Shown here piece after piece: positions 1-64,000 of a stretch of 64,000 nt of DNA. The number at the start of each line of letters is the position of its first letter. Position 1 is the first letter of the stretch. The stretch spans positions 1,152,001 through 1,216,000 of the forward strand of contig OZ240219.1 of the NCBI GenBank assembly GCA_965197645.1, in the 5' to 3' direction. Position numbers and translations under genes: made by a program. This DNA is from Dehalococcoidia bacterium (GTDB lineage Bacteria > Chloroflexota > Dehalococcoidia > Plut-88900). The notes beneath the pieces are model-generated. The model saw nothing but the letters and a program-made list of their open reading frames with translations. It did no database searches and had not been told where the DNA came from.

Positions 1-1082
1 TCCTGCAGGGCGTTCATGGTCTCCGGATCACCCGTCCACCAGCCCCAGTAGTAGTAGGCCGGGCCCACGTCCAACTCGCCGCCCCGGTACAAGGCTACCT
101 TGGCTGCGTCGTCGAAGACGAACAGCACCTCGATGTTGTCTATGTAGGGCAGGCTCTCCCCGGTTATCCCATCGGGGCCTCGCCAATAGTCGGGGTTCCT
201 CTCGTAGTACTGCCCAACGCCGAACTCGTGCTCCACCAGAATCCAGGGCCCTGTGCCTATCACCGTTTCCGGTGTCTCCAGTGTGCCGAACTCCTCCAGC
301 ACCTCGGGCGCCTCTATGACGAAGTAGAGGTATGCGGCGTAGGGCAGCAGGCCCGACCAGGGTCGTTTGAGGTTGAACACCACGGTGTAGTTGTCCGGCG
401 CTTCGATGCTGTCGATAAAGCCCAGTATGTCCGCGTGAGGTGATCCCTCCGCCCTGTAGCGATTGTAGGAGAACACCACGTCGTCGGCCACCAGCTCCCG
501 GCCGTTCACCGGGGGTATGTTCTGCCAATTGACGCCCTGCCTCAGGTGGAAGGTAACCGTCAGTCCATCTTCACTTATCTCCCAGGACTCAGCCAGGTCG
601 GGATAGGGTGAAAGGTCGGAAGCGTCCAGGCGGTCGCAAACGTGATACGAGATAAGCTTGTTGTGAGTAAAGCTCTTAGTGGCAGCGCCCTCCCAGGCGT
701 TGAATTGGGCGGTGTCGTAAGTTCCCGGGTCGTAGCCGGTCATGGTGAGGGTACCGCCATGAATGGGTTCGGCATCTTCCGGCGTACACACCGGGGGCAA
801 GCCCCCTGCCTGTAGGACAAGCTCTTCCTGTTCTATAATGTAGTCGATAGCATCTTCTTCGGCGGCAGGCGCCTCCTCCTCCATCACCATCTCTTCAACC
901 GGCGCCTCCTCCGCTACTTCCTCCTCCATCACCTCCTCAACCGGCGTCTCCTCCGCCGCTTCCTCCATTACTTCGGGCTCTGTCGTAGGTTCTGTGGCTT
1001 CCTCGCCACAGGCCAGCGCCACCAGGGCAATAACTACGACTATGCTGGTGAGTAACCACAGTCGCCTGTTCAGTAGTTTCAT
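1..1082 (-). CDS. ABC transporter substrate-binding lipoprotein, family 5 (partial, runs off window start)
   Basis: Not listed in the ORF track because it is truncated. ATG at 1082 with AGGAGG SD; N-terminus MKLLNRRLWLLTSIVVVIALVALAC (lipobox); collinear with the paralogs at 1389-3353 and 3657-5582. Confidence 0.9.
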   Translation of the reverse strand, partial: MKLLNRRLWLLTSIVVVIALVALACGEEATEPTTEPEVMEEAAEETPVEEVMEEEVAEEAPVEEMVMEEEAPAAEEDAIDYIIEQEELVLQAGGLPPVCTPEDAEPIHGGTLTMTGYDPGTYDTAQFNAWEGAATKSFTHNKLISYHVCDRLDASDLSPYPDLAESWEISEDGLTVTFHLRQGVNWQNIPPVNGRELVADDVVFSYNRYRAEGSPHADILGFIDSIEAPDNYTVVFNLKRPWSGLLPYAAYLYFVIEAPEVLEEFGTLETPETVIGTGPWILVEHEFGVGQYYERNPDYWRGPDGITGESLPYIDNIEVLFVFDDAAKVALYRGGELDVGPAYYYWGWWTGDPETMNALQ

Positions 1083-1267
1083 TCTCTAGCCTCCTGTGTG
1101 ATCGTCCTCATTCCTCCACTACCCGCAACCCTAGTTTGATACAACAGCCTCATAAGGAAGAGTTGGCTTTTGACGGCGTTACTGCTACATTGGCCATCTC
1201 CTACCTGTCTTCGGTTAGCGGGATCGATAACAGCTTGGACAGGGGTTTCGTGGGGGCTGTTTGGGGC

Positions 1268-1296
1268 ATTTTCCTTCTTTGCTCATACCATGTCAA
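1268..1296 (-). promoter_or_regulatory. sigma70-type promoter (TTGACA-N17-GAAAAT)
   Basis: Reverse complement reads TTGACA TGGTATGAGCAAAGAAG GAAAAT; the same -35/-10 boxes are kept upstream of all three SBP paralogs. Confidence 0.7.
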
Positions 1297-1334
1297 CTTT
1301 GCTGGCCGGGTGCGGAAATCGAAGGTAAAAGGTA

Positions 1335-1370
1335 AGGGGCGCCACGGGTATACCTACCCGTGGCGCCCCT
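1335..1370 (-). terminator. Stem-loop terminator after SBP 1389-3353
   Basis: 16-bp stem AGGGGCGCCACGGGTA/TACCCGTGGCGCCCCT with a pyrimidine-rich tail on minus; compensatory changes versus the copy at 3604-3643. Confidence 0.75.
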
Positions 1371-1388
1371 CAGTTCCGGTCGATCTTA

Positions 1389-3353
1389 CTACCTGGCCGG
1401 AGCGTCAGTCGTAAACCAGGACTCTATGAAGCTGTAGCCCTGGTTGGCGTAGCCTTTCATGGCTCCGACGTTTATCAGGTAGTCGGGGTAGATGTTCTGG
1501 CTTATCCAGTGGGGCAACGGCCACCAGTACAGCTTTGTGGCGAAAAGCCTCTGGAGGTCCTCGACGATCTCCCTTTTTGTCTCATCGTCTGTCGCCGACA
1601 GGCCAGCTTCTATCAGGGCGGTGAACTCCGGATCGTCGATACCTTGAAGGTTTCTGGACGCGCCTGGGTAGAACTGGTTGTAGTAGAACTCAATCGGGTC
1701 GGGATAGCCTGTCCACATATAGTCGAACGCCAGCTCTGATGGCCAGTTTTCAGTGGTCGTGCTCCAGAAGGTGTCAAACATCTCCTGGTACGATATCACT
1801 GTGAGCTCTGCGTCTATTCCCAGCTCCGCCAAGTTGGCCTGGAATACCGGGGCGTTATACGGGAACTGCGCATCCGTCCCCTCGGTGTACAGCTCTATCT
1901 GGATCCGGTCTCCCACTTGGAACCCTGCAGGAGCTAGACCCTGGTCTATCAGCTCCTGTAACCCCTCGTTGAGCAGCACCCGGGCTCCTTCGATGTCTAC
2001 GGTCGGGTTGCCCTCCGCATCCACCGGAAAGTACTGTGCTGCTTCGCCCAGCTCTTCCACGGGTAGGTACCAGGGGTGGAGGGACACCAGGTCCCTGGTC
2101 TCGATCTGGGCGCCGTCGAACCACAGCTGAGGACTCCGGTCTATGACCATGTTTATCGCCTGCCGCACCTTCTGGTTCATGAAGGGGAAGGCCTCGAGGT
2201 CAGGCATGATCCACATCCCGGGAGAGATGTTCTCCACCACCTCTCGGTAGTCCGATATCAGATCGGGCCTGTCTGTCAGTGCATTCATCATCTCGGGAGA
2301 TGCCGTCCACCAGCCCCAGGACCACCAGGCTGGGCCTACGTCCAACTCCCCTGCTCGATATAACGACAGCTTGGCGGAGTCCTCAGTGACGAACAACGCC
2401 TCGATGCTGTCTATGTAGGGCAGGTTCTCCCCGGTTATCCCGTTGGGGCCCCGCCAGTAGTCGGGGTTCCTCTCGAAGACCTGTTTAACCCCGATCTCAT
2501 GCTCCACCAGAATCCATGGACCCGTGCCTATCACCGACTCCGGCGTCTCCAAAGTACCTAACTCCTCCAGCACATCGGGAGCGTCGATAGGGAAGTAGTA
2601 GTAGGCTGAGTAGGCAATCAACCCCGACCAGGGTCGGTTGAGGCGGAACACCACCGTGTAGTTATCAGGGGCTTCGACGCTGTCGACAAATGCCAGTATG
2701 CCGGCGTGAGGTGATCCCTCAGCCATGTAGCGGTTGTAGGAGAACACCACGTCGTCGGCCACCAGCTCCCGGCCGTTCAGCGGGGGTATGTCCTGCCACT
2801 TCACTCCCTGCCTAAGGTGGAAGGTGACTGTCAGTCCGTCTTCGCTTGTCTCCCAGGACTCGGCCAGGTCAGGGACGGGCGTTAAGTCGGAAGATTCATG
2901 AGGGTCACAGATGTCATAATTGGTCAACTTGTTGTGGGTAAAGCTCTTGACTACGGCGCCCGACCAGATCTCCCCACCCCCGGCTGTGTCGTAGCTTCCC
3001 GGGTCATATCCGGTCAAGGTAAGGGTACCGCCCGGGATGGGGTTGGCGCCTTCTGGCGTACATATCGGAGGCAAGCCTCCCGTCAGCACAACCAGCTCTT
3101 CAACCGGCTCCTCGACCGGCGCCTCCTCCTCCATCACCATCTCTTCCTCGGCAACCGGCTCCTCCTCCATCACCATCTCTTCCTCGACGACCGGCTCCTC
3201 CTCCATCACCTCCTCAACCGGCGGCGCCTCCACCTCCTCCGCTACCTCAGGGACTGGCGTAGGCGCAGCTTCCTCGCCGCAGGCCAGCGCCACCAGGGCG
3301 ATAACGACGACTATACTGGTGAATAACCACAACCGTCTGTTTAGTGATTTCAT
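1389..3353 (-). CDS. ABC transporter substrate-binding lipoprotein, family 5 (DppA/OppA-like)
   Basis: Lipobox ALAC, acidic linker, PDLAESWETSEDGLTVTFHLRQGVKW motif, IGTGPW motif. Confidence 0.92.
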   Translation of the reverse strand: MKSLNRRLWLFTSIVVVIALVALACGEEAAPTPVPEVAEEVEAPPVEEVMEEEPVVEEEMVMEEEPVAEEEMVMEEEAPVEEPVEELVVLTGGLPPICTPEGANPIPGGTLTLTGYDPGSYDTAGGGEIWSGAVVKSFTHNKLTNYDICDPHESSDLTPVPDLAESWETSEDGLTVTFHLRQGVKWQDIPPLNGRELVADDVVFSYNRYMAEGSPHAGILAFVDSVEAPDNYTVVFRLNRPWSGLIAYSAYYYFPIDAPDVLEELGTLETPESVIGTGPWILVEHEIGVKQVFERNPDYWRGPNGITGENLPYIDSIEALFVTEDSAKLSLYRAGELDVGPAWWSWGWWTASPEMMNALTDRPDLISDYREVVENISPGMWIMPDLEAFPFMNQKVRQAINMVIDRSPQLWFDGAQIETRDLVSLHPWYLPVEELGEAAQYFPVDAEGNPTVDIEGARVLLNEGLQELIDQGLAPAGFQVGDRIQIELYTEGTDAQFPYNAPVFQANLAELGIDAELTVISYQEMFDTFWSTTTENWPSELAFDYMWTGYPDPIEFYYNQFYPGASRNLQGIDDPEFTALIEAGLSATDDETKREIVEDLQRLFATKLYWWPLPHWISQNIYPDYLINVGAMKGYANQGYSFIESWFTTDAPAR

Positions 3354-3538
3354 TCTTTCGCCTCCTGTTAGATTGCCCGGATTCCTCTACCGCCCAGAGC
3401 CCCTGTTACAACAATAGCCTCAATTTAGGAACGATTGGCTTTTGGTAACGTTACTGCTACATTGACTATCTCCCACCTGTTTCGGCTAGTGGGATTGATA
3501 ACAGCTTGGACAGGGGTTTCGTGGGGGCTGTTTGGGGC

Positions 3539-3567
3539 ATTTTCCTTCTTTGCTCATACCATGTCAA
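3539..3567 (-). promoter_or_regulatory. sigma70-type promoter (TTGACA-N17-GAAAAT)
   Basis: Identical to the promoter at 1268-1296. Confidence 0.7.
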
Positions 3568-3603
3568 CTTTGCTGGCCGGGTGCGGAAAACGAAGGTGAA
3601 AGG

Positions 3604-3643
3604 TGAGGGGCTCCGCGAGTAGACCTACCCGCGGAGCCCCTCA
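3604..3643 (-). terminator. Stem-loop terminator after SBP 3657-5582
   Basis: Stem TGAGGGGCTCCGCGAGTA/TACCCGCGGAGCCCCTCA; covaries with 1335-1370. Confidence 0.75.
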
Positions 3644-3656
3644 GTTCCGGTCGATC

Positions 3657-5582
3657 TTACTGCCTGGCGGGAGCGTCCTCCGTGAACCAGGACTCCAGGA
3701 AGGTGTAGCCCTGGTGGGCTGATCCCTTCATTCCGCCGGCGTTCTTGAGGTAGTCCGGATAAACGTTCTCGCTTATCCAGTGGGGAGTCGGCCACCAGTA
3801 CAGCTTCACAGCGAAGAGCTTCTGGAGGTCCTCCACTATCTTCCTCTTGGTTTCATCGTCTCTTGCCGCGAACCCGGCGTCAATCAGCTCTACAAACTCG
3901 GGGTCATCGACCTTCTGGAGGTTGTTCGCGTTGCCGGGGTAGAAGAAGTTGTAGTAGAAGTCAATGGGATCCGGGAAGGTCTGGAGAGTCCAGTCGTAGG
4001 CTATATCGCCGGGCCAGTCATCAAAGTCGCCCCAGATCTGATCGTACATCTCGCCGTAGTCTATGACCTTGAGATCTACGTCCATTCCCAGCTCTTTAGC
4101 GTTGGCCTGGAACACCGATGCGTTCTGCTCGAAGAACTCTTCCACGCGGTGGGTGAACATTTTTACCTGTATCGGATCGCCAATCTGAAACCCCTCGGGG
4201 GCCAGCCCCTCATCTATCAGCTCCTGCAGCCCCTCGTTGAACAGTACCTTGGCCCCTTCGACGTCCGCGGTCATGGTGCCCTCCGCATCCGTCGGGAAGT
4301 AGGCTGCCCCCTCGCCCAGCTCATCGAGGGGGACGAACCAGGGATGGACGGCGATCAGGTCCCTGGTCTCGACCACGGCGCCGCCGAACCATAGCTGGGG
4401 ACTGCGGTCTATGATCATGTTTATCGCCTGCCGCACCTTCTGGTTCATGAAGGGGAAAGTTGTCAGCTTTGGTACGATGTACACCTCGGTGGTGAACTGC
4501 TCTACCACCTGCCGGTGGTCCGCTATCAGATCGGGCCTATCCTGCAGTGCGTTCAAGCTCTCCGGGTCGGCCGACCACCAGCCCCAGTAGTAGTAGGCTG
4601 GGCCCACGTCCAGCTCGCCGCTCCGGTACATGGATATCTTGGTCGCATCTTCGGCGACGAACAGCACTTCGATGTTGTCTATGTAGGGCAGGTTCTCACC
4701 GGTTACCCCGTTGGGCCCCCGCCAGTAGTCCGGGTTCCTCTCGTAGTACTGTCTAACCCCGAACTCGTGCTCCACCAGGATCCACGGCCCCGTGCCTATC
4801 ACCGACTCCGGGGTCTCCAAGGTGCCGAGCTCATGCAGCACCTCGGGCGCCTCGATAACGAAGTAGTGATAGGCGGCGTAGCCGAGAAGGCCGGACCAGG
4901 GCCTCTTGAGGCTGAACACCACGGTGTAGTTGTCCGGTGCTTCGACGCTGTCGACGAAGCCCAGTACGCCCGAGAGGGGCGAGATCTCGTTCATGTAGCG
5001 GTTGTAGGAGAACACCACGTCGTCGGCCACCAGCTCCCGGCCGTTTACCGGAGGTATGTTCTGCCACTTGACGCCCTTCCTCAGGTGGAAGGTGACGGTT
5101 AGCCCGTCTTCGCTTATCTCCCAGGACTCGGCCAGGTCGGGGTAGGGGGACAGGTCGGAAGAGTCGTGGGGGTCGCAGATGTGATACGTGATCAGCTTGT
5201 TGTGGGTAAAGCTCTTTGTGGCGGCCGCTTCCCAGGCGTTGTACTGGGAGGTGTCGTAGGTTCCCGGGTCGTAGCCGGTCATGGTGAGGGTACCGCCGTG
5301 AAGGGGCTCGGCGCCTTCCGGCGTGCACACCGGAGGCAAGCCGCCCGTCTGGAGGACCGTCTCATCCATCGCCTCATCTTCCATCACCATCTCGTCGTCC
5401 GGTTCCTCCTCCATCACTTCCTCTTCCATTACCTCCTCAACCGGCGTCTCCTCCACCGCTTCCTCCATTACTTCGGGCGCTGTCGTAGGTTCTGTGGCTT
5501 CCTCGCCACAGGCCAGCGCCACCAGGGCGATAACGACGACGATGCTGGTGAGTAACCAGAGCCGCCTGTTCAGTAGTTTCAT
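3657..5582 (-). CDS. ABC transporter substrate-binding lipoprotein, family 5
   Basis: Lipobox and SBP_bac_5 motifs; close paralog of its neighbours. Confidence 0.92.
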   Translation of the reverse strand: MKLLNRRLWLLTSIVVVIALVALACGEEATEPTTAPEVMEEAVEETPVEEVMEEEVMEEEPDDEMVMEDEAMDETVLQTGGLPPVCTPEGAEPLHGGTLTMTGYDPGTYDTSQYNAWEAAATKSFTHNKLITYHICDPHDSSDLSPYPDLAESWEISEDGLTVTFHLRKGVKWQNIPPVNGRELVADDVVFSYNRYMNEISPLSGVLGFVDSVEAPDNYTVVFSLKRPWSGLLGYAAYHYFVIEAPEVLHELGTLETPESVIGTGPWILVEHEFGVRQYYERNPDYWRGPNGVTGENLPYIDNIEVLFVAEDATKISMYRSGELDVGPAYYYWGWWSADPESLNALQDRPDLIADHRQVVEQFTTEVYIVPKLTTFPFMNQKVRQAINMIIDRSPQLWFGGAVVETRDLIAVHPWFVPLDELGEGAAYFPTDAEGTMTADVEGAKVLFNEGLQELIDEGLAPEGFQIGDPIQVKMFTHRVEEFFEQNASVFQANAKELGMDVDLKVIDYGEMYDQIWGDFDDWPGDIAYDWTLQTFPDPIDFYYNFFYPGNANNLQKVDDPEFVELIDAGFAARDDETKRKIVEDLQKLFAVKLYWWPTPHWISENVYPDYLKNAGGMKGSAHQGYTFLESWFTEDAPARQ

Positions 5583-5767
5583 TCTCTCGCCTCCTGTGTG
5601 ATCATACTAAGTTCTCCACTACCCGCAGTCCTGGCTACGGCAGGAATCTGGCGGGAAGGGACTGGTTGTTGACGACGTTACTGCTACATTGGCTATCTCC
5701 TACCTGTTCTCGGTCGGAGGAGAATGGTGGCAGCCAATAGTGGGGTTTCGTGAAAGCTGTTCGCGGC

Positions 5768-5796
5768 ATTTTCCTTCGGTGCCAATACGTTGTCAA
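5768..5796 (-). promoter_or_regulatory. sigma70-type promoter (TTGACA-N17-GAAAAT)
   Basis: Reverse complement reads TTGACA ACGTATTGGCACCGAAG GAAAAT; the boxes are conserved while the spacer has diverged from the other two copies. Confidence 0.7.
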
Positions 5797-5798
5797 CA

Positions 5799-5816
5799 AT
5801 GTGTATGATTTCACAA
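5799..5816. promoter_or_regulatory. CRP/Rex-like palindromic operator candidate
   Basis: ATGTGTATGATTTCACAA resembles TGTGA-N6-TCACA and TTGTGAA-N4-TTCACAA, directly upstream of the -35 box. Confidence 0.4.
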
Positions 5817-6029
5817 AGCTTACCGGGAGATGGCACCGCACATGTAGGCCTTCACTATGTCCGGCTGCCTCTTGTTGCCTGCGGTGAAGGAGCGCCCTCT
5901 GAAGCGTGCAATATGGTAGCATGTGCATCTCAATAGCTACCCAGAAGCCCATCTTGAAACCTCCGCCTACCGCCAGGTGATACGATAAGTTCCTGGAGTG
6001 GCGGCAACCGTGGAAAGGGAAGGTGAGCC

Positions 6030-7718
6030 ATGAGAGAGTACGATCTGGTAATCAGGGGCGGAACGATAGTGGATGGAACGGGCATTCCTCGCTACAGGGC
6101 GGACCTGGCGGTCAAGGACGGTCGGGTGGCCAACATCAGCGGCAAGATCCCGGCGGGCAACGCCAAGGAGATAGATGCCGGCGGATGCATCGTGGCGCCC
6201 GGGGCCATCGACCTCCACACCCACTACGATGCACAGCTCAACTGGGACCCTTACGCCACCCTTTCGGGCTGGTTCGGGGTCACCTCTCTCACCATCGGAC
6301 AGTGTGGCTTCGGATTCGCGCCCACCAGGCCCCAAGACCGGGAGCTCAACATGCGCATGATGAATCGCATAGAGGCCATTCCGTTGGAGTCCATGCGATT
6401 GGGAATGCGGTGGGACTGGGAGACCTTCCCCGAGTATCTCGATAGCCTGGACCGGCAGGCCCTGGGGGTGAACGTGGGAGCACTGTTCCCCTTCTCGCCC
6501 CTGAGAGGATATGTGCTGGGGATGATCCCGTCCCGGGAGAGGACATCGGTTACGGACGAGGAGTTGAACGAGATGAAGCGCCTCTTCCACGAGGCCATGG
6601 AGGCCGGCGCCTTTGGCTTCTCCACGGACATGAACACGGGGGATAGGCCGGAAGATGGGTCCTGGCTGCCCAGCCACGTGGCCTCCAACGAGGAGTACAC
6701 GGCTCTCGCAGAGGTGCTTACCGAGTTCGGAGTGGGGCACATCGGCTGGACCATTGCTAATTCCGGGGGCCTCCCTCCCGAGAAGAGTCCGAGTCGACAG
6801 CGTGAGGTGATGACCCAGCTGATGAGGATCAGTGGCCGGCCCCTGCACGTGCTCTTGGAGCAGGAATCGGCCCGGGACGCGTGGGTGGCGGAGATGCGGG
6901 CCGAGGGGCTGCCTCTAATGACCCAGGAGTTGGTCATGGAGGTCAATGCCGAGTTCAAGCTGGCGGAGTACAACCTCTTCGATACTCTGCCCAGCTGGGT
7001 GGATCCGCTGGTCGGCACAGTCGAGGAACGGGTCATCAAGCTGCGGGACCCCGACACCCGGGCCGCCATGAAGAAAGACGCCGACGAGCAGGCCCTGCTC
7101 CGTACCGACTGGACCAGGATCACCGTCCTGGAGACGATCCACGAGCGGAACTACAAGTATGACGGGCTAACTATCGAAGAGGTAGCCCGCATGCAGGACA
7201 AGCATCCTCTGGACGCCTTCCTGGACCTGGCCCTGGACGAGGCGCTGGAGACCCAGTTTGCCCACGCTGTGGACCCCGAGCCGTTGGAGCAGAATGTCCT
7301 GAACCCCTATGGACACATCTCAGTGTCCGATGGCGGCGCCCACACCAGGTACCTCACCACCGCTACCTGGCCCGTGGAGTTCCTTACCCACTGGGTCCGG
7401 GACAAGGAGATAATGAGTCTGGAGCAAGCCCATTACAAGATGAGCTCGCTCCCCGCCTGGTTCGCCGATTTCAAGGACCGGGGCGCTCTCCGCATAGGGG
7501 CCTGGGCCGATATCATGGTCTACGACCAGCAGGAGCTAGGCTTCCTCTACGACAGGATGGTCTACGCCAACGACTTTCCGGGCGGCGAGCGCCGGGTGAT
7601 ACAGAAGCCCACGGGCCTTCGTTACACCCTGGTCAACGGCGCCGTGACCTTCGAGGACAACGAGTGCACAGGCGCACTGCCGGGCGTGCTGCTGCGCAGC
7701 TACGACATGGTAGTCTGA
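6030..7718 (+). CDS. N-acyl-D-amino-acid deacylase family amidohydrolase
   Basis: YDLVIRGGTIVDGTG N-terminus, PGAIDLHTHYD, SDGGAH motifs. Confidence 0.88.
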   Translation: MREYDLVIRGGTIVDGTGIPRYRADLAVKDGRVANISGKIPAGNAKEIDAGGCIVAPGAIDLHTHYDAQLNWDPYATLSGWFGVTSLTIGQCGFGFAPTRPQDRELNMRMMNRIEAIPLESMRLGMRWDWETFPEYLDSLDRQALGVNVGALFPFSPLRGYVLGMIPSRERTSVTDEELNEMKRLFHEAMEAGAFGFSTDMNTGDRPEDGSWLPSHVASNEEYTALAEVLTEFGVGHIGWTIANSGGLPPEKSPSRQREVMTQLMRISGRPLHVLLEQESARDAWVAEMRAEGLPLMTQELVMEVNAEFKLAEYNLFDTLPSWVDPLVGTVEERVIKLRDPDTRAAMKKDADEQALLRTDWTRITVLETIHERNYKYDGLTIEEVARMQDKHPLDAFLDLALDEALETQFAHAVDPEPLEQNVLNPYGHISVSDGGAHTRYLTTATWPVEFLTHWVRDKEIMSLEQAHYKMSSLPAWFADFKDRGALRIGAWADIMVYDQQELGFLYDRMVYANDFPGGERRVIQKPTGLRYTLVNGAVTFEDNECTGALPGVLLRSYDMVV

Positions 7719-7738
7719 TTGCAAATCTGTCGGATGTA

Positions 7739-7830
7739 GGGAGAGTCCAGAAGGACACTTCCCTCTGGCAGGGGGATTGGGGGATGTGCCCCCAGGTATA
7801 AACCCATCCCGGTGTGGGGTGGAGGGGGAC
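7739..7830 (+). repeat. Intergenic palindromic repeat, family B
   Basis: GAGTCCAGA..TTCCCTCTGGCAGGGGGATTGGGGGATGTGCCCCCAG core shared with ~10190, ~13787, ~45919 and ~58180 (inverted). Confidence 0.6.
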
Positions 7831-7871
7831 AAAAGCACCGATGCTTTTGAGACAAGCTCAGGAGAGTGCCA

Positions 7872-8723
7872 ATGATCAGCGAAGAGCAGGTCAAGCAGTA
7901 TCGTGAGGATGGGTACCTGGTCGTCAAGAACGTCCTGTCGAAGGACGAGGTGGCCGAGCTCGGCCGGGTTACCGACGAGTTCCGGGAGAAGTCTCGAGAG
8001 GCAACCGAGCACACGGGCGTCTTCGATCTCGAACCCGACCACACCCCGGAGGACCCCAAGCTCCGTCGCATAAAATCGCCCCACGAGCATCACCCCGTTT
8101 ACGAAGCCGCCCGTTGCAACGAGAGAATCCTCGACGTCGTCGAGCATCTCGTGGGTCCGGGTGTTCGATTCTTCGAGACGAAGCTCAACATGAAATGCCC
8201 CGAGGGCGGCAGCCAGGTGGAGTGGCACACCGACTGGGGTTTCTACCCCCACACCAACGATGACATCGTCGCGGTGGGCATCTCCCTGGATGACATGGAG
8301 ATCGAAAACGGGTGCATGATGGTGATGCCCGGCTCCCACACCGGCCCCCACTGGAGTCACCACGAGGACGGGGTGTTTATAGGCGCCGTCTCCGAAGAGG
8401 CGTTCGACATGGAGTACGCGGCCCCTGTGACCATGAAGGCGGGAGACATCTCCGTGCATCACGTGCGACTGCTCCACGGGTCAGCACCCAACGTCTCGGA
8501 GAGGCCCAGACGCCTTCTTCTTCAGAGCTACACGGCCCTCGACGCCTTTCCCCTCAGCGGCATCGCCGACTGGGACGTGTGGAACGACATGATCCTCCGT
8601 GGCGAGCCCACGTTCGAACCCCGCTTGGAGAAGGTGCCGGTCCACTTCCCGCTGCCAATGCCCGACCGTGTTGGCTCCATCTTCGAGCTGCAGACCCAGA
8701 TGAAGAAGTCCCACTACAAGTAG
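7872..8723 (+). CDS. Phytanoyl-CoA dioxygenase family Fe(II)/2-oxoglutarate oxygenase
   Basis: WHTDW (HxD) and distal HGS motif; ATG at 7872 after AGGAGA (alternative GTG at 7866). Confidence 0.88.
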   Translation: MISEEQVKQYREDGYLVVKNVLSKDEVAELGRVTDEFREKSREATEHTGVFDLEPDHTPEDPKLRRIKSPHEHHPVYEAARCNERILDVVEHLVGPGVRFFETKLNMKCPEGGSQVEWHTDWGFYPHTNDDIVAVGISLDDMEIENGCMMVMPGSHTGPHWSHHEDGVFIGAVSEEAFDMEYAAPVTMKAGDISVHHVRLLHGSAPNVSERPRRLLLQSYTALDAFPLSGIADWDVWNDMILRGEPTFEPRLEKVPVHFPLPMPDRVGSIFELQTQMKKSHYK

Positions 8724-8796
8724 CCGGCCCCGCTTACGCCCGCGCGTCTATGCGCCGGCTTTTCACCGCCCACCACCGGAACGTAAGGAGGAGATC

Positions 8797-9798
8797 ATGG
8801 GAGGATACGCAGAGCTCGAACAGCGACTGGCTGACGGCGAAGTGCTGGTTCTGGACGGGGCCATCGGCACCGAGATTACCAGGCTGGGCGCCCCGGCTCA
8901 TCCCATAGCCTGGACCGCCGAGGCCCTGTTCACCCATCCTCACACCGTGCGCCACATGCACGAGCGCTACATCAAGGCCGGGGCCGACATCATTATGACC
9001 AACACCTTCGGCAGCCACCGGGACGTGCTGGAGGCCTCCGGCTACGGCACCCAGGTTCGGGAGGCCAATATCCGAGCCGTCTACCTGGCCCAGGAGGCCG
9101 TTGCCAGGGCCGCAGGCGGCAGGTCCGTCTACATAGCGGGTTCCATCAGCGACCGGCACGTGGGGCGAGAGGTACACACGGGCGCTCTCCGAGCCATGAG
9201 CGGCGACGGATATCATCTGGACCCAATCCTCAAAGAGGCCTACTACGACGAGATGGTCGACCACCTTGCCGAGATGGGCGTGGACTTCTTCCTGCTGGAG
9301 AACCTGTCCGATCATCCGGCGAGGAAGATGTGTCTGGACGCCGCTAAGCGCTCGGGCCTGCCGGTCTGGTCCAGCATCAGCCAGGTATACGAAGAGGATG
9401 ACAAGCTTCTGGTCAGCGATCGGGAGAGAGACGATCTTACCTTGGACGAGAGCCTGGAAGACATGATGTCCTGGGGCGGCCAGGCGGCGATGACCATCAT
9501 GCACGCCGAGATCCCCGAGACCACTCTTGGTCTGGAGGTGCTCAGCGAGAAATGGGACGGGCCCATGGCGGCCTACCCGGACTCGTTGCGGCCGGACTGG
9601 CTGACCACCTGGCAGGACCTGTCCATCCAGAACGCGGAATCGCCCCAGGACTTCGTGGCCGAGGCGAAGAAGTGGGTCGAGATGGGGGTCCAGGTGATCG
9701 GGACATGCTGTGGGTTCGGTGTAGAGTACATCGAGCCGCTGAAGGAAGGGTTGCCCAGCCACATCCCGACGCCGCGCAACGTGAAGAAGGCGGCCTGA
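8797..9798 (+). CDS. Homocysteine S-methyltransferase family protein
   Basis: LVLDGAIGTEI, YIKAGADIIMTNTF, C-terminal IGTCCG. Confidence 0.85.
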   Translation: MGGYAELEQRLADGEVLVLDGAIGTEITRLGAPAHPIAWTAEALFTHPHTVRHMHERYIKAGADIIMTNTFGSHRDVLEASGYGTQVREANIRAVYLAQEAVARAAGGRSVYIAGSISDRHVGREVHTGALRAMSGDGYHLDPILKEAYYDEMVDHLAEMGVDFFLLENLSDHPARKMCLDAAKRSGLPVWSSISQVYEEDDKLLVSDRERDDLTLDESLEDMMSWGGQAAMTIMHAEIPETTLGLEVLSEKWDGPMAAYPDSLRPDWLTTWQDLSIQNAESPQDFVAEAKKWVEMGVQVIGTCCGFGVEYIEPLKEGLPSHIPTPRNVKKAA

Positions 9799-9914
9799 AC
9801 CCCCTCCGGGCTGGAAATCGAGGGATACTTCACCGGCTCGTTGCAAAACCGGCGTGGGGTGGGGCTCCCATTCATCAGCCCAACCCTCTTGAAACGTGGT
9901 CCTAACCACCCTGG

Positions 9915-10041
9915 CTAGATTGCCACGCCCCGACATTGTCGGGGCTCGCAATGACGAAGGTATGGATTCAATCTGACGGTAGTCGTCGTTGCGAGCGAGG
10001 GGGAGTTGGTCTTGGTGGGTTGAAGAGAGCGAAGCAATCCA
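9915..10041. repeat. Intergenic palindromic repeat, family C (GTCATTGCGAG...GCAATC type)
   Basis: Inverted homologous copy at 58258-58385. Confidence 0.7.
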
Positions 10042-10189
10042 GCCCGCTTCGCTCCTCTGCGCACCTCGTGTTTCATCGGGCTGCTAACACTCGACCCCGA
10101 ACCCGTTGTCTCCTTGATATAGGCCGGCACTATCTTCTACCTGCCAAGAGTGCGGGATGTCGCGCTCTCTTCTCTCATGTTATGGGTGC

Positions 10190-10260
10190 AGGGTCTCGCC
10201 CTGCCAGAGGCAGGGGGTTTAGGGGATGTCCCCCGGATACACCACGTCCCAGGGCGGATA
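10190..10260 (+). repeat. Intergenic repeat, family B (degenerate)
   Basis: GGCAGGGGGTTTAGGGGATGTCCCCCGG core. Confidence 0.45.
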
Positions 10261-10323
10261 GTCTCGAAGGACAGCTGCCAGGCCTACCGGGAGACCCGCC
10301 CGCGCTGATATACTGGTGCAGCC

Positions 10324-11139
10324 ATGACATCCACCAAGTACACCGACGTGAACCGTACCAACTGGGACGAACGGGTCCCAGTCCACGTGGCATCCGAGAT
10401 GTATGCCGTGGAGGGGTTCATGGCCGGCGGCAATCCCCTGCCCGCCGTGCAGATGGACGAGCTAGGCGACGTGCGAGGCAGGACGATGGTGCACCTCCAG
10501 TGCCACATCGGTCTCGATACACTGTCCTGGACCAGGTTGGGCGCCGAAGTGACGGGTATCGATTTCTCACCGCAGGCCATAGAGGCGGCGCGGAGAATAA
10601 GCGAGGAGTCGGGGGTGGCGGGCCGCTTCATCGAAGGGGACGTGTACCAGACGCACCTTCTGCTGGAGCGACAGTTCGACATCGTTTACACGGGGGTGGG
10701 AGCGCTGTGCTGGCTGCCCGATGTCAAAAGGTGGGCGGAGGTGGTGGGCCGGCTTCTAAACCCCGGCGGGACGTTCTATATCCACGAGTTTCATCCGGTC
10801 CTCTGGGCTCTCGACGCCGACCGCACGGACGGAGTCCTCGCCATGACCGAGCCTTACTTCGAGACCGCCGAACCCAACAGGTGGGAAGGGATTGGCACCT
10901 ATGCCGACGAGAACGCCACCTTCGAGAGCACGGTGACCTACGAATGGAATCACGGCATGGGCGAGATCATCACCTCGCTGATTCAAGCCGGTCTCCGCAT
11001 AGAGTTTCTACACGAGCAGCCGACGTGCGTCATCTCGGTGTTGCCGGGCATGATCGAGACCGAGGAAGGCTGGGTCCTGCCGGGAAAGACCATGCAAGCA
11101 CCAATGATGTATTCGATCAGGGCGGTAAAGACGGGTTGA
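10324..11139 (+). CDS. Class I SAM-dependent methyltransferase
   Basis: VHLQCHIGLDTLSW variant motif I, TGIDFS, FDIVYT. Confidence 0.85.
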   Translation: MTSTKYTDVNRTNWDERVPVHVASEMYAVEGFMAGGNPLPAVQMDELGDVRGRTMVHLQCHIGLDTLSWTRLGAEVTGIDFSPQAIEAARRISEESGVAGRFIEGDVYQTHLLLERQFDIVYTGVGALCWLPDVKRWAEVVGRLLNPGGTFYIHEFHPVLWALDADRTDGVLAMTEPYFETAEPNRWEGIGTYADENATFESTVTYEWNHGMGEIITSLIQAGLRIEFLHEQPTCVISVLPGMIETEEGWVLPGKTMQAPMMYSIRAVKTG

Positions 11140-11156
11140 CCAAGCCCTAGTCCAGG

Positions 11157-12377
11157 ATGGTGAACATGAGCGTGTTGATCAAGGACTGCAATATCATAGA
11201 TGCCACTTCGCCGGACGTGCGGCGGGGCCGGCACGTACTGATCGAAGACGGAACGATCACAAAGGTCGGGGCCGGCGCCGGCCCATCGGCCGATACCGTG
11301 ATCGACGCCGGAGGGGCCTGCCTGTTGCCCGGGCTGTGGGACGTCCACACCCACCTGACCAAAGGCGCCTGGGGACAGGAGTATGAGGAGGAGGTAGCCG
11401 AGGGGCCGCCCAAGCTGGTCGCCAACAACGGCCGCAATGCTATGGAGGCGTTGAAGGCCGGCGTTACCTCTATGCGGGTTGTCGGCATAGCCGATTGGGC
11501 GGATATAGCCTGGCGGGATGCCTTCAACTCGGGGCAGTTGGTCGGGCCGCGGTTGTTTTGCTGTGGACACAGCCTGGACACTCCCGCCGGCCACGGCGGC
11601 GGATCCGGGATGGCGGCGACAGTCAACGGCCCCCTGGCGATAACCAATGCGGTCCGCAACGAGATAATGCACGGCGTAGACCAGATAAAGCTCATTACCA
11701 CCGGCGGGATCATGGGTACCGGCCACGATGTTATGCATCACGTGATGTGGACGAGGGAAGAGGTCGAGGCGGCTATCGGCATCGCCCGAATGAGGGGAGT
11801 GGCGGTGGCCACCCACGCCACCGCTCCCCAGGCCGTCAAGTGGGCCGTCCAGGCGGGGACCCACTCCCTGGAGCACGGGTACATCCTGGACGAGGAAGCG
11901 GCGCAGATGATAGTGGACAACGGTGTTTACTACGTGCCCACCCTGGCCCTAAGCCATCTGACCGAAGAACAGGCGGAAAGCCCCGCTCATCGCTCCTACT
12001 GCCAGGCCCATAAGCTTCCCGAAGAGTTCGCCGAGAGGGCCGATCAGTTCGCCCCGACTCACGAGAAATCGTTCCGCATGGCCCTGGAGGCCGGCGCCAA
12101 GATAGCCTCCGGGTCCGACGAAGGGCCGCCCAGGGAGGCCGCTCTCCTGGAGATAGAGTTCCTGTCCCGCGGTGGCCTCGGCCCTCACGGCGCCATAGTG
12201 GCTGCAACCCAGACCGCGGCCGAGGTCTGCGAGGTGGGAGACAGGATCGGCACTATCGAAGAAGGCAAGCTGGCTGATATGATACTTGTCGAAGACAATC
12301 CCCTGGACGATATCCAGAATCTGCATAAGCTGCTGCTGGTGTTGAAGGGCGGCGCGGTGGTGACGGACAACAGATAG
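11157..12377 (+). CDS. Metal-dependent amidohydrolase (prolidase/imidazolonepropionase-like)
   Basis: LLPGLWDVHTHL, GVDQIK, ATHA, SLEHG, GKLADMI; start may be the ATG at 11166. Confidence 0.88.
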   Translation: MVNMSVLIKDCNIIDATSPDVRRGRHVLIEDGTITKVGAGAGPSADTVIDAGGACLLPGLWDVHTHLTKGAWGQEYEEEVAEGPPKLVANNGRNAMEALKAGVTSMRVVGIADWADIAWRDAFNSGQLVGPRLFCCGHSLDTPAGHGGGSGMAATVNGPLAITNAVRNEIMHGVDQIKLITTGGIMGTGHDVMHHVMWTREEVEAAIGIARMRGVAVATHATAPQAVKWAVQAGTHSLEHGYILDEEAAQMIVDNGVYYVPTLALSHLTEEQAESPAHRSYCQAHKLPEEFAERADQFAPTHEKSFRMALEAGAKIASGSDEGPPREAALLEIEFLSRGGLGPHGAIVAATQTAAEVCEVGDRIGTIEEGKLADMILVEDNPLDDIQNLHKLLLVLKGGAVVTDNR

Positions 12378-12392
12378 TAGACGGGAATCGCT

Positions 12393-13601
12393 ATGAGCAT
12401 TTTGATCAAAGACTGCAACATCATCGATGCCGCTTCCCCCGAGGTGCGAACGGACCAGTACGTGCTGGTGGAGGACGGTACCATCACCGAGGTGGGCAGC
12501 GGGCCGGCGCCCTCCGCCGATACCACTATCGATCTGGGTGGTACCTACCTGCTACCCGGTCTCTGGGACGTTCACACCCACCTGAACAAGGGCACCTGGG
12601 GCCCGGAAGTAGAGGAGGAGGCCGAAGGACCGGCCAAGTCCGTCGCCAACGAAGGACGGCACGCCATGGACGCACTGCAGTCCGGGGTCACGTCCCTGAG
12701 AGTCGTCGGCATTGCAGACTGGGCCGACGTAGCCTGGCGGGAAGCGTTCAAATCGGGGCAGTTCATGGGCCCCCGCCTGTTTTGCTGCGGCCACGGACTG
12801 AACACCCCGGCGGGCCACATGGCCGATCTGGAAAGCGGAGGCATCGCCAACGGGCCCGGGGCGTTCGTCAAAGCGGTACGCAACGAGATCATGCACGGCG
12901 TCGATCAGATCAAGCTGGTCACCACCGGAGGCATCATGGGCACGGGGCACGACGTGATGCACCACATCATGTTCACCCGCCAAGAGGTGGAAGCCGCTAT
13001 ATGGATCGCCACGATGAGGGGTGTGCCCGTCGCCACCCACGCCACCGCTCCCCTGGCCGTGAAGTGGGCGGTCCAGGCAGGTACCAACTCGCTGGAGCAC
13101 GGTTACATCCTGGACGAGGAAGCAGTGCACATGATGGCTGATAGAGGGGTGTACTACGTGCCCACACTGGCCCTCAGCCACCTCACCCCTCAGCAGGCTT
13201 CCACTCCGGATCAGACCTCCTACTGCCAGGAGCACCACCTACCCGAGGAGTTCGCCGAGAGGGCCGACCAGTTTGCCCCTGTCCACGAAGAGTCGTTCCG
13301 CATGGCGTTGGAAGCGGGGGTGAAGGTCGCCTGTGGCTCCGACCAGGGCCCGCCCAGGGAGGCTGCTCTTCTGGAGATCGAGTACCTGTCCAGCTGTGGG
13401 CTGGGACCCTATGGCGCCATCGTCGCAGCGACGCAGAACTCGGCCGAGGTCTGCAAGGTGGGCGACAAGCTGGGGACCATCGAACAGGGCAAGCTCGCCG
13501 ACTTGATCGCCGTAGAGACCAATCCCCTGGAGAACATCCACAACCTGCGCCGGCAACTCTTGGTCATGAAGAACGGCGATGTGGCCGTAGACCGGCTCTA
13601 G
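12393..13601 (+). CDS. Metal-dependent amidohydrolase, tandem paralog
   Basis: Same motifs and highly similar to the upstream gene. Confidence 0.88.
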   Translation: MSILIKDCNIIDAASPEVRTDQYVLVEDGTITEVGSGPAPSADTTIDLGGTYLLPGLWDVHTHLNKGTWGPEVEEEAEGPAKSVANEGRHAMDALQSGVTSLRVVGIADWADVAWREAFKSGQFMGPRLFCCGHGLNTPAGHMADLESGGIANGPGAFVKAVRNEIMHGVDQIKLVTTGGIMGTGHDVMHHIMFTRQEVEAAIWIATMRGVPVATHATAPLAVKWAVQAGTNSLEHGYILDEEAVHMMADRGVYYVPTLALSHLTPQQASTPDQTSYCQEHHLPEEFAERADQFAPVHEESFRMALEAGVKVACGSDQGPPREAALLEIEYLSSCGLGPYGAIVAATQNSAEVCKVGDKLGTIEQGKLADLIAVETNPLENIHNLRRQLLVMKNGDVAVDRL

Positions 13602-13614
13602 CTCCTCTCTTCGG

Positions 13615-13727
13615 CGACCATCCCCCTATTCCCCTTCCTAGCCAGGAAGGGGGGAAGAAAAAGAGACAAGTTCTGAGGGACGCCCTCAGACTCCCGGCAA
13701 AGGGACTTCGCCCCTCTGCACACCCCC
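13615..13727 (-). repeat. Intergenic palindromic repeat, family A
   Basis: Reverse complement of GGGGTGTGCAGAGGGGCGAAG..GGGAGTCTGAGGG..CCCTCAGA..CCTGGCTAGGAAGGGG..GGGGGATGGTCG; other copies at 45779, 51301, 53256, 58461. Confidence 0.75.
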
Positions 13728-13786
13728 ACGCTTAACCGACTCACTAGCGGTAGTATGTGGGGGTGGGGAGTTGACGGATGCAACCC

Positions 13787-13870
13787 GGGGAGTCCGGAGG
13801 GCCTCCCACTAACGGGGGGTTTGGGGGACGTGCCCCCAGATCGAAAATGTCTCAGGGCGGGTGGGAGGGC
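13787..13870 (+). repeat. Intergenic repeat, family B
   Basis: GGGAGTCCGGAGGG..GGGGGGTTTGGGGGACGTGCCCCCAG. Confidence 0.55.
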
Positions 13871-13896
13871 AAACCAACCTGGGACCAGGCTGACTA

Positions 13897-16281
13897 TCAG
13901 CTACCCCTGAGCTCCGCTCCCAACTCCTTGCTGAGCCGCTGCAGCAGCTGCGCCTGCACCACGTTCACCTCGTCCTCGGTCAGGGTGCGGTTTGGCGACT
14001 GGTACATCAGATTGTAGGCCAGCGATTTCTTGCCTGCCGGCACCTGATCGCCCGTGTAGATATCGAACAGCCTGACCGAGGTAACTATGGGGAACGACTT
14101 GAGGAGGTCCTCGACGGCCCGGGCCTGAGTGTCCAGGTCCACTATTAGAGCAACGTCCCTCATTACGCCCGGGAACCGGGACACCGGCCTGTAGCTCTTT
14201 GTAGTGGGCACGTGGCGCAGAAGCGTTTCCAGGTCAAGCTCGAAGACGTGGACAGATGGGGCCTCCAGGTCGAAGGCCTCGGCGACACTGGGGTGGACCT
14301 CGCCAAGCACGCCCAACCGATCGTTCTGGACGTAGAGGGAAGCCACCCTGCCGGGATGAAGGCCTGGCTCCGAAGCCTCCTCGAACCTGGCTTCCACACC
14401 CAGCTCGTTCAGGAGCGTTTCCAGCACGCCCTTCGCCTCGAGGAATCCCTCCGCTAGTGGGCTCTCACCTGCGGTGAAAATGGCCGCCAGCACCTGTTTC
14501 TCGGCGGGCAGATCGGCTTCTTGGGCAGGGTAGACCCTGCCGATCTCGAATAGGCGAAGACCTTCAACCTGGTGCTTTTCGTTGAGAGCTGCATTGGCGA
14601 GCAGGCCGGGCCGGAGGCTGAGGCGCAGGTACTCCTGGTCCGAATGCATGGGGTTGGCTACCTTCAGCGGCCGGGGCGAATCGGGCACCTCTATACCGGC
14701 GGCTTTCATCCGGGAAAGCCCGATCAGCGAGTAGTTGATCACCTCCTGCATCCGGCAGCTGGCGAGGACGTCCCGGATGTATTGCCCCATATCTCGAAGG
14801 GGGTCGGATTCCCGGTGAGGGATATCGCCGCTTAGCGAAGTAACGGGAATCCGGTCGTAGCCGATGGTCCGGACCACCTCCTCAACCAGGTCATCCTCGA
14901 TGGCAATGTCCGAGCGCCAGAAGGGAGGTTCGACGGAGATATCGTAGCCTCCGCCATCGGTACACTCGAATCCCAGTGACTCCAGGATTTTGATTATCCT
15001 CTCCTTTTCTACCGATATTCCCAGAACCTGCTCGACGCGGGCGGCGGTCACGGTAACCGGTTCTTGCTTCACCTTGCCCGGGTATACGTCGATCACCCCT
15101 TGAGCAACGGTCCCACCTCCCAGCTCTACCAGGAGTTGAGTGGCCCTGCGAAGGCCCTGGATGGGCAACTCGCGGCTCAGGCCCTTGTCGAAGCGGATGG
15201 AGGCTTCGCTGCGCAGCTTCAGCCTATCGGAGGTGCGGCGAATGTTGACGTTGTTGAAGTTCGCTGACTCCAGAAGCACCGCCGTGGTGTCTTCGGATAC
15301 CTCCGTGTTGGCGCCTCCCATCACCCCCGCCAGCCCCACGGGGCCCTGGGGATCGGTGATGGCCAGCATTTCCGGGTCCAGGGTACGATCTTCGCCGTCC
15401 AGCGATACCAAGTGCTCGCCCGGCCGCGCCCTTCGCACGATTATCTTCTTCTCTCTCAGCCTGTCATAATCGAATGAGTGAAGCGGCTGGCCGAACTCCA
15501 GCATCACGTAGTTGGTCACGTCGACGATGTTGTTGATGGGCCTCATTCCGGCAGCGATGAGCCTCTCCTGCATCCACTGAGGCGATGGGGCGACGGTCAT
15601 GCCGGTGATCAGGCTGGCCGTGTAACGGGGGCAGAGGTCTGGGTCGGCTACCTCGATGGTCATCAGCTCATCGATGGGAGGGCCCTGCTCCGGGTACCTA
15701 ACCTTCGGCAGTGAGACCCGGTTCTCGGTCAAGGCGCCCACCTCCCAGGCGATGCCCAGCATAGACTGGCAGTCGGGCCGGTTGGGGGTGAGCTCTAGGT
15801 CAAATATCTGATCACCCATGAAATCGGACAGGGGAACGCCGAGGGGCGCCTCCTCGGGAAGGACCAGGATGCCCTCATGCTCATCGGACAGCCCCAGCTC
15901 CTTCTCCGAGCAGACCATCCCCGCCGAGACCACGCCCCGTATCTTGGCCGCCTTTAGCTTGGCCGGCTTGCCGGTATGTCCGTCGATCAGCTCGGCGCCG
16001 ACTTTGGCGAAGGCGATCTTCTGGTCCGCGGCGACGTTGGGTGCGCCGCAGACGACGGTATGCTCCTCGTCGGGAAGCTGGACGGTGGCGAGGACGAGCC
16101 TATCGGCGTTGGGGTGTTTGTCCACCCTGGTCACCAGCCCGACGAACACGTCGTTCCAGCTTCCACCCACCGTGGTGATCTCGGCTACTTCAGTGCCTGC
16201 CTGGGTCAGCTTGCCCGCCAACTCCTCCGCCGGAAGGGTGATGGGGACGTATTCGCTGAGCCATTTCAAGGATACTTTCAT
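13897..16281 (-). CDS. pheT: Phenylalanine--tRNA ligase beta subunit
   Basis: MKVSLKWLSEYV, HPNADRL, tRNA-binding OB domain, LTPNRPDC, FDX-ACB C-terminus. Confidence 0.97.
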   Translation of the reverse strand: MKVSLKWLSEYVPITLPAEELAGKLTQAGTEVAEITTVGGSWNDVFVGLVTRVDKHPNADRLVLATVQLPDEEHTVVCGAPNVAADQKIAFAKVGAELIDGHTGKPAKLKAAKIRGVVSAGMVCSEKELGLSDEHEGILVLPEEAPLGVPLSDFMGDQIFDLELTPNRPDCQSMLGIAWEVGALTENRVSLPKVRYPEQGPPIDELMTIEVADPDLCPRYTASLITGMTVAPSPQWMQERLIAAGMRPINNIVDVTNYVMLEFGQPLHSFDYDRLREKKIIVRRARPGEHLVSLDGEDRTLDPEMLAITDPQGPVGLAGVMGGANTEVSEDTTAVLLESANFNNVNIRRTSDRLKLRSEASIRFDKGLSRELPIQGLRRATQLLVELGGGTVAQGVIDVYPGKVKQEPVTVTAARVEQVLGISVEKERIIKILESLGFECTDGGGYDISVEPPFWRSDIAIEDDLVEEVVRTIGYDRIPVTSLSGDIPHRESDPLRDMGQYIRDVLASCRMQEVINYSLIGLSRMKAAGIEVPDSPRPLKVANPMHSDQEYLRLSLRPGLLANAALNEKHQVEGLRLFEIGRVYPAQEADLPAEKQVLAAIFTAGESPLAEGFLEAKGVLETLLNELGVEARFEEASEPGLHPGRVASLYVQNDRLGVLGEVHPSVAEAFDLEAPSVHVFELDLETLLRHVPTTKSYRPVSRFPGVMRDVALIVDLDTQARAVEDLLKSFPIVTSVRLFDIYTGDQVPAGKKSLAYNLMYQSPNRTLTEDEVNVVQAQLLQRLSKELGAELRGS

Positions 16282-16285
16282 GGGT

Positions 16286-17323
16286 CTAGAACTGCTTTAG
16301 AAACCGTACATCGTTGGCGTAGAAAAGCCGGACGTCGTCGATGCCGTACTTCAGCATGGCGATCCGCTCCAGGCCTATGCCGAAGGCGAAACCGGTGTAT
16401 ATGCTCGGGTCGTAGTCGACCCGCTCCAGCACCTTGGGGTGGACCATGCCCGCGCCCATGATCTCCAGCCAGCCGGACTGGCCGCAGACCCGACAGCCCC
16501 TACCGTTGCAGGAGATGCAATCGATGGCCATCTCCGCCCCCGGCTCCACGAAGGGGAAATAGTCGCAGCGAAACCGCACCTTTCGATTGGCGCCGAACAC
16601 CTGGCGGACGAACTCGTACAGGGTGCCCTTCATATCGGCGAGTGTGATGTTTCTGTCGACGGCGAGCCCCTCGCATTGGAAGAAAGCACTTTCGTGGCTG
16701 GCGTCGGTGGCCTCGTACCGGTAGACACGGCCCGGCACCACCACCCGGACAGGCGGGCGGGTATTCTCCATGACCCGGATCTGCATGGGGGAGGTGTGGG
16801 TGCGCATCAGCATCGGCCGCTGGCCCTCGGCATTGACGTAATCAATCCAAAAGGTATCGAACATATCTCGAGCCGGATGGCCCCGAGGTATGTTCAAGGC
16901 CTCGAAGTTATAGTAGTCCCACTCCACCTCGGGCCCCTCGACCACTTGGAAGCCCATGTTGGAGAAGGCCTGGCACACCTCTCGCATTATCTGGGTGGTG
17001 GGATGGAGACGCCCGATGGGCACCCGATGGCCGGGCAGGGTAACGTCTATGGACTCGCCCAGCTGAGCGTCGAGTGCTTTTCGCTTGAAGTCCTCTTCCC
17101 TCTGCTCCAGGGCCGACTCCAGCTCAGCCTTGACGCGGTTGGCCGCACCGCCGATGGACCGACGTTCTTCCGGGGCCAGCTTCCCCAGCGTTCGCAGCAC
17201 CTGGGTAAGGGCGCCCTTCCTGCCCAGGTAGGAGATGCGCCACTGCTCCAGCTGGTCCGTGCCCGAGGCCGATTCCAGCTCTCGCAGGGCCTTGTCTTTT
17301 ATCTCCTGGACTTGATCGATCAT
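16286..17323 (-). CDS. pheS: Phenylalanine--tRNA ligase alpha subunit
   Basis: HPARDMFDTF, RTHTSPMQIR, YFPFVEP, GFAFGIGLERIAM; start trimmed to the ATG at 17323 (or GTG at 17326). Confidence 0.97.
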   Translation of the reverse strand: MIDQVQEIKDKALRELESASGTDQLEQWRISYLGRKGALTQVLRTLGKLAPEERRSIGGAANRVKAELESALEQREEDFKRKALDAQLGESIDVTLPGHRVPIGRLHPTTQIMREVCQAFSNMGFQVVEGPEVEWDYYNFEALNIPRGHPARDMFDTFWIDYVNAEGQRPMLMRTHTSPMQIRVMENTRPPVRVVVPGRVYRYEATDASHESAFFQCEGLAVDRNITLADMKGTLYEFVRQVFGANRKVRFRCDYFPFVEPGAEMAIDCISCNGRGCRVCGQSGWLEIMGAGMVHPKVLERVDYDPSIYTGFAFGIGLERIAMLKYGIDDVRLFYANDVRFLKQF

Positions 17324-17399
17324 CACCGCTCCCGTTAAATATAGAAAAGCGAGAGGAGGTCTCCTCTCGCCTTGCCGCCTCGGTATGTTCAAGCTGGCG

Positions 17400-17756
17400 T
17401 CAGGCAGACGCCTCCTTGGCGGCGGCTATGACCTGACTAAACCCCGCGGGGTCCCGCAAGGCCATATCGGCCATCGTCTTACGGTCCAGCTGAATGCCCT
17501 TCTGCTTCAACGCGTGGATGAACTTGCTGTAGGAGAGCCCCTCGCGCCGGACAGCGGCGTTGATCCGAGCGATCCACAACTTGCGGAAGTCCCGCTTGCG
17601 CTCCTTGCGATGACGATAGGCGTAGCTCAGGGACTTGAGCATAGCCTCATGGGCCCTTTTGTACAGGGTGCTCTTGGTGCCCCGGTAGCCCTTGGCCAGC
17701 TTTATTACTTTTTTGTGTCGGTGGCGGGTTGTCGTGCCGCCCTTTACTCTGGGCAA
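17400..17756 (-). CDS. rplT: 50S ribosomal protein L20
   Basis: MPRVKGG...AKGYRG...[12 protein letters not shown]. Confidence 0.97.
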
Positions 17757-17776
17757 GTTACTCTCCGGGCGCTCAA

Positions 17777-17980
17777 CTACGGGAGTCCGTAGGGGAGGGT
17801 CTTTTGTATCTTACGCCGGTCCGAGGGTGAGATGGGGTGCATCTCGTCGAACATCCTCCGGACCCGCTTGGGCTTCTTGGTCTTGTTGTGGCTCTTGCCG
17901 CCCTTGGCGCGCATGATTTTTCCGGAGCCGGTGATGTGAAATCTCCGCTTAGCCCCTTTATGTGTTTTCAGCTTTGGCAT
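17777..17980 (-). CDS. rpmI: 50S ribosomal protein L35
   Basis: [21 protein letters not shown]. Confidence 0.96.
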
Positions 17981-18533
17981 CTACTCTTTCCTTCGAGTCT
18001 TCCTCTGCCGTCGATGCCGTCTTCTTGCTCGGCACCAGTACCATGCTCATGGTACGTCTTTCTACGGTGGGCGCTACCTCCACCCGCGCTTCGTCCGTCA
18101 GGGCCCTAGCCACCTTGCCCAAGAGCTGGTTGCCGATCTCCGGGTGGGACATCTCCCGGCCTCTGAACAACACGGAGACCTTCACCTTGTCTCCTCCGAC
18201 CAGGAACTCGACGATCTTCTTGGTCTTTCGCAACATATCGTGCTCGCCGATACGGGTCCTCATACGGACCTCTCTCAACGCGGAGGACTTCTGCGATTTC
18301 CGGGCTAGGCGGTCCTTTTTTGCTTGTTCGTACTTGAACTTGCCGTAGTCCATCAACCGGCAGACCGGCGGGTCTGCGTTGGGCGCAACCTCGACCAAGT
18401 CTACCTCGTTCTCACGAGCCGTGTTGATGGCTGAGGGTAGCGTCATGATACCGAGCTGGTCACCATTCACGCCTATGACCAGCACCTCCCTGGCCCGTAT
18501 TCGCTCGTTAGTACGATAGGCCTTGCCGGCTAT
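17958..18533 (-). CDS. infC: Translation initiation factor IF-3 (ATA start)
   Basis: [29 protein letters not shown]; SD AGGAGGT + 7 nt + in-frame ATA giving the N-terminus (M)[16 protein letters not shown]. Confidence 0.93.
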
Positions 18534-18580
18534 ACTAGCTACCTCCTGAATGCAAATTCAATGGTGGTTGAAGCGGCGGG

Positions 18581-18609
18581 AATATAGCACAAGTTTCCAT
18601 AATCGTCAA
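18581..18609 (-). promoter_or_regulatory. sigma70 promoter for infC-rpmI-rplT
   Basis: TTGACG-N17-TATATT with an extended TG. Confidence 0.65.
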
Positions 18610-18613
18610 TGTT

Positions 18614-20395
18614 TTAGGTTTTCGCCCGAACCTCCTCAGCGATCATCTCCTTGACGGACTTCAAGGGGTTGGCCCCCAGGTCTTCGCCGCTGCGAAGCCG
18701 GACCGATAGGCTGTGGCTCTCCACCTCTTTGTCACCGACGACCAGCATGTAGGGCACCTTTTGCAGCTGGGCCTCGCGGATCTTGAGGTTCATTCGCTCC
18801 TTGCGTGCGTCCATCTCGGCCCGGATGCCGGCGGACCGCAGCTCCTCCACAGCCGTTCGGCAGAAATCGTGGTGCCTATCGGTTATGGGGATGACCACCG
18901 CTTGTACCGGGGCCAGCCAGGTGGGAAACGCTCCTCCATAGTGCTCTATGAGCACTCCCATGAACCGCTCCACTGAACCCAGCAGGGCGCGGTGGACCAT
19001 GAAGGGCCTGTGCTCCTGCCCGTCCTCGGCGATGAAGCCGAGATCGAACCGCTCCGGCAGGTTGAAATCGAACTGGACGGTGGTGCACTGCCACTTCCTG
19101 CCTATGGCATCCTGTATCTTGACGTCTATCTTCGGCCCGTAGAAGGCGCCGCCGCCTGCATCCAGCTGATAGCTGAGGCCCTTCTTGTCCAGCGTTGAGC
19201 GCAGGGCCTCCGTCGCCCGGTCCCAGTCCTCCGGCCTACCGACGTACTTCTCCGGCCTGTCCGCCAGGAAGATCTGATACTCGGTGAACCCAAAGGCGCC
19301 GAGCAAAGAAAAGGTCAGGTCCAGCACCCCTTCGACCTCATCCTCCAGCTGGTCCGGCCGGCAGAAGATGTGGGCATCGTCCTGGGTGAAGCCTCGCACC
19401 CGAAGCAGGCCGTGGAGGACGCCGCCCCGCTCGTAGCGGTAGACGGTCCCCAGCTCGCCGAGGCGGAGGGGAAGCTCCCGGTAGCTGCGCAGGGAGGACT
19501 TGTACATCAGGATGTGGAAGGGGCAGTTCATCGGCTTCAGGTAGTATTCCTGGCCGTCCAGATCGATGGGCGAGTACATGTTTTCGGAGTAGAAGTCCAG
19601 GTGGCCGCTGGTCTCCCACAATGTGCTCTTGCCGATGTGAGGGGAGTAAACCAGCGAGTACCCGGCCTTGTAGTGCTGCTCACGCCAGAAATCTTCCATT
19701 ACCGTCCGCACCTGCGAGCCCTTGGGGTGCCACAGTATCAGGCCCGCACCCAGCTCCTCGTGGATGGTGAAGAGGCCTAGCTCCCGTCCAAGCTTCCTAT
19801 GGTCGCGCTTGGAGGCCTCTTCGAGTCGGTGAAGATACTTGTCCAGGGCCTCCTGGGACTCAAACGCGGTGCCGTAGATGCGCTGCAGCATGGTACGGTG
19901 CTCGTCCCCTCGCCAGTATGCGCCGGCGACGCTCAAAAGCTTGAAGGCCGACACTTGTCCCGTGGACTCCACGTGGGGCCCCTGGCACAGGTCCATGAAA
20001 TCGCCGTGGGTGTAGGTGCCGAGCATTTCGTCCGGGATCTCCTCGATGATCTCCAGCTTGAAGGGCTGACGGCCGAACAGATCGGGGGCGTTGGAACGGT
20101 GGATGTCTTCCCTGACCATGGGGTGATCGGCGGCCATGGTCTTCGCCATCAGCTTCTCGATATCCTCCAGGTCTGCGTTGGTCAGGGAGCGAGGTAGCAG
20201 GAAGTCGTAGTAGAACCCATCGGCCGTGGGAGGGCCGATGGCCAGCTGGGCATCGGGAAACATGGACACAACGGCATCGGCCATGACGTGGGCCGCCGTG
20301 TGCCTGATCCTCCTTCGGAGGTGAGCGATGCCGTCGGGGTCTTCCGAGGAAGCCTCTTTCGCTATCTCCGTATCGGTCAGTATAGATTCAGCCAC
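18614..20395 (-). CDS. thrS: Threonine--tRNA ligase (short form lacking TGS domain)
   Basis: RHTAAHVMA, DLCQGPHV, RDHRKLG, KPMNCP, RVRGFTQDDAHIF. Confidence 0.97.
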   Translation of the reverse strand: MAESILTDTEIAKEASSEDPDGIAHLRRRIRHTAAHVMADAVVSMFPDAQLAIGPPTADGFYYDFLLPRSLTNADLEDIEKLMAKTMAADHPMVREDIHRSNAPDLFGRQPFKLEIIEEIPDEMLGTYTHGDFMDLCQGPHVESTGQVSAFKLLSVAGAYWRGDEHRTMLQRIYGTAFESQEALDKYLHRLEEASKRDHRKLGRELGLFTIHEELGAGLILWHPKGSQVRTVMEDFWREQHYKAGYSLVYSPHIGKSTLWETSGHLDFYSENMYSPIDLDGQEYYLKPMNCPFHILMYKSSLRSYRELPLRLGELGTVYRYERGGVLHGLLRVRGFTQDDAHIFCRPDQLEDEVEGVLDLTFSLLGAFGFTEYQIFLADRPEKYVGRPEDWDRATEALRSTLDKKGLSYQLDAGGGAFYGPKIDVKIQDAIGRKWQCTTVQFDFNLPERFDLGFIAEDGQEHRPFMVHRALLGSVERFMGVLIEHYGGAFPTWLAPVQAVVIPITDRHHDFCRTAVEELRSAGIRAEMDARKERMNLKIREAQLQKVPYMLVVGDKEVESHSLSVRLRSGEDLGANPLKSVKEMIAEEVRAKT

Positions 20396-20554
20396 CAGGT
20401 CTCCTACTTATGCTCTAGACGTTCAGACCTCCCCACATCGGTCCGGGGAGGTCCTCTACTTTCATCTCTCAGTTTGGCCAGCTAGTTTCGATACTCTATC
20501 TAGACCTCTCCATCTTTTCCGCCTTGTACCCGAGCGCCCGATAAGGCGGAGTTA

Positions 20555-20631
<77 letters not shown>

Positions 20632-20675
20632 CTGGCTCGTGGGACCAACGAATCGAGTCTAGCAAGGGCCAATAC

Positions 20676-21599
20676 CTAAGTCAAGGAGAAGACCTTCTTG
20701 GGCGCCCAGGGGCCTCGGGGGCCGGGAGAGGTGAGGATGGCCAGGAACTTGCCATCGCTGGAGTAGGCCCGCAACCTGTAGGGCTTCTCTGAGGGGGGAG
20801 CCGGCTTGTTATCCGTCATCTCGCTGGGAGGCACCATGACCGCCTGCCCCGATAGTACCGCCCGCTCCGCCCGCTGGTCCAGGATGGCGCTGTCCATACC
20901 CTGCAGCACGAAGTCGACGGGATATAGAAGCTCCTGCCAGGAGTCTCCCTCAACGGCCGCCGAGAACTCCTCGATGCCGACGGAGTCTCGAATGTCGAAG
21001 GGGCCGGTCCTCAGCCTGATCAAGCTCTGGAGATGGGCGCCGCAGCCCAGCGCTTCGCCGATATCGTGGGCCAGGGAGCGGATGTAGGCGCCCCGGCCAC
21101 ACTCCACTTCGATGGTGATTATCGGGTGTTCCCAACCGGTGAGCTCCAACCTGTAGATCATGGTGGAGCGCTTCTTTCGCTCGATCACCACGCCCTCTCG
21201 GGCCAGCTTGTAGAGCCTCTTGCCCTCGTGCTTGAGGGCGCTGTACATGGGGGGCTCCTGATCTATGGCGCCCCGAAAGGAGCCAAGAGTCTCTTCCAGC
21301 AGCTCCGGGGTGACCCCCGAGGGGTCTCGGGTGGCGACTACCTGGCCCTCGGCATCGTAGGTGTCGGTGGTGACCCCTAGAATGATGTCCGCCCTGTAGC
21401 TCTTATCGGCCTCGGCGAGGTACTCGGTGACTCGGGTGGCCTGCCCGATGCAGATGGGCAGCACGCCGGAGGCCAAGGGGTCCAGGGTACCGCCGTGCCC
21501 CACCTTCTTCTGGCGGGTAAGCTTCTTGACCAGGCGTACGATGTCGTAGGAGGTCTTGCCTGCGGGCTTGCAAAAATTGAGGCTGCCGTTGACGTTCAA
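20676..21599 (-). CDS. truB: tRNA pseudouridine(55) synthase
   Basis: KVGHGGTLDPLASGVL, PPMYSALK, YIRSLAHDIG. Confidence 0.95.
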   Translation of the reverse strand: MNVNGSLNFCKPAGKTSYDIVRLVKKLTRQKKVGHGGTLDPLASGVLPICIGQATRVTEYLAEADKSYRADIILGVTTDTYDAEGQVVATRDPSGVTPELLEETLGSFRGAIDQEPPMYSALKHEGKRLYKLAREGVVIERKKRSTMIYRLELTGWEHPIITIEVECGRGAYIRSLAHDIGEALGCGAHLQSLIRLRTGPFDIRDSVGIEEFSAAVEGDSWQELLYPVDFVLQGMDSAILDQRAERAVLSGQAVMVPPSEMTDNKPAPPSEKPYRLRAYSSDGKFLAILTSPGPRGPWAPKKVFSLT

Positions 21600-21970
21600 C
21601 GCGGCTCTGCTGCCTCGCCATCGTGGCTGACAGCGTCGGCCTGGTTCATCAGCTCCAGGACGTGGGCGCCCTGCTCCAGGGAATCGTCCCGCCGGAAAGA
21701 GAGCTGGGGAAGGTGGCGCATGGCCAATCGGGGGCCCAGATTACGGCGCAGGAAGTGCGAGGCGGCTTTCAGGCCCCGGAACACTTCGTCCTTCTCCTCC
21801 TCGGTCCCCATGACGCTCACGTAAACCCTGGCGTGGCCCAGATCGTTGCTCACCGAAACCCGGGTGATGCTGACCATGTGCTGCAGCCTCGGGTCCTGGA
21901 CCTTTCGCTGCAGAATCCGGCTCAGTTCGTCTCGTATCAGTTCGTTGATTCTTAGGACACGACGGGACAT
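21596..21970 (-). CDS. rbfA: Ribosome-binding factor A
   Basis: RINELIRDELSRIL..DPRL..SITRVSVSNDL; downstream of infB. Confidence 0.94.
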   Translation of the reverse strand: MSRRVLRINELIRDELSRILQRKVQDPRLQHMVSITRVSVSNDLGHARVYVSVMGTEEEKDEVFRGLKAASHFLRRNLGPRLAMRHLPQLSFRRDDSLEQGAHVLELMNQADAVSHDGEAAEPR

Positions 21971-22036
21971 GGCTGGAGCTCCGGGGTGAATTGGGTCGAG
22001 GAAAGATACCCGTTCCAGAGAAGGAGTATCTACTCG

Positions 22037-23881
22037 TTAGGCCAGAATCTTGACCTCTTCTCTACGGTACGCCTCTACGACGTCGCCGGGCTGGAAGTCC
22101 TGGAAACCCTCCACTCCGATACCGCCTTCGGTGCCCGGCGCCAGCTCCCTGACCGAGTCCTTGTAGTGCTGAAGGCTCTTGATGGTGGAATCGTGCAGGC
22201 GGGTGCCGTTGCGGATAACCCGGACGAGGGCGTTCCTGGCCAGGGTCCCCTCGGTTACGCCGATGCCGGCTACCCTGCCGCCCTTGACCTTGAAGATCTC
22301 TTTGACGACGGCCTGAGCTTCGACGACCTCCTTGTACTCGGGCTCGAGCAGTCCAAGAGCGGCCTGCTGCGCATCGTCTATCAGGTTGTATATCACATCG
22401 TAGAAACGGATGGGGACCCCTTCGATGTCCGCCAGTCTCCGGGCGCCCGTTTCACTTCTTGTATTGAATCCCATGATCATGGCATTGGAGGCGGAGGCGA
22501 GCATTACGTCGTTTTCACTGACCGCTCCGCTGCTGGTGCGAATTATCTTTATTCTGACCCGATCAGATGCCAGCTTCTCCAGGGCGCCGCGTATGGCCTC
22601 GGCGCTCCCTTCCACGTCGGTTTTGAGGATTACGTTGAGCTCCTTGGCCTCGCCGGAGGAGACCTGGGCCATCAGACGCTCCATGTTGCCGACGGGGGTC
22701 ACCTGGCGCGCATCGGCTCCTCGACGACGGCGGCGGCCTTTCTCGGCCTTTTTCCCTTCCTGGTCTACGATCAGCGGGTCACCGGCGTGGGGTACGGAGT
22801 CGATTCCCAAGACCTCCACGGGTATCGAAGGGCCTGCTTCCTTCAGCGGCTCGCCGTGGTCGTCGAACATCGCCCGGACCTTGCCCCACGTGTCTCCTAC
22901 AATGAAGGAATCGCCACTGTAAAGGGTACCTGTCTGCACCAGCACCGTGGCTATGGGGCCCTTGGTGGTGTCCAGCTTGGCCTCGATAACGACGCCCCGA
23001 GCGTGCTGGCTGGGGTCGGCCTTGAGCTCCGATATCTCGGCCACTAGGAGCAGGTTCTCCAGGAGGTCCGGGATGCCTTCCTGGGTCTGGGCAGAGACGG
23101 GTACCACGATGGTGTCGCCGCCCCACTCCTCGGGTACCATGCCCAGATCGGTCATCTGTTGCTTTACCCGGTCGGGGTTAGCCCCCTCCATATCTATCTT
23201 GTTTACGGCAACTACAATGGGCACCCCTGCCGCTTTGGCGTGATCTATGGCTTCGCGGGTCTGGGGCATGATCCCATCGTCGGCAGCGACCACCAGGATT
23301 GCGATGTCGGTAACCTGGGCTCCTCGGGCGCGCATTGCGGTGAAGGCCTCGTGGCCCGGGGTATCCAGGAATGTTATCTTCCGGTCCTCGATGTCCACCT
23401 GGTAGGCGCCGATGTGCTGGGTAATGCCGCCTTTTTCCGTGGCGGTTACAGAGGTCTCCCTTATAGAGTCCAGCAGGGTAGTCTTGCCGTGATCTACGTG
23501 ACCCAGGATGGTGACTACCGGGGCCCGGGTCTGGAGTTGGGCATGCTCCTCCGTTTCATCGATATCGGGTTTGACCGATCCGGACCGGGCTTCTTCCACC
23601 GGCTGGGGTTGGAGACCGAAGTCGGATGAGATGGCCGCAGCGGTCTCGTAGTTGATGATCTGGTTGATGTTCGCCATGACGCCACGGCGCATAAGCTGCT
23701 TGATCACGTTGATAGGGTTGGCGCGCATGGTGTCCGCCAACTGCTGGACGGACAGGGCTTGAGGCAACTTGATAATTGGGGCAGCGGGTCTGCGGGGTCG
23801 GGCAGGTTCCTGGGGGGCCCTGGTCGTGGGGGCCTCGCCGGCGCCTGCCTCTTGCTCCGCTATGTCTGTTTTTTCAGTCAT
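22037..23881 (-). CDS. infB: Translation initiation factor IF-2
   Basis: [38 protein letters not shown]. Confidence 0.97.
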
Positions 23882-23971
23882 TGGCCTCCGATTGTGTCGC
23901 TAGCGACATAGTATAAGTACAGGGTTTACACGGTACTTAGCGGTTTCTTACATCCGCCCGGCGGGCCCGCT

Positions 23972-24334
23972 TTAGCCCTCAGAGCTCAGGCTACGAGTAT
24001 ATCTCCATAACTGTTCAACGTATTCCTCGCCGATTTGGACTCTGAGGGTACGATTCAGCCTACTCTTCTTGAGGCCTATCTCCCAACAGTCCCTTTTCCG
24101 GTGGAGATAAGCGCCCCGGCCGGACTTCTTTCCCGTTTCATCGACGATAACGGCACCCTCAGGAGTGCGTACTATGCGGACCAGGTCCCCCTTATCTCTC
24201 ACCTCGCCGCAGCCGACGCAGGACCTCTGGGGCCTCGATTTTCGCTTCTGTTCTCTACCCTGTACCTTAGTCACCACACTGGATGAGGCCGGTCTGGTTG
24301 TTCTAGTCCGGTCTGTCGTAGAAGGGCTTGGCAT
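23972..24334 (-). CDS. ylxR: YlxR/DUF448 family RNA-binding protein
   Basis: [22 protein letters not shown]; located between nusA and infB; exact start uncertain. Confidence 0.85.
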
Positions 24335-25883
24335 TGGGACCGGCTCCCCGGTTACCGCCCATACGCCCCTCCACCTCGTGCCTTCCCCGCTTTCGCTTCT
24401 TTTTCCTGGACTTGGAATTGGATCTACCGGGGATGGCTATGTCCAGGTCCTCGGCAAACCTCAGGACCGAGTCCGTCTTTACGACCACCTCGGGGGCGGT
24501 GGGGAATATCTCCTCTATGGACCTGGTGGCCGGCGCCTCCTCGATGACGGACCTGACGGGCACCTCTTGCAGCTGCGGCGCCTGTTCCTCTGCGGCGATC
24601 AGCACCTCGATCGTTTCCGCCTCTTCGATAGCCGGCGTTTCGGCCGCTACCGCCGGTTCGGGGACTACCTCCTCTGCAGCAATCTCGGCTACGGGGGCCA
24701 GCTCTTCCGCTTCGGTTGGTATCTCTACCACTTCGGCCGGTGCAGCCACAGCCTCGACACCGGCTACGGCGGCTACCGGTTCTTCGATGGGCGTCGGGGC
24801 CTCTTCCTTAGCGGCGGCAGCCAGCACGGCTGCGGCTACCCGCTCCTCCTCAGCTTCGGCCGCGCCTTTGATATCGATGCGCCAGCCTGTAAGCTTGGCG
24901 GCGAGGCGTGCATTTTGTCCCTCTTTACCGATGGCCAGGGAGAGGTGCCGGTCGGACACCACCACCATGGCCTCGCCTTCCTCCTCGTTGACCTCCACTC
25001 GGGCTACCTGGGCCGGGCTCAGCGAGTTGGCGATGTATACGGCCGAATCTTTATCCCACTGCACCACGTCTATCTTCTCGCCGTGCAGCTCGTTGACGAT
25101 GTTCTGTATTCGAATTCCCCGCAGCCCAACGCACGAGCCGACGGGATCGACCCCTTCCTGTTTGGCCGCTACGGCCACCTTTGTCCGGTAACCCGCCTCC
25201 CGGGCGATGGAGCGGATCTCGACGGTGCCGTTGTAGATCTCGGGCACCTCGAGCTCAAAGAGGCGGCTGACCAGGCTTCGGTGACCTCGTGAGACCAGGA
25301 CCTGAGGTCCTTTGGGGCTGCGGTTCACCTCCACTATCAGCACCTTTAGGCGCTGGCCGGCCCGGTACCTCTCGGTGGGCACCATTTCAGAGGTCGGCAT
25401 GATAGCTTCGGTCTTGTCCAGGTCCAGGGTCACCTGCCGGGGGTCGGTGCGCTGGACGACTACGCTGACTATGTCCCCTTCTCGATCGGCGAACTCCTCG
25501 TAGACCAGCTCTCGTTCCGCCTCCCGCAGCCGCTGCATAACCACCTGTTTGGCGGTCTGAGCGGCGATCCGGCCTGCGAACTGGGCGGTGGTCTCTATCT
25601 CTACTACATCGCCGACTACGGCGCCCTTCTTGTACTCTTGCGCCTCCTTTGGGGTCATCTCCAGCTTGGAGTCCTCCACCTCATCCGCCACGGTCTTGAT
25701 CACAGCCACCCGGACCTCGCCGCTATTGGGAAGGATTTTGACTGAAAGATCCTGGCCAGCGGCTATGCTGTCCTTCTTATAGACCGAGACCAGGGCTGCT
25801 TCGATGGCCGAAATCACCACCTCCCTGGGTAGATTTCTTTCCGCCGCCAACTGCGTCACCGCGATCAGAAAATCGCTTTTCAT
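24303..25883 (-). CDS. nusA: Transcription termination factor NusA with acidic Ala/Glu/Pro-rich C-terminal extension
   Basis: [46 protein letters not shown]. Confidence 0.96.
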
Positions 25884-25933
25884 ACCGGTCTATACCCTCC
25901 TTATAGACCTGAGCCCATTCATCCCCTTATAGC

Positions 25934-25957
25934 AAAAAAGTGGGTGAACCCCACTTT
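25934..25957 (-). terminator. Leader hairpin/terminator upstream of nusA (rimP-nusA leader-like)
   Basis: AAAGTGGGGTTCACCCACTTTTTT located between the promoter and the nusA SD. Confidence 0.65.
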
Positions 25958-25984
25958 ACGACGGTCACTATTTGATTCGTAGGC

Positions 25985-26014
25985 ATTATATCAGAGGTGT
26001 TCCGCCGGTTGCAA
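25985..26014 (-). promoter_or_regulatory. sigma70 promoter of the nusA operon
   Basis: TTGCAA-N18-TATAAT with an extended TG. Confidence 0.65.
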
Positions 26015-26134
26015 GCCTGGGTACACCTTGAGGGAGGCGAGTTTCCGTCCAGTTCGGTGACGGACCGTGGGTCTCGACAAACGGTCTCAGTCCAAGTCTT
26101 AGCTGCCCCGGCGGACCGAAGCGGAGGGGGCCGC

Positions 26135-27388
26135 TTACGTTGTGGCGAGGGCCTCTGACATGACCGGATGGTCAATGTGGCGGGGTAGAAGGAGGGCGGC
26201 CACGGGCATGGTAACCGAGGCGATACAGGCGACGGTCAACGCCAGGCGCAGGTCACCAAAGGCCTGCTGCAGCGCTCCGGTAAGCACCGGTCCGATTATC
26301 GCTCCGCTCATCATGATGGACCGGATCAACGCGCTGGCTACTGCCACCTCTCGAGGCTTGATCCCCGGAAGCTCGAAGGGGATGGTAAAGATAATCGGGA
26401 AGATGGTCACGGACAACCCGTTGGCGATGGACAACATGGAGAGGTTGAAGAAGGAGCCTGTGTACAGCATTCCCGCGTAGCTGAGACCCATCAAGATCCC
26501 GGATATGAACAGGAGCGGTCTCTTCTTGCCCGTCCTGCTTACCAGAACGCCGACCGCGAGGGCAGCCGGCGCCATCACGAATCCTCCCAAAGCCCTCACG
26601 ACAGTCGATTTCGTCAGTGAGAGGCCGTAGGTGTCCAGCATGTAGCTGGGCCAGAAGGTGGACATCGAGGAGAAGGTGATGTCCAGACCGAGGACACCTA
26701 TCGCCAGTATCCACAGCTCCTTGTACCGGAAGATGCTGCGGACCGGGCTTCTCCCCTGGGAACGCATCTCCGAGGTGTACTCGCCGGTCGTCCGCTCCTT
26801 TCCCAGTACCTGCCACGTCAGGGTGATGAGCAGCGTTACTCCGGCGAACAGGTAGTAGGTAGCCCTCCAATTGTCATTGAAGGCACCCAGGATTACAGGG
26901 AACAGGATGAACAGGGCGCTCCCGAAACCCCACAGCAGCTCGATGGTGGCGTTGGCCATCACTATCTGCTTGGGGTCCATCCACTGCCTGATCAGCAGCG
27001 CTCTGGCCGGGTCCCGCGCAACGATGGTCAACCCGTAGAGGAACCTGCCGAGCAGCAAAGCCCCGAAGGCCGGGGCCCAGCCCTGGTACACCATCAAGAG
27101 GGTCGCGGCTATGTGAGTGGCCGTGGTGAGTCGTTTGGGGCTGAGCCGGGAGAGAAATACCCCGGAAGGGATAGCCAGTATCAGGTTGCCTATCTGAGGA
27201 GCGGCCCCCAGCCAGCCTTCCTGCCACGGAACAAGTCCCAGCTCCTCTCTCATGGCGGGAAGGAAGATCCCCAGGCTTTCGATCATCATGAAGCCCCACA
27301 TGTTGGCCGCCATCCAGGTGACCACCACAACCCATCGGTACCACGTGGGCTCCTGGGACTCGGGTGGGGAGCTCAAGGCTTCACTCAT
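26135..27388 (-). CDS. MFS transporter
   Basis: About 12 hydrophobic segments and MFS-like motifs (GVFLSRLSPK; GVLVSRTGKKR); start at ATG 27388 or GTG 27397. Confidence 0.85.
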   Translation of the reverse strand: MSEALSSPPESQEPTWYRWVVVVTWMAANMWGFMMIESLGIFLPAMREELGLVPWQEGWLGAAPQIGNLILAIPSGVFLSRLSPKRLTTATHIAATLLMVYQGWAPAFGALLLGRFLYGLTIVARDPARALLIRQWMDPKQIVMANATIELLWGFGSALFILFPVILGAFNDNWRATYYLFAGVTLLITLTWQVLGKERTTGEYTSEMRSQGRSPVRSIFRYKELWILAIGVLGLDITFSSMSTFWPSYMLDTYGLSLTKSTVVRALGGFVMAPAALAVGVLVSRTGKKRPLLFISGILMGLSYAGMLYTGSFFNLSMLSIANGLSVTIFPIIFTIPFELPGIKPREVAVASALIRSIMMSGAIIGPVLTGALQQAFGDLRLALTVACIASVTMPVAALLLPRHIDHPVMSEALATT

Positions 27389-27444
27389 GGTTGGCACGAT
27401 ACTACCGGCAGGGATATACTGTCCACACGTTAGCGAGGTGGAAC

Positions 27445-29781
27445 GTGACTGCAGCAGGCATCACCCGGGAAGACTTGAAATCGGCCCTGCCGGACGTGTC
27501 CAACGACATGTCCCTGAAGGGGATAGATGGACCGGTGGAGATACTGCGAGACCGGCTGGGGATACCCCACGTCCGAGCGGAGTCCACCCACGATGCGTTT
27601 TTCGGTCAGGGATACGCCACGGCCCAGGATAGGCTGTGGCACATGGAGTACGACCGGCGTCGTGCGGCCGGCCGGTGGGCCGAGTACGCGGGCCCGGAAG
27701 CGTTGGAGCAGGACCGGTTCATGCGCCGTTTCCGGCTGGCATTCAGCGCCAAGGCCGACTACGAGGTGATCAAGCCGGAGACCAGGGCCATGCTGCAGGC
27801 CTATTCCGACGGCGTCAACGCCTTCGTCGGCAGCACCGCCAACCTGCCCGCGGAGTATGGGATAGTGGAAGCGGAGCCCGAGCCATGGCATCCCTGTGAC
27901 TCTCTGGCCGTATTCAAAGTGCGGCACATCCTCATGGGCGTCTTCGAGGGGAAGATATGGCGGGCCAAGCTGGTGAACCAGCTGGGGGCGGAGAGGGCCG
28001 CCGAGCTGCTTTCCGGGTACGAAGTTGGACACCTGCTGACCGTTCCACCCGGAGGGCTCTACTCCGGTCCCGCTCCCAGCGGCTTGAAGGAGATGTTGGA
28101 GGGCGTGGAAGCCGTGTCTCCGTTTAAGAACACGGATGCGGGAAGCAACAACTGGGTCCTGGATGGCCGGCGCACGGCTTCGGGCAAACCGTTGCTGGCC
28201 GGCGACCCCCATAGGGGTCTCGATACTCCCAACGTCTACTATCAGAACCACGTCTCATGTCCCGAATTCGACGTCGTCGGCATGTCGTTTCCGGGGGTGC
28301 CCGGGTTCCCCCACTTCGGTCACAACGCCTGGGTGGCATGGTGCGTGACCCATGCCATGGCCGATTACCAGGACCTGTACATCGAGCGGTTCCAGGAGGG
28401 CGACCCGGCCCGGTACTTGGTCGATGAAGAGTATCAGCAGGCCGAGGTCCACAAAGAGACGATTGACGTGAAGGACGGGCAGTCCGAAGAGTTGGATGTG
28501 ACGGTGACCCGGCACGGGCCCGTCATTCTGGGAGACCCGTCGGCGGGACACGGGCTCGCCTTCAGGTACACCGCCACCGCCGAGCCGATAAACGCCGCAG
28601 ACGTGTTGTTGGAAATGCTGAAAGCCCAGTCTATCGAGGAGATGGACGAATCGATGCGGGACTGGGTCGATCCCTGTAACAATCTCCTGTTCGCCGACGT
28701 ACATGGGGGAATCCAGTACCTGACCCGGGGTAAAGTTCCGGTGCGCAGCTTCGCCAACGCCTGGCTCCCGGTGCCGGGCTGGACCGGAGAGCACGAGTGG
28801 CAGGGGATGGCGCCCTTCGAAGAGATGCCCCGGTCCCGCAACCCGGAGGACGGGTACATCATAACCGCCAACCACCGGATAGTGGATGAGGACTTCCCCT
28901 ACTACATCGGGCTGGACTACTACGCCGAGTTCAGGGCGCGGAGGATCAAGGAGAGACTCGGCGAGATCGAAAGCGCCACGGTCGATGACATGGCCGAAGT
29001 ACACTCGGACGACGTATCGATACCCGCTGCCGAGATCGCTGCGCTCCTGTCCAACTCCAGTCCGAAAACCGCCGATGCTCTGATCGCCAGGGATAAGCTG
29101 GTGAAGTGGGACGGGAGCATGCACAAGGACCGGATAGAGCCTACGCTGTTCAGCGCCTACCGGGACGCGCTGGTGGAGAAGGTAGCCGGATATACCATCG
29201 GGCCGCTGGCCGAAGAGGCCTTGAGCGGGGTGGGTCGAGGGGGCCCTCAGTGGCTGCACAACCTGGGCACCGTCATCCGGCGATACGCTCGAGAAGGAGA
29301 AAATGGCTTCCTGCCCAAAGGCCGTAGCTGGGGATCGGTCATGGCGGAGGCCCTGGAAGAGGCCACGGCGCGATTGCGGGATAGACTGGGCGACGACATG
29401 AGCTCCTGGACGTGGGGAAGCGTCCACACCACCCGTCCTCGGCACACCCTGTCTCCATACTTCCCAGAGGTGTCCGACCTGTTGGACCCGCCCGCGGTGA
29501 CCTTGAGCGGGGACGGAGACACACCGCTGGCCGGCAGCTACGACTTGTCGGACCCCTTCGTCATCTCCAGCACCTCGGTGTCGAGGTACGTGTTCGATCT
29601 GGCGGACTGGAACAACTGCAGGTGGATTGTGCCGCTGGGATCGTCGGGACATCCGGGGAGCGACCACTTCTCCGACCAGGCGGTGACCTGGAGCGAGGTC
29701 AAGCTGCTTCCCATGCTCTACGATTGGGAGCGCATAGAGGCCGAGGCGGAGTCCCGGCAGACGTTGAACCCGAGCAGCTAG
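27445..29781 (+). CDS. Penicillin acylase family Ntn-hydrolase (peptidase S45)
   Basis: RDRLGIPHV, GYATAQDRLW, GSNNW nucleophile, LAGDPH; start trimmed to the GTG at 27445 after GAGGTG. Confidence 0.9.
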   Translation: MTAAGITREDLKSALPDVSNDMSLKGIDGPVEILRDRLGIPHVRAESTHDAFFGQGYATAQDRLWHMEYDRRRAAGRWAEYAGPEALEQDRFMRRFRLAFSAKADYEVIKPETRAMLQAYSDGVNAFVGSTANLPAEYGIVEAEPEPWHPCDSLAVFKVRHILMGVFEGKIWRAKLVNQLGAERAAELLSGYEVGHLLTVPPGGLYSGPAPSGLKEMLEGVEAVSPFKNTDAGSNNWVLDGRRTASGKPLLAGDPHRGLDTPNVYYQNHVSCPEFDVVGMSFPGVPGFPHFGHNAWVAWCVTHAMADYQDLYIERFQEGDPARYLVDEEYQQAEVHKETIDVKDGQSEELDVTVTRHGPVILGDPSAGHGLAFRYTATAEPINAADVLLEMLKAQSIEEMDESMRDWVDPCNNLLFADVHGGIQYLTRGKVPVRSFANAWLPVPGWTGEHEWQGMAPFEEMPRSRNPEDGYIITANHRIVDEDFPYYIGLDYYAEFRARRIKERLGEIESATVDDMAEVHSDDVSIPAAEIAALLSNSSPKTADALIARDKLVKWDGSMHKDRIEPTLFSAYRDALVEKVAGYTIGPLAEEALSGVGRGGPQWLHNLGTVIRRYAREGENGFLPKGRSWGSVMAEALEEATARLRDRLGDDMSSWTWGSVHTTRPRHTLSPYFPEVSDLLDPPAVTLSGDGDTPLAGSYDLSDPFVISSTSVSRYVFDLADWNNCRWIVPLGSSGHPGSDHFSDQAVTWSEVKLLPMLYDWERIEAEAESRQTLNPSS

Positions 29782-29894
29782 CGGCTCGCTCTAGACCCGT
29801 GGCCGGGGGTACCCGTACAACCCATCGGTTCCCGGTTCGTACCAGGAAGCTAGCGCCCCCGCTTGGCGCAGGACTGAAGCAAAGGAAGAGACCG

Positions 29895-31157
29895 ATGGCG
29901 CAAGCGTTAACCAGTCCATTCGACAACCCGGACCGTGTGGCTCCGGAAGTAATCGCCAATCCGTATCCCAGCTATGACGAGCTGCGTACCAGAGACCCGG
30001 TCCACTGGAACGATGGACTCAAATACTGGGCCCTGACCCGGTACCCCGACGTCTTGGCGGCACTGCGAGATCGGCGTCTTTCCATGGAGCGGATGTCCTT
30101 CTTCGTAGGCCGGCTTCCAGAGCCGGTCCAGGAGATGATGGCCCCCGTCACTCGGCTCTTCTCCAACATGATGTTGATGTCCGATCCGCCGAAGCACACC
30201 CGGCTCCGCAGCTTGGCCAACAAAGCGTTCACCCCGCGGGTGGTCGAGGCTATACGGTCCCATATACAGGCTATCGTCGACCGCGCTCTCGATAAGGTTG
30301 AAGAGGCGGGCAAGATGGACGTGATAGCCGATCTGGCATACCCGCTGCCCGTTACGGTCATCTGCGAGATGCTGGGTGTGGCGCCCGAAGACCGGGAACA
30401 GTTCAAGAATTGGAGCGACGACCTGGCCTACTTCCTGGGCGATATTCGCCGCGCTGCTCAACATATTCCCGTCGCCCAGCAGAGCGCGCTGGCAATGACG
30501 GAGTACCTTAAAGACATAATCAGGGAATGTCGTCGTAACCCCAGGGATAACCTTATTAGTGCCCTGGTGGCCGTCGAAGAGCAGGGAGAGGTGTTCAGCG
30601 AGGAAGAGCTTTTCTCGATGTTCATCCTGCTGCATCTAGGAGGCCATGAGACCACCACCAATCTCATCGGCAACGGCCTGCTGGCCCTGTTGCAGAACCC
30701 GGACCAGTTGGAGAAGCTGAAAGCCGACCCTTCCCTGATCGAGACCGCCGTCGAGGAGTTCCTGCGCTACAACAGCCCGATACAGTCTACGATTCGGCTG
30801 GCCTTGGAAGACCTGGAGATAGGCGGCCAGTCGATCTCCCAGGGGCAGTGGGTGGGGATATACATAGGGGCGGCCAACACGGATCCTGCGCAGTTTGCCG
30901 ATCCGGACCGGCTGGATATCACGAGGCGGGAGAACAGGCACCTTGCCTTCGGGTTCGGGCCTCATTTTTGCCTGGGCGCCGCCCTGGCCCGATTGGAAGG
31001 ACAGATCGCCATCAATACCGTCCTTCGTCGCATGCGCCATCTGAGGCTGGAGCCCCCCTTCTCCCCCGAAAGCCCGGTGGAGGAATTCCCGTGGCGGAAC
31101 AATCGGGCCTTTCACGGCTTGGAGTCTTTGCCAGTGGCTTTCAACGGCGCGTCCTGA
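29895..31157 (+). CDS. Cytochrome P450
   Basis: DPPKHTRLR, GGHETT, EEFLR (ExxR), FGFGPHFCLG heme motif; ATG at 29895. Confidence 0.94.
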   Translation: MAQALTSPFDNPDRVAPEVIANPYPSYDELRTRDPVHWNDGLKYWALTRYPDVLAALRDRRLSMERMSFFVGRLPEPVQEMMAPVTRLFSNMMLMSDPPKHTRLRSLANKAFTPRVVEAIRSHIQAIVDRALDKVEEAGKMDVIADLAYPLPVTVICEMLGVAPEDREQFKNWSDDLAYFLGDIRRAAQHIPVAQQSALAMTEYLKDIIRECRRNPRDNLISALVAVEEQGEVFSEEELFSMFILLHLGGHETTTNLIGNGLLALLQNPDQLEKLKADPSLIETAVEEFLRYNSPIQSTIRLALEDLEIGGQSISQGQWVGIYIGAANTDPAQFADPDRLDITRRENRHLAFGFGPHFCLGAALARLEGQIAINTVLRRMRHLRLEPPFSPESPVEEFPWRNNRAFHGLESLPVAFNGAS

Positions 31158-31251
31158 GGACCAGGACTGGGACCGTGCCAAGGGTGGTCGGAACAACCGC
31201 CCCTACGAAAACTGTAATACCGATACGTCAACCCTGACCAAGGAGGAGAAC

Positions 31252-32034
31252 ATGCCCGTTGTAGACCTATCGCTGGAGGGAAAGGTAGCATTGATAACCG
31301 GCGGCTCCAAGGGGATCGGCCTGGCTATAGGACTGGCGTATGCCGAGCACGGGGCTGATATCGCCATCGCCGCTCGGGGTGCTGAAGCCCTGGAGACCGC
31401 ACGAAAGGAGATCCAGGCCACCGGTCGGAGGGTCATCGCCATACAGGCCGACGCCAGCAACGACGAAGGCCTTGAAAGCATGTACCAACGCACCGTCGAT
31501 GAGCTGGGCGGCGTGGACATCCTGATAAACAACGCAGCCAGGGGTGGAATGCCCAATCTGGGCGATACCACCCACGAGATGTTCGAAGCTGTTATGCAGA
31601 TGAACATGTGGGCGCCCCTCAGACTCTCTCAGCTTTGCCGTCAATCGATGGTCGAGAGAGGTGGGGGAGTGATTATCAACATCGTCTCCAACGAGGGGGT
31701 CAGGCCTTCGTTGGGCATCGGAATTTACGCCCCCTCCAAGGCCGGGCTTATGAACCTTTCCCAGCTGCTGGCCAAGGAGTGGGTCAGGGACAATATACGG
31801 GTGACCTGCATCGCCCCCGGCCTGATACGGACCGAGTTGGCCACGCGACTGGTGGAAGCCGTCGAGGCCTCCGGCCACTATCCCAGCCCCCAGTTGCGCA
31901 TCGGCGAGCCTGCCGAGATAGCCGGGATGGCCCTGTTCCTGGCGAGCCCGGCGGGGAGCTATGCCACAGGCGAGACCTACGTGGTGGACGGCGGCGAGAT
32001 GGCCTCGGGCGCCGGTGATGCCATGCTGCAGTAG
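31252..32034 (+). CDS. Short-chain dehydrogenase/reductase
   Basis: ITGGSKGIG, INNAA, YAPSK (YxxxK), IAPG. Confidence 0.92.
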   Translation: MPVVDLSLEGKVALITGGSKGIGLAIGLAYAEHGADIAIAARGAEALETARKEIQATGRRVIAIQADASNDEGLESMYQRTVDELGGVDILINNAARGGMPNLGDTTHEMFEAVMQMNMWAPLRLSQLCRQSMVERGGGVIINIVSNEGVRPSLGIGIYAPSKAGLMNLSQLLAKEWVRDNIRVTCIAPGLIRTELATRLVEAVEASGHYPSPQLRIGEPAEIAGMALFLASPAGSYATGETYVVDGGEMASGAGDAMLQ

Positions 32035-32099
32035 TTTCCGCTCCCTCACTCTGCTGGTAGGCCTTTCCGCTTTTGTGCGCCTCCGGAACCGATGATGCA

Positions 32100-32142
32100 A
32101 AAAGAAACGCCGCAGATCTTAGCCTGCGGCGTTTCTTTCTTT
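32100..32142. terminator. Bidirectional intrinsic terminator
   Basis: AAAAGAAACGCCGCAG-loop-CTGCGGCGTTTCTTTCTTT between convergent genes. Confidence 0.8.
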
Positions 32143-32225
32143 GTGGTCTGAGCAGTGCTCGGGGTTGGGGGGGTGTCGCTCAGACCGATGGGGAGATAGT
32201 AATCGAGTAGTACTCCCGTCGAAGC

Positions 32226-32256
32226 AAGACGCTCCGATGATTAGTCGGAGCGTCTT
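32226..32256 (-). terminator. Hairpin directly after the 45-aa ORF
   Basis: AAGACGCTCCGA..TCGGAGCGTCTT 12-bp stem. Confidence 0.6.
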
Positions 32257-32266
32257 CTATGCCAGG

Positions 32267-32404
32267 TTACCTGGCGAACATGGTGTACAGGAGCCAGTCG
32301 GTGCTGGACTTCTCGGCCTTGGGCTTTCCCTGAACCTCGCCGGCCCATCGGTCGAGCGTTATGGGAAGCTCGACGGTCTTCCTGAGGATTCTCTTTACGC
32401 TCAT
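32267..32404 (-). CDS. Small hypothetical protein (45 aa)
   Basis: SD AAAGGAG + ATG; MSVKRILRKTVELPITLDRWAGEVQGKPKAEKSSTDWLLYTMFAR*; GC3-rich codons; divergent from LysR; followed by a hairpin. Confidence 0.7.
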   Translation of the reverse strand: MSVKRILRKTVELPITLDRWAGEVQGKPKAEKSSTDWLLYTMFAR

Positions 32405-32499
32405 TGCTCTCTCCTTTCACTGAGTAGATGTTTGCTAATCCGTATAGCTATTCTCACGCTAAAATTACATTGTGTCCAGATATGTTCTATAATATTCAG

Positions 32500-32516
32500 T
32501 ATCATTTTTGATGATA
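32500..32516. promoter_or_regulatory. Probable LysR binding site (T-N11-A)
   Basis: TATCATTTTTGATGATA dyad in the AT-rich divergent region. Confidence 0.55.
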
Positions 32517-32537
32517 TAGTGTAGCTGGGAGTACCCT

Positions 32538-33419
32538 ATGGAGCTACGAGAGCTCAGGAGCTTTTGCATCGCGGCGCAGCTCAGAAGCATCTCCAAGGCG
32601 GCGGACAAGCTGGACATCGGGCAGCCGACCGTCACCACCCACGTGAAGAACCTGGAGAAAGAGCTGGGCAAGACGCTTTTCGATAGGGTCAAGCGCCCTA
32701 TACAGCTCACCCTGGCCGGACAAAAGCTGTTCGAGATGGCCGCTCCGCTGGTCGAGGGGATCGACGCCCTGGCTGCCAATACGTCCAAGGAGGAGATGGA
32801 AGGCCCGGTCAGCATAGCCGCCACCCACGACATCATCCCCCATACGCTGCTGAGCGTGGTCCAGGCCTTCGAATCCAAGTATCCCCACGTGCTGCTGAGG
32901 ATCCGGTCGGACCATCGGGCCGAGGTGTTGACCAGGGTGGCCAACCTGGAGGCGGACATCGGGATAGTCCCCGGCCCCGAGCTGGGCTCCGCCTTTGATT
33001 TCGAAGGGATGTTCGGCTACGAAAGGGTGTTGATCACCCCCGTAGGCCATCCGCTGCTGAAGACGCGGCTAACGTCCATCGACCAGATTGCCCAGTGGCC
33101 GTTGATCCTCATGGGCCCGCATACAACGACCCGGGAGATGCTGGAGTCGGAGTTCCGGCGCAGAGGACTGAGCTATGAGGTGGTGGTGGAGCTGGACAGC
33201 ATGGACATGATCAAGAGGTACGTCGCGCTGGGGATGGGAGTCTCGGTGGGGCCCAGGCTCGCCATAGACCCGGGGGACCAGAAGACCCTGGGTGTCGTAA
33301 GCCTGGCTACGCTGCTGCCGGTGGAGCAGGGGGGAGTGGTGACCCTTCAGGGGAGGACGTTGTCCACCCCGGCGATGAATTTCCTATCGGTAATGAGGAA
33401 GACGCTGTCCAACGCCTGA
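32538..33419 (+). CDS. LysR family transcriptional regulator
   Basis: SISKAADKLDIGQPTVTTHVKNLEKELG HTH followed by a substrate-binding domain. Confidence 0.94.
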   Translation: MELRELRSFCIAAQLRSISKAADKLDIGQPTVTTHVKNLEKELGKTLFDRVKRPIQLTLAGQKLFEMAAPLVEGIDALAANTSKEEMEGPVSIAATHDIIPHTLLSVVQAFESKYPHVLLRIRSDHRAEVLTRVANLEADIGIVPGPELGSAFDFEGMFGYERVLITPVGHPLLKTRLTSIDQIAQWPLILMGPHTTTREMLESEFRRRGLSYEVVVELDSMDMIKRYVALGMGVSVGPRLAIDPGDQKTLGVVSLATLLPVEQGGVVTLQGRTLSTPAMNFLSVMRKTLSNA

Positions 33420-33423
33420 GGCG

Positions 33424-34419
33424 CTATTCTCGCCAGACCCGTTGGAAGAGACGCAGCCAGTTGCCGCCCATGATCTTGGATACGTCGTCGTCCCTGTAGC
33501 CCCGGTTCAGCAGCTCGGTGGCTATGCTGGAGAACTTGTCTGGTGTCTCCATGCCAACGGGGTGCAGGAGGGGGTCGGGGTAGGTAACAGGACGCTCCCG
33601 GTATCTCACTCCCTGCTGGGAGGAGAGCCATTCGAAAAAGTCTCCGTGCTGGTCCTGGGTGTAGTCGGTGCCGATGGCCACGTGGTCGATGCCGACCCGC
33701 TCCACCAGGTCGTCTATGGCGTCGACGTAGTCGGCCAACGTCGATGAGAAACCGCGGCGGAGGAATGGCGGGAAGGCGTTGGCCCCTATGACACCGCCCC
33801 TCTCGGTGATCAGCTTCAGAGCGTCGTCGGTCTTGTTGCGCACGTGTTCCATGAAGGAGCGGGCGTTGGCGTGGGTGCAGGCAACGGGCAGCTCGGAGAC
33901 CTCCGCCGCCTCCATGGTGGTCCTCTCGCCGACGTGGGAGAGGTCGATCAGAATGCCCAGTCGATTCATCTCCTTGACGGCATCGACTCCGAAGGTGCTC
34001 AGCCCATCGTCATGGCGCTCCATACAGCCGTTTCCCAGCAGATTTCGCTCGTTGTAGGTCAGCTGTATGACTCGCACGCCGAGGGCGTGGAAGAGGTCCA
34101 GCCGGTCGAGGCGGTTCTCGATGGGCGAGGCGTTCTGAAATCCGAAGATCATCCCGGACCTGCCGCTCTGCTTCGCAGCGTGGATATCCTCCACGGTCTT
34201 GACCTGTGTAACGTAGTCCGAGTAGCTGCGGAAACGGCCCATCCACGTGGCGATGTGGTCCATGGTGGCCTGAAAGCCCTCCCAGACGGCGATGGTGCAG
34301 TTGCTGGCCGTCACCCCGCCGGCATGCAGGCTGCGATACACGTCGGGGCTGTCCCAGTTGCTGACGTTGAGGCCGTCTATCACAACGGAACGGGTGTAAA
34401 CGTCTGGTGGTGGACTCAT
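33424..34419 (-). CDS. Membrane dipeptidase (peptidase M19) family protein
   Basis: GVRVIQLTYNERN, LIDLSHVG, THANAR, IGTDY; start trimmed to the ATG at 34419. Confidence 0.88.
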   Translation of the reverse strand: MSPPPDVYTRSVVIDGLNVSNWDSPDVYRSLHAGGVTASNCTIAVWEGFQATMDHIATWMGRFRSYSDYVTQVKTVEDIHAAKQSGRSGMIFGFQNASPIENRLDRLDLFHALGVRVIQLTYNERNLLGNGCMERHDDGLSTFGVDAVKEMNRLGILIDLSHVGERTTMEAAEVSELPVACTHANARSFMEHVRNKTDDALKLITERGGVIGANAFPPFLRRGFSSTLADYVDAIDDLVERVGIDHVAIGTDYTQDQHGDFFEWLSSQQGVRYRERPVTYPDPLLHPVGMETPDKFSSIATELLNRGYRDDDVSKIMGGNWLRLFQRVWRE

Positions 34420-34427
34420 CGGGTCTA

Positions 34428-35735
34428 CTAGGCGAGGTGGTCGGGATAGTCCATCCCGATCTGCCCCAGCTCCTCTAGGCGCTTGTAGTCGGCGTCGGAG
34501 TAACCCAGCACTTCCTTGTAGACGTACTCGTTGTGCTCTCCCAGCCTGGCCGGCGGCAACCGTATGGCGTTGGGAGTGCGGGCCAGGTGACCGTTCATTC
34601 CCGGGTAGAGATGGGTGCCCGTCTCCGCCTGGGTGACCTCGTGAAAGAACTCTCGCTCCTTGTAGTGAGGGTTTTCGTACACCTCTCGTTGGTTGTGCAC
34701 TGCCGATGCGGCTATACCCCTGCTCTGCAACAGGTGGGACGCCTCCTGTTTGTCCACGGTTTTCGTCCACTCGGCGATGTGGCGGTCCAGATCGACCTGG
34801 TTTCTGTATCGGCTGGACTCGGTGGCGAACTTGTCATCCTGTACCCAGTCGGGATCTCCCATGGCGTGGCGGAGGGATTGCCACTCATCTTCGTTGGATA
34901 CGGCGATGACCACCCAGTTGTCGTCTCCCTTGCAGGGATAGCAGCCGTGAGGCGCCAGGTGCCGATGCCGGTTGCCCAGGGTCCTTTGAGAGCGGCGGTT
35001 CATGGTGTAGTCCATTATGGAATCGCCCATGTAGGCGGTGAAGTTCTCGATCAGCGGCATCTCGATCATCTGGCCCCGGCCGGTGCGAGCCCGGTGCCTC
35101 AGTCCCATCATCGCCGCGACGGCGCCCATCACACCCGAGGCCGAGTCGCTGTAGTAGACGTCTTCTCGGACCTGCACATCCAGGTCCTCGTAGCCTCGTA
35201 TCCAGGTATGCCCCGATATGCCATCGCTGTGGCTGCCCAGGCCCCTGTAGCTGCTGTAAGGAGCATCGATGCCGAAACCGGGCATCCTGACCATTACCAG
35301 GCCGGGATTGATCTTGCTCAGGCGCTCGTACTGCAACCCCAGCTTGGTGGCGGTTTCGGGGACGTTGTTCTCGATAAGGACGTCCGATACGGCGATAAGC
35401 TTGTCGAAGGCTTCCTTGCCCTCCGGCGTGCGGAGCTCCATGGTGACGCTGAGCTGATTTCGGGCGTGAACGTTGAAGTGAGGGGACCGGTTCCACAAGC
35501 GAGTGCCCGGGTCCCAATCTGGGTAGGCGACACCCCAGCTTTTGCGCTTTACCACGTCCTCCTTGGTAAGGTGAGTAGAGAAGCCTCGGGTCTGAGGCTG
35601 CAGGACGCTCAGGGGCTCCACCTTTATCACCTCGGCGCCCCAGTCGGCCAGGTTCTGAGCGGCATAGGGGCCGGCCCACACCAGCGTGATGGCGATGACC
35701 CGTATGCCCTCCAACGGCAAGGGAGGCCTGTTCAC
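34428..35735 (-). CDS. CoA-transferase family III (CaiB/BaiF)
   Basis: PLEGIRV..WAGPY..LADWGAEVIKVE. Confidence 0.9.
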   Translation of the reverse strand: MNRPPLPLEGIRVIAITLVWAGPYAAQNLADWGAEVIKVEPLSVLQPQTRGFSTHLTKEDVVKRKSWGVAYPDWDPGTRLWNRSPHFNVHARNQLSVTMELRTPEGKEAFDKLIAVSDVLIENNVPETATKLGLQYERLSKINPGLVMVRMPGFGIDAPYSSYRGLGSHSDGISGHTWIRGYEDLDVQVREDVYYSDSASGVMGAVAAMMGLRHRARTGRGQMIEMPLIENFTAYMGDSIMDYTMNRRSQRTLGNRHRHLAPHGCYPCKGDDNWVVIAVSNEDEWQSLRHAMGDPDWVQDDKFATESSRYRNQVDLDRHIAEWTKTVDKQEASHLLQSRGIAASAVHNQREVYENPHYKEREFFHEVTQAETGTHLYPGMNGHLARTPNAIRLPPARLGEHNEYVYKEVLGYSDADYKRLEELGQIGMDYPDHLA

Positions 35736-35780
35736 GGTCGATTCTCCATGTTCATCCGCCGGATCTTCATCGATTTTCAG

Positions 35781-36992
35781 CTAGATAACGCCGGCCCGTC
35801 TCAACCCGGTGAGCTCTTCCCGGCTGTGGCCCAGCAGGCCTTGTAATACCTCTTGATTATGCTCACCCAGGGTCGGGGCCGGGCGGCGCAGCGTCCTGGG
35901 TGAGTCGTTCATCACGAAGGGCCGCCCCGGGTATGTCAGGTTGCCCCCGTGGGGGTGCTCGATGTCCGTCCAGTAGGCCCTGCCGCGGTAGTTGGGGTCC
36001 TGAAGCAGCTGCTCCGAGGTGTACAGAGGACCGGACAGCATGTGGGCCTTTTCCGCCTCCTGCCAGACCTCTTCGACGGTGTGCTCCATAAGCCAGGGAT
36101 CGAACAGAGCGTTGAAGACATCGACGGCTTCCGGGTCCAGAACGCCGCGGGAGGTATCGAACATCGGGTCATCCTTCATCTCCGGCATGCCGATCATATC
36201 CAGGGCACCCGGCACGAAGTTTCCGAAAGGCGTGATGTTGATGTAGCCGTCCAGGCACTTATGTATGTACTCCCCGCCCTCCCGCTGCTGGTACCCTCGC
36301 CCGAAAAGCTCGCCGGTGTACTGGTGGGCCAGGAGCATCGGGCCGCTGCGGTCGACGCTGCCGGTCTGAACGTCGGCGATGGATAGGTCTATGTGATCGC
36401 CCCTGCCCCTGATATCGACGGCGTGAAGGGCTAGCAGGCTGTAGAGCGTGGCCGTAGAACCGGTGTGATACTGGATCACGTTGCCGCCCAACTTCATCGG
36501 CTCGCGTTCAGGGATGCCCGAAGCGTACATAAGGCCGCTGAAGGCGTAGGTGACTATCTCCTGGGACTTGTAGTCCCGGTAGGGGCTGGTCTGTCCGAAG
36601 TTGGAGATGGAGGTCATCACCAGCCTGGGATTGATATCGGCCAGGGTCTCATAGTCGAGGCCGAGGCCGGGCATCACCGACGGGCGGAAGTTCTCGACGA
36701 GCAGGTCCGCCCACTTCACCAGCTCTTTGAGCAGGTCGGCTCCCCTTCGAATCTTGAGGTCCAGCGTGACCGAGCGCTTGTTGGTGTTGAGGTTCAGGAA
36801 TAGGCCGCTCTTCTCCGGGTGCGGCAAATCGTCGAGGAAGGGGCCGATGCTGCGGGCGCCGTCGCCGGAGCCCGGCCGCTCGACCTTGATGACGTCGGCC
36901 CCGTAGTCGGCTAGCAGCTTGGTGCAGTACGGCCCGGCCACGTAGTGGGTCAGGTCCAGCACTTTCAGATCGCCTAGGGCTTGGGTCGGCAA
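35781..36992 (-). CDS. CoA-transferase family III (CaiB/BaiF)
   Basis: LKVLDLTHYVAGPYCTKLLADYGADVIKVE, NTNKRS, APTLGEHN. Confidence 0.92.
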   Translation of the reverse strand: MPTQALGDLKVLDLTHYVAGPYCTKLLADYGADVIKVERPGSGDGARSIGPFLDDLPHPEKSGLFLNLNTNKRSVTLDLKIRRGADLLKELVKWADLLVENFRPSVMPGLGLDYETLADINPRLVMTSISNFGQTSPYRDYKSQEIVTYAFSGLMYASGIPEREPMKLGGNVIQYHTGSTATLYSLLALHAVDIRGRGDHIDLSIADVQTGSVDRSGPMLLAHQYTGELFGRGYQQREGGEYIHKCLDGYINITPFGNFVPGALDMIGMPEMKDDPMFDTSRGVLDPEAVDVFNALFDPWLMEHTVEEVWQEAEKAHMLSGPLYTSEQLLQDPNYRGRAYWTDIEHPHGGNLTYPGRPFVMNDSPRTLRRPAPTLGEHNQEVLQGLLGHSREELTGLRRAGVI

Positions 36993-37125
36993 CTTGCGAT
37001 ACCTCGTCTGCTTGAGCTAAGCGGCCCAATTCTACCACCGAGGTGAAAGGGATGGCAGTGCCAGACAGCCGAGAAGCCGCTGTGAAAGCGGGTCAGGAAG
37101 ACCGGCCCATCACCCTCGGGGTATT

Positions 37126-37647
37126 TTAGTGATGATGGAAGTCGCCCGGCTCGTCCAGGATGGCAGTTTCTTGGACCTCGACTGTGAGCCAGTTCTCGAA
37201 ACAGCAGCCGCTGGACAGGCTGGTAACGCCGATGGTTGCCCGCCCACCGAGGCCCTTCTCCTCGCCCAGCACCTCGACGAACAGGTCGGTGGCGCCGCTG
37301 GAGACCTTGTTGACGTCGGTGAACTCGGGGGTGCAAACGACGAAGTTTAGGGAGCGGACGAGGCCGCCGATGCGGTCCAGGTCTCCTATGGCCAGCTTGA
37401 TGCCGCCCAGGCAGTTGATAGCCGTCAGCCTAGCCGCCTCGTAGCCTTGCTCGATGGTCAGGTCTTTGCCCAAGATGCCGGGGTGTACCGGCCCGCCGTC
37501 ACGCCAGGGGATGTGGCCGCTGAGAAACAGCAGGTTGCCGACCCGGTGGTGGGACTTCATGGACCCGAAGGTAGAGCCGTAGTACCCAGTCTCGGAGAAA
37601 TCCGGCAGCTCTATGCCCATCTGGGACAGCTTTTCTTCTACTTGCAT
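37126..37647 (-). CDS. RidA/YjgF family protein
   Basis: VGNLLFLSGHIP, GYEAARLTAINCL, GGRATIGV; start trimmed to the ATG at 37647. Confidence 0.85.
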   Translation of the reverse strand: MQVEEKLSQMGIELPDFSETGYYGSTFGSMKSHHRVGNLLFLSGHIPWRDGGPVHPGILGKDLTIEQGYEAARLTAINCLGGIKLAIGDLDRIGGLVRSLNFVVCTPEFTDVNKVSSGATDLFVEVLGEEKGLGGRATIGVTSLSSGCCFENWLTVEVQETAILDEPGDFHHH

Positions 37648-37804
37648 GGTGGGACCTGCTGAGTAACCGTTGTCTGTCAATCGACTGGCTATCAATCGAC
37701 CGTTCAACTAGAGGGGCATCCGTTTAAGGACTCGGTTGGCGCCCGACGCACCTGTGCCCTACGGGTCCGCTCCATCCGCTGAGAATGAATGACCAGTTGG
37801 CCGG

Positions 37805-38974
37805 CTACTCGTAGACCTTGATGAGGTCGTAGGTCGTGGTGCGCTGGGCGGGGATGCGGCCCATGTCCTTGATCAGCCGCTGGAACTCCTCGGGGGACAT
37901 GTACTCGCCGTAGGGCGCTCCGGCGGAGCGGGATATCTTCTCGTTCATCAAGGTGCCGCCGAAGTCGTTGGCGCCGGCGTTCAGGCAGAGCTGGGAGGCC
38001 TTGGGGCCCAGCTTGACCCACGAGACCTGGATGTTATCGATGAAGTTGTTCAGCATAATCCTCGATACGGCGTGCATTCGCAGGTCCTCGAAGCCGGTGG
38101 GGCCGGGCCGGGCGGTGCCGTCCAAGTAGATGGGAGCGTTCCAGTGCACGAACCCCAGGGGAACGAACTCGGTGAAGCCGCCCGTTTCTCGCTGGATGTC
38201 CCTCAGCAGAGCCAGATGATTGGCCCAGTGCACCGGCGAGTCGACGTGACCGTACATGATGGTGGAAGTGGTCTTCAGACCGACGCTGTGGGCGGTCTTG
38301 ACTATCTCCACCCACCGCTCGGCGCTCAGCTTGTCCTTGGTCAGAGTGCTGCGGATTTCCGTATCCAAGATCTCTGCTGCTGTGCCGGGGACGGTACCGA
38401 GGCCCACCTCTTTCAACATCAGAAGGAAGTCCCGCACGCTGAGCCCAGTCCTCCTGACTCCGTAATCGATCTCGAAGGGGGAGTAGGCGTGGACGTGGAT
38501 ATCGGGCACCAGCTCCTTGATGGCGATGAGCATGTCCCGGTACTCGTAGCCGGTCATCTTGGGGTGAAGGCCGCCCTGCATGCAGACCTCGGTGGCGCCG
38601 GCTTCCCAGGCCTCCTCGGCCCGGCGGGCCACCTCCGCGATGGTCAGGGTCTCGGCGCCCTCCTCCCCGAAGTGCTTGGCGAAGGCGCAGAAACGGCAGC
38701 CTGTGTAGCAGATGGTGGTGAAATTGATGTTTCGAACGGTGACGTAGGTGATCATATCTCCGACGGCCCGCTTGCGAAGCTCGTTGGCGACCATGCAGAG
38801 GGCGTGAAGCTCCAGATCGCTGGCATCGAAGAGCTTGATCCCCTCCTCTATCGTCACTTCCTTGTCGTCCAGGGCCCGGTCCAGAATGTGGGCCGTGTCC
38901 AGATCGATGACGCTCAGCAACCTGTCCACTGACCTACCTGCCGCCGCCGAAAACGTACCTGCCTCGACTACCAT
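37805..38974 (-). CDS. cofH: FO synthase subunit CofH (radical SAM)
   Basis: RNINFTTICYTGCRFCAF, EVCMQGGLHP, PGTAAEILD, NDFGGTLMNE. Confidence 0.9.
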   Translation of the reverse strand: MVVEAGTFSAAAGRSVDRLLSVIDLDTAHILDRALDDKEVTIEEGIKLFDASDLELHALCMVANELRKRAVGDMITYVTVRNINFTTICYTGCRFCAFAKHFGEEGAETLTIAEVARRAEEAWEAGATEVCMQGGLHPKMTGYEYRDMLIAIKELVPDIHVHAYSPFEIDYGVRRTGLSVRDFLLMLKEVGLGTVPGTAAEILDTEIRSTLTKDKLSAERWVEIVKTAHSVGLKTTSTIMYGHVDSPVHWANHLALLRDIQRETGGFTEFVPLGFVHWNAPIYLDGTARPGPTGFEDLRMHAVSRIMLNNFIDNIQVSWVKLGPKASQLCLNAGANDFGGTLMNEKISRSAGAPYGEYMSPEEFQRLIKDMGRIPAQRTTTYDLIKVYE

Positions 38975-40167
38975 ATTGTTTTCTCTTCCTTTACAAACCC
39001 GTCTTGGTCCACCCAGTCCCAGACCTGGGACTGCATGGAGGGGTTCAGGTATTCCGGCCTTTCGAAGATGTACTCGGGATAGATGGCCAGTCGCTCCCTG
39101 AGATCGAACCCGGCCAGTTCGGTCCGCCCCTTCAGCTCGGTCAGCTTGGGCCAGGCCTTTTCCGGGTTGATGTGGTCCTTGGTAACCGGCGAGACGCCGC
39201 CCCAGTCGTTGATGCCGGCCAGCAGATAGAACTGGTAGGCCTCGGGTGTGAGGTTAGGTGGCGACTGGATGTTCATATCGCCGCCGAGGATCAGCCGGGC
39301 CACGGCGATGGTGACGACCATATCCAGTGCCGTGGGCTCCTGGTACCCTCGCATTCGGGTGTCCGGCTTGGCCCGAAAGTTCTGGATGATGACCTCTTGA
39401 ATGTGGCCGTGCTCCTCGTGGAGCTCCTTGATGGCAAACAGCGAATCGACCCGCTCTTCCAGGGTCTCTCCGATTCCTATGAGTATGCCGGTGGTAAAGG
39501 GGATGTTCATTTCGCCGGCGTGTCTCATCGTTGCCAGCCTGATCTCTGGGTGTTTACCCATGCAGCCGTAGTGGGCCTGGCCCTTCTCCATGAGTCGAGG
39601 GCTGACGTTTTCCAGCATCAGGCCCATGCTCACGTTCACTTCTTTGAGCTGGGCGATCTCCTCCCGTTCCAGTACACCGCAGTTGGAGTGGGGCAGGAGG
39701 CCCGTTTCCCGGATGACCAAGTCGCACATGGCGGTGAGGTAGTCAGTGGTGGTGGCGTATCCCTGCCTGTCCAAGTCCTCCCTGGCCAGAGGGTGAATCT
39801 GTTCAGGTTTCTCTCCCAGGCTGAACAGCGCCTCCTTGCATCCCGCTTTCCTACCCGCCTCGGCTACGGCCAGCACCTCCTCGGGGGTCATGGTGTGGGC
39901 CTGGGGATGGGAGGGGACCTTTACGAAAGTGCAGTAGCCGCAACGATCGCGGCACATATTGGTCAGGGGAATGAAGACCTTGCGGGAGTAGGAGACCCGG
40001 TGGCCCTTGCTCCGGTCCCTGAGCTCGCTGGAGCAGTGCATCAGGGCCGGGACCTGGGTATCGGAGGACCGGATCAGCAGGTAGGCGTCTTCTCTCGTGA
40101 TGCCCCCGGCGCCGAGAGCCTTCTCCAGAATATCATCGACGCGCGTTGGAGCAGGGGTGTAGGTCAT
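38968..40167 (-). CDS. cofG: FO synthase subunit CofG (radical SAM)
   Basis: YSRKVFIPLTNMCRDRCGYCTF, PFTTGILIGIGE, GINDWGGVSPVT. Confidence 0.93.
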   Translation of the reverse strand: MTYTPAPTRVDDILEKALGAGGITREDAYLLIRSSDTQVPALMHCSSELRDRSKGHRVSYSRKVFIPLTNMCRDRCGYCTFVKVPSHPQAHTMTPEEVLAVAEAGRKAGCKEALFSLGEKPEQIHPLAREDLDRQGYATTTDYLTAMCDLVIRETGLLPHSNCGVLEREEIAQLKEVNVSMGLMLENVSPRLMEKGQAHYGCMGKHPEIRLATMRHAGEMNIPFTTGILIGIGETLEERVDSLFAIKELHEEHGHIQEVIIQNFRAKPDTRMRGYQEPTALDMVVTIAVARLILGGDMNIQSPPNLTPEAYQFYLLAGINDWGGVSPVTKDHINPEKAWPKLTELKGRTELAGFDLRERLAIYPEYIFERPEYLNPSMQSQVWDWVDQDGFVKEEKTIW

Positions 40168-40248
40168 GACTGTCCTAGAGGTTCGAGTCCGCTTCTGTCC
40201 AAGCTAGGGGAAGATTGTGCGCTGGTCCTATCCTCTGACGGGTAGGGT

Positions 40249-40277
40249 AGTCTAGCGCTGAACCCGCCTGATGTCAA
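40249..40277 (-). promoter_or_regulatory. sigma70 promoter of cofGH
   Basis: TTGACA-N17-TAGACT. Confidence 0.6.
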
Positions 40278-40314
40278 CCGCAGCCCGCCTTCTTTGAGAG
40301 AAGTGCAAAACACT

Positions 40315-40611
40315 CTACGGAGTCTCCGGAGTCGCCGAAGCATGAGCCCCAAGTAGCGGCTCGCAGCGTTCCTCCACGTCGTCCTCTACTGGTTGCCAAT
40401 GGATGTACGCTTCTTGTATCACCGTAAGGCACTCTACCAGAGCGTCGTTGCCTTCTTGCTTGGCCATCAGTATCTCTTGCTCTAGAGAACTGACCATGAA
40501 GGTTTGGTATACGGGATCGAAGATAGGTATTGGTTCTGAGGTCGGTGTGGCTTCGGACCCGCACGCCGACACCAAGGCCAAGACCATCGCAGCTGCTGCC
40601 AATGTCCTCAT
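40315..40611 (-). CDS. Small hypothetical lipoprotein
   Basis: MRTLAAAAMVLALVSAC lipobox, upstream AGGA, two further Cys. Confidence 0.6.
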   Translation of the reverse strand: MRTLAAAAMVLALVSACGSEATPTSEPIPIFDPVYQTFMVSSLEQEILMAKQEGNDALVECLTVIQEAYIHWQPVEDDVEERCEPLLGAHASATPETP

Positions 40612-40915
40612 GTGTACATCCTACAGTACCAAGCCGCCTGGGCCGTCCTGATTTCCAACGTCGTCGCGGGCGAGGGAGTATTTGCACTCCCCTCGCCTTC
40701 TTACCCCCTCTGCTGCGAAAACCTTTTTGTACGGCATTCGTTACAAAATCAGGAGGGGGAATAATCACGTGGGAGTGTCAAGATCCCCAACCTGAGCTGC
40801 AGTAGGATGAATCGAGACTTGGGAGGCCGGTTCCGTTGAATAGGACCGCTGCCCGATGTACCATACCAGGCTAGGTATACTAACACCTACGAATTTATAG
40901 ATCACGGAGAGGCCA

Positions 40916-42712
40916 ATGGCGATCCTGAAGAACAAGAAGATACTACTCGGTCTGTTTCTTGTGACCGTCCTGGTGGTAGTGGGGTGCCGGGGCAGAGGGG
41001 GCGATCCGGAAGTGACCGATGTGCAGCCGACTGCCACCGCTCAGGCGGTCGCCGACCAGGTTCTGGAACCGACCCCCGCGGCAGAGTCGGCGCCCATGAC
41101 CGCCGAGGGGATTACCCAGGGCGGCGAGCTGAACAGGTTGTTCACCGATCCCCCCACCCTCGACCCGGCCCTGACCAGCGACACCTCCTCGGCCACCATC
41201 GTGGTTGAGGTTTACAGCGGCCTCGTGACCATCGATAAGAACCTCAACATCGTTCCGGACATCGCTGAAGGCTGGGACGTCAGCGAAGACGGCAGGACCT
41301 ACACCTTCCACATTAGAAACGACGTCGCGTTCCATGACGGTAGACCCGTCACGGCCCACGATTTCAAGTACTCCATGGAGCGAGCACTGAACCCGGCTAC
41401 CGAATCAACGGTGGCGGACCTGTATCTGAATGACATAGTGGGCGCCAAGGCGAAGCTCAATGGCTCGGCCGCGACCACCATCGGCATTCAGGTGCTGGAC
41501 GACAGCACCCTCCAGCTTACCATCGATGCGGCCAAGCCCTACTTCCTTGCCAAATTGACCTATCCCACGGCCTTCGTCGTCGATCAGGAGAACGTGGAAT
41601 CGGGTCCCGACTGGACGTCTCGCCCCAACGGTACCGGACCCTTCAAGCTCGCCGCGTGGGACATCGGGGAGTTGATACGGCTGGAGCGGAACGAGCTGTA
41701 CTATAACGGCCCGCCCCACCTGGACGCGGTCAACTTCATTCTTAGCGGCGGCGTCGGTATGACCATGTACGAGAACGATGAGATCGACGTTACCGGTGTG
41801 GGCCTGGCCGACATCGACCGGGTGCTGGACCCGACCGAGCCGTTGAACCAGGACCTCCACATCACCCCTCCCAGATACAGCATCGAGTACATCGGTCTCA
41901 ACACAGAGGTGGAACCGTTCAACGATATGAACGTGCGCCTGGCCCTCAGCTACGCTATCAACAAGGAGCTGATAGCCGACGCCGTTCTATCAAACCTCCT
42001 GGTGCCGGCCTACGGCATTCTGCCCCCCGGCTTTCCCGGTTTCAATGACGACCTGGAGGGCCTGCACTTCGATCCCGAGAGGGCCATGATTCTGATGGCC
42101 ACCTCCACCTATGGCCAGGGAATCCCGGAGATAACCAGCCTGCTGGCCCAGGCGGAGAACGAGATGGACCAGGAAGCCCGGCTGGCTCTCTTGAACCAGG
42201 CTTCCAACCTGGCGGCGGTCAACCTCCCGACCATGGTACTTTCAGTATCGGGTGGCGGAGGAGCGGTGGGCCTCGATACGGAAGTGATCCTTGAGATGTG
42301 GAGGAGATTCCTGGGCGTAGACGTCGAGATCCAGCAGTCCGAGTTCGCCACGTTCCTGCGTGACCTGGACAGGCGCAAGTTCCAGTTGTTCACCCTGGGC
42401 TGGGTGGCCGACTACCCCGACCCCCAGGACTTCTTGGACATCCTGTTCCATAGCGAAAGCTCCAACAACCACACCGCTTACACCAACGTTGAGGTGGACA
42501 GGTTGCTGGAGCAGGCCAGGACCGAGGCCGACGTGGATACCAGGATATCTCTGTACCAGAGGGCTGAGCAGATCATAGTAAGCGAGGCGCCCTGGATACC
42601 CACCTGGTATCGGGGAGACCGCTACGTGCTGATCAAGCCGTGGGTGAGGCAATACGCCCTGAACCCGTTGATTATTCCCCAGCTCAAAGACGTCTACATA
42701 GTCGAAAGGTAG
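40916..42712 (+). CDS. Peptide ABC transporter substrate-binding lipoprotein (OppA/DppA)
   Basis: Lipobox VVGC, DPPTLDPA, PNGTGPF, GWVADYPDP. Confidence 0.93.
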   Translation: MAILKNKKILLGLFLVTVLVVVGCRGRGGDPEVTDVQPTATAQAVADQVLEPTPAAESAPMTAEGITQGGELNRLFTDPPTLDPALTSDTSSATIVVEVYSGLVTIDKNLNIVPDIAEGWDVSEDGRTYTFHIRNDVAFHDGRPVTAHDFKYSMERALNPATESTVADLYLNDIVGAKAKLNGSAATTIGIQVLDDSTLQLTIDAAKPYFLAKLTYPTAFVVDQENVESGPDWTSRPNGTGPFKLAAWDIGELIRLERNELYYNGPPHLDAVNFILSGGVGMTMYENDEIDVTGVGLADIDRVLDPTEPLNQDLHITPPRYSIEYIGLNTEVEPFNDMNVRLALSYAINKELIADAVLSNLLVPAYGILPPGFPGFNDDLEGLHFDPERAMILMATSTYGQGIPEITSLLAQAENEMDQEARLALLNQASNLAAVNLPTMVLSVSGGGGAVGLDTEVILEMWRRFLGVDVEIQQSEFATFLRDLDRRKFQLFTLGWVADYPDPQDFLDILFHSESSNNHTAYTNVEVDRLLEQARTEADVDTRISLYQRAEQIIVSEAPWIPTWYRGDRYVLIKPWVRQYALNPLIIPQLKDVYIVER

Positions 42713-42731
42713 AAGAGACCGGCGGAATCTC

Positions 42732-42769
42732 GTGGGGCCTTGGTCTTGCGCCGAGGCCCCACTTTTTTT
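42732..42769 (+). terminator. Intrinsic terminator after the SBP gene
   Basis: GTGGGGCCTTGG-loop-CCGAGGCCCCAC followed by TTTTTTT; a TATAAT at 42789 suggests an internal promoter. Confidence 0.75.
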
Positions 42770-42811
42770 GACGGTGTATGGTTGCGGTTATAATGTCTGC
42801 CAGGTAAGGCT

Positions 42812-43741
42812 ATGCGAAACTACATCATCCGGCGTTTGATGTGGACCCCCTTAGTCTTGCTGGTTGTCTCCTTCGTTACCTTCGCATTGGGCACCTTTGG
42901 GCCTGGGGACCCGGTCTCCGTCCTGGCCGGTCAACATCGAGACCCGGAGGTCATAGAGCGAATCCGAGAAGCGAGGGGTCTGGACGACCATTTCTTCGTT
43001 CAGTACGGGCGGTACATATTCAACGCCGTCCAGGGGGACCTGGGGGAGAGCTTCACCTTCCGGGGCCAGCCCGTCGGCGGGTTGATAGCGGAGAAGATAT
43101 GGATATCTGCCCAGCTGGGGATAGCAGCCACTATCCTCTCCTTGATCATCGGCGTGCCTCTGGGGCTCGTTGCTGCCCTCAATCAGGGGAGATGGCTGGA
43201 CCCGTTCATCGTCAGCGGCACCTTGTTCTTCCTCTCGGTGCCGGTGCTGTTCACCGCCCCGCTGCTGCTGCTGGTGTTCGTGGTCTGGTTGGACATCTTG
43301 CCCAGCTCCGGCTGGGGCGGATTCTTCGATACCCGGATCATCATGCCGGCCATCGTTCTGGGCCTGCCCGGCATAGCCGTCTTCACCAGGCTTATGAGGG
43401 CCAGCACCCTGGACGTAATGGGTCAGGACTTCATTCGCACGGCCCAGTCCAAGGGGCTCGGCGAGTTTCTGATCCGCCGGCGTCACATCGCCCGCAACGC
43501 CATGATCCCCATCGTGACCGTGTTGGGACTGTCCCTGGGCGATCTGGTCGCCGGAGCCTTCATTACCGAGGGCCTGTTCGGCATTCCGGGCATCGGCCGC
43601 CTGGTCATCGATTCCATATTCAACCGGGACTACCCCATAATCATGGCGGTAGTGTTGCTGATAGCCGCTTCCTATGTGATGGCCAACCTTCTGGTGGACG
43701 TTATGTACGCCTTCCTCGATCCGAGGATCAGGTATAACTGA
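42812..43741 (+). CDS. Peptide ABC transporter permease (OppB/DppB)
   Basis: GPGDPV, QGDLGESF, DFIRTAQSKGL (EAA region), RDYPII. Confidence 0.93.
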   Translation: MRNYIIRRLMWTPLVLLVVSFVTFALGTFGPGDPVSVLAGQHRDPEVIERIREARGLDDHFFVQYGRYIFNAVQGDLGESFTFRGQPVGGLIAEKIWISAQLGIAATILSLIIGVPLGLVAALNQGRWLDPFIVSGTLFFLSVPVLFTAPLLLLVFVVWLDILPSSGWGGFFDTRIIMPAIVLGLPGIAVFTRLMRASTLDVMGQDFIRTAQSKGLGEFLIRRRHIARNAMIPIVTVLGLSLGDLVAGAFITEGLFGIPGIGRLVIDSIFNRDYPIIMAVVLLIAASYVMANLLVDVMYAFLDPRIRYN

Positions 43742-43758
43742 TTTGAAGACCTGTCAAA

Positions 43759-45753
43759 TTGGCTGCTGAGAACGCCGGAGACCTCGAGGTACTGTCCAGG
43801 TCCAGGGGAAGCCCCTGGGTCCAGGCGGTGCGCCGGCTGGTCCACAAGAAGCTCGCGTTTACCGCGCTCATAGTCATCCTGATCATCTACGGTTCGGGGA
43901 CCCTGGCTACCTGGGTAGCTCCGCAGAGCTTTCGCGAGACCCCCGCCGCGGACCTGGAGCTTTCCCTACCCAACTTTCCCCACCTGACCTTCTCCCCCGA
44001 TTGGAGTGAGAACGACCTAATCTACAACAGCACCTCAGTGGGGATATTTCGCTCGCCGAACCGGGGAAGGACCTGGATTCCGATCAACAACGGGCTGGGC
44101 AACGCCAGCGTCGAACTCCTGGCCGTAGCTCCATCGGCAGCGGGGGAGGAGACCCTTTTCGCCGCCACGTCCCGAGGGGTGTTTCGCTCTGAGGACCGGG
44201 GAGATTCCTGGGTGGAGGCCAACATCGGACTGGCCAGCACCAATATCAACTACATCGCCGTTTCACCGGACTTCGAGCGGGACAGGACCGTGTTCGTCGC
44301 CCTGTCCAGCGGTATGTTCGTATCCAGGAACGGGGGCGCATCTTGGCAGGCGACGAATGAGGGGTTCCAGAGCGATACTCCTAATATACTCTCACTGGTG
44401 ATATCTCCGACCTTCGCCGCCGACGGCACCATCTTCGCCTCCGCCACCGAACGGAAGCAGGGTTCGTTTCAGACCTCGGAGGAGATATTACGGAGCCAGG
44501 ACAGGGGCCGGAGCTGGGAGCTGATCTACGAAGACACCATAATAACCTCCAGGGTGGTCCCGATGGCCATCTCCCCGGACTTCGCCAGCGATGGCACTCT
44601 CTATGCCTCTACGGATGCGGGTCTGTTGCGGTTCACCGAGACCGATGACCAGTGGCGTAACCTGGACCGGTTGCTGAGCTACCGGGAGGTGCAAAAGATC
44701 CTGGTCTCCCCCGGGTTCACATCCGACAACACGGTGTACGCCGTCCGATCGACACGGGGCATGTCTCGGTCCACAGACGGTGGCGAGACCTTCCAACTGG
44801 TCAATGAAGGCCTGAGCGTGACACGGCTGGTCAGCGCAGTGATCTCGCCGGACTTCGTCTCCGATAGGACCCTCATGGTGGGCACGGTAGACGCAGCCCT
44901 GTTCCGGTCCGATGACGGTGCAGAACGCTGGTACCAGGTCGCTTCCCAGGACCTGAAGGAAGGACCGACCATTTTCAACTGGCCCCCCAACTTCGACAAC
45001 ATATTCGGCACGGACAGGCTGGGGAGAGACTACTTCAGCCGCATTATTTACGGCGTTCGTACTACGGTGATCATAACCGTGGCCAGCGTACTCACCGGCT
45101 CTCTGCTGCTGGGCCTGTTCATGGGCGCTGCGGCGGGTTTGATGGGAGGCAAGATCGATAACGCCATCATGCGCGTCGGCGAGATATTTCTCGCCTTCCC
45201 CGGCATTCTCCTCATAATCCTGATAGCGGCGACGGTCAAGCCCCGGTTTACCGACTGGACCCGGAGCTTCGAAGAGTGGTCCGGTATAGATGGGATAGTG
45301 GCCTCGGGGGCCGTGGACTACTACGTGGTGTTCCTTTCGCTGACACTGTTCAGCTGGGTGGGAATGGCCCGGCTGGTGCGGGGCCAGATTCTGCATCTGA
45401 AAGAGAGCCAGTTCATCGACGCGGCCCGGTCGATGGGAGCGACCAACACCAGGCTTGTTGTCCGGCACCTGCTGCCCAACGCCATCAGCCCGGTGATAGT
45501 ATCGGTGTCCATGGGTATGGGCTCGGTGGCGGGATCGGAGGTGATACTGAGCTGGTTCGGCATCGGGGTGCAGCCGCCCAATCCCAGCCTGGGCCGGATG
45601 ATCTTCGAAAACTTCGGCTACGGCAATCTGAGCATTCTGCGCAACGATCCCCACCTGATCTTGATCCCCGTGTTCACCATCGCCGTCATCATCTACGCTT
45701 GGAACCTGTTCGGCGACGGACTCAACGATGTCCTCAACCCTCGCACCCAATGA
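43759..45753 (+). CDS. Peptide ABC transporter permease (OppC/DppC) with inserted Asp-box beta-propeller
   Basis: OppC N-terminal TM, then SxDxGxxW repeats, then FGTDRLGRDYFSRIIYG, FIDAARSMGA, FGDGLNDVLNP. Confidence 0.88.
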   Translation: MAAENAGDLEVLSRSRGSPWVQAVRRLVHKKLAFTALIVILIIYGSGTLATWVAPQSFRETPAADLELSLPNFPHLTFSPDWSENDLIYNSTSVGIFRSPNRGRTWIPINNGLGNASVELLAVAPSAAGEETLFAATSRGVFRSEDRGDSWVEANIGLASTNINYIAVSPDFERDRTVFVALSSGMFVSRNGGASWQATNEGFQSDTPNILSLVISPTFAADGTIFASATERKQGSFQTSEEILRSQDRGRSWELIYEDTIITSRVVPMAISPDFASDGTLYASTDAGLLRFTETDDQWRNLDRLLSYREVQKILVSPGFTSDNTVYAVRSTRGMSRSTDGGETFQLVNEGLSVTRLVSAVISPDFVSDRTLMVGTVDAALFRSDDGAERWYQVASQDLKEGPTIFNWPPNFDNIFGTDRLGRDYFSRIIYGVRTTVIITVASVLTGSLLLGLFMGAAAGLMGGKIDNAIMRVGEIFLAFPGILLIILIAATVKPRFTDWTRSFEEWSGIDGIVASGAVDYYVVFLSLTLFSWVGMARLVRGQILHLKESQFIDAARSMGATNTRLVVRHLLPNAISPVIVSVSMGMGSVAGSEVILSWFGIGVQPPNPSLGRMIFENFGYGNLSILRNDPHLILIPVFTIAVIIYAWNLFGDGLNDVLNPRTQ

Positions 45754-45778
45754 CCCCTTCCGAGAGGCTCCTCTTTCG

Positions 45779-45882
45779 CGACCATCCCCCCGGTCTGTAC
45801 ATGAGCCAGGAAGAGGGTAAAGAGAAAGAATAGTTCCTGAGGGACACCCTCAGACTCCCGACAAAGGAGCTTCGCCTCTGCA
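45779..45882 (-). repeat. Intergenic repeat, family A
   Basis: CGACCATCCCCC..GCCAGGAAGAGGG..CTGAGGGACACCCTCAGACTCCCG..CTTCGCCTCTGCA. Confidence 0.7.
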
Positions 45883-45918
45883 TAGCTCTGGAAGGGAGTT
45901 TACGGTCTATTGAGCCCG

Positions 45919-45992
45919 CTCCAGACGCCCTGCCTCTGGCGGGGTGTGGGGGGATGTGGCCTCAGACATAAAACATCCCAGGCAGGTGGGAG
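45919..45992 (+). repeat. Intergenic repeat, family B (degenerate)
   Basis: CCTCTGGCGGGGTGTGGGGGGATGTGGCCTCAG..CATCCCAGGCAGGTGGGAG. Confidence 0.45.
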
Positions 45993-46060
45993 CGTAAACT
46001 GAGGAGAATATGTACAATCCTGCGTGAACCCCCTGCACCAAAAGTATTAATCAAGAGGTG

Positions 46061-46276
46061 TCACGATGGCATATCCGACAGATGGCGGACAGCCCCTTGA
46101 AGGTCTCGAGCCATATCATTGGCTTGGGCCGTGGAAAACGCGTAAGCCTGTTGAAATACCTCGGGTTCTGATTCATCTAGTTTGTACTCGACAATTAACG
46201 AAACCAGATCCTCCGACCGCATCACCCCCACCCCAATCCGAATCGGAAACACGTGACGAATAGTGTTGTCTGGCAT
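46061..46276 (-). CDS. Hypothetical protein (71 aa)
   Basis: SD AAGGAGGG before the ATG at 46276; MPDNTIRHVFPIRIGVG... Confidence 0.55.
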   Translation of the reverse strand: MPDNTIRHVFPIRIGVGVMRSEDLVSLIVEYKLDESEPEVFQQAYAFSTAQANDMARDLQGAVRHLSDMPS

Positions 46277-46386
46277 TGTCCCTCCTTGCCTCGTGAACTG
46301 TTGCCAACTATACACGCCGCGTGCAGCAGTCCGCTCCAACTGTACTGCCAAACCTGTAGAATCCGATGGAAGGGAACTTACGGTCT

Positions 46387-47211
46387 ATGACATCAGCCAT
46401 CCAATACTGGAACAACCGGGTGGAGACCCACCATGCGCAATCCATCAGGGCCGAGAAAGAGCTGCCCAAGACCGAGGGTGACTTCTGGGCGCCCATGGTG
46501 GCCTCCTTCAAAGACGATCCTCGCAGGACCGGCGACACGATACTAAGCAGGCTGTCCAGAGACCTGACCGCCAACACTACGGTGTTGGACGTTGGAGGTG
46601 GCGCCGGGCGGTTCGCTCTTCCAATGGCCCTCAAGTCCCGTCACGTGACGGTGGTCGAGCCTTCGGCCAGTATGTTGGAAGGGCTTGTCGAGGGTATGAA
46701 AGAGGCTGGCATCGATAACATCTCTACCGTTCAGCAGGACTGGGAGGACGCCCGGGTGGAGCCGTCGGACGTGCTGGTCTGTGCTCATGTAGTCTACGGC
46801 ATCTCCGATATCGAGCCATTTCTCCGCAAGGTGGACTCTAGCACCAACGAACGGGTGATGGTCCTCATCTTTACAGAGACGCCTATGGGGGGGATGACGG
46901 AGGTCTGGAAGCGGGTACACGGGGAGGACCGGATAGATCTGCCGGCCCTGCCCGAGCTTATGAACGTGCTGTGGGAGATGGACATCTATCCGGACGTAGA
47001 AATGGTCCAGACCAGCGGGCCGCGCTCTGCCGAGGACATGAAATCGGCGCTGGAGATGCTGAGAAGAATCGTCTACGTGGAGCCGGGCACGGAGAAGGAC
47101 ACCCGTCTGATGGAGGCGGCAAAGGAGCTGTTGATCGAGACCTCGGATGGCCTGGTCGTCGAGGGAGCCAAGCCCAGGCGACAGGCACTGGTCAGCTGGA
47201 AACCGGAGTGA
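46387..47211 (+). CDS. Class I SAM-dependent methyltransferase
   Basis: VLDVGGGAGR, VVEPSASM, DVLVCAHVVY; alternative start at 46366. Confidence 0.87.
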   Translation: MTSAIQYWNNRVETHHAQSIRAEKELPKTEGDFWAPMVASFKDDPRRTGDTILSRLSRDLTANTTVLDVGGGAGRFALPMALKSRHVTVVEPSASMLEGLVEGMKEAGIDNISTVQQDWEDARVEPSDVLVCAHVVYGISDIEPFLRKVDSSTNERVMVLIFTETPMGGMTEVWKRVHGEDRIDLPALPELMNVLWEMDIYPDVEMVQTSGPRSAEDMKSALEMLRRIVYVEPGTEKDTRLMEAAKELLIETSDGLVVEGAKPRRQALVSWKPE

Positions 47212-47217
47212 GGAAGG

Positions 47218-47742
47218 TCAGCTCTGCACGTTGACGGCGGCTGAGGCCAGGTTTACTCCCGCTATATCCTGAAAATCCTCATCGGCGAGACCCAGGTTGG
47301 CGACGGATAGAATGTAGCTTTCCCCGGCGGCGGTCTCCGATACCTGGAAGGTGAGTTCGGCAAAGATGGACGTAGGAGTGGGTGAGGTGGTGCTTCCGCG
47401 GCGGGCCAGAGCGTAGGTTAGGGTACCGGCAACGTTGTCCACCAGCTCGATGCCGACCAACGGGTCGGGACCGAAGAGGTTGCCGGCCTCGACCTTCACA
47501 AGGGTCAGTCCCTGGGGGTCAAAAGCGAAGTTCAGCTCACCGCCGCTGACGCCCCGGCCATCGGGATCGACCCTCACCTCAACCATTAGCTCATCCCCGG
47601 CTTCCACGGTGACCGATTCGGGTAGTACCTGAACGGATACGCCCCGGATGACATCGGTGTCCGAGTCCCGGACGCAGGCGATGAGCACCAGCAGGGCGCC
47701 GGCCAGCAGGAAGAGCCTGGGAGACAGTCTCGGAAGCTTCAT
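47218..47742 (-). CDS. Cohesin-domain lipoprotein
   Basis: Lipobox LIAC; cohesin-like pattern VEAGDELMVEVRV..VSGGELNFAFDPQGLTLVKVEAG..AELTFQV. Confidence 0.75.
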   Translation of the reverse strand: MKLPRLSPRLFLLAGALLVLIACVRDSDTDVIRGVSVQVLPESVTVEAGDELMVEVRVDPDGRGVSGGELNFAFDPQGLTLVKVEAGNLFGPDPLVGIELVDNVAGTLTYALARRGSTTSPTPTSIFAELTFQVSETAAGESYILSVANLGLADEDFQDIAGVNLASAAVNVQS

Positions 47743-47746
47743 GGAG

Positions 47747-49141
47747 TTAAAGCTCGGCCCCCAGCATAGCCAGGTCCAGGTAGTTGATCACCCCGTCCCC
47801 GTTCAAATCGATCTCCGCTGCGTAACCCGAGTCTCCGGACCCAGTGCCGTAGGCCCCTTGAAGCACGGCTAGATCATCGCGGTCCACCGAGCCGTCGCGG
47901 TTTAGGTCACCGGTGATGATGGTTTCCGGCGTGTCCGGGACCACCGGGGTGGGCGTGCGCGCTCCCAGGGGCACCAGGGTCGGTATGGGAGTAGCCGTCG
48001 CTAGGTCTTCCACCACCTCTCGCTCGGGGAGTAGGGGCAAGCCGATGCTGGACCGCCACCGATTGTCCAGGCCGACCCGATCGAAGCCGTAGACCTGGAC
48101 CAATACGTCGTCCATATTCCCATAGCCGTCCCTGAAAGTCCTGAGCAGCTCGGCCATCTTTCCAGGGCCGTACTCGTCGATCATAAACTCTACGATCGCC
48201 CGAGCCTGGCCATAGAAGAGGATGGTCTCGTCGGGGGTGCCGGGCTGGTTGTTCATGCCTGTGATGGGAAGCAGGCGACCGGTCCTGACGTTTTCCAGGA
48301 GAGCAAGGTCGTAGGAGTAGCTGGGCTCCAGGTTACCGTACTCGGCCAGTCCTTCGTTGAGCCAGTCGGGCACCCGGCGACCGGGGCCCTCGGCGGCCTG
48401 GGCAACCAGCAGATGGGTGACCTCATGGGAGGTAGTGCCGCGGATTTGGGAAGTGAAGCCCATAATCAGAAGGATTCCCTCGCTGCCGTAGGCCTGTCCC
48501 AGCGTCACGAGGCCGCTCTGCGCCGTGTTGCTGGTAAAGGGAAGGGCCGCCTGCATCTGCAGCGGATTGTTGTATATCATTATCCTGATCGGATCGGTCA
48601 ACTCGGTCTGGAGCACGGCGCCCATTCGGCTGAGGGTCTCTATGGAGGTGTCCAGAATCGTCTGGGCCCGGGTGTTGGTTGGCCCGTAGTAGTAGGTGGA
48701 GACCAAGCCTTCTGTCAGGACCTCCCATTCGAACCGGGTGTCCAGGTAGATGAACTCGACGGGATCGGTCTCTACCCGGTTGCCTTCCGCGTCCTGGAAA
48801 ATCCATCGGTATTCGAATCCAGCGCCGTTGGGTATGAACAGGCTCCCTGAGCCGCCCCGGGTCTCCAGGATGTACTCCGCCCTCATCGGGTCGCCTTCTA
48901 TCAGGGTGGCTGGTTCATTGCGGAGGATCTCCCTTCCGATGATCCCAAAGGAGATGGTGACGCTCTCCACGGGCCGGTCGCTGGCAAACTCTACGTAGAA
49001 GGACAGGGTTTCGGGGAAATTGATCTCGTGGCGAACGTCCGCCTCGGTTATCCACTCGTCAGCACTCGTCGGCGCTGCGGCGGTGGCGAAGATCAGTGCT
49101 GCGAGGACGGACACAGCTATTGTGGATACTAAGCGAGACAT
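47747..49141 (-). CDS. Secreted zinc metallopeptidase (peptidase MA/gluzincin-like) with C-terminal dockerin
   Basis: Signal peptide; HEVTH + WLNEGLAEY; P/T linker; twin Ca-loops GDLNRDGSVDRDDL and DLNGDGVINYLDL. Confidence 0.85.
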   Translation of the reverse strand: MSRLVSTIAVSVLAALIFATAAAPTSADEWITEADVRHEINFPETLSFYVEFASDRPVESVTISFGIIGREILRNEPATLIEGDPMRAEYILETRGGSGSLFIPNGAGFEYRWIFQDAEGNRVETDPVEFIYLDTRFEWEVLTEGLVSTYYYGPTNTRAQTILDTSIETLSRMGAVLQTELTDPIRIMIYNNPLQMQAALPFTSNTAQSGLVTLGQAYGSEGILLIMGFTSQIRGTTSHEVTHLLVAQAAEGPGRRVPDWLNEGLAEYGNLEPSYSYDLALLENVRTGRLLPITGMNNQPGTPDETILFYGQARAIVEFMIDEYGPGKMAELLRTFRDGYGNMDDVLVQVYGFDRVGLDNRWRSSIGLPLLPEREVVEDLATATPIPTLVPLGARTPTPVVPDTPETIITGDLNRDGSVDRDDLAVLQGAYGTGSGDSGYAAEIDLNGDGVINYLDLAMLGAEL

Positions 49142-49201
49142 CTAGCTTGGCGAAACTGGGCGCGTTGACACCAGAATCCTATCACGATGAGGGAAGGGGA
49201 A

Positions 49202-50605
49202 TCATTCCTCAGACTCGGGCAGCCTGAACCCGCCGGCCCCTTCCACAGCGAAATAATCCAGCATGGCTATACCCAGGCGGGCGGCGTTGCCCAACAGGTC
49301 CTGGTCTATGTGCTCCAAGGTGTCCTCGGGGGTGTGGATGCGAGAGAGATCTGTGCCTGCGAAGTACATGGCTGGGATTCCGACCGCCAGAAACACGGCG
49401 TGATCACTGGCAAGACCGCGGGGTTGCTGCCCTTCGTAGGCGTCCAGCCCCAGGTCCGTCGCCAAGGTAAGGCCCTGAGCCACCAGCCCGGGATCTCCTC
49501 CCAGCTGAAGCTCCCCCGAGCCTACGGCATCAAAGTTCAGCATCGCCCTGATGCTGGACCTCCCGCCCAGTGGAGATAGGGAATTTACCCAGTTCGCACT
49601 GCCCAGCAGGCCGATCTCCTCCGAGCCGAAGGCGATGAAGTGGATGGAGTAGGGGATGGTATCCACCTTTGTGGTCTCCTGGGCCAGGGCCAACAGTATA
49701 CCAATGCCCGAGCCATTATCGTTGGCGCCGTCCACGTCCGCTACCGTGTCCATGTGAGCGCCCACGACGACTGTGTTGAACCCGGAGACTATCCTGGAGG
49801 CCACCACGTTTCGGCTGGGGGTCGGGAAGCGGAGCAGCCTGACGTCGAGGACCACATCCCCCTCTTCAAGCATCTCCACCAGACGCTCTCCGTCAGCCCG
49901 GGAGATGGTCAACGATGGGATCTCGGCGGGAGAAGAGAGGGTGGCGTACAGCTCCGCCTCTTCGTTGTTGTAGATGATGGCCGCCGAGGCGCCGGCGTTC
50001 TGCGCGTTCTGGACCTTGTCCTCAAAGAACAGGACTCCCCTCTGTATCAACGCGATCTTCCCTTCGAGGCCTTCTTCGGGGTAGGCTTCCGGCTCGCCAA
50101 AGCCGACGTGGACTATCGAAGCGGTGGTCTCTCCCGTGCCGCTCAGATGGACGAAACGAGACACGATGGTCTCTTCCACCGGGCTGGAGATGGTGATAAA
50201 AGGCTCAGTCGTATCGTACCTCTGGACCGTGAACTCCTGTATCTCGATGTCGTAGCCCAGAGCGGTTAGCTCGGCAGCTATGAAGTCGGCGGCAGCCTCT
50301 TCCTGGGCGGAGGCGGACTCCCTTGCGCCCAGCGCCTCCACGAATCGCTGAGTATAGGAGTAGGCTAATTCACCCAGGTTATCGGAGGGGCTGAATATGG
50401 GGTCTGTAGGCGTGGGTTCGGGCGTGGCCTGAGGCGTCGGGACGGGAGTAAAGGTAGGAGAGGGTGTGTCGGCGGAAGGAACCTCCGTAGCTTGTACGGC
50501 GGCCTCTCCCGTCGGCGTTGGAGTATCAGCCGAGTCCCGTATCCTACAGGCCGAGCCTATGACCAGGAGAACCAGGACTATGTATATCAGGTGATGCTTC
50601 TTCAA
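49202..50605 (-). CDS. M28 family aminopeptidase lipoprotein with PA domain
   Basis: Lipobox GSAC, PT linker, GKIALIQRG (PA), GAHMD, GANDNGSG, FGSEEIGLLGS, SDH, HTPED. Confidence 0.9.
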   Translation of the reverse strand: MKKHHLIYIVLVLLVIGSACRIRDSADTPTPTGEAAVQATEVPSADTPSPTFTPVPTPQATPEPTPTDPIFSPSDNLGELAYSYTQRFVEALGARESASAQEEAAADFIAAELTALGYDIEIQEFTVQRYDTTEPFITISSPVEETIVSRFVHLSGTGETTASIVHVGFGEPEAYPEEGLEGKIALIQRGVLFFEDKVQNAQNAGASAAIIYNNEEAELYATLSSPAEIPSLTISRADGERLVEMLEEGDVVLDVRLLRFPTPSRNVVASRIVSGFNTVVVGAHMDTVADVDGANDNGSGIGILLALAQETTKVDTIPYSIHFIAFGSEEIGLLGSANWVNSLSPLGGRSSIRAMLNFDAVGSGELQLGGDPGLVAQGLTLATDLGLDAYEGQQPRGLASDHAVFLAVGIPAMYFAGTDLSRIHTPEDTLEHIDQDLLGNAARLGIAMLDYFAVEGAGGFRLPESEE

Positions 50606-50712
50606 AGGACTTTTACGTGGGGCGCAGTCGTACTACGCCGCGATGGGTTGGTACATTGTAAAACGGGGGAACGGGTTAAAGGTTGCCGTAGCGAGAAACG
50701 GAGGGTTGGGCT

Positions 50713-51150
50713 CTATCTCTTTTTTGGTTTGGCAGGACCTCGCTGAGACTTTCGCTCGGCGCCCGCGTATTTCTCTTCGGGGAAGAGGTCCTCGCCAGGC
50801 CCGCCGCCCTCGCCTAGGGCGCTGCTAACGGCCTCTTCTCCCTCTTCCATCCTGCGAAGAAACTCTTCGCTCACGAAGAACATTCAGATGCAAAATCCGT
50901 CCCGAGCTATGTCCTCGTGGTGCCTTTCGCAAGGGCATATCTTCATGCGATCCCGGTCCGGGTCGCCCTCCACGATCATTCAGGGACAGTACCGGTATCC
51001 GTGCTTTACCTCGTTCTTCGCCAGGCCCTTCTGTACCTCGTCCACGATCTCCGGGTCCGAGTAGAACTTGTAACCGCTCTTCTGAACGTACTTTTCGGAC
51101 ATTTTGACGGCACCGGCTAAGGCTTGTTCGAAGGTCTTCTGTTTCTTCAA
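50713..51150 (-). CDS. Ferredoxin:thioredoxin reductase catalytic-subunit-like protein with two in-frame TGA (probable selenocysteines)
   Basis: SD GGAGAG + TTG; translation ...GLAKNEVKHGYRYCP[TGA]MIVEGDPDRDRMKICPCERHHEDIARDGFCI[TGA]MFFV...; TGA at 50980-82 and 50884-86; final TAG at 50713. Confidence 0.85.
50854..50870 (-). promoter_or_regulatory. Candidate bacterial SECIS hairpin 2
   Basis: GCGAAGA-GTT-TCTTCGC starting at +14 after the second TGA, with a possible lower stem TTCTTCGT/ATGGAAGAG. Confidence 0.6.
50947..50966 (-). promoter_or_regulatory. Candidate bacterial SECIS hairpin 1
   Basis: GCGACCCG-GAC-CGGGATCGC starting at +14 after the first TGA. Confidence 0.6.
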
Positions 51151-51300
51151 TCGGCTCTCCTAGCTGGCTGTGAGGGGTCATAGTTAGTATAACATAGGAG
51201 GTTGTATCCAATCGGCTCGATAGCATGGCGTTGATGTGGAGGTTATAATCGCATCTGGCGTCCCGGCCTGCACGCCATCTTTAACAGACTAATGAAATAT

Positions 51301-51455
51301 GGGGTGTGCAGAGGGCCGAAGCCCATTTATTGGGAGTGCCTGCCGGGGGCCGGGAGTCTGAGATCCTGCCCTGAGCTCGCTTAAGGGGTGTCCCTCAGAA
51401 ATGATTTTCTGTACCCTCCTGGCTAGGAAGGGGGCCAGGGGGATGGGGTCGAAAG
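51301..51455 (+). repeat. Intergenic repeat, family A (with internal inserts)
   Basis: GGGGTGTGCAGAGGGCCGAAGCCC..GGGAGTCTGAG..CCCTCAGA..CCTGGCTAGGAAGGGGGCCAGGGGGATGG..TCGAAA. Confidence 0.7.
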
Positions 51456-51491
51456 AGGTTTATTAGCACCTTACTGAATCATGACTGAATC

Positions 51492-52262
51492 ATGGCCAGA
51501 AACGTTATAGAACAGTTCGGCGAACATGCCGACGACTACTACCGCAGCAAGTACCATTCCCAGGGCGGCGACCTCAACAAGCTGGTCGAACTGGCGTCTC
51601 CAGAGACCCACGAGACGGCCCTGGACATGGCTACGGGCGCCGGCCATACCGCTTTCGCCGTGGCGAAGCGGGCCGGACGGGTCATAGCAAGCGACTTGAC
51701 GGCGCCGATGATCCAACGAGCACGAAAGGCCGCCCACGATGAGGGCATCACCAACGTCGAGTTCCTGCTGTGCGACGCCCACGCCATCCCCTACTCCGAC
51801 GAGACCCTGGATATCGTGACCTGCCGTGCGGCGCCCCACCACTTCAAAGACGTCCGCCTGTTTGTCAGAGAGGCGTGGCGAGTGACCAGGCCGGGAGGCC
51901 GCATGGTCGTCATCGATGGAGCGGCGCCCGAGGACCCGGGCCTGCACGAGTACCTGGACCACCTGGAGGTGGTACGAGACCCGAGTCACAACCGCCGTCT
52001 ATCCCTTTCCGAATGGAGGGACGCGTTCCGAGACGCAGGCTTCCAGCTGGACGTCAGCTATCTGGAGGACGATATCTACGACTTCGATGACTGGGTGATT
52101 CGCTCCGGCGTAACTCCGAAGACCCGCGGGCTCTTGGAAGGAATGATTATCGACGCCACCCCCGAGCAGCACCGCTACTTCCGGTTCGATATCCAGGACG
52201 GGAAGGTGATAAGCTTGCGAAACGATCGGGCGGTGGTGCTCGGGCGCAAGCCCAGACCGTAA
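51492..52262 (+). CDS. Class I SAM-dependent methyltransferase (UbiE-like)
   Basis: [28 protein letters not shown]. Confidence 0.87.
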
Positions 52263-52308
52263 GTGATACTGCTGTTTACCGGCACAAAAGGTGACCCTTC
52301 CCCCAGCA

Positions 52309-53124
52309 ATGAGTAACGTTCCGACTGCCATGACCATCGCCGGCTCCGACTCCGGGGCGGGGGCGGGCATCCAGGCGGACCTCAAGACCTTCGCAGCCCT
52401 GGGGGTTTACGGCACGTCGGTCATCACCGCTGTAACGGCCCAGAACACCTACTCGGTGACCGATATCCACGAGCTGCCGGTGGAGACGGTGGTTGCCCAA
52501 ATCGATGCGGTGATGGAGGACATCGGCGCCGATGCAGTCAAGACAGGCATGCTCTCCAGCCCCGAGATCATCGGCGCTGTTGCCGAACGGGTGAAGGCGT
52601 TGAGCATGCCCAACCTGGTGGTAGACCCCGTGATGGTGGCAAAGAGCGGTGATAGGTTGCTGCGGAAAGAGGCCGCAAGATCACTGATCGAGGAGCTCCT
52701 TCCCCTGGCGACAGTGGTCACGCCGAACATCCCGGAAACCGAGGCCCTGGTAGGCTATGCGGTGGAGTCGGACGCCGACGTCCAGAAAGCGGCCAGGGAC
52801 ATCGCCCGCATGGGTGCAGCCAGCGTTGTGATCAAGGGCGGGCACCGGGAGGGCCCGGTGGTCGATACCCTCTACTCCGACGGAGTCTTTAGAGAGTTCA
52901 GAGCGCCCAGGATAGAATCGAAGAACACCCACGGTACCGGTTGCACCTTCGCCTCGGCGGTGGCGGCCTACCTTGCCCGCGGCAGGTCTGTCGAGCAAGC
53001 GGTGTATCACGCCAAGGAGTACGTAACCGAGTCGATCAGATCGGCCTACTCCATCGGATCGGGCCACGGGCCAGTGCATCATTTTCACAAATTCTGGAAA
53101 GAGGCTTCCACGGCCGAGGACTGA
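52309..53124 (+). CDS. thiD: Hydroxymethylpyrimidine/phosphomethylpyrimidine kinase
   Basis: [38 protein letters not shown]. Confidence 0.94.
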
Positions 53125-53255
53125 GCCAACCTGAGCCTCCGTGAAACGTTCCCCTGGCACGGGCTTCGGGATGTGCCCCAGCCGCAATGCAGTCCGAGAG
53201 TTCCGTTAGACTAGGAATGAGCGGTTGGGTATAATCTAGCGGGGTGATGAAAAGT

Positions 53256-53368
53256 GGGGTGAGCGGAGGGGCGAAGCCCCTTTGCCGGGAGTCTGAGGGT
53301 GCCCCTCAGAGATTATTTCTTCCCCCCTTCCTGGCCAGGAAGGGGGCTAGGGGGATGGTCGAAAGGGT
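53256..53368 (+). repeat. Intergenic repeat, family A
   Basis: GGAGGGGCGAAGCCCCTTTGCCGGGAGTCTGAGGGTGCCCCTCAGA..CCCCCTTCCTGGCCAGGAAGGGGGCTAGGGGGATGGTCGAAAGGG. Confidence 0.75.
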
Positions 53369-53418
53369 TTTCCAACCCCCTGATAGACTGTCCCAGAAAC
53401 CCATGGCGGAGGCGTATC

Positions 53419-53664
53419 CTGAAGGTAAAGGCCAGGTACTTTGCGGTATACCGGGAGAAGACCGGGCGCAGGGAAGAGGACGTCGATCTGGCGGAGGACG
53501 CCACTGCGGGGGACCTGGTATGGAAGATCAAAGAACAGCACGAATCGCTGCTTCAGGACATGGGAAGCTTGGTGGTGGCCGTCAATGATGAGTATGTGCC
53601 CCTGAGCCACCCGCTCAGCGAGGGCGACGAGGTGGCCCTGATCCCCCCGGTCAGCGGAGGATGA
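53419..53664 (+). CDS. moaD: Molybdopterin synthase sulfur carrier subunit (probable CTG start)
   Basis: KVKARYFA..VAVNDEYV..GDEVALIPPVSGG; GGAGG + 6 nt + CTG gives 81 aa. Confidence 0.88.
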   Translation: MKVKARYFAVYREKTGRREEDVDLAEDATAGDLVWKIKEQHESLLQDMGSLVVAVNDEYVPLSHPLSEGDEVALIPPVSGG

Positions 53665-53665
53665 A

Positions 53666-54094
53666 ATGATTGAGATAACCGAAATGCCTATCGTGCCCCA
53701 AGAATTCATCGACCGGGTGACGGATGCCCGGAACGGCGCCGTGCTCACCTTCATGGGTACGGTACGCCAGCTCTCCGACGGCCGGGTGATCCAGTACATG
53801 GAGTACGATGCATACAAGGAGATGGCCGAGAAGAAGCTGACCGAGATAGTCAACGAGGCCAAAGACAGATGGAGCACCGACGACATATCGGTTTCTCATC
53901 GGCACGGTAGGCTGGAGTTGACCGATATCAGCGTGATAATCGCCGTCGGCACCCCTCACAGGGCCGAGGCTTTCGAAGCCTGCCGGTACGTCATCGAGCA
54001 GATCAAGCAACGGCTGCCCATCTGGAAGAAGGAGGTGGATGCAGACGGGGCGGGTGAGTGGGTGGAAGGGCACGTTCCCGCCCACTCCCATTAG
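53666..54094 (+). CDS. moaE: Molybdopterin synthase catalytic subunit
   Basis: GAVLTFMGTVR, YDAYKEMA, HRAEAFEAC, LPIWKKE. Confidence 0.94.
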   Translation: MIEITEMPIVPQEFIDRVTDARNGAVLTFMGTVRQLSDGRVIQYMEYDAYKEMAEKKLTEIVNEAKDRWSTDDISVSHRHGRLELTDISVIIAVGTPHRAEAFEACRYVIEQIKQRLPIWKKEVDADGAGEWVEGHVPAHSH

Positions 54095-54178
54095 AGATTC
54101 CGCTTATCGTCCGGAGCTGCGGTGAGAGGTATTACCCGAGAATTCAACGTGTAACACATACGGCTATAATGGAGCTGC

Positions 54179-54270
54179 GGAGGGATCGCATAGTGGCCTA
54201 GTGCGGGCGCCTGCTAAGCGCTTATCCGGGGAGACTTGGATCGTGGGTTCGAATCCCACTCCCTCCGCCA
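54179..54270 (+). tRNA. tRNA-Ser(GCT)
   Basis: GGAGGGA acceptor, anticodon arm GGCGC-CTGCTAA-GCGCT, long variable arm, GGTTCGAATCC, CCA; TATAAT at 54165. Confidence 0.94.
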
Positions 54271-54302
54271 CGTGATATCCTAACCAGAGAAGGTCACTAG
54301 CT

Positions 54303-54917
54303 ATGAAAACACCACTGGACTTCTCAAAGTACACCGGCAAAGCGGCGATGCTCGTCATCGATCCGCAGAACGACTTCCTCCTCCCCGACGCCCCCTATGG
54401 AGGCGGCCTGGAGGCCAAGGAGTTCATCGAGAACACCGCCGCCCTCGTAGGCAAGATGCGCAAGCGAGGTGTGCCCATCATCTTCACCAGGGAAGTGCAC
54501 CGCGCCAACTGGGTCGACATGGGCAGGGAAGGCGATGGTGAGCCGGAGCACTGCATCGATGGCACACCCGGCGTCGAGCTGGTCGATGAGTTGACCCCCG
54601 AGGACGGCGACTACGTCATCGACAAGCGCCAGTTCAGCGTCTTCTTCCAAACCGATATGCAGCATCTTCTCCGGGGCCTGGGCGCCGAACTTCTCGTACT
54701 TACCGGCGGCACCGCCGGCTGCTGTGTTCTGGCCACCTCCATCGACGCCTATCAGCACAGATATCACACCGTCACCATCGAGGACTGCGTGTTCAGCGGC
54801 GAGGGACTCCTCAACCGGGAGAATTTCAAGGACTTGTATGGCGTATACCAGTTCTTCTCCCGCCCAATGACCTCTGCCGAGTTCCTGCGCCAGCTAGAGG
54901 ACGGCCACGATGACTAG
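54303..54917 (+). CDS. Isochorismatase family cysteine hydrolase
   Basis: LVIDPQNDF, HCIDGTPG, DKRQFSVF, CVLAT. Confidence 0.88.
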   Translation: MKTPLDFSKYTGKAAMLVIDPQNDFLLPDAPYGGGLEAKEFIENTAALVGKMRKRGVPIIFTREVHRANWVDMGREGDGEPEHCIDGTPGVELVDELTPEDGDYVIDKRQFSVFFQTDMQHLLRGLGAELLVLTGGTAGCCVLATSIDAYQHRYHTVTIEDCVFSGEGLLNRENFKDLYGVYQFFSRPMTSAEFLRQLEDGHDD

Positions 54918-56211
54918 CTACCACATCTGGACCATTGGGTGCCAGATGAACGAGGCCGACTCGGAACGGCTGGCCAGCGCTTTGGACCTGATAGGCTGCA
55001 CACCCACGCCCGACATCAACACCGCCGACATCATCGTCCTCAACAGTTGCGTGGTGAGGCAGGGCGTGGAGGACAAGGTGACCGGTCGCCTCGACTCCCT
55101 GAAACCGGTTAAGAGGGCCAATCCGGACGCTACCATCGCGCTGATGGGCTGCATGGTCGGTCCCAAGACCGGTACATTGGAAGAGAGATTTCCAATCGTG
55201 GACCTGTTCATGCGGCCCCAGGCCTACGGTCCTCTCCTGGACCTGGTAGCCCAGCGGGAAGGTCTGTGCCTGGACAACGCCGAGCCCCTGGTGCCTTCTC
55301 ATCCAAAGCTGAGCACCCACGTCCCGATAATCCACGGGTGCGACAAGTTCTGCACCTTCTGCATCATTCCGTACCGGCGGGGACGAGAGAGAAGCAGGCC
55401 CATCCAAGAGCTGGCCATCGAGGTGAGGGCGTTGGCCCGGCGGGGAGTCAAGGAGGTCACCCTCCTGGGCCAGAACGTCGATTCCTATGGCCATGACCTG
55501 CCCGATAGACCGGACCTGGCCGATCTGCTCACCGAGCTCAGCCGCATCGAAGACATTCTGCGGATCCGGTTTCTGACCTCCCATCCCAACGACATGAGCC
55601 AGAAGCTGATAGACGCAGTGGCCAGCCTCGACAAGGTGTGCGAGCACATCAATCTGCCCTTCCAGGCCGGTGACGACGATATCCTGAGGATCATGCGTCG
55701 GGGCTACACCTCGGACGATTACAAGGAGCTGGTGGAGAGAATTCGGGACACGATTCCCGGGGTCTCAATGAGCACCGATGTCATAGTGGGCTTCGCCAAC
55801 GAGACCGAAGAGCAGTTCCAGCACACCGTGGACATGCTGGAACAGGTGCGATTCGACAAGGTGCACATGGCGCCCTACTCGGTCAGACCCGGGACCATAG
55901 CCTTCCGCAAGATAAACGATGACCTGGAGAAGGATGAGAAGATGCGACGCCTCCACGTCCTCGAGGAGGTCCACGAGCGGATAGCCTCCGAGATCAACAG
56001 CCAGCTGGTCGGCACAACTGAAGAGGTGCTGGTGGAGGGCCGTCGGAAGGGCAAGTGGACGGGGCGCACCCGCACCAACAAGCTGGTCTTCTTCGAGGAC
56101 GAGGCTGACAGGCAAGGCCGGCTGGTCGACGTGAGAATTGACAGCTCCACGGCATGGTCGCTGCAGGGCAGCCTCGCCGGAGTTACCGTTCTATCTATGG
56201 CGGCGTCTTGA
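54910..56211 (+). CDS. miaB: tRNA-2-methylthio-N6-dimethylallyladenosine synthase
   Basis: TIGCQMNEADS, GCDKFCTFCIIPY, LLGQNVDSYG, RFLTSHP, C-terminal TRAM domain. Confidence 0.92.
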   Translation: MTSYHIWTIGCQMNEADSERLASALDLIGCTPTPDINTADIIVLNSCVVRQGVEDKVTGRLDSLKPVKRANPDATIALMGCMVGPKTGTLEERFPIVDLFMRPQAYGPLLDLVAQREGLCLDNAEPLVPSHPKLSTHVPIIHGCDKFCTFCIIPYRRGRERSRPIQELAIEVRALARRGVKEVTLLGQNVDSYGHDLPDRPDLADLLTELSRIEDILRIRFLTSHPNDMSQKLIDAVASLDKVCEHINLPFQAGDDDILRIMRRGYTSDDYKELVERIRDTIPGVSMSTDVIVGFANETEEQFQHTVDMLEQVRFDKVHMAPYSVRPGTIAFRKINDDLEKDEKMRRLHVLEEVHERIASEINSQLVGTTEEVLVEGRRKGKWTGRTRTNKLVFFEDEADRQGRLVDVRIDSSTAWSLQGSLAGVTVLSMAAS

Positions 56212-56666
56212 ACAAATCGGAGAAGGCGGCCAAGTACGAAGAAGTCCTGGACTCGCTCAGGAAGGTGGGATACAGGCTCACGCCGCAGCGGGTCATGATC
56301 CTGTCCACCATCGCATCCAGTCCCGGACACGTTACCGCCGAAGAGATCCACGAAAGCGTCAAAGAGACCTACCCCTACATCGATATAGCCACCGTTTATC
56401 GTACCCTCCAGCTCCTGAAGCGGTTGCGCATCGTCGCCGAGATGGACCTCGGCAGCGGCCCCTCCCAATACGAGCTGACCAACGACGACCGGCATCATCA
56501 CATGGTCTGTCGAGAGTGCCGGGGAACCATAGACGTCGATCACCGCAAGTTCCTGGAACCGGTTAGGTCTGCGTTGCTGGATGAGTTCGGCTTCGAGGCC
56601 GACATAGATCACTTCGCCATATTCGGCCTGTGCCGGGACTGCCGGGCCCAACAGGCGCCGGCTTAG
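56208..56666 (+). CDS. Fur family transcriptional regulator
   Basis: RLTPQR, ATVYRTL, HHHMVCREC, GLCRDC; TTG start overlapping the miaB stop. Confidence 0.9.
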   Translation: MNKSEKAAKYEEVLDSLRKVGYRLTPQRVMILSTIASSPGHVTAEEIHESVKETYPYIDIATVYRTLQLLKRLRIVAEMDLGSGPSQYELTNDDRHHHMVCRECRGTIDVDHRKFLEPVRSALLDEFGFEADIDHFAIFGLCRDCRAQQAPA

Positions 56667-56926
56667 TGTCCGGTCACACTCCGTCCCTCCAATGTCATTC
56701 CTGGAGATGTTAGGTAATTCGCTGACAGATTGGTGTTCAATGGTAAACAGATCCGGAGGCGAAGATGCGAGACAACAGCAATGACGGCACGGAGCCGCGG
56801 GCTGATTTCGGATTACTCGCCTGAAGCCAGGGTGATAGCTCCAGCGGATGGGGGCGCCGAGGTGGTGGACATCATGGACCTGATACCGGGCAAGTATGTC
56901 CGGCCGGATGGAAGCTAGGATAGAAA

Positions 56927-57331
56927 ATGAGCGACATAGACGAAATACTGGACAGATGTAAGACGGTTGCCGTGGTCGGCCTCTCCCCTCGAGCGGACAG
57001 GGACAGCCATGGCGTGGCCCAGTACCTGCAAGAGCAGGGTTTGAGGATCATACCGGTGAACCCCACGGTGGACGAAGTGTTGGGAGAGAAGGCCTATCCC
57101 GACCTGAAGTCGATACCCGAGCCGGTGGACGTGGTCGATATCTTCCGAAAGTCGGAGGAAGCCGGTCCCATTATAGAGTCCGCCATCGAGATTGGGGCCT
57201 GGGCCGTGTGGATGCAGAAGGGGGTAGTGAACGAGGAGGGGGCGGCCAAGGCCCGCGCCGCCGGTCTAAAGGTGGTAATGGACGAGTGTATGGAGTGTGA
57301 GGTCCGCGCCCGGCGTGAGGCCGGCTCTTAG
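56927..57331 (+). CDS. CoA-binding protein (YccU-like)
   Basis: VAVVGLS, IIPVNP, VDVVDIFR, VWMQKGV. Confidence 0.9.
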   Translation: MSDIDEILDRCKTVAVVGLSPRADRDSHGVAQYLQEQGLRIIPVNPTVDEVLGEKAYPDLKSIPEPVDVVDIFRKSEEAGPIIESAIEIGAWAVWMQKGVVNEEGAAKARAAGLKVVMDECMECEVRARREAGS

Positions 57332-57792
57332 CCCCTTCGAGGTCGGTTCCGATCGGCGCTGTCCAGCCAGATGGTAACCGGGCCATCGTTGACCAGTTCC
57401 ACCTCCATGTAGGCCTGGAACCGGCCGGTTTGCACCGTCAGCCCGGTTTCCCTCATGAACCCCACGAACTCCTCTACCAGCGCCTGGGCTGCTTCCGGCG
57501 GCGCGGCCCTGACGAAGCTGGGCCTTCGGCCTTTCCGAGTATCGGCCAGCAGGGTGAACTGACTCACTACAAGAAAATCGGCCCTGATGTCCAGGGCCGA
57601 AAGATTGAGCTTATTGTCCCCATCTGCGAAGATTCGGAGGTTGGATATCTTGTCCCGTAGGTAGCTAGCGTCCTCTGTGGAGTCTTCCTGTTCTACACCC
57701 AGCAACACCACCATCCCTTGGCCGATTTCGCCGATGGTAGAGCCGTCAACCCTAACCGCCGCTCTTGTCACCCTCTGAAGAAGAGCCTTCAC
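57328..57792 (-). CDS. dtd: D-aminoacyl-tRNA deacylase
   Basis: MKALLQRV, VSQFTL, KGRRPSF, NDGPVT. Confidence 0.95.
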   Translation of the reverse strand: MKALLQRVTRAAVRVDGSTIGEIGQGMVVLLGVEQEDSTEDASYLRDKISNLRIFADGDNKLNLSALDIRADFLVVSQFTLLADTRKGRRPSFVRAAPPEAAQALVEEFVGFMRETGLTVQTGRFQAYMEVELVNDGPVTIWLDSADRNRPRRG

Positions 57793-58081
57793 CGGTCCCT
57801 TTGCTCTCGGCCTTGGCCGCTACCTTCTCCTTGGACTTGTCCTTGGGCTTGTCTTCGGACTTTTCCTCGTCCTTGGCGCCGTTGGACGGAGCGCTAGCCT
57901 GTCCCTTTCTGTGGTCGGTGGAGTAGAACCCGGACCCCTTGAACAGGACGGGGACGGAATGGAAGACCCTGCGGGATTTGGATTGACACTGGGGGCATGC
58001 GGCCGAACCGGCTTCCTCGTAGCGCTGCCTCGTCTCGAAGTAGTGGCCGCAGCTAAGGCACCGATAATCGTATAGGGGCAT
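57752..58081 (-). CDS. FmdB family zinc-ribbon protein
   Basis: MPLYDYRCLSCG..CPQC..FKGSGFYSTD followed by a disordered tail. Confidence 0.9.
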   Translation of the reverse strand: MPLYDYRCLSCGHYFETRQRYEEAGSAACPQCQSKSRRVFHSVPVLFKGSGFYSTDHRKGQASAPSNGAKDEEKSEDKPKDKSKEKVAAKAESKGTGEGSSSEGDKSGG

Positions 58082-58102
58082 CTACTCCTCCATTTTACGT
58101 CG

Positions 58103-58129
58103 TTAGCACTCCCTGAAAGAGAGTGCCAA
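58103..58129. promoter_or_regulatory. CIRCE element (HrcA operator)
   Basis: TTAGCACTC-CCTGAAAGA-GAGTGCCAA versus consensus TTAGCACTC-N9-GAGTGCTAA. Confidence 0.85.
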
Positions 58130-58140
58130 CAGCCTTATGT

Positions 58141-58169
58141 AGTTTATCCATGAGGGGTTATCTTGTCAA
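58141..58169 (-). promoter_or_regulatory. sigma70 promoter upstream of CIRCE/fmdB-like gene
   Basis: TTGACA-N17-TAAACT. Confidence 0.7.
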
Positions 58170-58179
58170 CCAAATTTGC

Positions 58180-58232
58180 TTGGGGGCACATCCCCCAGGC
58201 CCCCTGCCAGAGGGAAGCCCTCTGGACTCCCA
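58180..58232 (-). repeat. Intergenic repeat, family B
   Basis: Reverse complement reads GGGAGTCCAGAGGGCTTCCCTCTGGCAGGGGGCCTGGGGGATGTGCCCCCA. Confidence 0.65.
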
Positions 58233-58257
58233 GGGTTGCATCCGTTAACGCCCCACC

Positions 58258-58385
58258 CCAGATTGCTTCGCTCGCTTCAACCTCCACAGGACCGATTCCC
58301 CTCGCTCGCAACGACACCCACGGTTGGCCTGAATCCATACCTTCGTCATTGCGAGACCCGACGAAGTCTGGGCGTGGCAATCTAG
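58258..58385. repeat. Intergenic palindromic repeat, family C
   Basis: Inverted homolog of 9915-10041 (shared GAATCCATACCTTCGTCATTGCGAG..GGCGTGGCAATCTAG). Confidence 0.7.
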
Positions 58386-58460
58386 CTAAATCCGGCCGTT
58401 CACCCGGCAGTGTTGTATCTTCCTACCGCCCTGGAATGCATTGGCAGGCTCATAGAACAA

Positions 58461-58539
58461 GGGGTGTGCAGAGGGGCGAAGCCCCTTCGCCGGGAGTCTG
58501 AGAGCCTACCCTCAGCCCGCCGAAGCGGTGTCCCTCAGA
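58461..58539 (+). repeat. Intergenic repeat, family A (partial; overlaps the MBL stop codon)
   Basis: GGGGTGTGCAGAGGGGCGAAGCCCCTTCGCCGGGAGTCTGAG..GTGTCCCTCAGA. Confidence 0.65.
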
Positions 58540-59371
58540 GGACTTGCCAGAAGCGTTTGCCCTCCAGCCGCACAACCTTGCCAAAGCCCGGTTCCGGGAA
58601 GTGGCCGGCCGCCACCGTCAGCCCCTCCTCCTCCACCCGTTTCATCAGCGCTTCCCGGGTCTCGTGGGCCACCTGGTGGTCGATGTCGGCGCTGTTGTCC
58701 CAGGCGGTCTCGTGGACCTGCATGGGGTGGTGAGCCGCGTCGCCGAGTATCAGGCCGTTTTCTCCCTGGGAGGAGACCAGGATGCTCATATGGCCCGGCG
58801 TGTGTCCCGGGGTTGGGATGGCGGTCAACTCGTCGGTTAGGTTGTGGTCGCCGGCGACCAAATCCAGCAGGCCCATGTCCTCCAGCGGTTCTACGGGCCT
58901 GGAGTCGTAGAAGACTCCTTCGGGGTTGGATACCTGGTTGAAGAAGTTCCAATCGATGGTGCTGCACACGTACCGCGCGTTGGGGAAGGTTGGACGTGCC
59001 GGTCCGCTTCCGTTGCTCAAATTCCAGCCCACGTGATCGAAGTGCAGGTGAGTCATGAAAACGGTGTCCACTTCGTTGACGTTCAGACCCTCTTTCCGCA
59101 AGTTGTCCATCAGCAGGCCGCAGCGGCCCTGGTCTTCCGGTAGCGGGGCCGGGCCCATGCCCGTGTCTACGAACAAAGTCCGCCCGCCGGACCTGACAAG
59201 AAACGATCCCAGGTTCATGTCCATCATCGGTGCCGATTCGGGGGCGCTGCAGCCGCAGGCCCAGACCGTTTCCGGTACATCGGGGAAGGTGTCCTTGGCC
59301 GTTCCTCGCAGGTATCCGTCCGACAGTGAGACCAGAGTGACGTTGCCGATAGTTATGGTGTTGGAAGCCAT
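58535..59371 (-). CDS. MBL-fold metallo-hydrolase (lactonase/organophosphate hydrolase-like)
   Basis: THLHFDHVGW, PTPGHTPGH, ILGDAAH, AGHF. Confidence 0.9.
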   Translation of the reverse strand: MASNTITIGNVTLVSLSDGYLRGTAKDTFPDVPETVWACGCSAPESAPMMDMNLGSFLVRSGGRTLFVDTGMGPAPLPEDQGRCGLLMDNLRKEGLNVNEVDTVFMTHLHFDHVGWNLSNGSGPARPTFPNARYVCSTIDWNFFNQVSNPEGVFYDSRPVEPLEDMGLLDLVAGDHNLTDELTAIPTPGHTPGHMSILVSSQGENGLILGDAAHHPMQVHETAWDNSADIDHQVAHETREALMKRVEEEGLTVAAGHFPEPGFGKVVRLEGKRFWQVL

Positions 59372-59400
59372 TTCCCTCTCTCCTTTAGAACAACTAGGAT

Positions 59401-60231
59401 TCAGAGTGCCTGAAAGTAACGCTTACCCTCCAGCCGTATCACCCTACCGAAGCCGGGGGCCGGGAAGTGGCCGGCTGCCAGGGTCAGACCCTCCTCCTCC
59501 AGCCATTTCATAGTCGATTCCCGGGTTGTTCCGGCCGTGTCACTGTCCACGTCTGCCGTGTTCTCCCAGCCGGTCTCGTGGACCTGTCGAGGGTGGTGAG
59601 CGACGTCCCCCAGGATAAGCCCCTTCTCACCGTCGGAGGAGACCAGGATGCTCATGTGGCCCGGGGTGTGGCCGGGGGTGGGGATGGCCGTAACCTCATC
59701 CGTGAGGCTGTGCTCGCCGTCGATGGTATCCAGGACGCCATCCCGGTCCAGCGGGTCCATGGCTTTGGGACGGGAGAGTTCGCTGGCGGTCTCGGCGTCT
59801 TTGTGAAAGAAGCTCCAGTCCTCGGAGCTCACCAGGTATCGAGCCCTGGGAAAGGTGGGAACATAACGCCCCTCTCGCTTGCTGGTGTTCCAGCCGATGT
59901 GATCGTAGTGGAGGTGGGTCATGAAAACGATATCGATCTCTCCTGGGTCGATGGACTGGGAAGACAACTTGTCCATCAGCAGTCCCCACTCGCTGCCGGA
60001 GTCATCGAGAGGCAAGGGCCCCATGCCCGTGTCCACCAGAATAGTCTGTCCGCCGGACCGAACCAGGTAGCTGCCCAGGTTAAGGTCCAGCTGTGGGGCG
60101 CCATCGGGCAGAGAGCAGCCGCATGCCCAGATGGTGTCCGGGACATCGGGGTAGAACTCCCGTGCCTTGAACCGCATGATCCCATCGGACAGGTGGACTA
60201 CCTGAACGTTCCCTATGGTTATCTGTTCGAT
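59401..60231 (-). CDS. MBL-fold metallo-hydrolase, tandem paralog (probable ATC start)
   Basis: THLHYDHIGW, PTPGHTPGH; homology to the paralog N-terminus extends 18 codons upstream of the first ATG (60177). Confidence 0.88.
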   Translation of the reverse strand: MEQITIGNVQVVHLSDGIMRFKAREFYPDVPDTIWACGCSLPDGAPQLDLNLGSYLVRSGGQTILVDTGMGPLPLDDSGSEWGLLMDKLSSQSIDPGEIDIVFMTHLHYDHIGWNTSKREGRYVPTFPRARYLVSSEDWSFFHKDAETASELSRPKAMDPLDRDGVLDTIDGEHSLTDEVTAIPTPGHTPGHMSILVSSDGEKGLILGDVAHHPRQVHETGWENTADVDSDTAGTTRESTMKWLEEEGLTLAAGHFPAPGFGRVIRLEGKRYFQAL

Positions 60232-60306
60232 AGATACACCTCCAGACCAAACTGGCCCAACCGGACGGGAGTTTGAGGTGCCTCCACCTCGCTGACTGGT
60301 CCGGGT

Positions 60307-61692
60307 CTAGCTGGTAACACCGACCTCTTTTTCGAACTCGGTGAGTGATCGGTCCAGGGCATCCACCAGCTCGTCGATCTGGTCCCTGGTGATGGACAGG
60401 GGTGGGGCGATGAAGAGGGGCAAGCCCCTGGTGTGGGCGGCGGGACGCCGTGGCCCGTACAGGGTGCCGTACATCGCCAGACCGTTCTTCATAGCGATGC
60501 TCTGGAACCGCTCCTCTGCGTTTACCTCCGGCGGGAAGAACTCCATCGATTCCTTGTTGTTGACGAACTCTGGAACGAAGAGCATTCCCTGGCCCCGCAC
60601 GTCGGCGATGGTCGGGTGCTCCATCAGAGCGTCCTTCTTCGAATGGAGGTAGGCCCCCATCTCGGCCGCGTTTTCTATCAGCCCATCCTTCTCCAGGATA
60701 TCGATGACGGCGAGACCGGCGGCGCAGGCCAGTGCGTGACCCGAGTAGGTGTAGCCGTGGATGAAATGAGCGTCTCCCGAGGCAAAAGGCTCGTTGACCT
60801 CGTCGCTGACCGTGACCGCGGCCAGGGGTTCGTAGCAGCTGGCAATACCCTTGGCGGTGACCATTATGTCGGCCTGGACGTCGTAGTGCTCCATACCGAA
60901 CCACTTACCGGTCCGGCCCCAGCCGGTGATCACCTCGTCGGCAATCAGCAATATGTCGTACCTGTCGCAGATCTCTCGGATGGTGTGCCAGTACTGAGCG
61001 GGAGGCTTGAGGCCGTAGTCCTCGCCCTGGCCCAGGGGCATGGCGACGAACGCGGCCACGTTTTCGGCGCCGGTGTAGTGTATTGCTTCCTCCAGCTCCC
61101 TAGCGCACTGGATGGCGTAGTCCTCGAAGCTGGTCCGGGGCGGGGTCTGGGTGCTGGGCTGGCGAATGTGAGGCCAGGCGAAGAGCATGTTGTTGAACTG
61201 GTTCCGGTTGGTGGGCCCGCCGGCCACCGATAGCGCCCCGAGGCTCATTCCGTGATAGCTCTCCCATCGGGAGATGACTATGTTCTTCTGGGGATTGCCC
61301 CTGGCGGTGTGATACTGATGGGCCAGCTTGATGGCCGTCTCTATCGCCTCCGAACCTCCCGAGGCCAGGAAGGTGGTGTTGAGAGTGCCCGGCGCTTTTT
61401 CGCTGATCCTTTCGCACAACTCGGCTCGAGGCCTGTTGGAGAGGACCGGGTGGACGTAGGAGAACTTCTCCGCCTGCTTGGTGATCGCCTCGATAATCCG
61501 AGGATCACCGTGTCCCAGGTTGACCGCCATCGGCCCGCCGGAGGCGTCCATGTAGCGGTTGCCGTCCTCGTCGTAAAGATAGACGCCCTCAGCACGATCT
61601 AGGACCGGTGTGAAGGGATGGTAGGAGAACGGCTTTTCCCAGATCCCATCGGGCTTTCTCAGTCCAGGCCTTGATTCTCCGACAGCTGCCAT
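60307..61692 (-). CDS. Class III PLP-dependent aminotransferase
   Basis: AEGVYLYD, SGGSEAIETA, SYHG, LLIADEVITGWGRTG, TAKG, HGYTY; start at ATG 61692 after GGGGAGG. Confidence 0.92.
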   Translation of the reverse strand: MAAVGESRPGLRKPDGIWEKPFSYHPFTPVLDRAEGVYLYDEDGNRYMDASGGPMAVNLGHGDPRIIEAITKQAEKFSYVHPVLSNRPRAELCERISEKAPGTLNTTFLASGGSEAIETAIKLAHQYHTARGNPQKNIVISRWESYHGMSLGALSVAGGPTNRNQFNNMLFAWPHIRQPSTQTPPRTSFEDYAIQCARELEEAIHYTGAENVAAFVAMPLGQGEDYGLKPPAQYWHTIREICDRYDILLIADEVITGWGRTGKWFGMEHYDVQADIMVTAKGIASCYEPLAAVTVSDEVNEPFASGDAHFIHGYTYSGHALACAAGLAVIDILEKDGLIENAAEMGAYLHSKKDALMEHPTIADVRGQGMLFVPEFVNNKESMEFFPPEVNAEERFQSIAMKNGLAMYGTLYGPRRPAAHTRGLPLFIAPPLSITRDQIDELVDALDRSLTEFEKEVGVTS

Positions 61693-61741
61693 AATAACCT
61701 CCCCGTTGCCTAGCTGTTGCGCCCGTTTCGTAGCTATGGCG

Positions 61742-61770
61742 ATACTAACATGGCCCCAAAAAGCCGTCAA
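61742..61770 (-). promoter_or_regulatory. sigma70 promoter of the aminotransferase
   Basis: TTGACG-N17-TAGTAT with an extended TG. Confidence 0.55.
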
Positions 61771-61901
61771 CGACAGCTAGATGACTCTCTCCACACGCCA
61801 TGAAATGGTGGTGTACCGAAGAGAGGAAAACGGAGCATTGGCGAACTTCAACCCGAAGGGGTAAAATCGGCGGCAGGTCTGCTTCGATTCAGGAGGTGTA
61901 C

Positions 61902-63137
61902 ATGGAGGGTCCCCTTGCCGGCATCAAGGTGCTGGAGGTAGCCAACTTCCTCGCCGTGCCCTCGGCTGGCGTTTTGATGGCGGACATGGGCGCCGACGTG
62001 ATCAAGGTCGAGCCGCCCAGCGGCGACCCCTATCGCCAGCGGTACGCCACTTCCGACTTCGATTTCGATTTCGCCACCTCCTACGGTTTCGAGCTGGACA
62101 ATCGAGGGAAACGCAGCATGGTCCTGGACCTGCGAAAGAAGAGGTCCCGGGAGGTGGTCCACGATCTGGCTGGCAAAGTGGACGTGTTCACCACCAACCT
62201 GCTGCCGCGGCGAATGGAGCGCTACAACCTCCGCTACGAGGACCTGGCCCCCGGTAATCCGCGGCTGATCTACCTGTGCTTCAACGGGTACGGCGCCGAG
62301 GGGGAGGAGAAAGACCGGCCCGGGTTCGACTACACGGCCTTCTGGGCCCGCTCCGGGGCGATGCATATCCTGAGCGATCCCGATCTGGCCCCCACCCAGC
62401 TGCGTCCCGGTTTCGGAGACCACTGCTCGGCGCCCCTGCTGCTGGCCGGCACCATGGTCGCCCTCTGGGAACGGGAGCGCACGGGCAAAGGCCAGAAGGT
62501 GTCAACCTCGCTGCTCAACATGGGCATGTGGGCCATCAGCGGCGACGTGCAACGGGCCCTGGTGGCGAACCTGGAGCCCAGGTACTACAGACGCACCACC
62601 GAGTCCAATCCCCTCCGCAACACCTATCGCACGAAGGATAGGAAATGGCTGAACATAGTCATGCTCAACAGGGACGATTCCTGGGTCAGGACCTGCACAG
62701 CCCTCGGTCGGGAGGACCTGTTGACCGATGACCGGTACAGCAGCCCCTCGCAACGGACCGAGCACAGCATCCAACTGATCGAAGAGTTCGACCGGGCCTT
62801 CGGATCGATGACCCTGGAGGAGCTGACTCCCAGGCTGGACGCCAATGCCGTCATATGGGCCCCCAAGCGCACGGTGCTGGAGGCCGTCAACGATGGGCAG
62901 ACGGTCGTAAACGAGATGATCACCTCTGTCGAGCACCCCGTTCACGGTGAGTACCGGACCCTGGATACCCCCATCAAGTTCAGCGAAAGCCAGGTTGGCG
63001 CCAAAAGGGCCGCCCCCGATGCAGGCCAGCACACCGAGGAGGTGTTGCTGGAGATGGGTTACTCCAGGTCGGATATCGATGAGCTCAGGACTGCCGGAGT
63101 CTTCACCGACGATACAGAGCCGGCCCCGCCGCACTAA
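61902..63137 (+). CDS. CoA-transferase family III (CaiB/BaiF)
   Basis: GPLAGIKVLE, ADMGADVIKVE, NRGKRS, RPGFD; SD AGGAGG before the ATG at 61902. Confidence 0.92.
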   Translation: MEGPLAGIKVLEVANFLAVPSAGVLMADMGADVIKVEPPSGDPYRQRYATSDFDFDFATSYGFELDNRGKRSMVLDLRKKRSREVVHDLAGKVDVFTTNLLPRRMERYNLRYEDLAPGNPRLIYLCFNGYGAEGEEKDRPGFDYTAFWARSGAMHILSDPDLAPTQLRPGFGDHCSAPLLLAGTMVALWERERTGKGQKVSTSLLNMGMWAISGDVQRALVANLEPRYYRRTTESNPLRNTYRTKDRKWLNIVMLNRDDSWVRTCTALGREDLLTDDRYSSPSQRTEHSIQLIEEFDRAFGSMTLEELTPRLDANAVIWAPKRTVLEAVNDGQTVVNEMITSVEHPVHGEYRTLDTPIKFSESQVGAKRAAPDAGQHTEEVLLEMGYSRSDIDELRTAGVFTDDTEPAPPH

Positions 63138-63241
63138 ATCGGACATTACGGCCCCGGCCCGGCGCCTCGCGCTAGGCGTACGTCTTAGGCCTCGACAAAA
63201 CCACAGTCAACCGCACACCGTGGCTCAGTTTATTATGGGGT

Positions 63242-63721
63242 TCACGTACGCGTTTTGGTTATTGGATATACCTGGTGATCAGGATCCCACCAAAGCAAAG
63301 CATAGATGTTCTCGTGTTTGATGCACCAGAACCGGGGTTTACTGCTAACCCGAAATGACCACAGGTTGTCCTGGTCATCCAGTTGCAGTTGCCGAAGCCG
63401 TTCCTTGGATTTCTTCGATATATTGGATAGAGGAACGCCGTGATGGCTTTTCGCAGCTTTCAGTTCGGGAATGGTCATTTTCTCGAATTCAGCCATCCGC
63501 GTCCAAACGGCCTGCCGCTCTGCATTGGAGATGTGGTTCCAAGAGAACGGCCCGCTCAAGTCACAAATACTGAACCGCCATGCCAAATGACGATCTTCAA
63601 TTGCTGCGATCCCGAGAATCGTCTTGGTTCGTTTGACGGCACTAATGGGTTCGTTCTGTTTGGTTCGCTTAGGGGCAGTATGGCGCTCCTTTTGCCTAGT
63701 TCGTTTAGTTTTCTTCGTCAT
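63242..63721 (-). CDS. Hypothetical basic protein, putative toxin partner of a Panacea antitoxin
   Basis: Overlaps the end of the upstream DUF4065 gene; C-terminal LWSFRV..LLWWDPDHQVYP; visibly lower GC. Confidence 0.6.
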   Translation of the reverse strand: MTKKTKRTRQKERHTAPKRTKQNEPISAVKRTKTILGIAAIEDRHLAWRFSICDLSGPFSWNHISNAERQAVWTRMAEFEKMTIPELKAAKSHHGVPLSNISKKSKERLRQLQLDDQDNLWSFRVSSKPRFWCIKHENIYALLWWDPDHQVYPITKTRT

Positions 63722-64000
63722 ATAGGAGTTCGCTGTAATATCCCATGAGGTCGTCGTGGGATATCACGGCATTCCCCCGTTCTCCTATATCTAGTCCAGC
63801 GCTTCGTCGGGTAGCTCGCCAAGGGCGTTCTCTGTGCGTTAAGGCGCTGAGTTCCGCCCCCGTCTTGTCTCCATAGGAGTCCAAGACAATGTCAATGGTT
63901 TCTTGCTGGTCTTGGGAGAGTTGACTGGAGTCGCCGTTCCCCATTTTGGAAATAGTGAAGTATCCTCGGTGTTTTTCGTATAGGGGAAGCACGACAGGCC
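63705..64000 (-). CDS. Panacea/DUF4065 (SocA/GepA-like) antitoxin, C-terminal part (truncated by window end)
   Basis: PVVLPLY..YGDKTGAELSALTHRERPW..ISHDDLMGYY, typical of the DUF4065 C-terminus. Confidence 0.75.
   Translation of the reverse strand, partial: PVVLPLYEKHRGYFTISKMGNGDSSQLSQDQQETIDIVLDSYGDKTGAELSALTHRERPWRATRRSAGLDIGERGNAVISHDDLMGYYSELLYDEEN

What the first reader, a model, noticed from the sequence alone, without database searches (positions are those of the whole stretch)
50713..51150. Hidden ferredoxin:thioredoxin reductase-like gene with TGA at both redox-active cysteine positions (candidate double-Sec/diselenide FTR)
Seen: a minus-strand frame missed by the ORF track starts at TTG 51150 after GGAGAG, with an extended -10 TGTTATACT near 51186-51194. 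It reads MKKQKTFEQALAGAVKMSEKYVQKSGYKFYSDPEIVDEVQKGLAKNEVKHGYRYCP-U-MIVEGDPDRDRMKICPCERHHEDIARDGFCI-U-MFFVSEEFLRR...KKR (145 aa; TGA at codons 57 and 89). Established: FTR catalytic subunits carry CPC...CPC...CxC. Four Cys ligate the [4Fe-4S] cluster, and the last Cys of the first and third motifs form the active-site disulfide. Here the four cluster ligands remain Cys and exactly the two disulfide positions are TGA. Inference: both are recoded as Sec, giving a Se-Se active site beside an Fe-S cluster. Two random nonsense mutations landing on exactly those codons is unlikely. The usual CHC histidine is Ile. I cannot confirm whether a two-Sec FTR has already been reported.
Basis: partly seen in the sequence, partly recalled or inferred. 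Interest (0 to 1): 0.93.

Follow-up and report, generated by a model that had tools for sequence, protein, structure and literature searches.

The report
Known double-selenocysteine FTR-like reductase gene
This is a real gene for an iron-sulfur disulfide reductase whose two active-site cysteines are both replaced by selenocysteine, but this family was first predicted in 2008 and already has a curated database model, so it is a confirmed member and not a discovery.

Summary
Window 51150..50713 (-) reads as a 145-aa FTR catalytic-subunit homologue with in-frame TGA at codons 57 and 89, the two redox-active positions. The Sec reading is well supported:
- The genome has selA, selB, selD (itself with a TGA) and tRNA-Sec(UCA).
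- TGA is otherwise an ordinary stop in this genome.
- All 82 distinct homologous genes examined (Dehalococcoidia/Chloroflexota MAGs, 51-83% identity) keep TGA at both sites and the C-I-U motif.
- Each TGA is followed, 13 nt later, by a conserved 7-bp hairpin with an invariant loop G.
- Codons inside the stems are almost frozen at synonymous sites.
- Contigs from RNA and DNA runs show TGA at both codons.

It is not new. The protein scores 212 bits against NCBIfam NF041072 "FtrB family double-selenoprotein" (cut-off 160). Zhang & Gladyshev (2008) described a two-Sec FTR, and reviews from 2022 and 2026 list it.

Function is inferred: a ferredoxin-type-donor-driven [4Fe-4S] disulfide reductase, probably of thioredoxin. 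I found no biochemical study.

Side findings:
- Sec/Cys, Cys/Sec and CHU variants exist in other Chloroflexota FTR types.
- This genome has no recognisable flavin thioredoxin reductase.
- An unannotated 3Cys/1His small ORF lies upstream of ftrB in 45 of 81 loci.

The parts
50713..51150 (-). ftrB-UU coding sequence (145 codons plus TAG stop); TTG start
   Evidence: frame. (PF02943, E 4.3e-23). (NF041072, 212.2 bits vs cut-off 160). TTG in 11 and GTG in 1 of 12 family-f1 loci at the homologous start.
50980..50982 (-). UGA codon 57 = Sec at the first CPC motif (CPU)
   Evidence: TGA in 92 of 92 loci. Aligned to the second Cys of CPC in 4tpu, 7pwe and 7bzk. RNA-library contigs X11 record 8 and X13 record 14 span it with no change listed.
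50884..50886 (-). UGA codon 89 = Sec at the third motif (C-I-U)
   Evidence: TGA in 92 of 92 loci. Aligned to the last Cys of CYC/CHC. Covered by contigs in X11, X12, X13 and X3 with no change listed.
50947..50966 (-). SECIS-like hairpin 1: stem starts 13 nt after UGA-57, G-first apical loop
   Evidence: -10.2 kcal/mol for the 20-mer; 92.5% of cells paired vs 15-44% when slid. Loop G at column 25 invariant. Gly GGC 77/81 and Arg CGC 79/82.
50854..50870 (-). SECIS-like hairpin 2: 7-bp stem starting 13 nt after UGA-89, GUU loop
   Evidence: -7.7 kcal/mol; 94.8% paired vs 31-68% when slid. Loop G invariant. Ser AGC 79/82, Glu GAG 82/82, Leu CTT 79/81, Arg CGC 72/82.
51155..51160 (-). Shine-Dalgarno-like GGAGAG, 4 nt before the TTG start
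   Evidence: GGAGG-type boxes at the same place in family-f1 loci.
51186..51194 (-). Extended -10-like TGTTATACT (putative promoter; inferred)
   Evidence: TATAAT in 9 and TATACT in 2 of 12 f1 loci at a similar distance. Not called by the consensus scan.

Best explanation
Shown: this is an intact, conserved gene of the curated family NF041072 (FtrB family double-selenoprotein) in a Dehalococcoidia genome that has a full selenocysteine system. Both in-frame UGAs sit at the positions of the two redox-active cysteines of ferredoxin:thioredoxin reductase catalytic subunits. Each UGA is followed at a fixed distance by a conserved hairpin with a conserved loop G, as expected of bacterial SECIS elements.

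Inferred mechanism: SelB with Sec-tRNA(UCA) reads both UGAs. The protein binds a [4Fe-4S] cluster through Cys55, Cys72, Cys74 and Cys87, and carries a Sec57-Sec89 diselenide next to the cluster. As in FTR (mechanism passage in PMC3838966), one electron from a ferredoxin-type donor opens the bridge. One chalcogen (here Se; by recalled FTR numbering, Sec89 = Cys87) bonds to a cluster iron. The other (Sec57 = Cys57) attacks the substrate disulfide. A second electron then releases the product.

The enzyme lacks the plant-type variable subunit and the CHC histidine. By sequence it is nearer to the archaeal/bacterial FTR-like group (4tpu, 7pwe) than to chloroplast FTR. The most likely substrate is thioredoxin (my odds about 0.5). 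This genome has a canonical WCGPC thioredoxin but no recognisable flavin thioredoxin reductase.
For: Family: PF02943 E 4.3e-23. NF041072 212.2 bits vs cut-off 160, and 202 bits with '2 TGA' in the genome search. PDB: 4tpu_A E 6.6e-14, 7pwe_A E 2.2e-13, classical FTRs E 7.7e-5 to 3e-3, with all three Cys motifs aligned.

Sec machinery: selA 547.7 bits, selB 346.8 bits, selD 379.7 bits with 1 TGA, and tRNA-Sec 66.4 bits with anticodon tca.

TGA is a normal stop: it ends 746 of 2,252 long frames.

Conservation: TGA+TGA and C-I-U in 92 of 92 loci, which are 82 distinct genes. 12 of 12 family-f1 genomes carry it, plus G040.

Hairpins: 94.8% and 92.5% of cells paired vs 31-68% and 15-44% when slid. 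Normalised codon entropy is 0.06-0.24 in 5 stem codons vs 0.53-0.90 in 21 other conserved codons of at least 4-fold degeneracy, Mann-Whitney p = 3.5e-4. L062, L101 and L102 keep a hairpin in a shifted register with different codons and residues. The genome's own selD UGA has a hairpin with a GUA loop.

Either site can be Sec or Cys in other FTR types: L113 is CPU...CRC, L117 is CPC...CYU, L118 is CPC...CHU.

Reads: no change at either TGA in 3 RNA-library runs and 1 other run.

Substrate clue: thioredoxin at 127 bits is above its cut-off. The best TrxR-model hit in G000 scores only 73 bits vs cut-off 343 and is a soxA-like flavoprotein. No FTRV was found. This is the only PF02943 gene in the genome.

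Prior description: PMC2398784.
Against: - No protein-level evidence of Sec insertion or of full-length product.
- RNA-library contigs cannot prove transcription (tool caveat).
- The 63-nt folds after each UGA are no more stable than shuffles (z = -0.54 and -0.50).
- No pair shows a two-sided compensatory change in register (0 in both stems), and the stems encode conserved residues (GDP..DR; SEEFLR), so protein constraint explains part of their conservation.
- No Rfam family matched.
- The AlphaFold2 model is poor (mean pLDDT 57.1, below 50 across most of the Cys-rich half), so the Se-Se geometry is untested.
- The histidine next to the active site in classical FTR is Ile in all 92 loci, so the chemistry may differ.
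- No redox partner is encoded beside the gene in the window.
- The 'main thioredoxin reductase' idea does not generalise: 10 of 11 other f1 genomes carrying FtrB-UU also have a TrxR-like gene of 278-360 bits.
Confidence: 0.9

Rival explanations
1. Same double-Sec enzyme, but its physiological substrate is not thioredoxin. It could be another disulfide or selenosulfide, a peroxide-damaged protein, or the small 3Cys/1His protein encoded upstream in many relatives.
For: The nearest solved homologues are FTR-like proteins of non-photosynthetic organisms, not chloroplast FTR. The CHC histidine is Ile in 92 of 92 loci. TrxR-like genes coexist with FtrB-UU in 10 of 11 other f1 genomes, so a separate role is plausible. 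An unannotated small Cys/His ORF lies directly upstream in 45 of 81 loci. L113 is fused to two glutaredoxin-like domains.
Against: G000 and G005 have no TrxR-like gene at E <= 1e-30, yet G000 has a canonical thioredoxin. The small ORF was not found in 0 of 5 genomes of other FtrB-UU clades or in G040. There is no direct evidence for any alternative substrate.
Confidence: 0.35
2. The gene is a pseudogene, or the TGAs are assembly or sequencing errors, so only truncated peptides are made.
For: Under table 11 the frame is broken twice. Gene callers elsewhere truncated homologues at site 1 (P0013-15) or site 2 (P0011-12).
Against: TGA+TGA in 82 distinct genes at 51-83% protein identity, with the frame otherwise open to one stop. 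Strong purifying selection downstream of both TGAs (41 invariant columns). No difference at either codon in contigs of four runs. The score is above an equivalog cut-off.
Confidence: 0.01
3. UGA is decoded here as a standard amino acid (Trp, Gly or Cys) through a variant genetic code or near-cognate read-through, not as Sec.
For: Nine database homologues (P0002-P0010) were deposited with W at both sites, showing that gene callers chose a TGA=Trp code for those short contigs.
Against: TGA ends 746 of 2,252 long frames in this genome. selA and selB are open with no internal stop. A complete Sec system and fixed-distance hairpins are present. The positions are catalytic Cys in homologues, where Trp would be inactive.
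Confidence: 0.02

Closest known systems
NCBIfam NF041072 FtrB_double_U, 'FtrB family double-selenoprotein' (equivalog)
   Same: Full-length match (residues 3-124 to model positions 1-121) at 212.2 bits vs cut-off 160, with two in-frame TGAs. This gene is a member.
   Different: Nothing found that sets it apart. Its subclade reads M-I-V-E-G-D-P after Sec57 where most relatives read M-P/T-L-S-G-D-P.
Two-Sec FTR homologue from the Global Ocean Sampling metagenome (Zhang & Gladyshev 2008, PMC2398784)
   Same: [quoted passage not shown]
   Different: That was a single marine read with no genome context. I could not see its sequence (Figure 6A, Dataset S2; supplements closed), so identity to this clade is presumed from the NF041072 link in the 2026 review table.
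FTR-like proteins of non-photosynthetic prokaryotes: PDB 4tpu_A (deposited name 'Rubredoxin', 173 aa) and 7pwe_A (196 aa)
   Same: Best solved relatives (E 6.6e-14 and 2.2e-13). Same CPC...CPC...CxC spacing and no His in the third motif (CYC).
   Different: They have Cys at both redox sites, Tyr where this protein has Ile, and extra domains. This protein instead has a 40-residue acidic-then-basic tail with a conserved G-x-x-L-F. That 4tpu is the Methanosarcina acetivorans rubredoxin-fused FDR and forms a homodimer is recalled, not checked. Searches for it found no paper.
Chloroplast/cyanobacterial ferredoxin:thioredoxin reductase catalytic subunit (for example 1dj7_A, 7bzk_A, 2puk_A)
   Same: Same Pfam family. 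Same three Cys motifs with the redox-active pair beside a [4Fe-4S] cluster. The mechanism template is from PMC3838966.
   Different: Weak similarity (E 7.7e-5 to 3e-3). CHC His is replaced by Ile. No variable subunit in the genome, and FTRV is reported as exclusive to oxygenic phototrophs (PMC9025218). Sec replaces Cys at both active sites.

Membership tests
NF041072 FtrB family double-selenoprotein | Score at or above the curated equivalog cut-off (160 bits) over the full model | tested here: met
   212.2 bits, residues 3-124 to model positions 1-121; 202 bits on the genome.
NF041072 FtrB family double-selenoprotein | Two in-frame UGA codons at the two redox-active Cys positions | tested here: met
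   Codons 57 and 89, aligned to Cys of CPC and CYC/CHC in solved homologues.
Bacterial selenoprotein gene | Genome encodes selA, selB, selD and tRNA-Sec | tested here: met
   547.7, 346.8 and 379.7 bits, all above cut-offs. RF01852 66.4 bits, and ARAGORN calls tRNA-SeC with anticodon tca.
Bacterial selenoprotein gene | [quoted passage not shown] | tested here: met
   Both stems start at +17 and the loops start at +24/+25 with an invariant G. Pairing and synonymous-site constraint. Caveats: no two-sided covariation in register, and fold z-scores are not significant.
Bacterial selenoprotein gene | Cys-containing homologues aligned at the Sec position | tested here: met
   PDB homologues have Cys at both sites. 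L113 (Sec/Cys), L117 and L118 (Cys/Sec). P0011 and P0012 have Cys at site 1.
Bacterial selenoprotein gene | Selenium shown in the protein (75Se labelling or mass spectrometry) | not testable with these tools
   No proteomic data available. No paper found.
FTR catalytic subunit (Pfam PF02943 FeThRed_B) | Pfam match above the gathering score | tested here: met
   81.8 bits vs 22. It is the only such gene in the genome.
FTR catalytic subunit (Pfam PF02943 FeThRed_B) | Four Cys ligands for the [4Fe-4S] cluster (first Cys of motifs 1 and 3, both Cys of motif 2; ligand assignment recalled from the Synechocystis structure) | tested here: met
   C55, C72, C74 and C87 are invariant in 56 of 56 aligned sequences. 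Cluster binding itself is not testable here.
Classical (chloroplast/cyanobacterial) FTR heterodimer | CHC third motif with the active-site histidine | tested here: not met
   C-I-U, with Ile in 92 of 92 loci.
Classical (chloroplast/cyanobacterial) FTR heterodimer | Variable subunit FTRV (PF02941) present | tested here: not met
   0 matches in G000 at E <= 0.01; the control rings in Synechococcus.
Classical (chloroplast/cyanobacterial) FTR heterodimer | Ferredoxin-dependent reduction of thioredoxin | not testable with these tools
   Indirect only: a thioredoxin is present and no TrxR is recognised in G000.

The most novel reading that the evidence does not exclude
In lineages such as this genome, where no flavin thioredoxin reductase is recognisable, the diselenide [4Fe-4S] FtrB would be the cell's only thioredoxin-reducing enzyme. 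Across the family it would work with a so-far unannotated ~95-residue protein with invariant C-x-C...C-x-x-H. That protein is encoded immediately upstream in 42 of 44 loci of one subclade and is unlinked in all 12 genomes of this one. It could act as a new kind of partner subunit, electron donor or substrate.
Probability: 0.15. Interest if true: 0.55.

Novelty: already known. Interest (0 to 1): 0.3.

Why it matters
A diselenide beside a [4Fe-4S] cluster is chemically unusual. If FTR chemistry holds, the catalytic intermediate would carry an Fe-Se bond. No biochemical study turned up in my searches. The gene family itself has been predicted since 2008 and is curated, so this window adds a confirmed, complete-genome example, not a discovery.

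- Both Sec codons are invariant across 82 Dehalococcoidia genes, with two in-gene SECIS hairpins visible as frozen synonymous sites.
- Sec can replace either active-site Cys independently in other FTR types.
- There is a lead on a possible partner protein.

Tried and rejected
- Thermodynamic test of the hairpins: 63-nt pieces fold no better than shuffles. This is not informative for short stems.
- Rfam scan of 50000-52000 at E <= 10: five chance-level matches, no SECIS family.
- Consensus scan: no sigma-70 promoter, and one unrelated terminator-like site.
- Fixed-register covariation: 0 two-sided changes in either stem. I replaced this with a synonymous-site test.
- AlphaFold2 on a 56-row family alignment: mean pLDDT 57.1. 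This was too poor for a fold search or for Se-Se geometry, so no fold search was run.
- Neighbourhood in the window: M28 peptidase, MA peptidase with dockerin, cohesin, methyltransferases, ThiD kinase and isochorismatase. No redox partner.
- Idea that FtrB-UU replaces flavin thioredoxin reductase across the family: rejected. 10 of 11 other f1 genomes have a TrxR-like gene. Only G000 and G005 lack one.
- Idea that the upstream small ORF is an obligate partner: rejected. 0 of 5 genomes of other clades have it, and G040 lacks it.
- Variant search: my motif search found nothing in 2 of the 6 variant loci fetched (L114, L115).
- Phylum sample: only G000 itself passed the NF041072 cut-off among 401 genomes, so that sample says little about distribution.
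- Literature: searches for 7PWE and for the M. acetivorans FTR-like enzyme found no paper.
- Parts of the stretch without RNA-contig cover are no evidence either way.
- Supplements were closed. Dataset S2 and the figures of PMC2398784, and the BSepDB tables, may already hold this clade.

Full report
**1. Observation**

The minus-strand frame 51150..50713 is exactly as described.
- It starts at TTG 51150, 4 nt after GGAGAG.
- It has 145 codons, with TGA at codon 57 (50982-50980) and codon 89 (50886-50884), and ends at TAG 50715-50713.
- Table 11 splits it into two 56-aa ORFs, which explains why an ORF track missed it.
- The motif is C55-P-U57 ... C72-P-C74 ... C87-I88-U89.

**2. Family**

- Pfam gives FeThRed_B (PF02943), E 4.3e-23.
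- NCBIfam gives NF041072, "FtrB family double-selenoprotein". This is an equivalog model, matched at 212.2 bits against a cut-off of 160 over the whole model.
- Against solved structures the best relatives are 4tpu_A (E 6.6e-14) and 7pwe_A (E 2.2e-13). Chloroplast and cyanobacterial FTR catalytic chains are weaker (E 7.7e-5 to 3e-3).
- In the printed alignments the two U positions align with the second Cys of the first CPC and the last Cys of CYC/CHC.
- It is the only PF02943 gene in the genome.

**3. Is UGA read as Sec?**

The window lies in a single 3.21-Mb contig. That genome encodes:
- selA, 547.7 bits;
- selB, 346.8 bits;
- selD, 379.7 bits, itself with one in-frame TGA;
- a tRNA-Sec, 66.4 bits, with anticodon tca by ARAGORN.

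TGA is an ordinary stop in this genome. It closes 746 of 2,252 stop-to-stop frames of at least 300 codons. This excludes a TGA-sense genetic code.

**4. Conservation**

- All 11 other genomes of the same family, plus one genome of another family in the class, carry the gene above cut-off with "2 TGA" (13 of 41 relatives including G000).
- A pattern scan of species-representative genomes found 119 stretches that encode a relative. The best 80 were kept. All are titled Dehalococcoidia, Chloroflexota/Chloroflexi, one Chloroflexia, one SAR202 or one "uncultured bacterium", at 51-83% identity.
- In 92 of 92 loci both codons are TGA and the third motif is C-I-U. After removing 10 duplicates between the two search routes, these are 82 distinct genes.
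- A 56-row protein alignment has 41 invariant columns. These include all six Cys/Sec positions and a G-x-x-L-F in the C-terminal tail.
- In an evenly drawn phylum sample, only G000 itself passed the cut-off among 401 genomes. The family is therefore confined to part of the class.

**5. SECIS elements**

Geometry: both UGAs are followed by a hairpin whose stem begins 13 nt after the codon.
- Hairpin 1 is at 50966-50947, with -10.2 kcal/mol for the 20-mer.
- Hairpin 2 is at 50870-50854, a 7-bp stem with a GUU loop, at -7.7 kcal/mol.

Pairing across 82 genes:
- The fixed-register stems are paired in 92.5% and 94.8% of cells. With slid partners the figures are 15-44% and 31-68%.
- A G is invariant at the first or second position of each apical loop.

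Weaknesses:
- There are no two-sided compensatory changes in register.
- Fold energies of 63-nt pieces are not better than shuffles.
- The stems encode conserved residues.

I therefore looked at synonymous sites.
- Within the stems: Gly+5 is GGC in 77 of 81, Arg+11 is CGC in 79 of 82, Ser+37 is AGC in 79 of 82, Leu+41 is CTT in 79 of 81, Arg+42 is CGC in 72 of 82, and the loop Glu+39 is GAG in 82 of 82.
- Elsewhere in the gene the same amino acids use codons freely. For example, Leu at -14 is CTG in 55 and CTT in only 7.
- Normalised codon entropy is 0.06-0.24 in these 5 stem codons, against 0.53-0.90 in 21 other conserved codons of at least 4-fold degeneracy (Mann-Whitney p = 3.5e-4). The sequences are related, so this p-value is indicative only.
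- Three genes that depart from the consensus (L062, L101, L102) keep a 6-7-bp hairpin in a register shifted by one. L101 even changes two residues to do so.
- The genome's own selD UGA is followed by a hairpin with a GUA loop.

**6. Reads**

One search found 21 runs that hold at least part of the stretch, from 12 studies. I laid four of them.
- Contigs of two RNA libraries labelled sponge metagenome span UGA-57. X11 record 8 covers 50918-51145 and X13 record 14 covers 50939-51126.
- Several short contigs in all three RNA runs cover UGA-89.
- A run from another study (X3) covers the whole gene.
- No other letter is listed at either codon.
- These are contigs. By the tool's own caveat they do not prove transcription.

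**7. What gene callers did elsewhere**

Of the 14 database homologues, the alignment shows:
- nine full-length ones carry W at both sites (TGA called as Trp);
- three stop at site 1;
- two have Cys at site 1 and stop at site 2.

The last two suggest a Cys/Sec form. Each is a single-member record, so error cannot be excluded.

**8. Variants in other FTR types of the phylum**

From:
- L113 has CPU...CRC (Sec/Cys) fused to two glutaredoxin-like domains.
- L117 has CPC...CYU with a C-terminal rubredoxin-like CxxC...CxxC.
- L118 is a classical type with CHU.
- My motif search found nothing in L114 and L115.

Either redox-active site can therefore be Sec on its own. This fits both sites being catalytic chalcogens.

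**9. Mechanism (inferred)**

FTR takes one electron into its [4Fe-4S] cluster. One active-site sulfur then bonds to a cluster iron while the other attacks the thioredoxin disulfide. A second electron releases the product (PMC3838966, passage read).

Carried over to this protein, Sec57 and Sec89 would form a diselenide and an Fe-Se intermediate. Which Sec plays which role follows recalled Synechocystis numbering (Cys57 attacks, Cys87 binds iron). I did not check that here.

Differences from classical FTR:
- Ile replaces the CHC histidine in all 92 loci.
- No variable subunit is present (PF02941: 0 hits). FTRV is reported as exclusive to oxygenic phototrophs (PMC9025218).

**10. Substrate**

- G000 has a canonical thioredoxin with a WCGPC motif, 127 bits against a cut-off of 96.8. 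It lies 137 nt upstream of tRNA-Sec on the same strand.
- Its best match to the thioredoxin-reductase model scores 73 bits against a cut-off of 343. That protein is a soxA-like flavoprotein. FtrB-UU is therefore the only recognisable thioredoxin-reducing enzyme I found in this genome.
- This does not generalise. 37 of 41 relatives have a TrxR-like match at E <= 1e-30, including 10 of 11 other f1 genomes. Only G000 and G005 in f1 lack one.
- I therefore give thioredoxin about even odds as the substrate.

**11. A possible partner (side finding)**

- In 45 of 81 loci, a conserved ORF with an approximately 95-residue core lies on the same strand 5-216 nt upstream of ftrB. It has invariant C-x-C, P, F and C-x-x-H.
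- It is present in 42 of 44 loci of the M-P-L/V subclade, 3 of 26 of the M-T-L/I subclade and 0 of 11 of this genome's M-I-V subclade.
- It has no Pfam or NCBIfam match.
- G000 has an unlinked copy at C1:564475-564786.
- In the 41-genome relatives set it occurs in exactly the 12 f1 genomes. It occurs in none of the 28 genomes without FtrB-UU, and it is also absent from G040.
- It was not found in 5 of 5 genomes of other FtrB-UU clades.
- It is therefore a lineage-restricted associate and not an obligate partner.

**12. Novelty**

- Zhang & Gladyshev 2008 reported FTR homologues as a new selenoprotein family in the GOS metagenome. [quoted passage not shown]
- Review tables of 2022 (PMC9312934) and 2026 (PMC13188914) list the family. 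The 2026 table gives NF041072, motif CxU and 2 Sec, and its only reference is the 2008 paper.
- BSepDB (PMC13326102, passage) lists Dehalococcoidia among selenoprotein-rich bacteria.
- No paper in the library pairs "diselenide" with "ferredoxin thioredoxin reductase", and none uses "double-selenoprotein".
- I found no biochemical characterisation. Subscription papers and supplements were not searchable.

**Verdict**

Interest is 0.3.

Noticed in passing
L057-L112 (45 loci), directly upstream of ftrB; G000:C1:564475-564786 (-) = L120:2976-3266 (outside the window): Unannotated conserved small ORF (core of about 95 aa; invariant C-x-C, P, F and C-x-x-H; no Pfam or NCBIfam hit). It lies upstream of ftrB-UU on the same strand in 45 of 81 loci (42 of 44 in one subclade). 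It is unlinked in all 12 family-f1 genomes, and was not found in 5 of 5 genomes of other clades or in G040.
   Followed up: partly
L014:1497-2058 (G000:C1:214537-215070, outside the window): The genome's canonical thioredoxin gene (WCGPC motif, 127 bits) lies 137 nt upstream of the tRNA-Sec gene on the same strand.
   Followed up: no
G000 whole genome; also G005: No thioredoxin-reductase-like gene at E <= 1e-30 in G000 or G005 (each a single contig). 37 of the 41 relatives searched have one, including the other 10 f1 genomes. The best G000 hit (73 bits) is a soxA-like flavoprotein.
   Followed up: partly
L113 (G087:C292), L117 (G302:C23), L118 (G032:C7): Single-Sec FTR variants in other Chloroflexota: CPU...CRC fused to two glutaredoxin-like domains; CPC...CYU with a C-terminal rubredoxin-like domain; and a classical type with CHU.
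   Followed up: partly
window 47218-50605 (-): Three tandem genes downstream of ftrB encode an M28 peptidase with a PA domain, an MA-superfamily peptidase with a dockerin domain, and a cohesin-domain protein. This is a possible cohesin-dockerin pair in a Dehalococcoidia genome.
   Followed up: no
window 50853-50903: This 50-nt stretch (UGA-89 plus hairpin 2) piles up far more contigs than its flanks in all four runs laid (for example depth 1042 vs 5-13 in X3). Many contigs diverge on both sides. It is near-identical across many related organisms in those samples.
   Followed up: no
G000:C1:941844-942767 (L010, outside the window): selD is itself a selenoprotein gene (one in-frame TGA at codon 11 of the match), with a hairpin and GUA loop downstream.
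   Followed up: partly
L116 (G040:C120:22465-23382): In G040 the double-Sec ftrB sits back-to-back with a second, weakly matching all-Cys FTR-like frame (29.7 bits, opposite strand).
   Followed up: no
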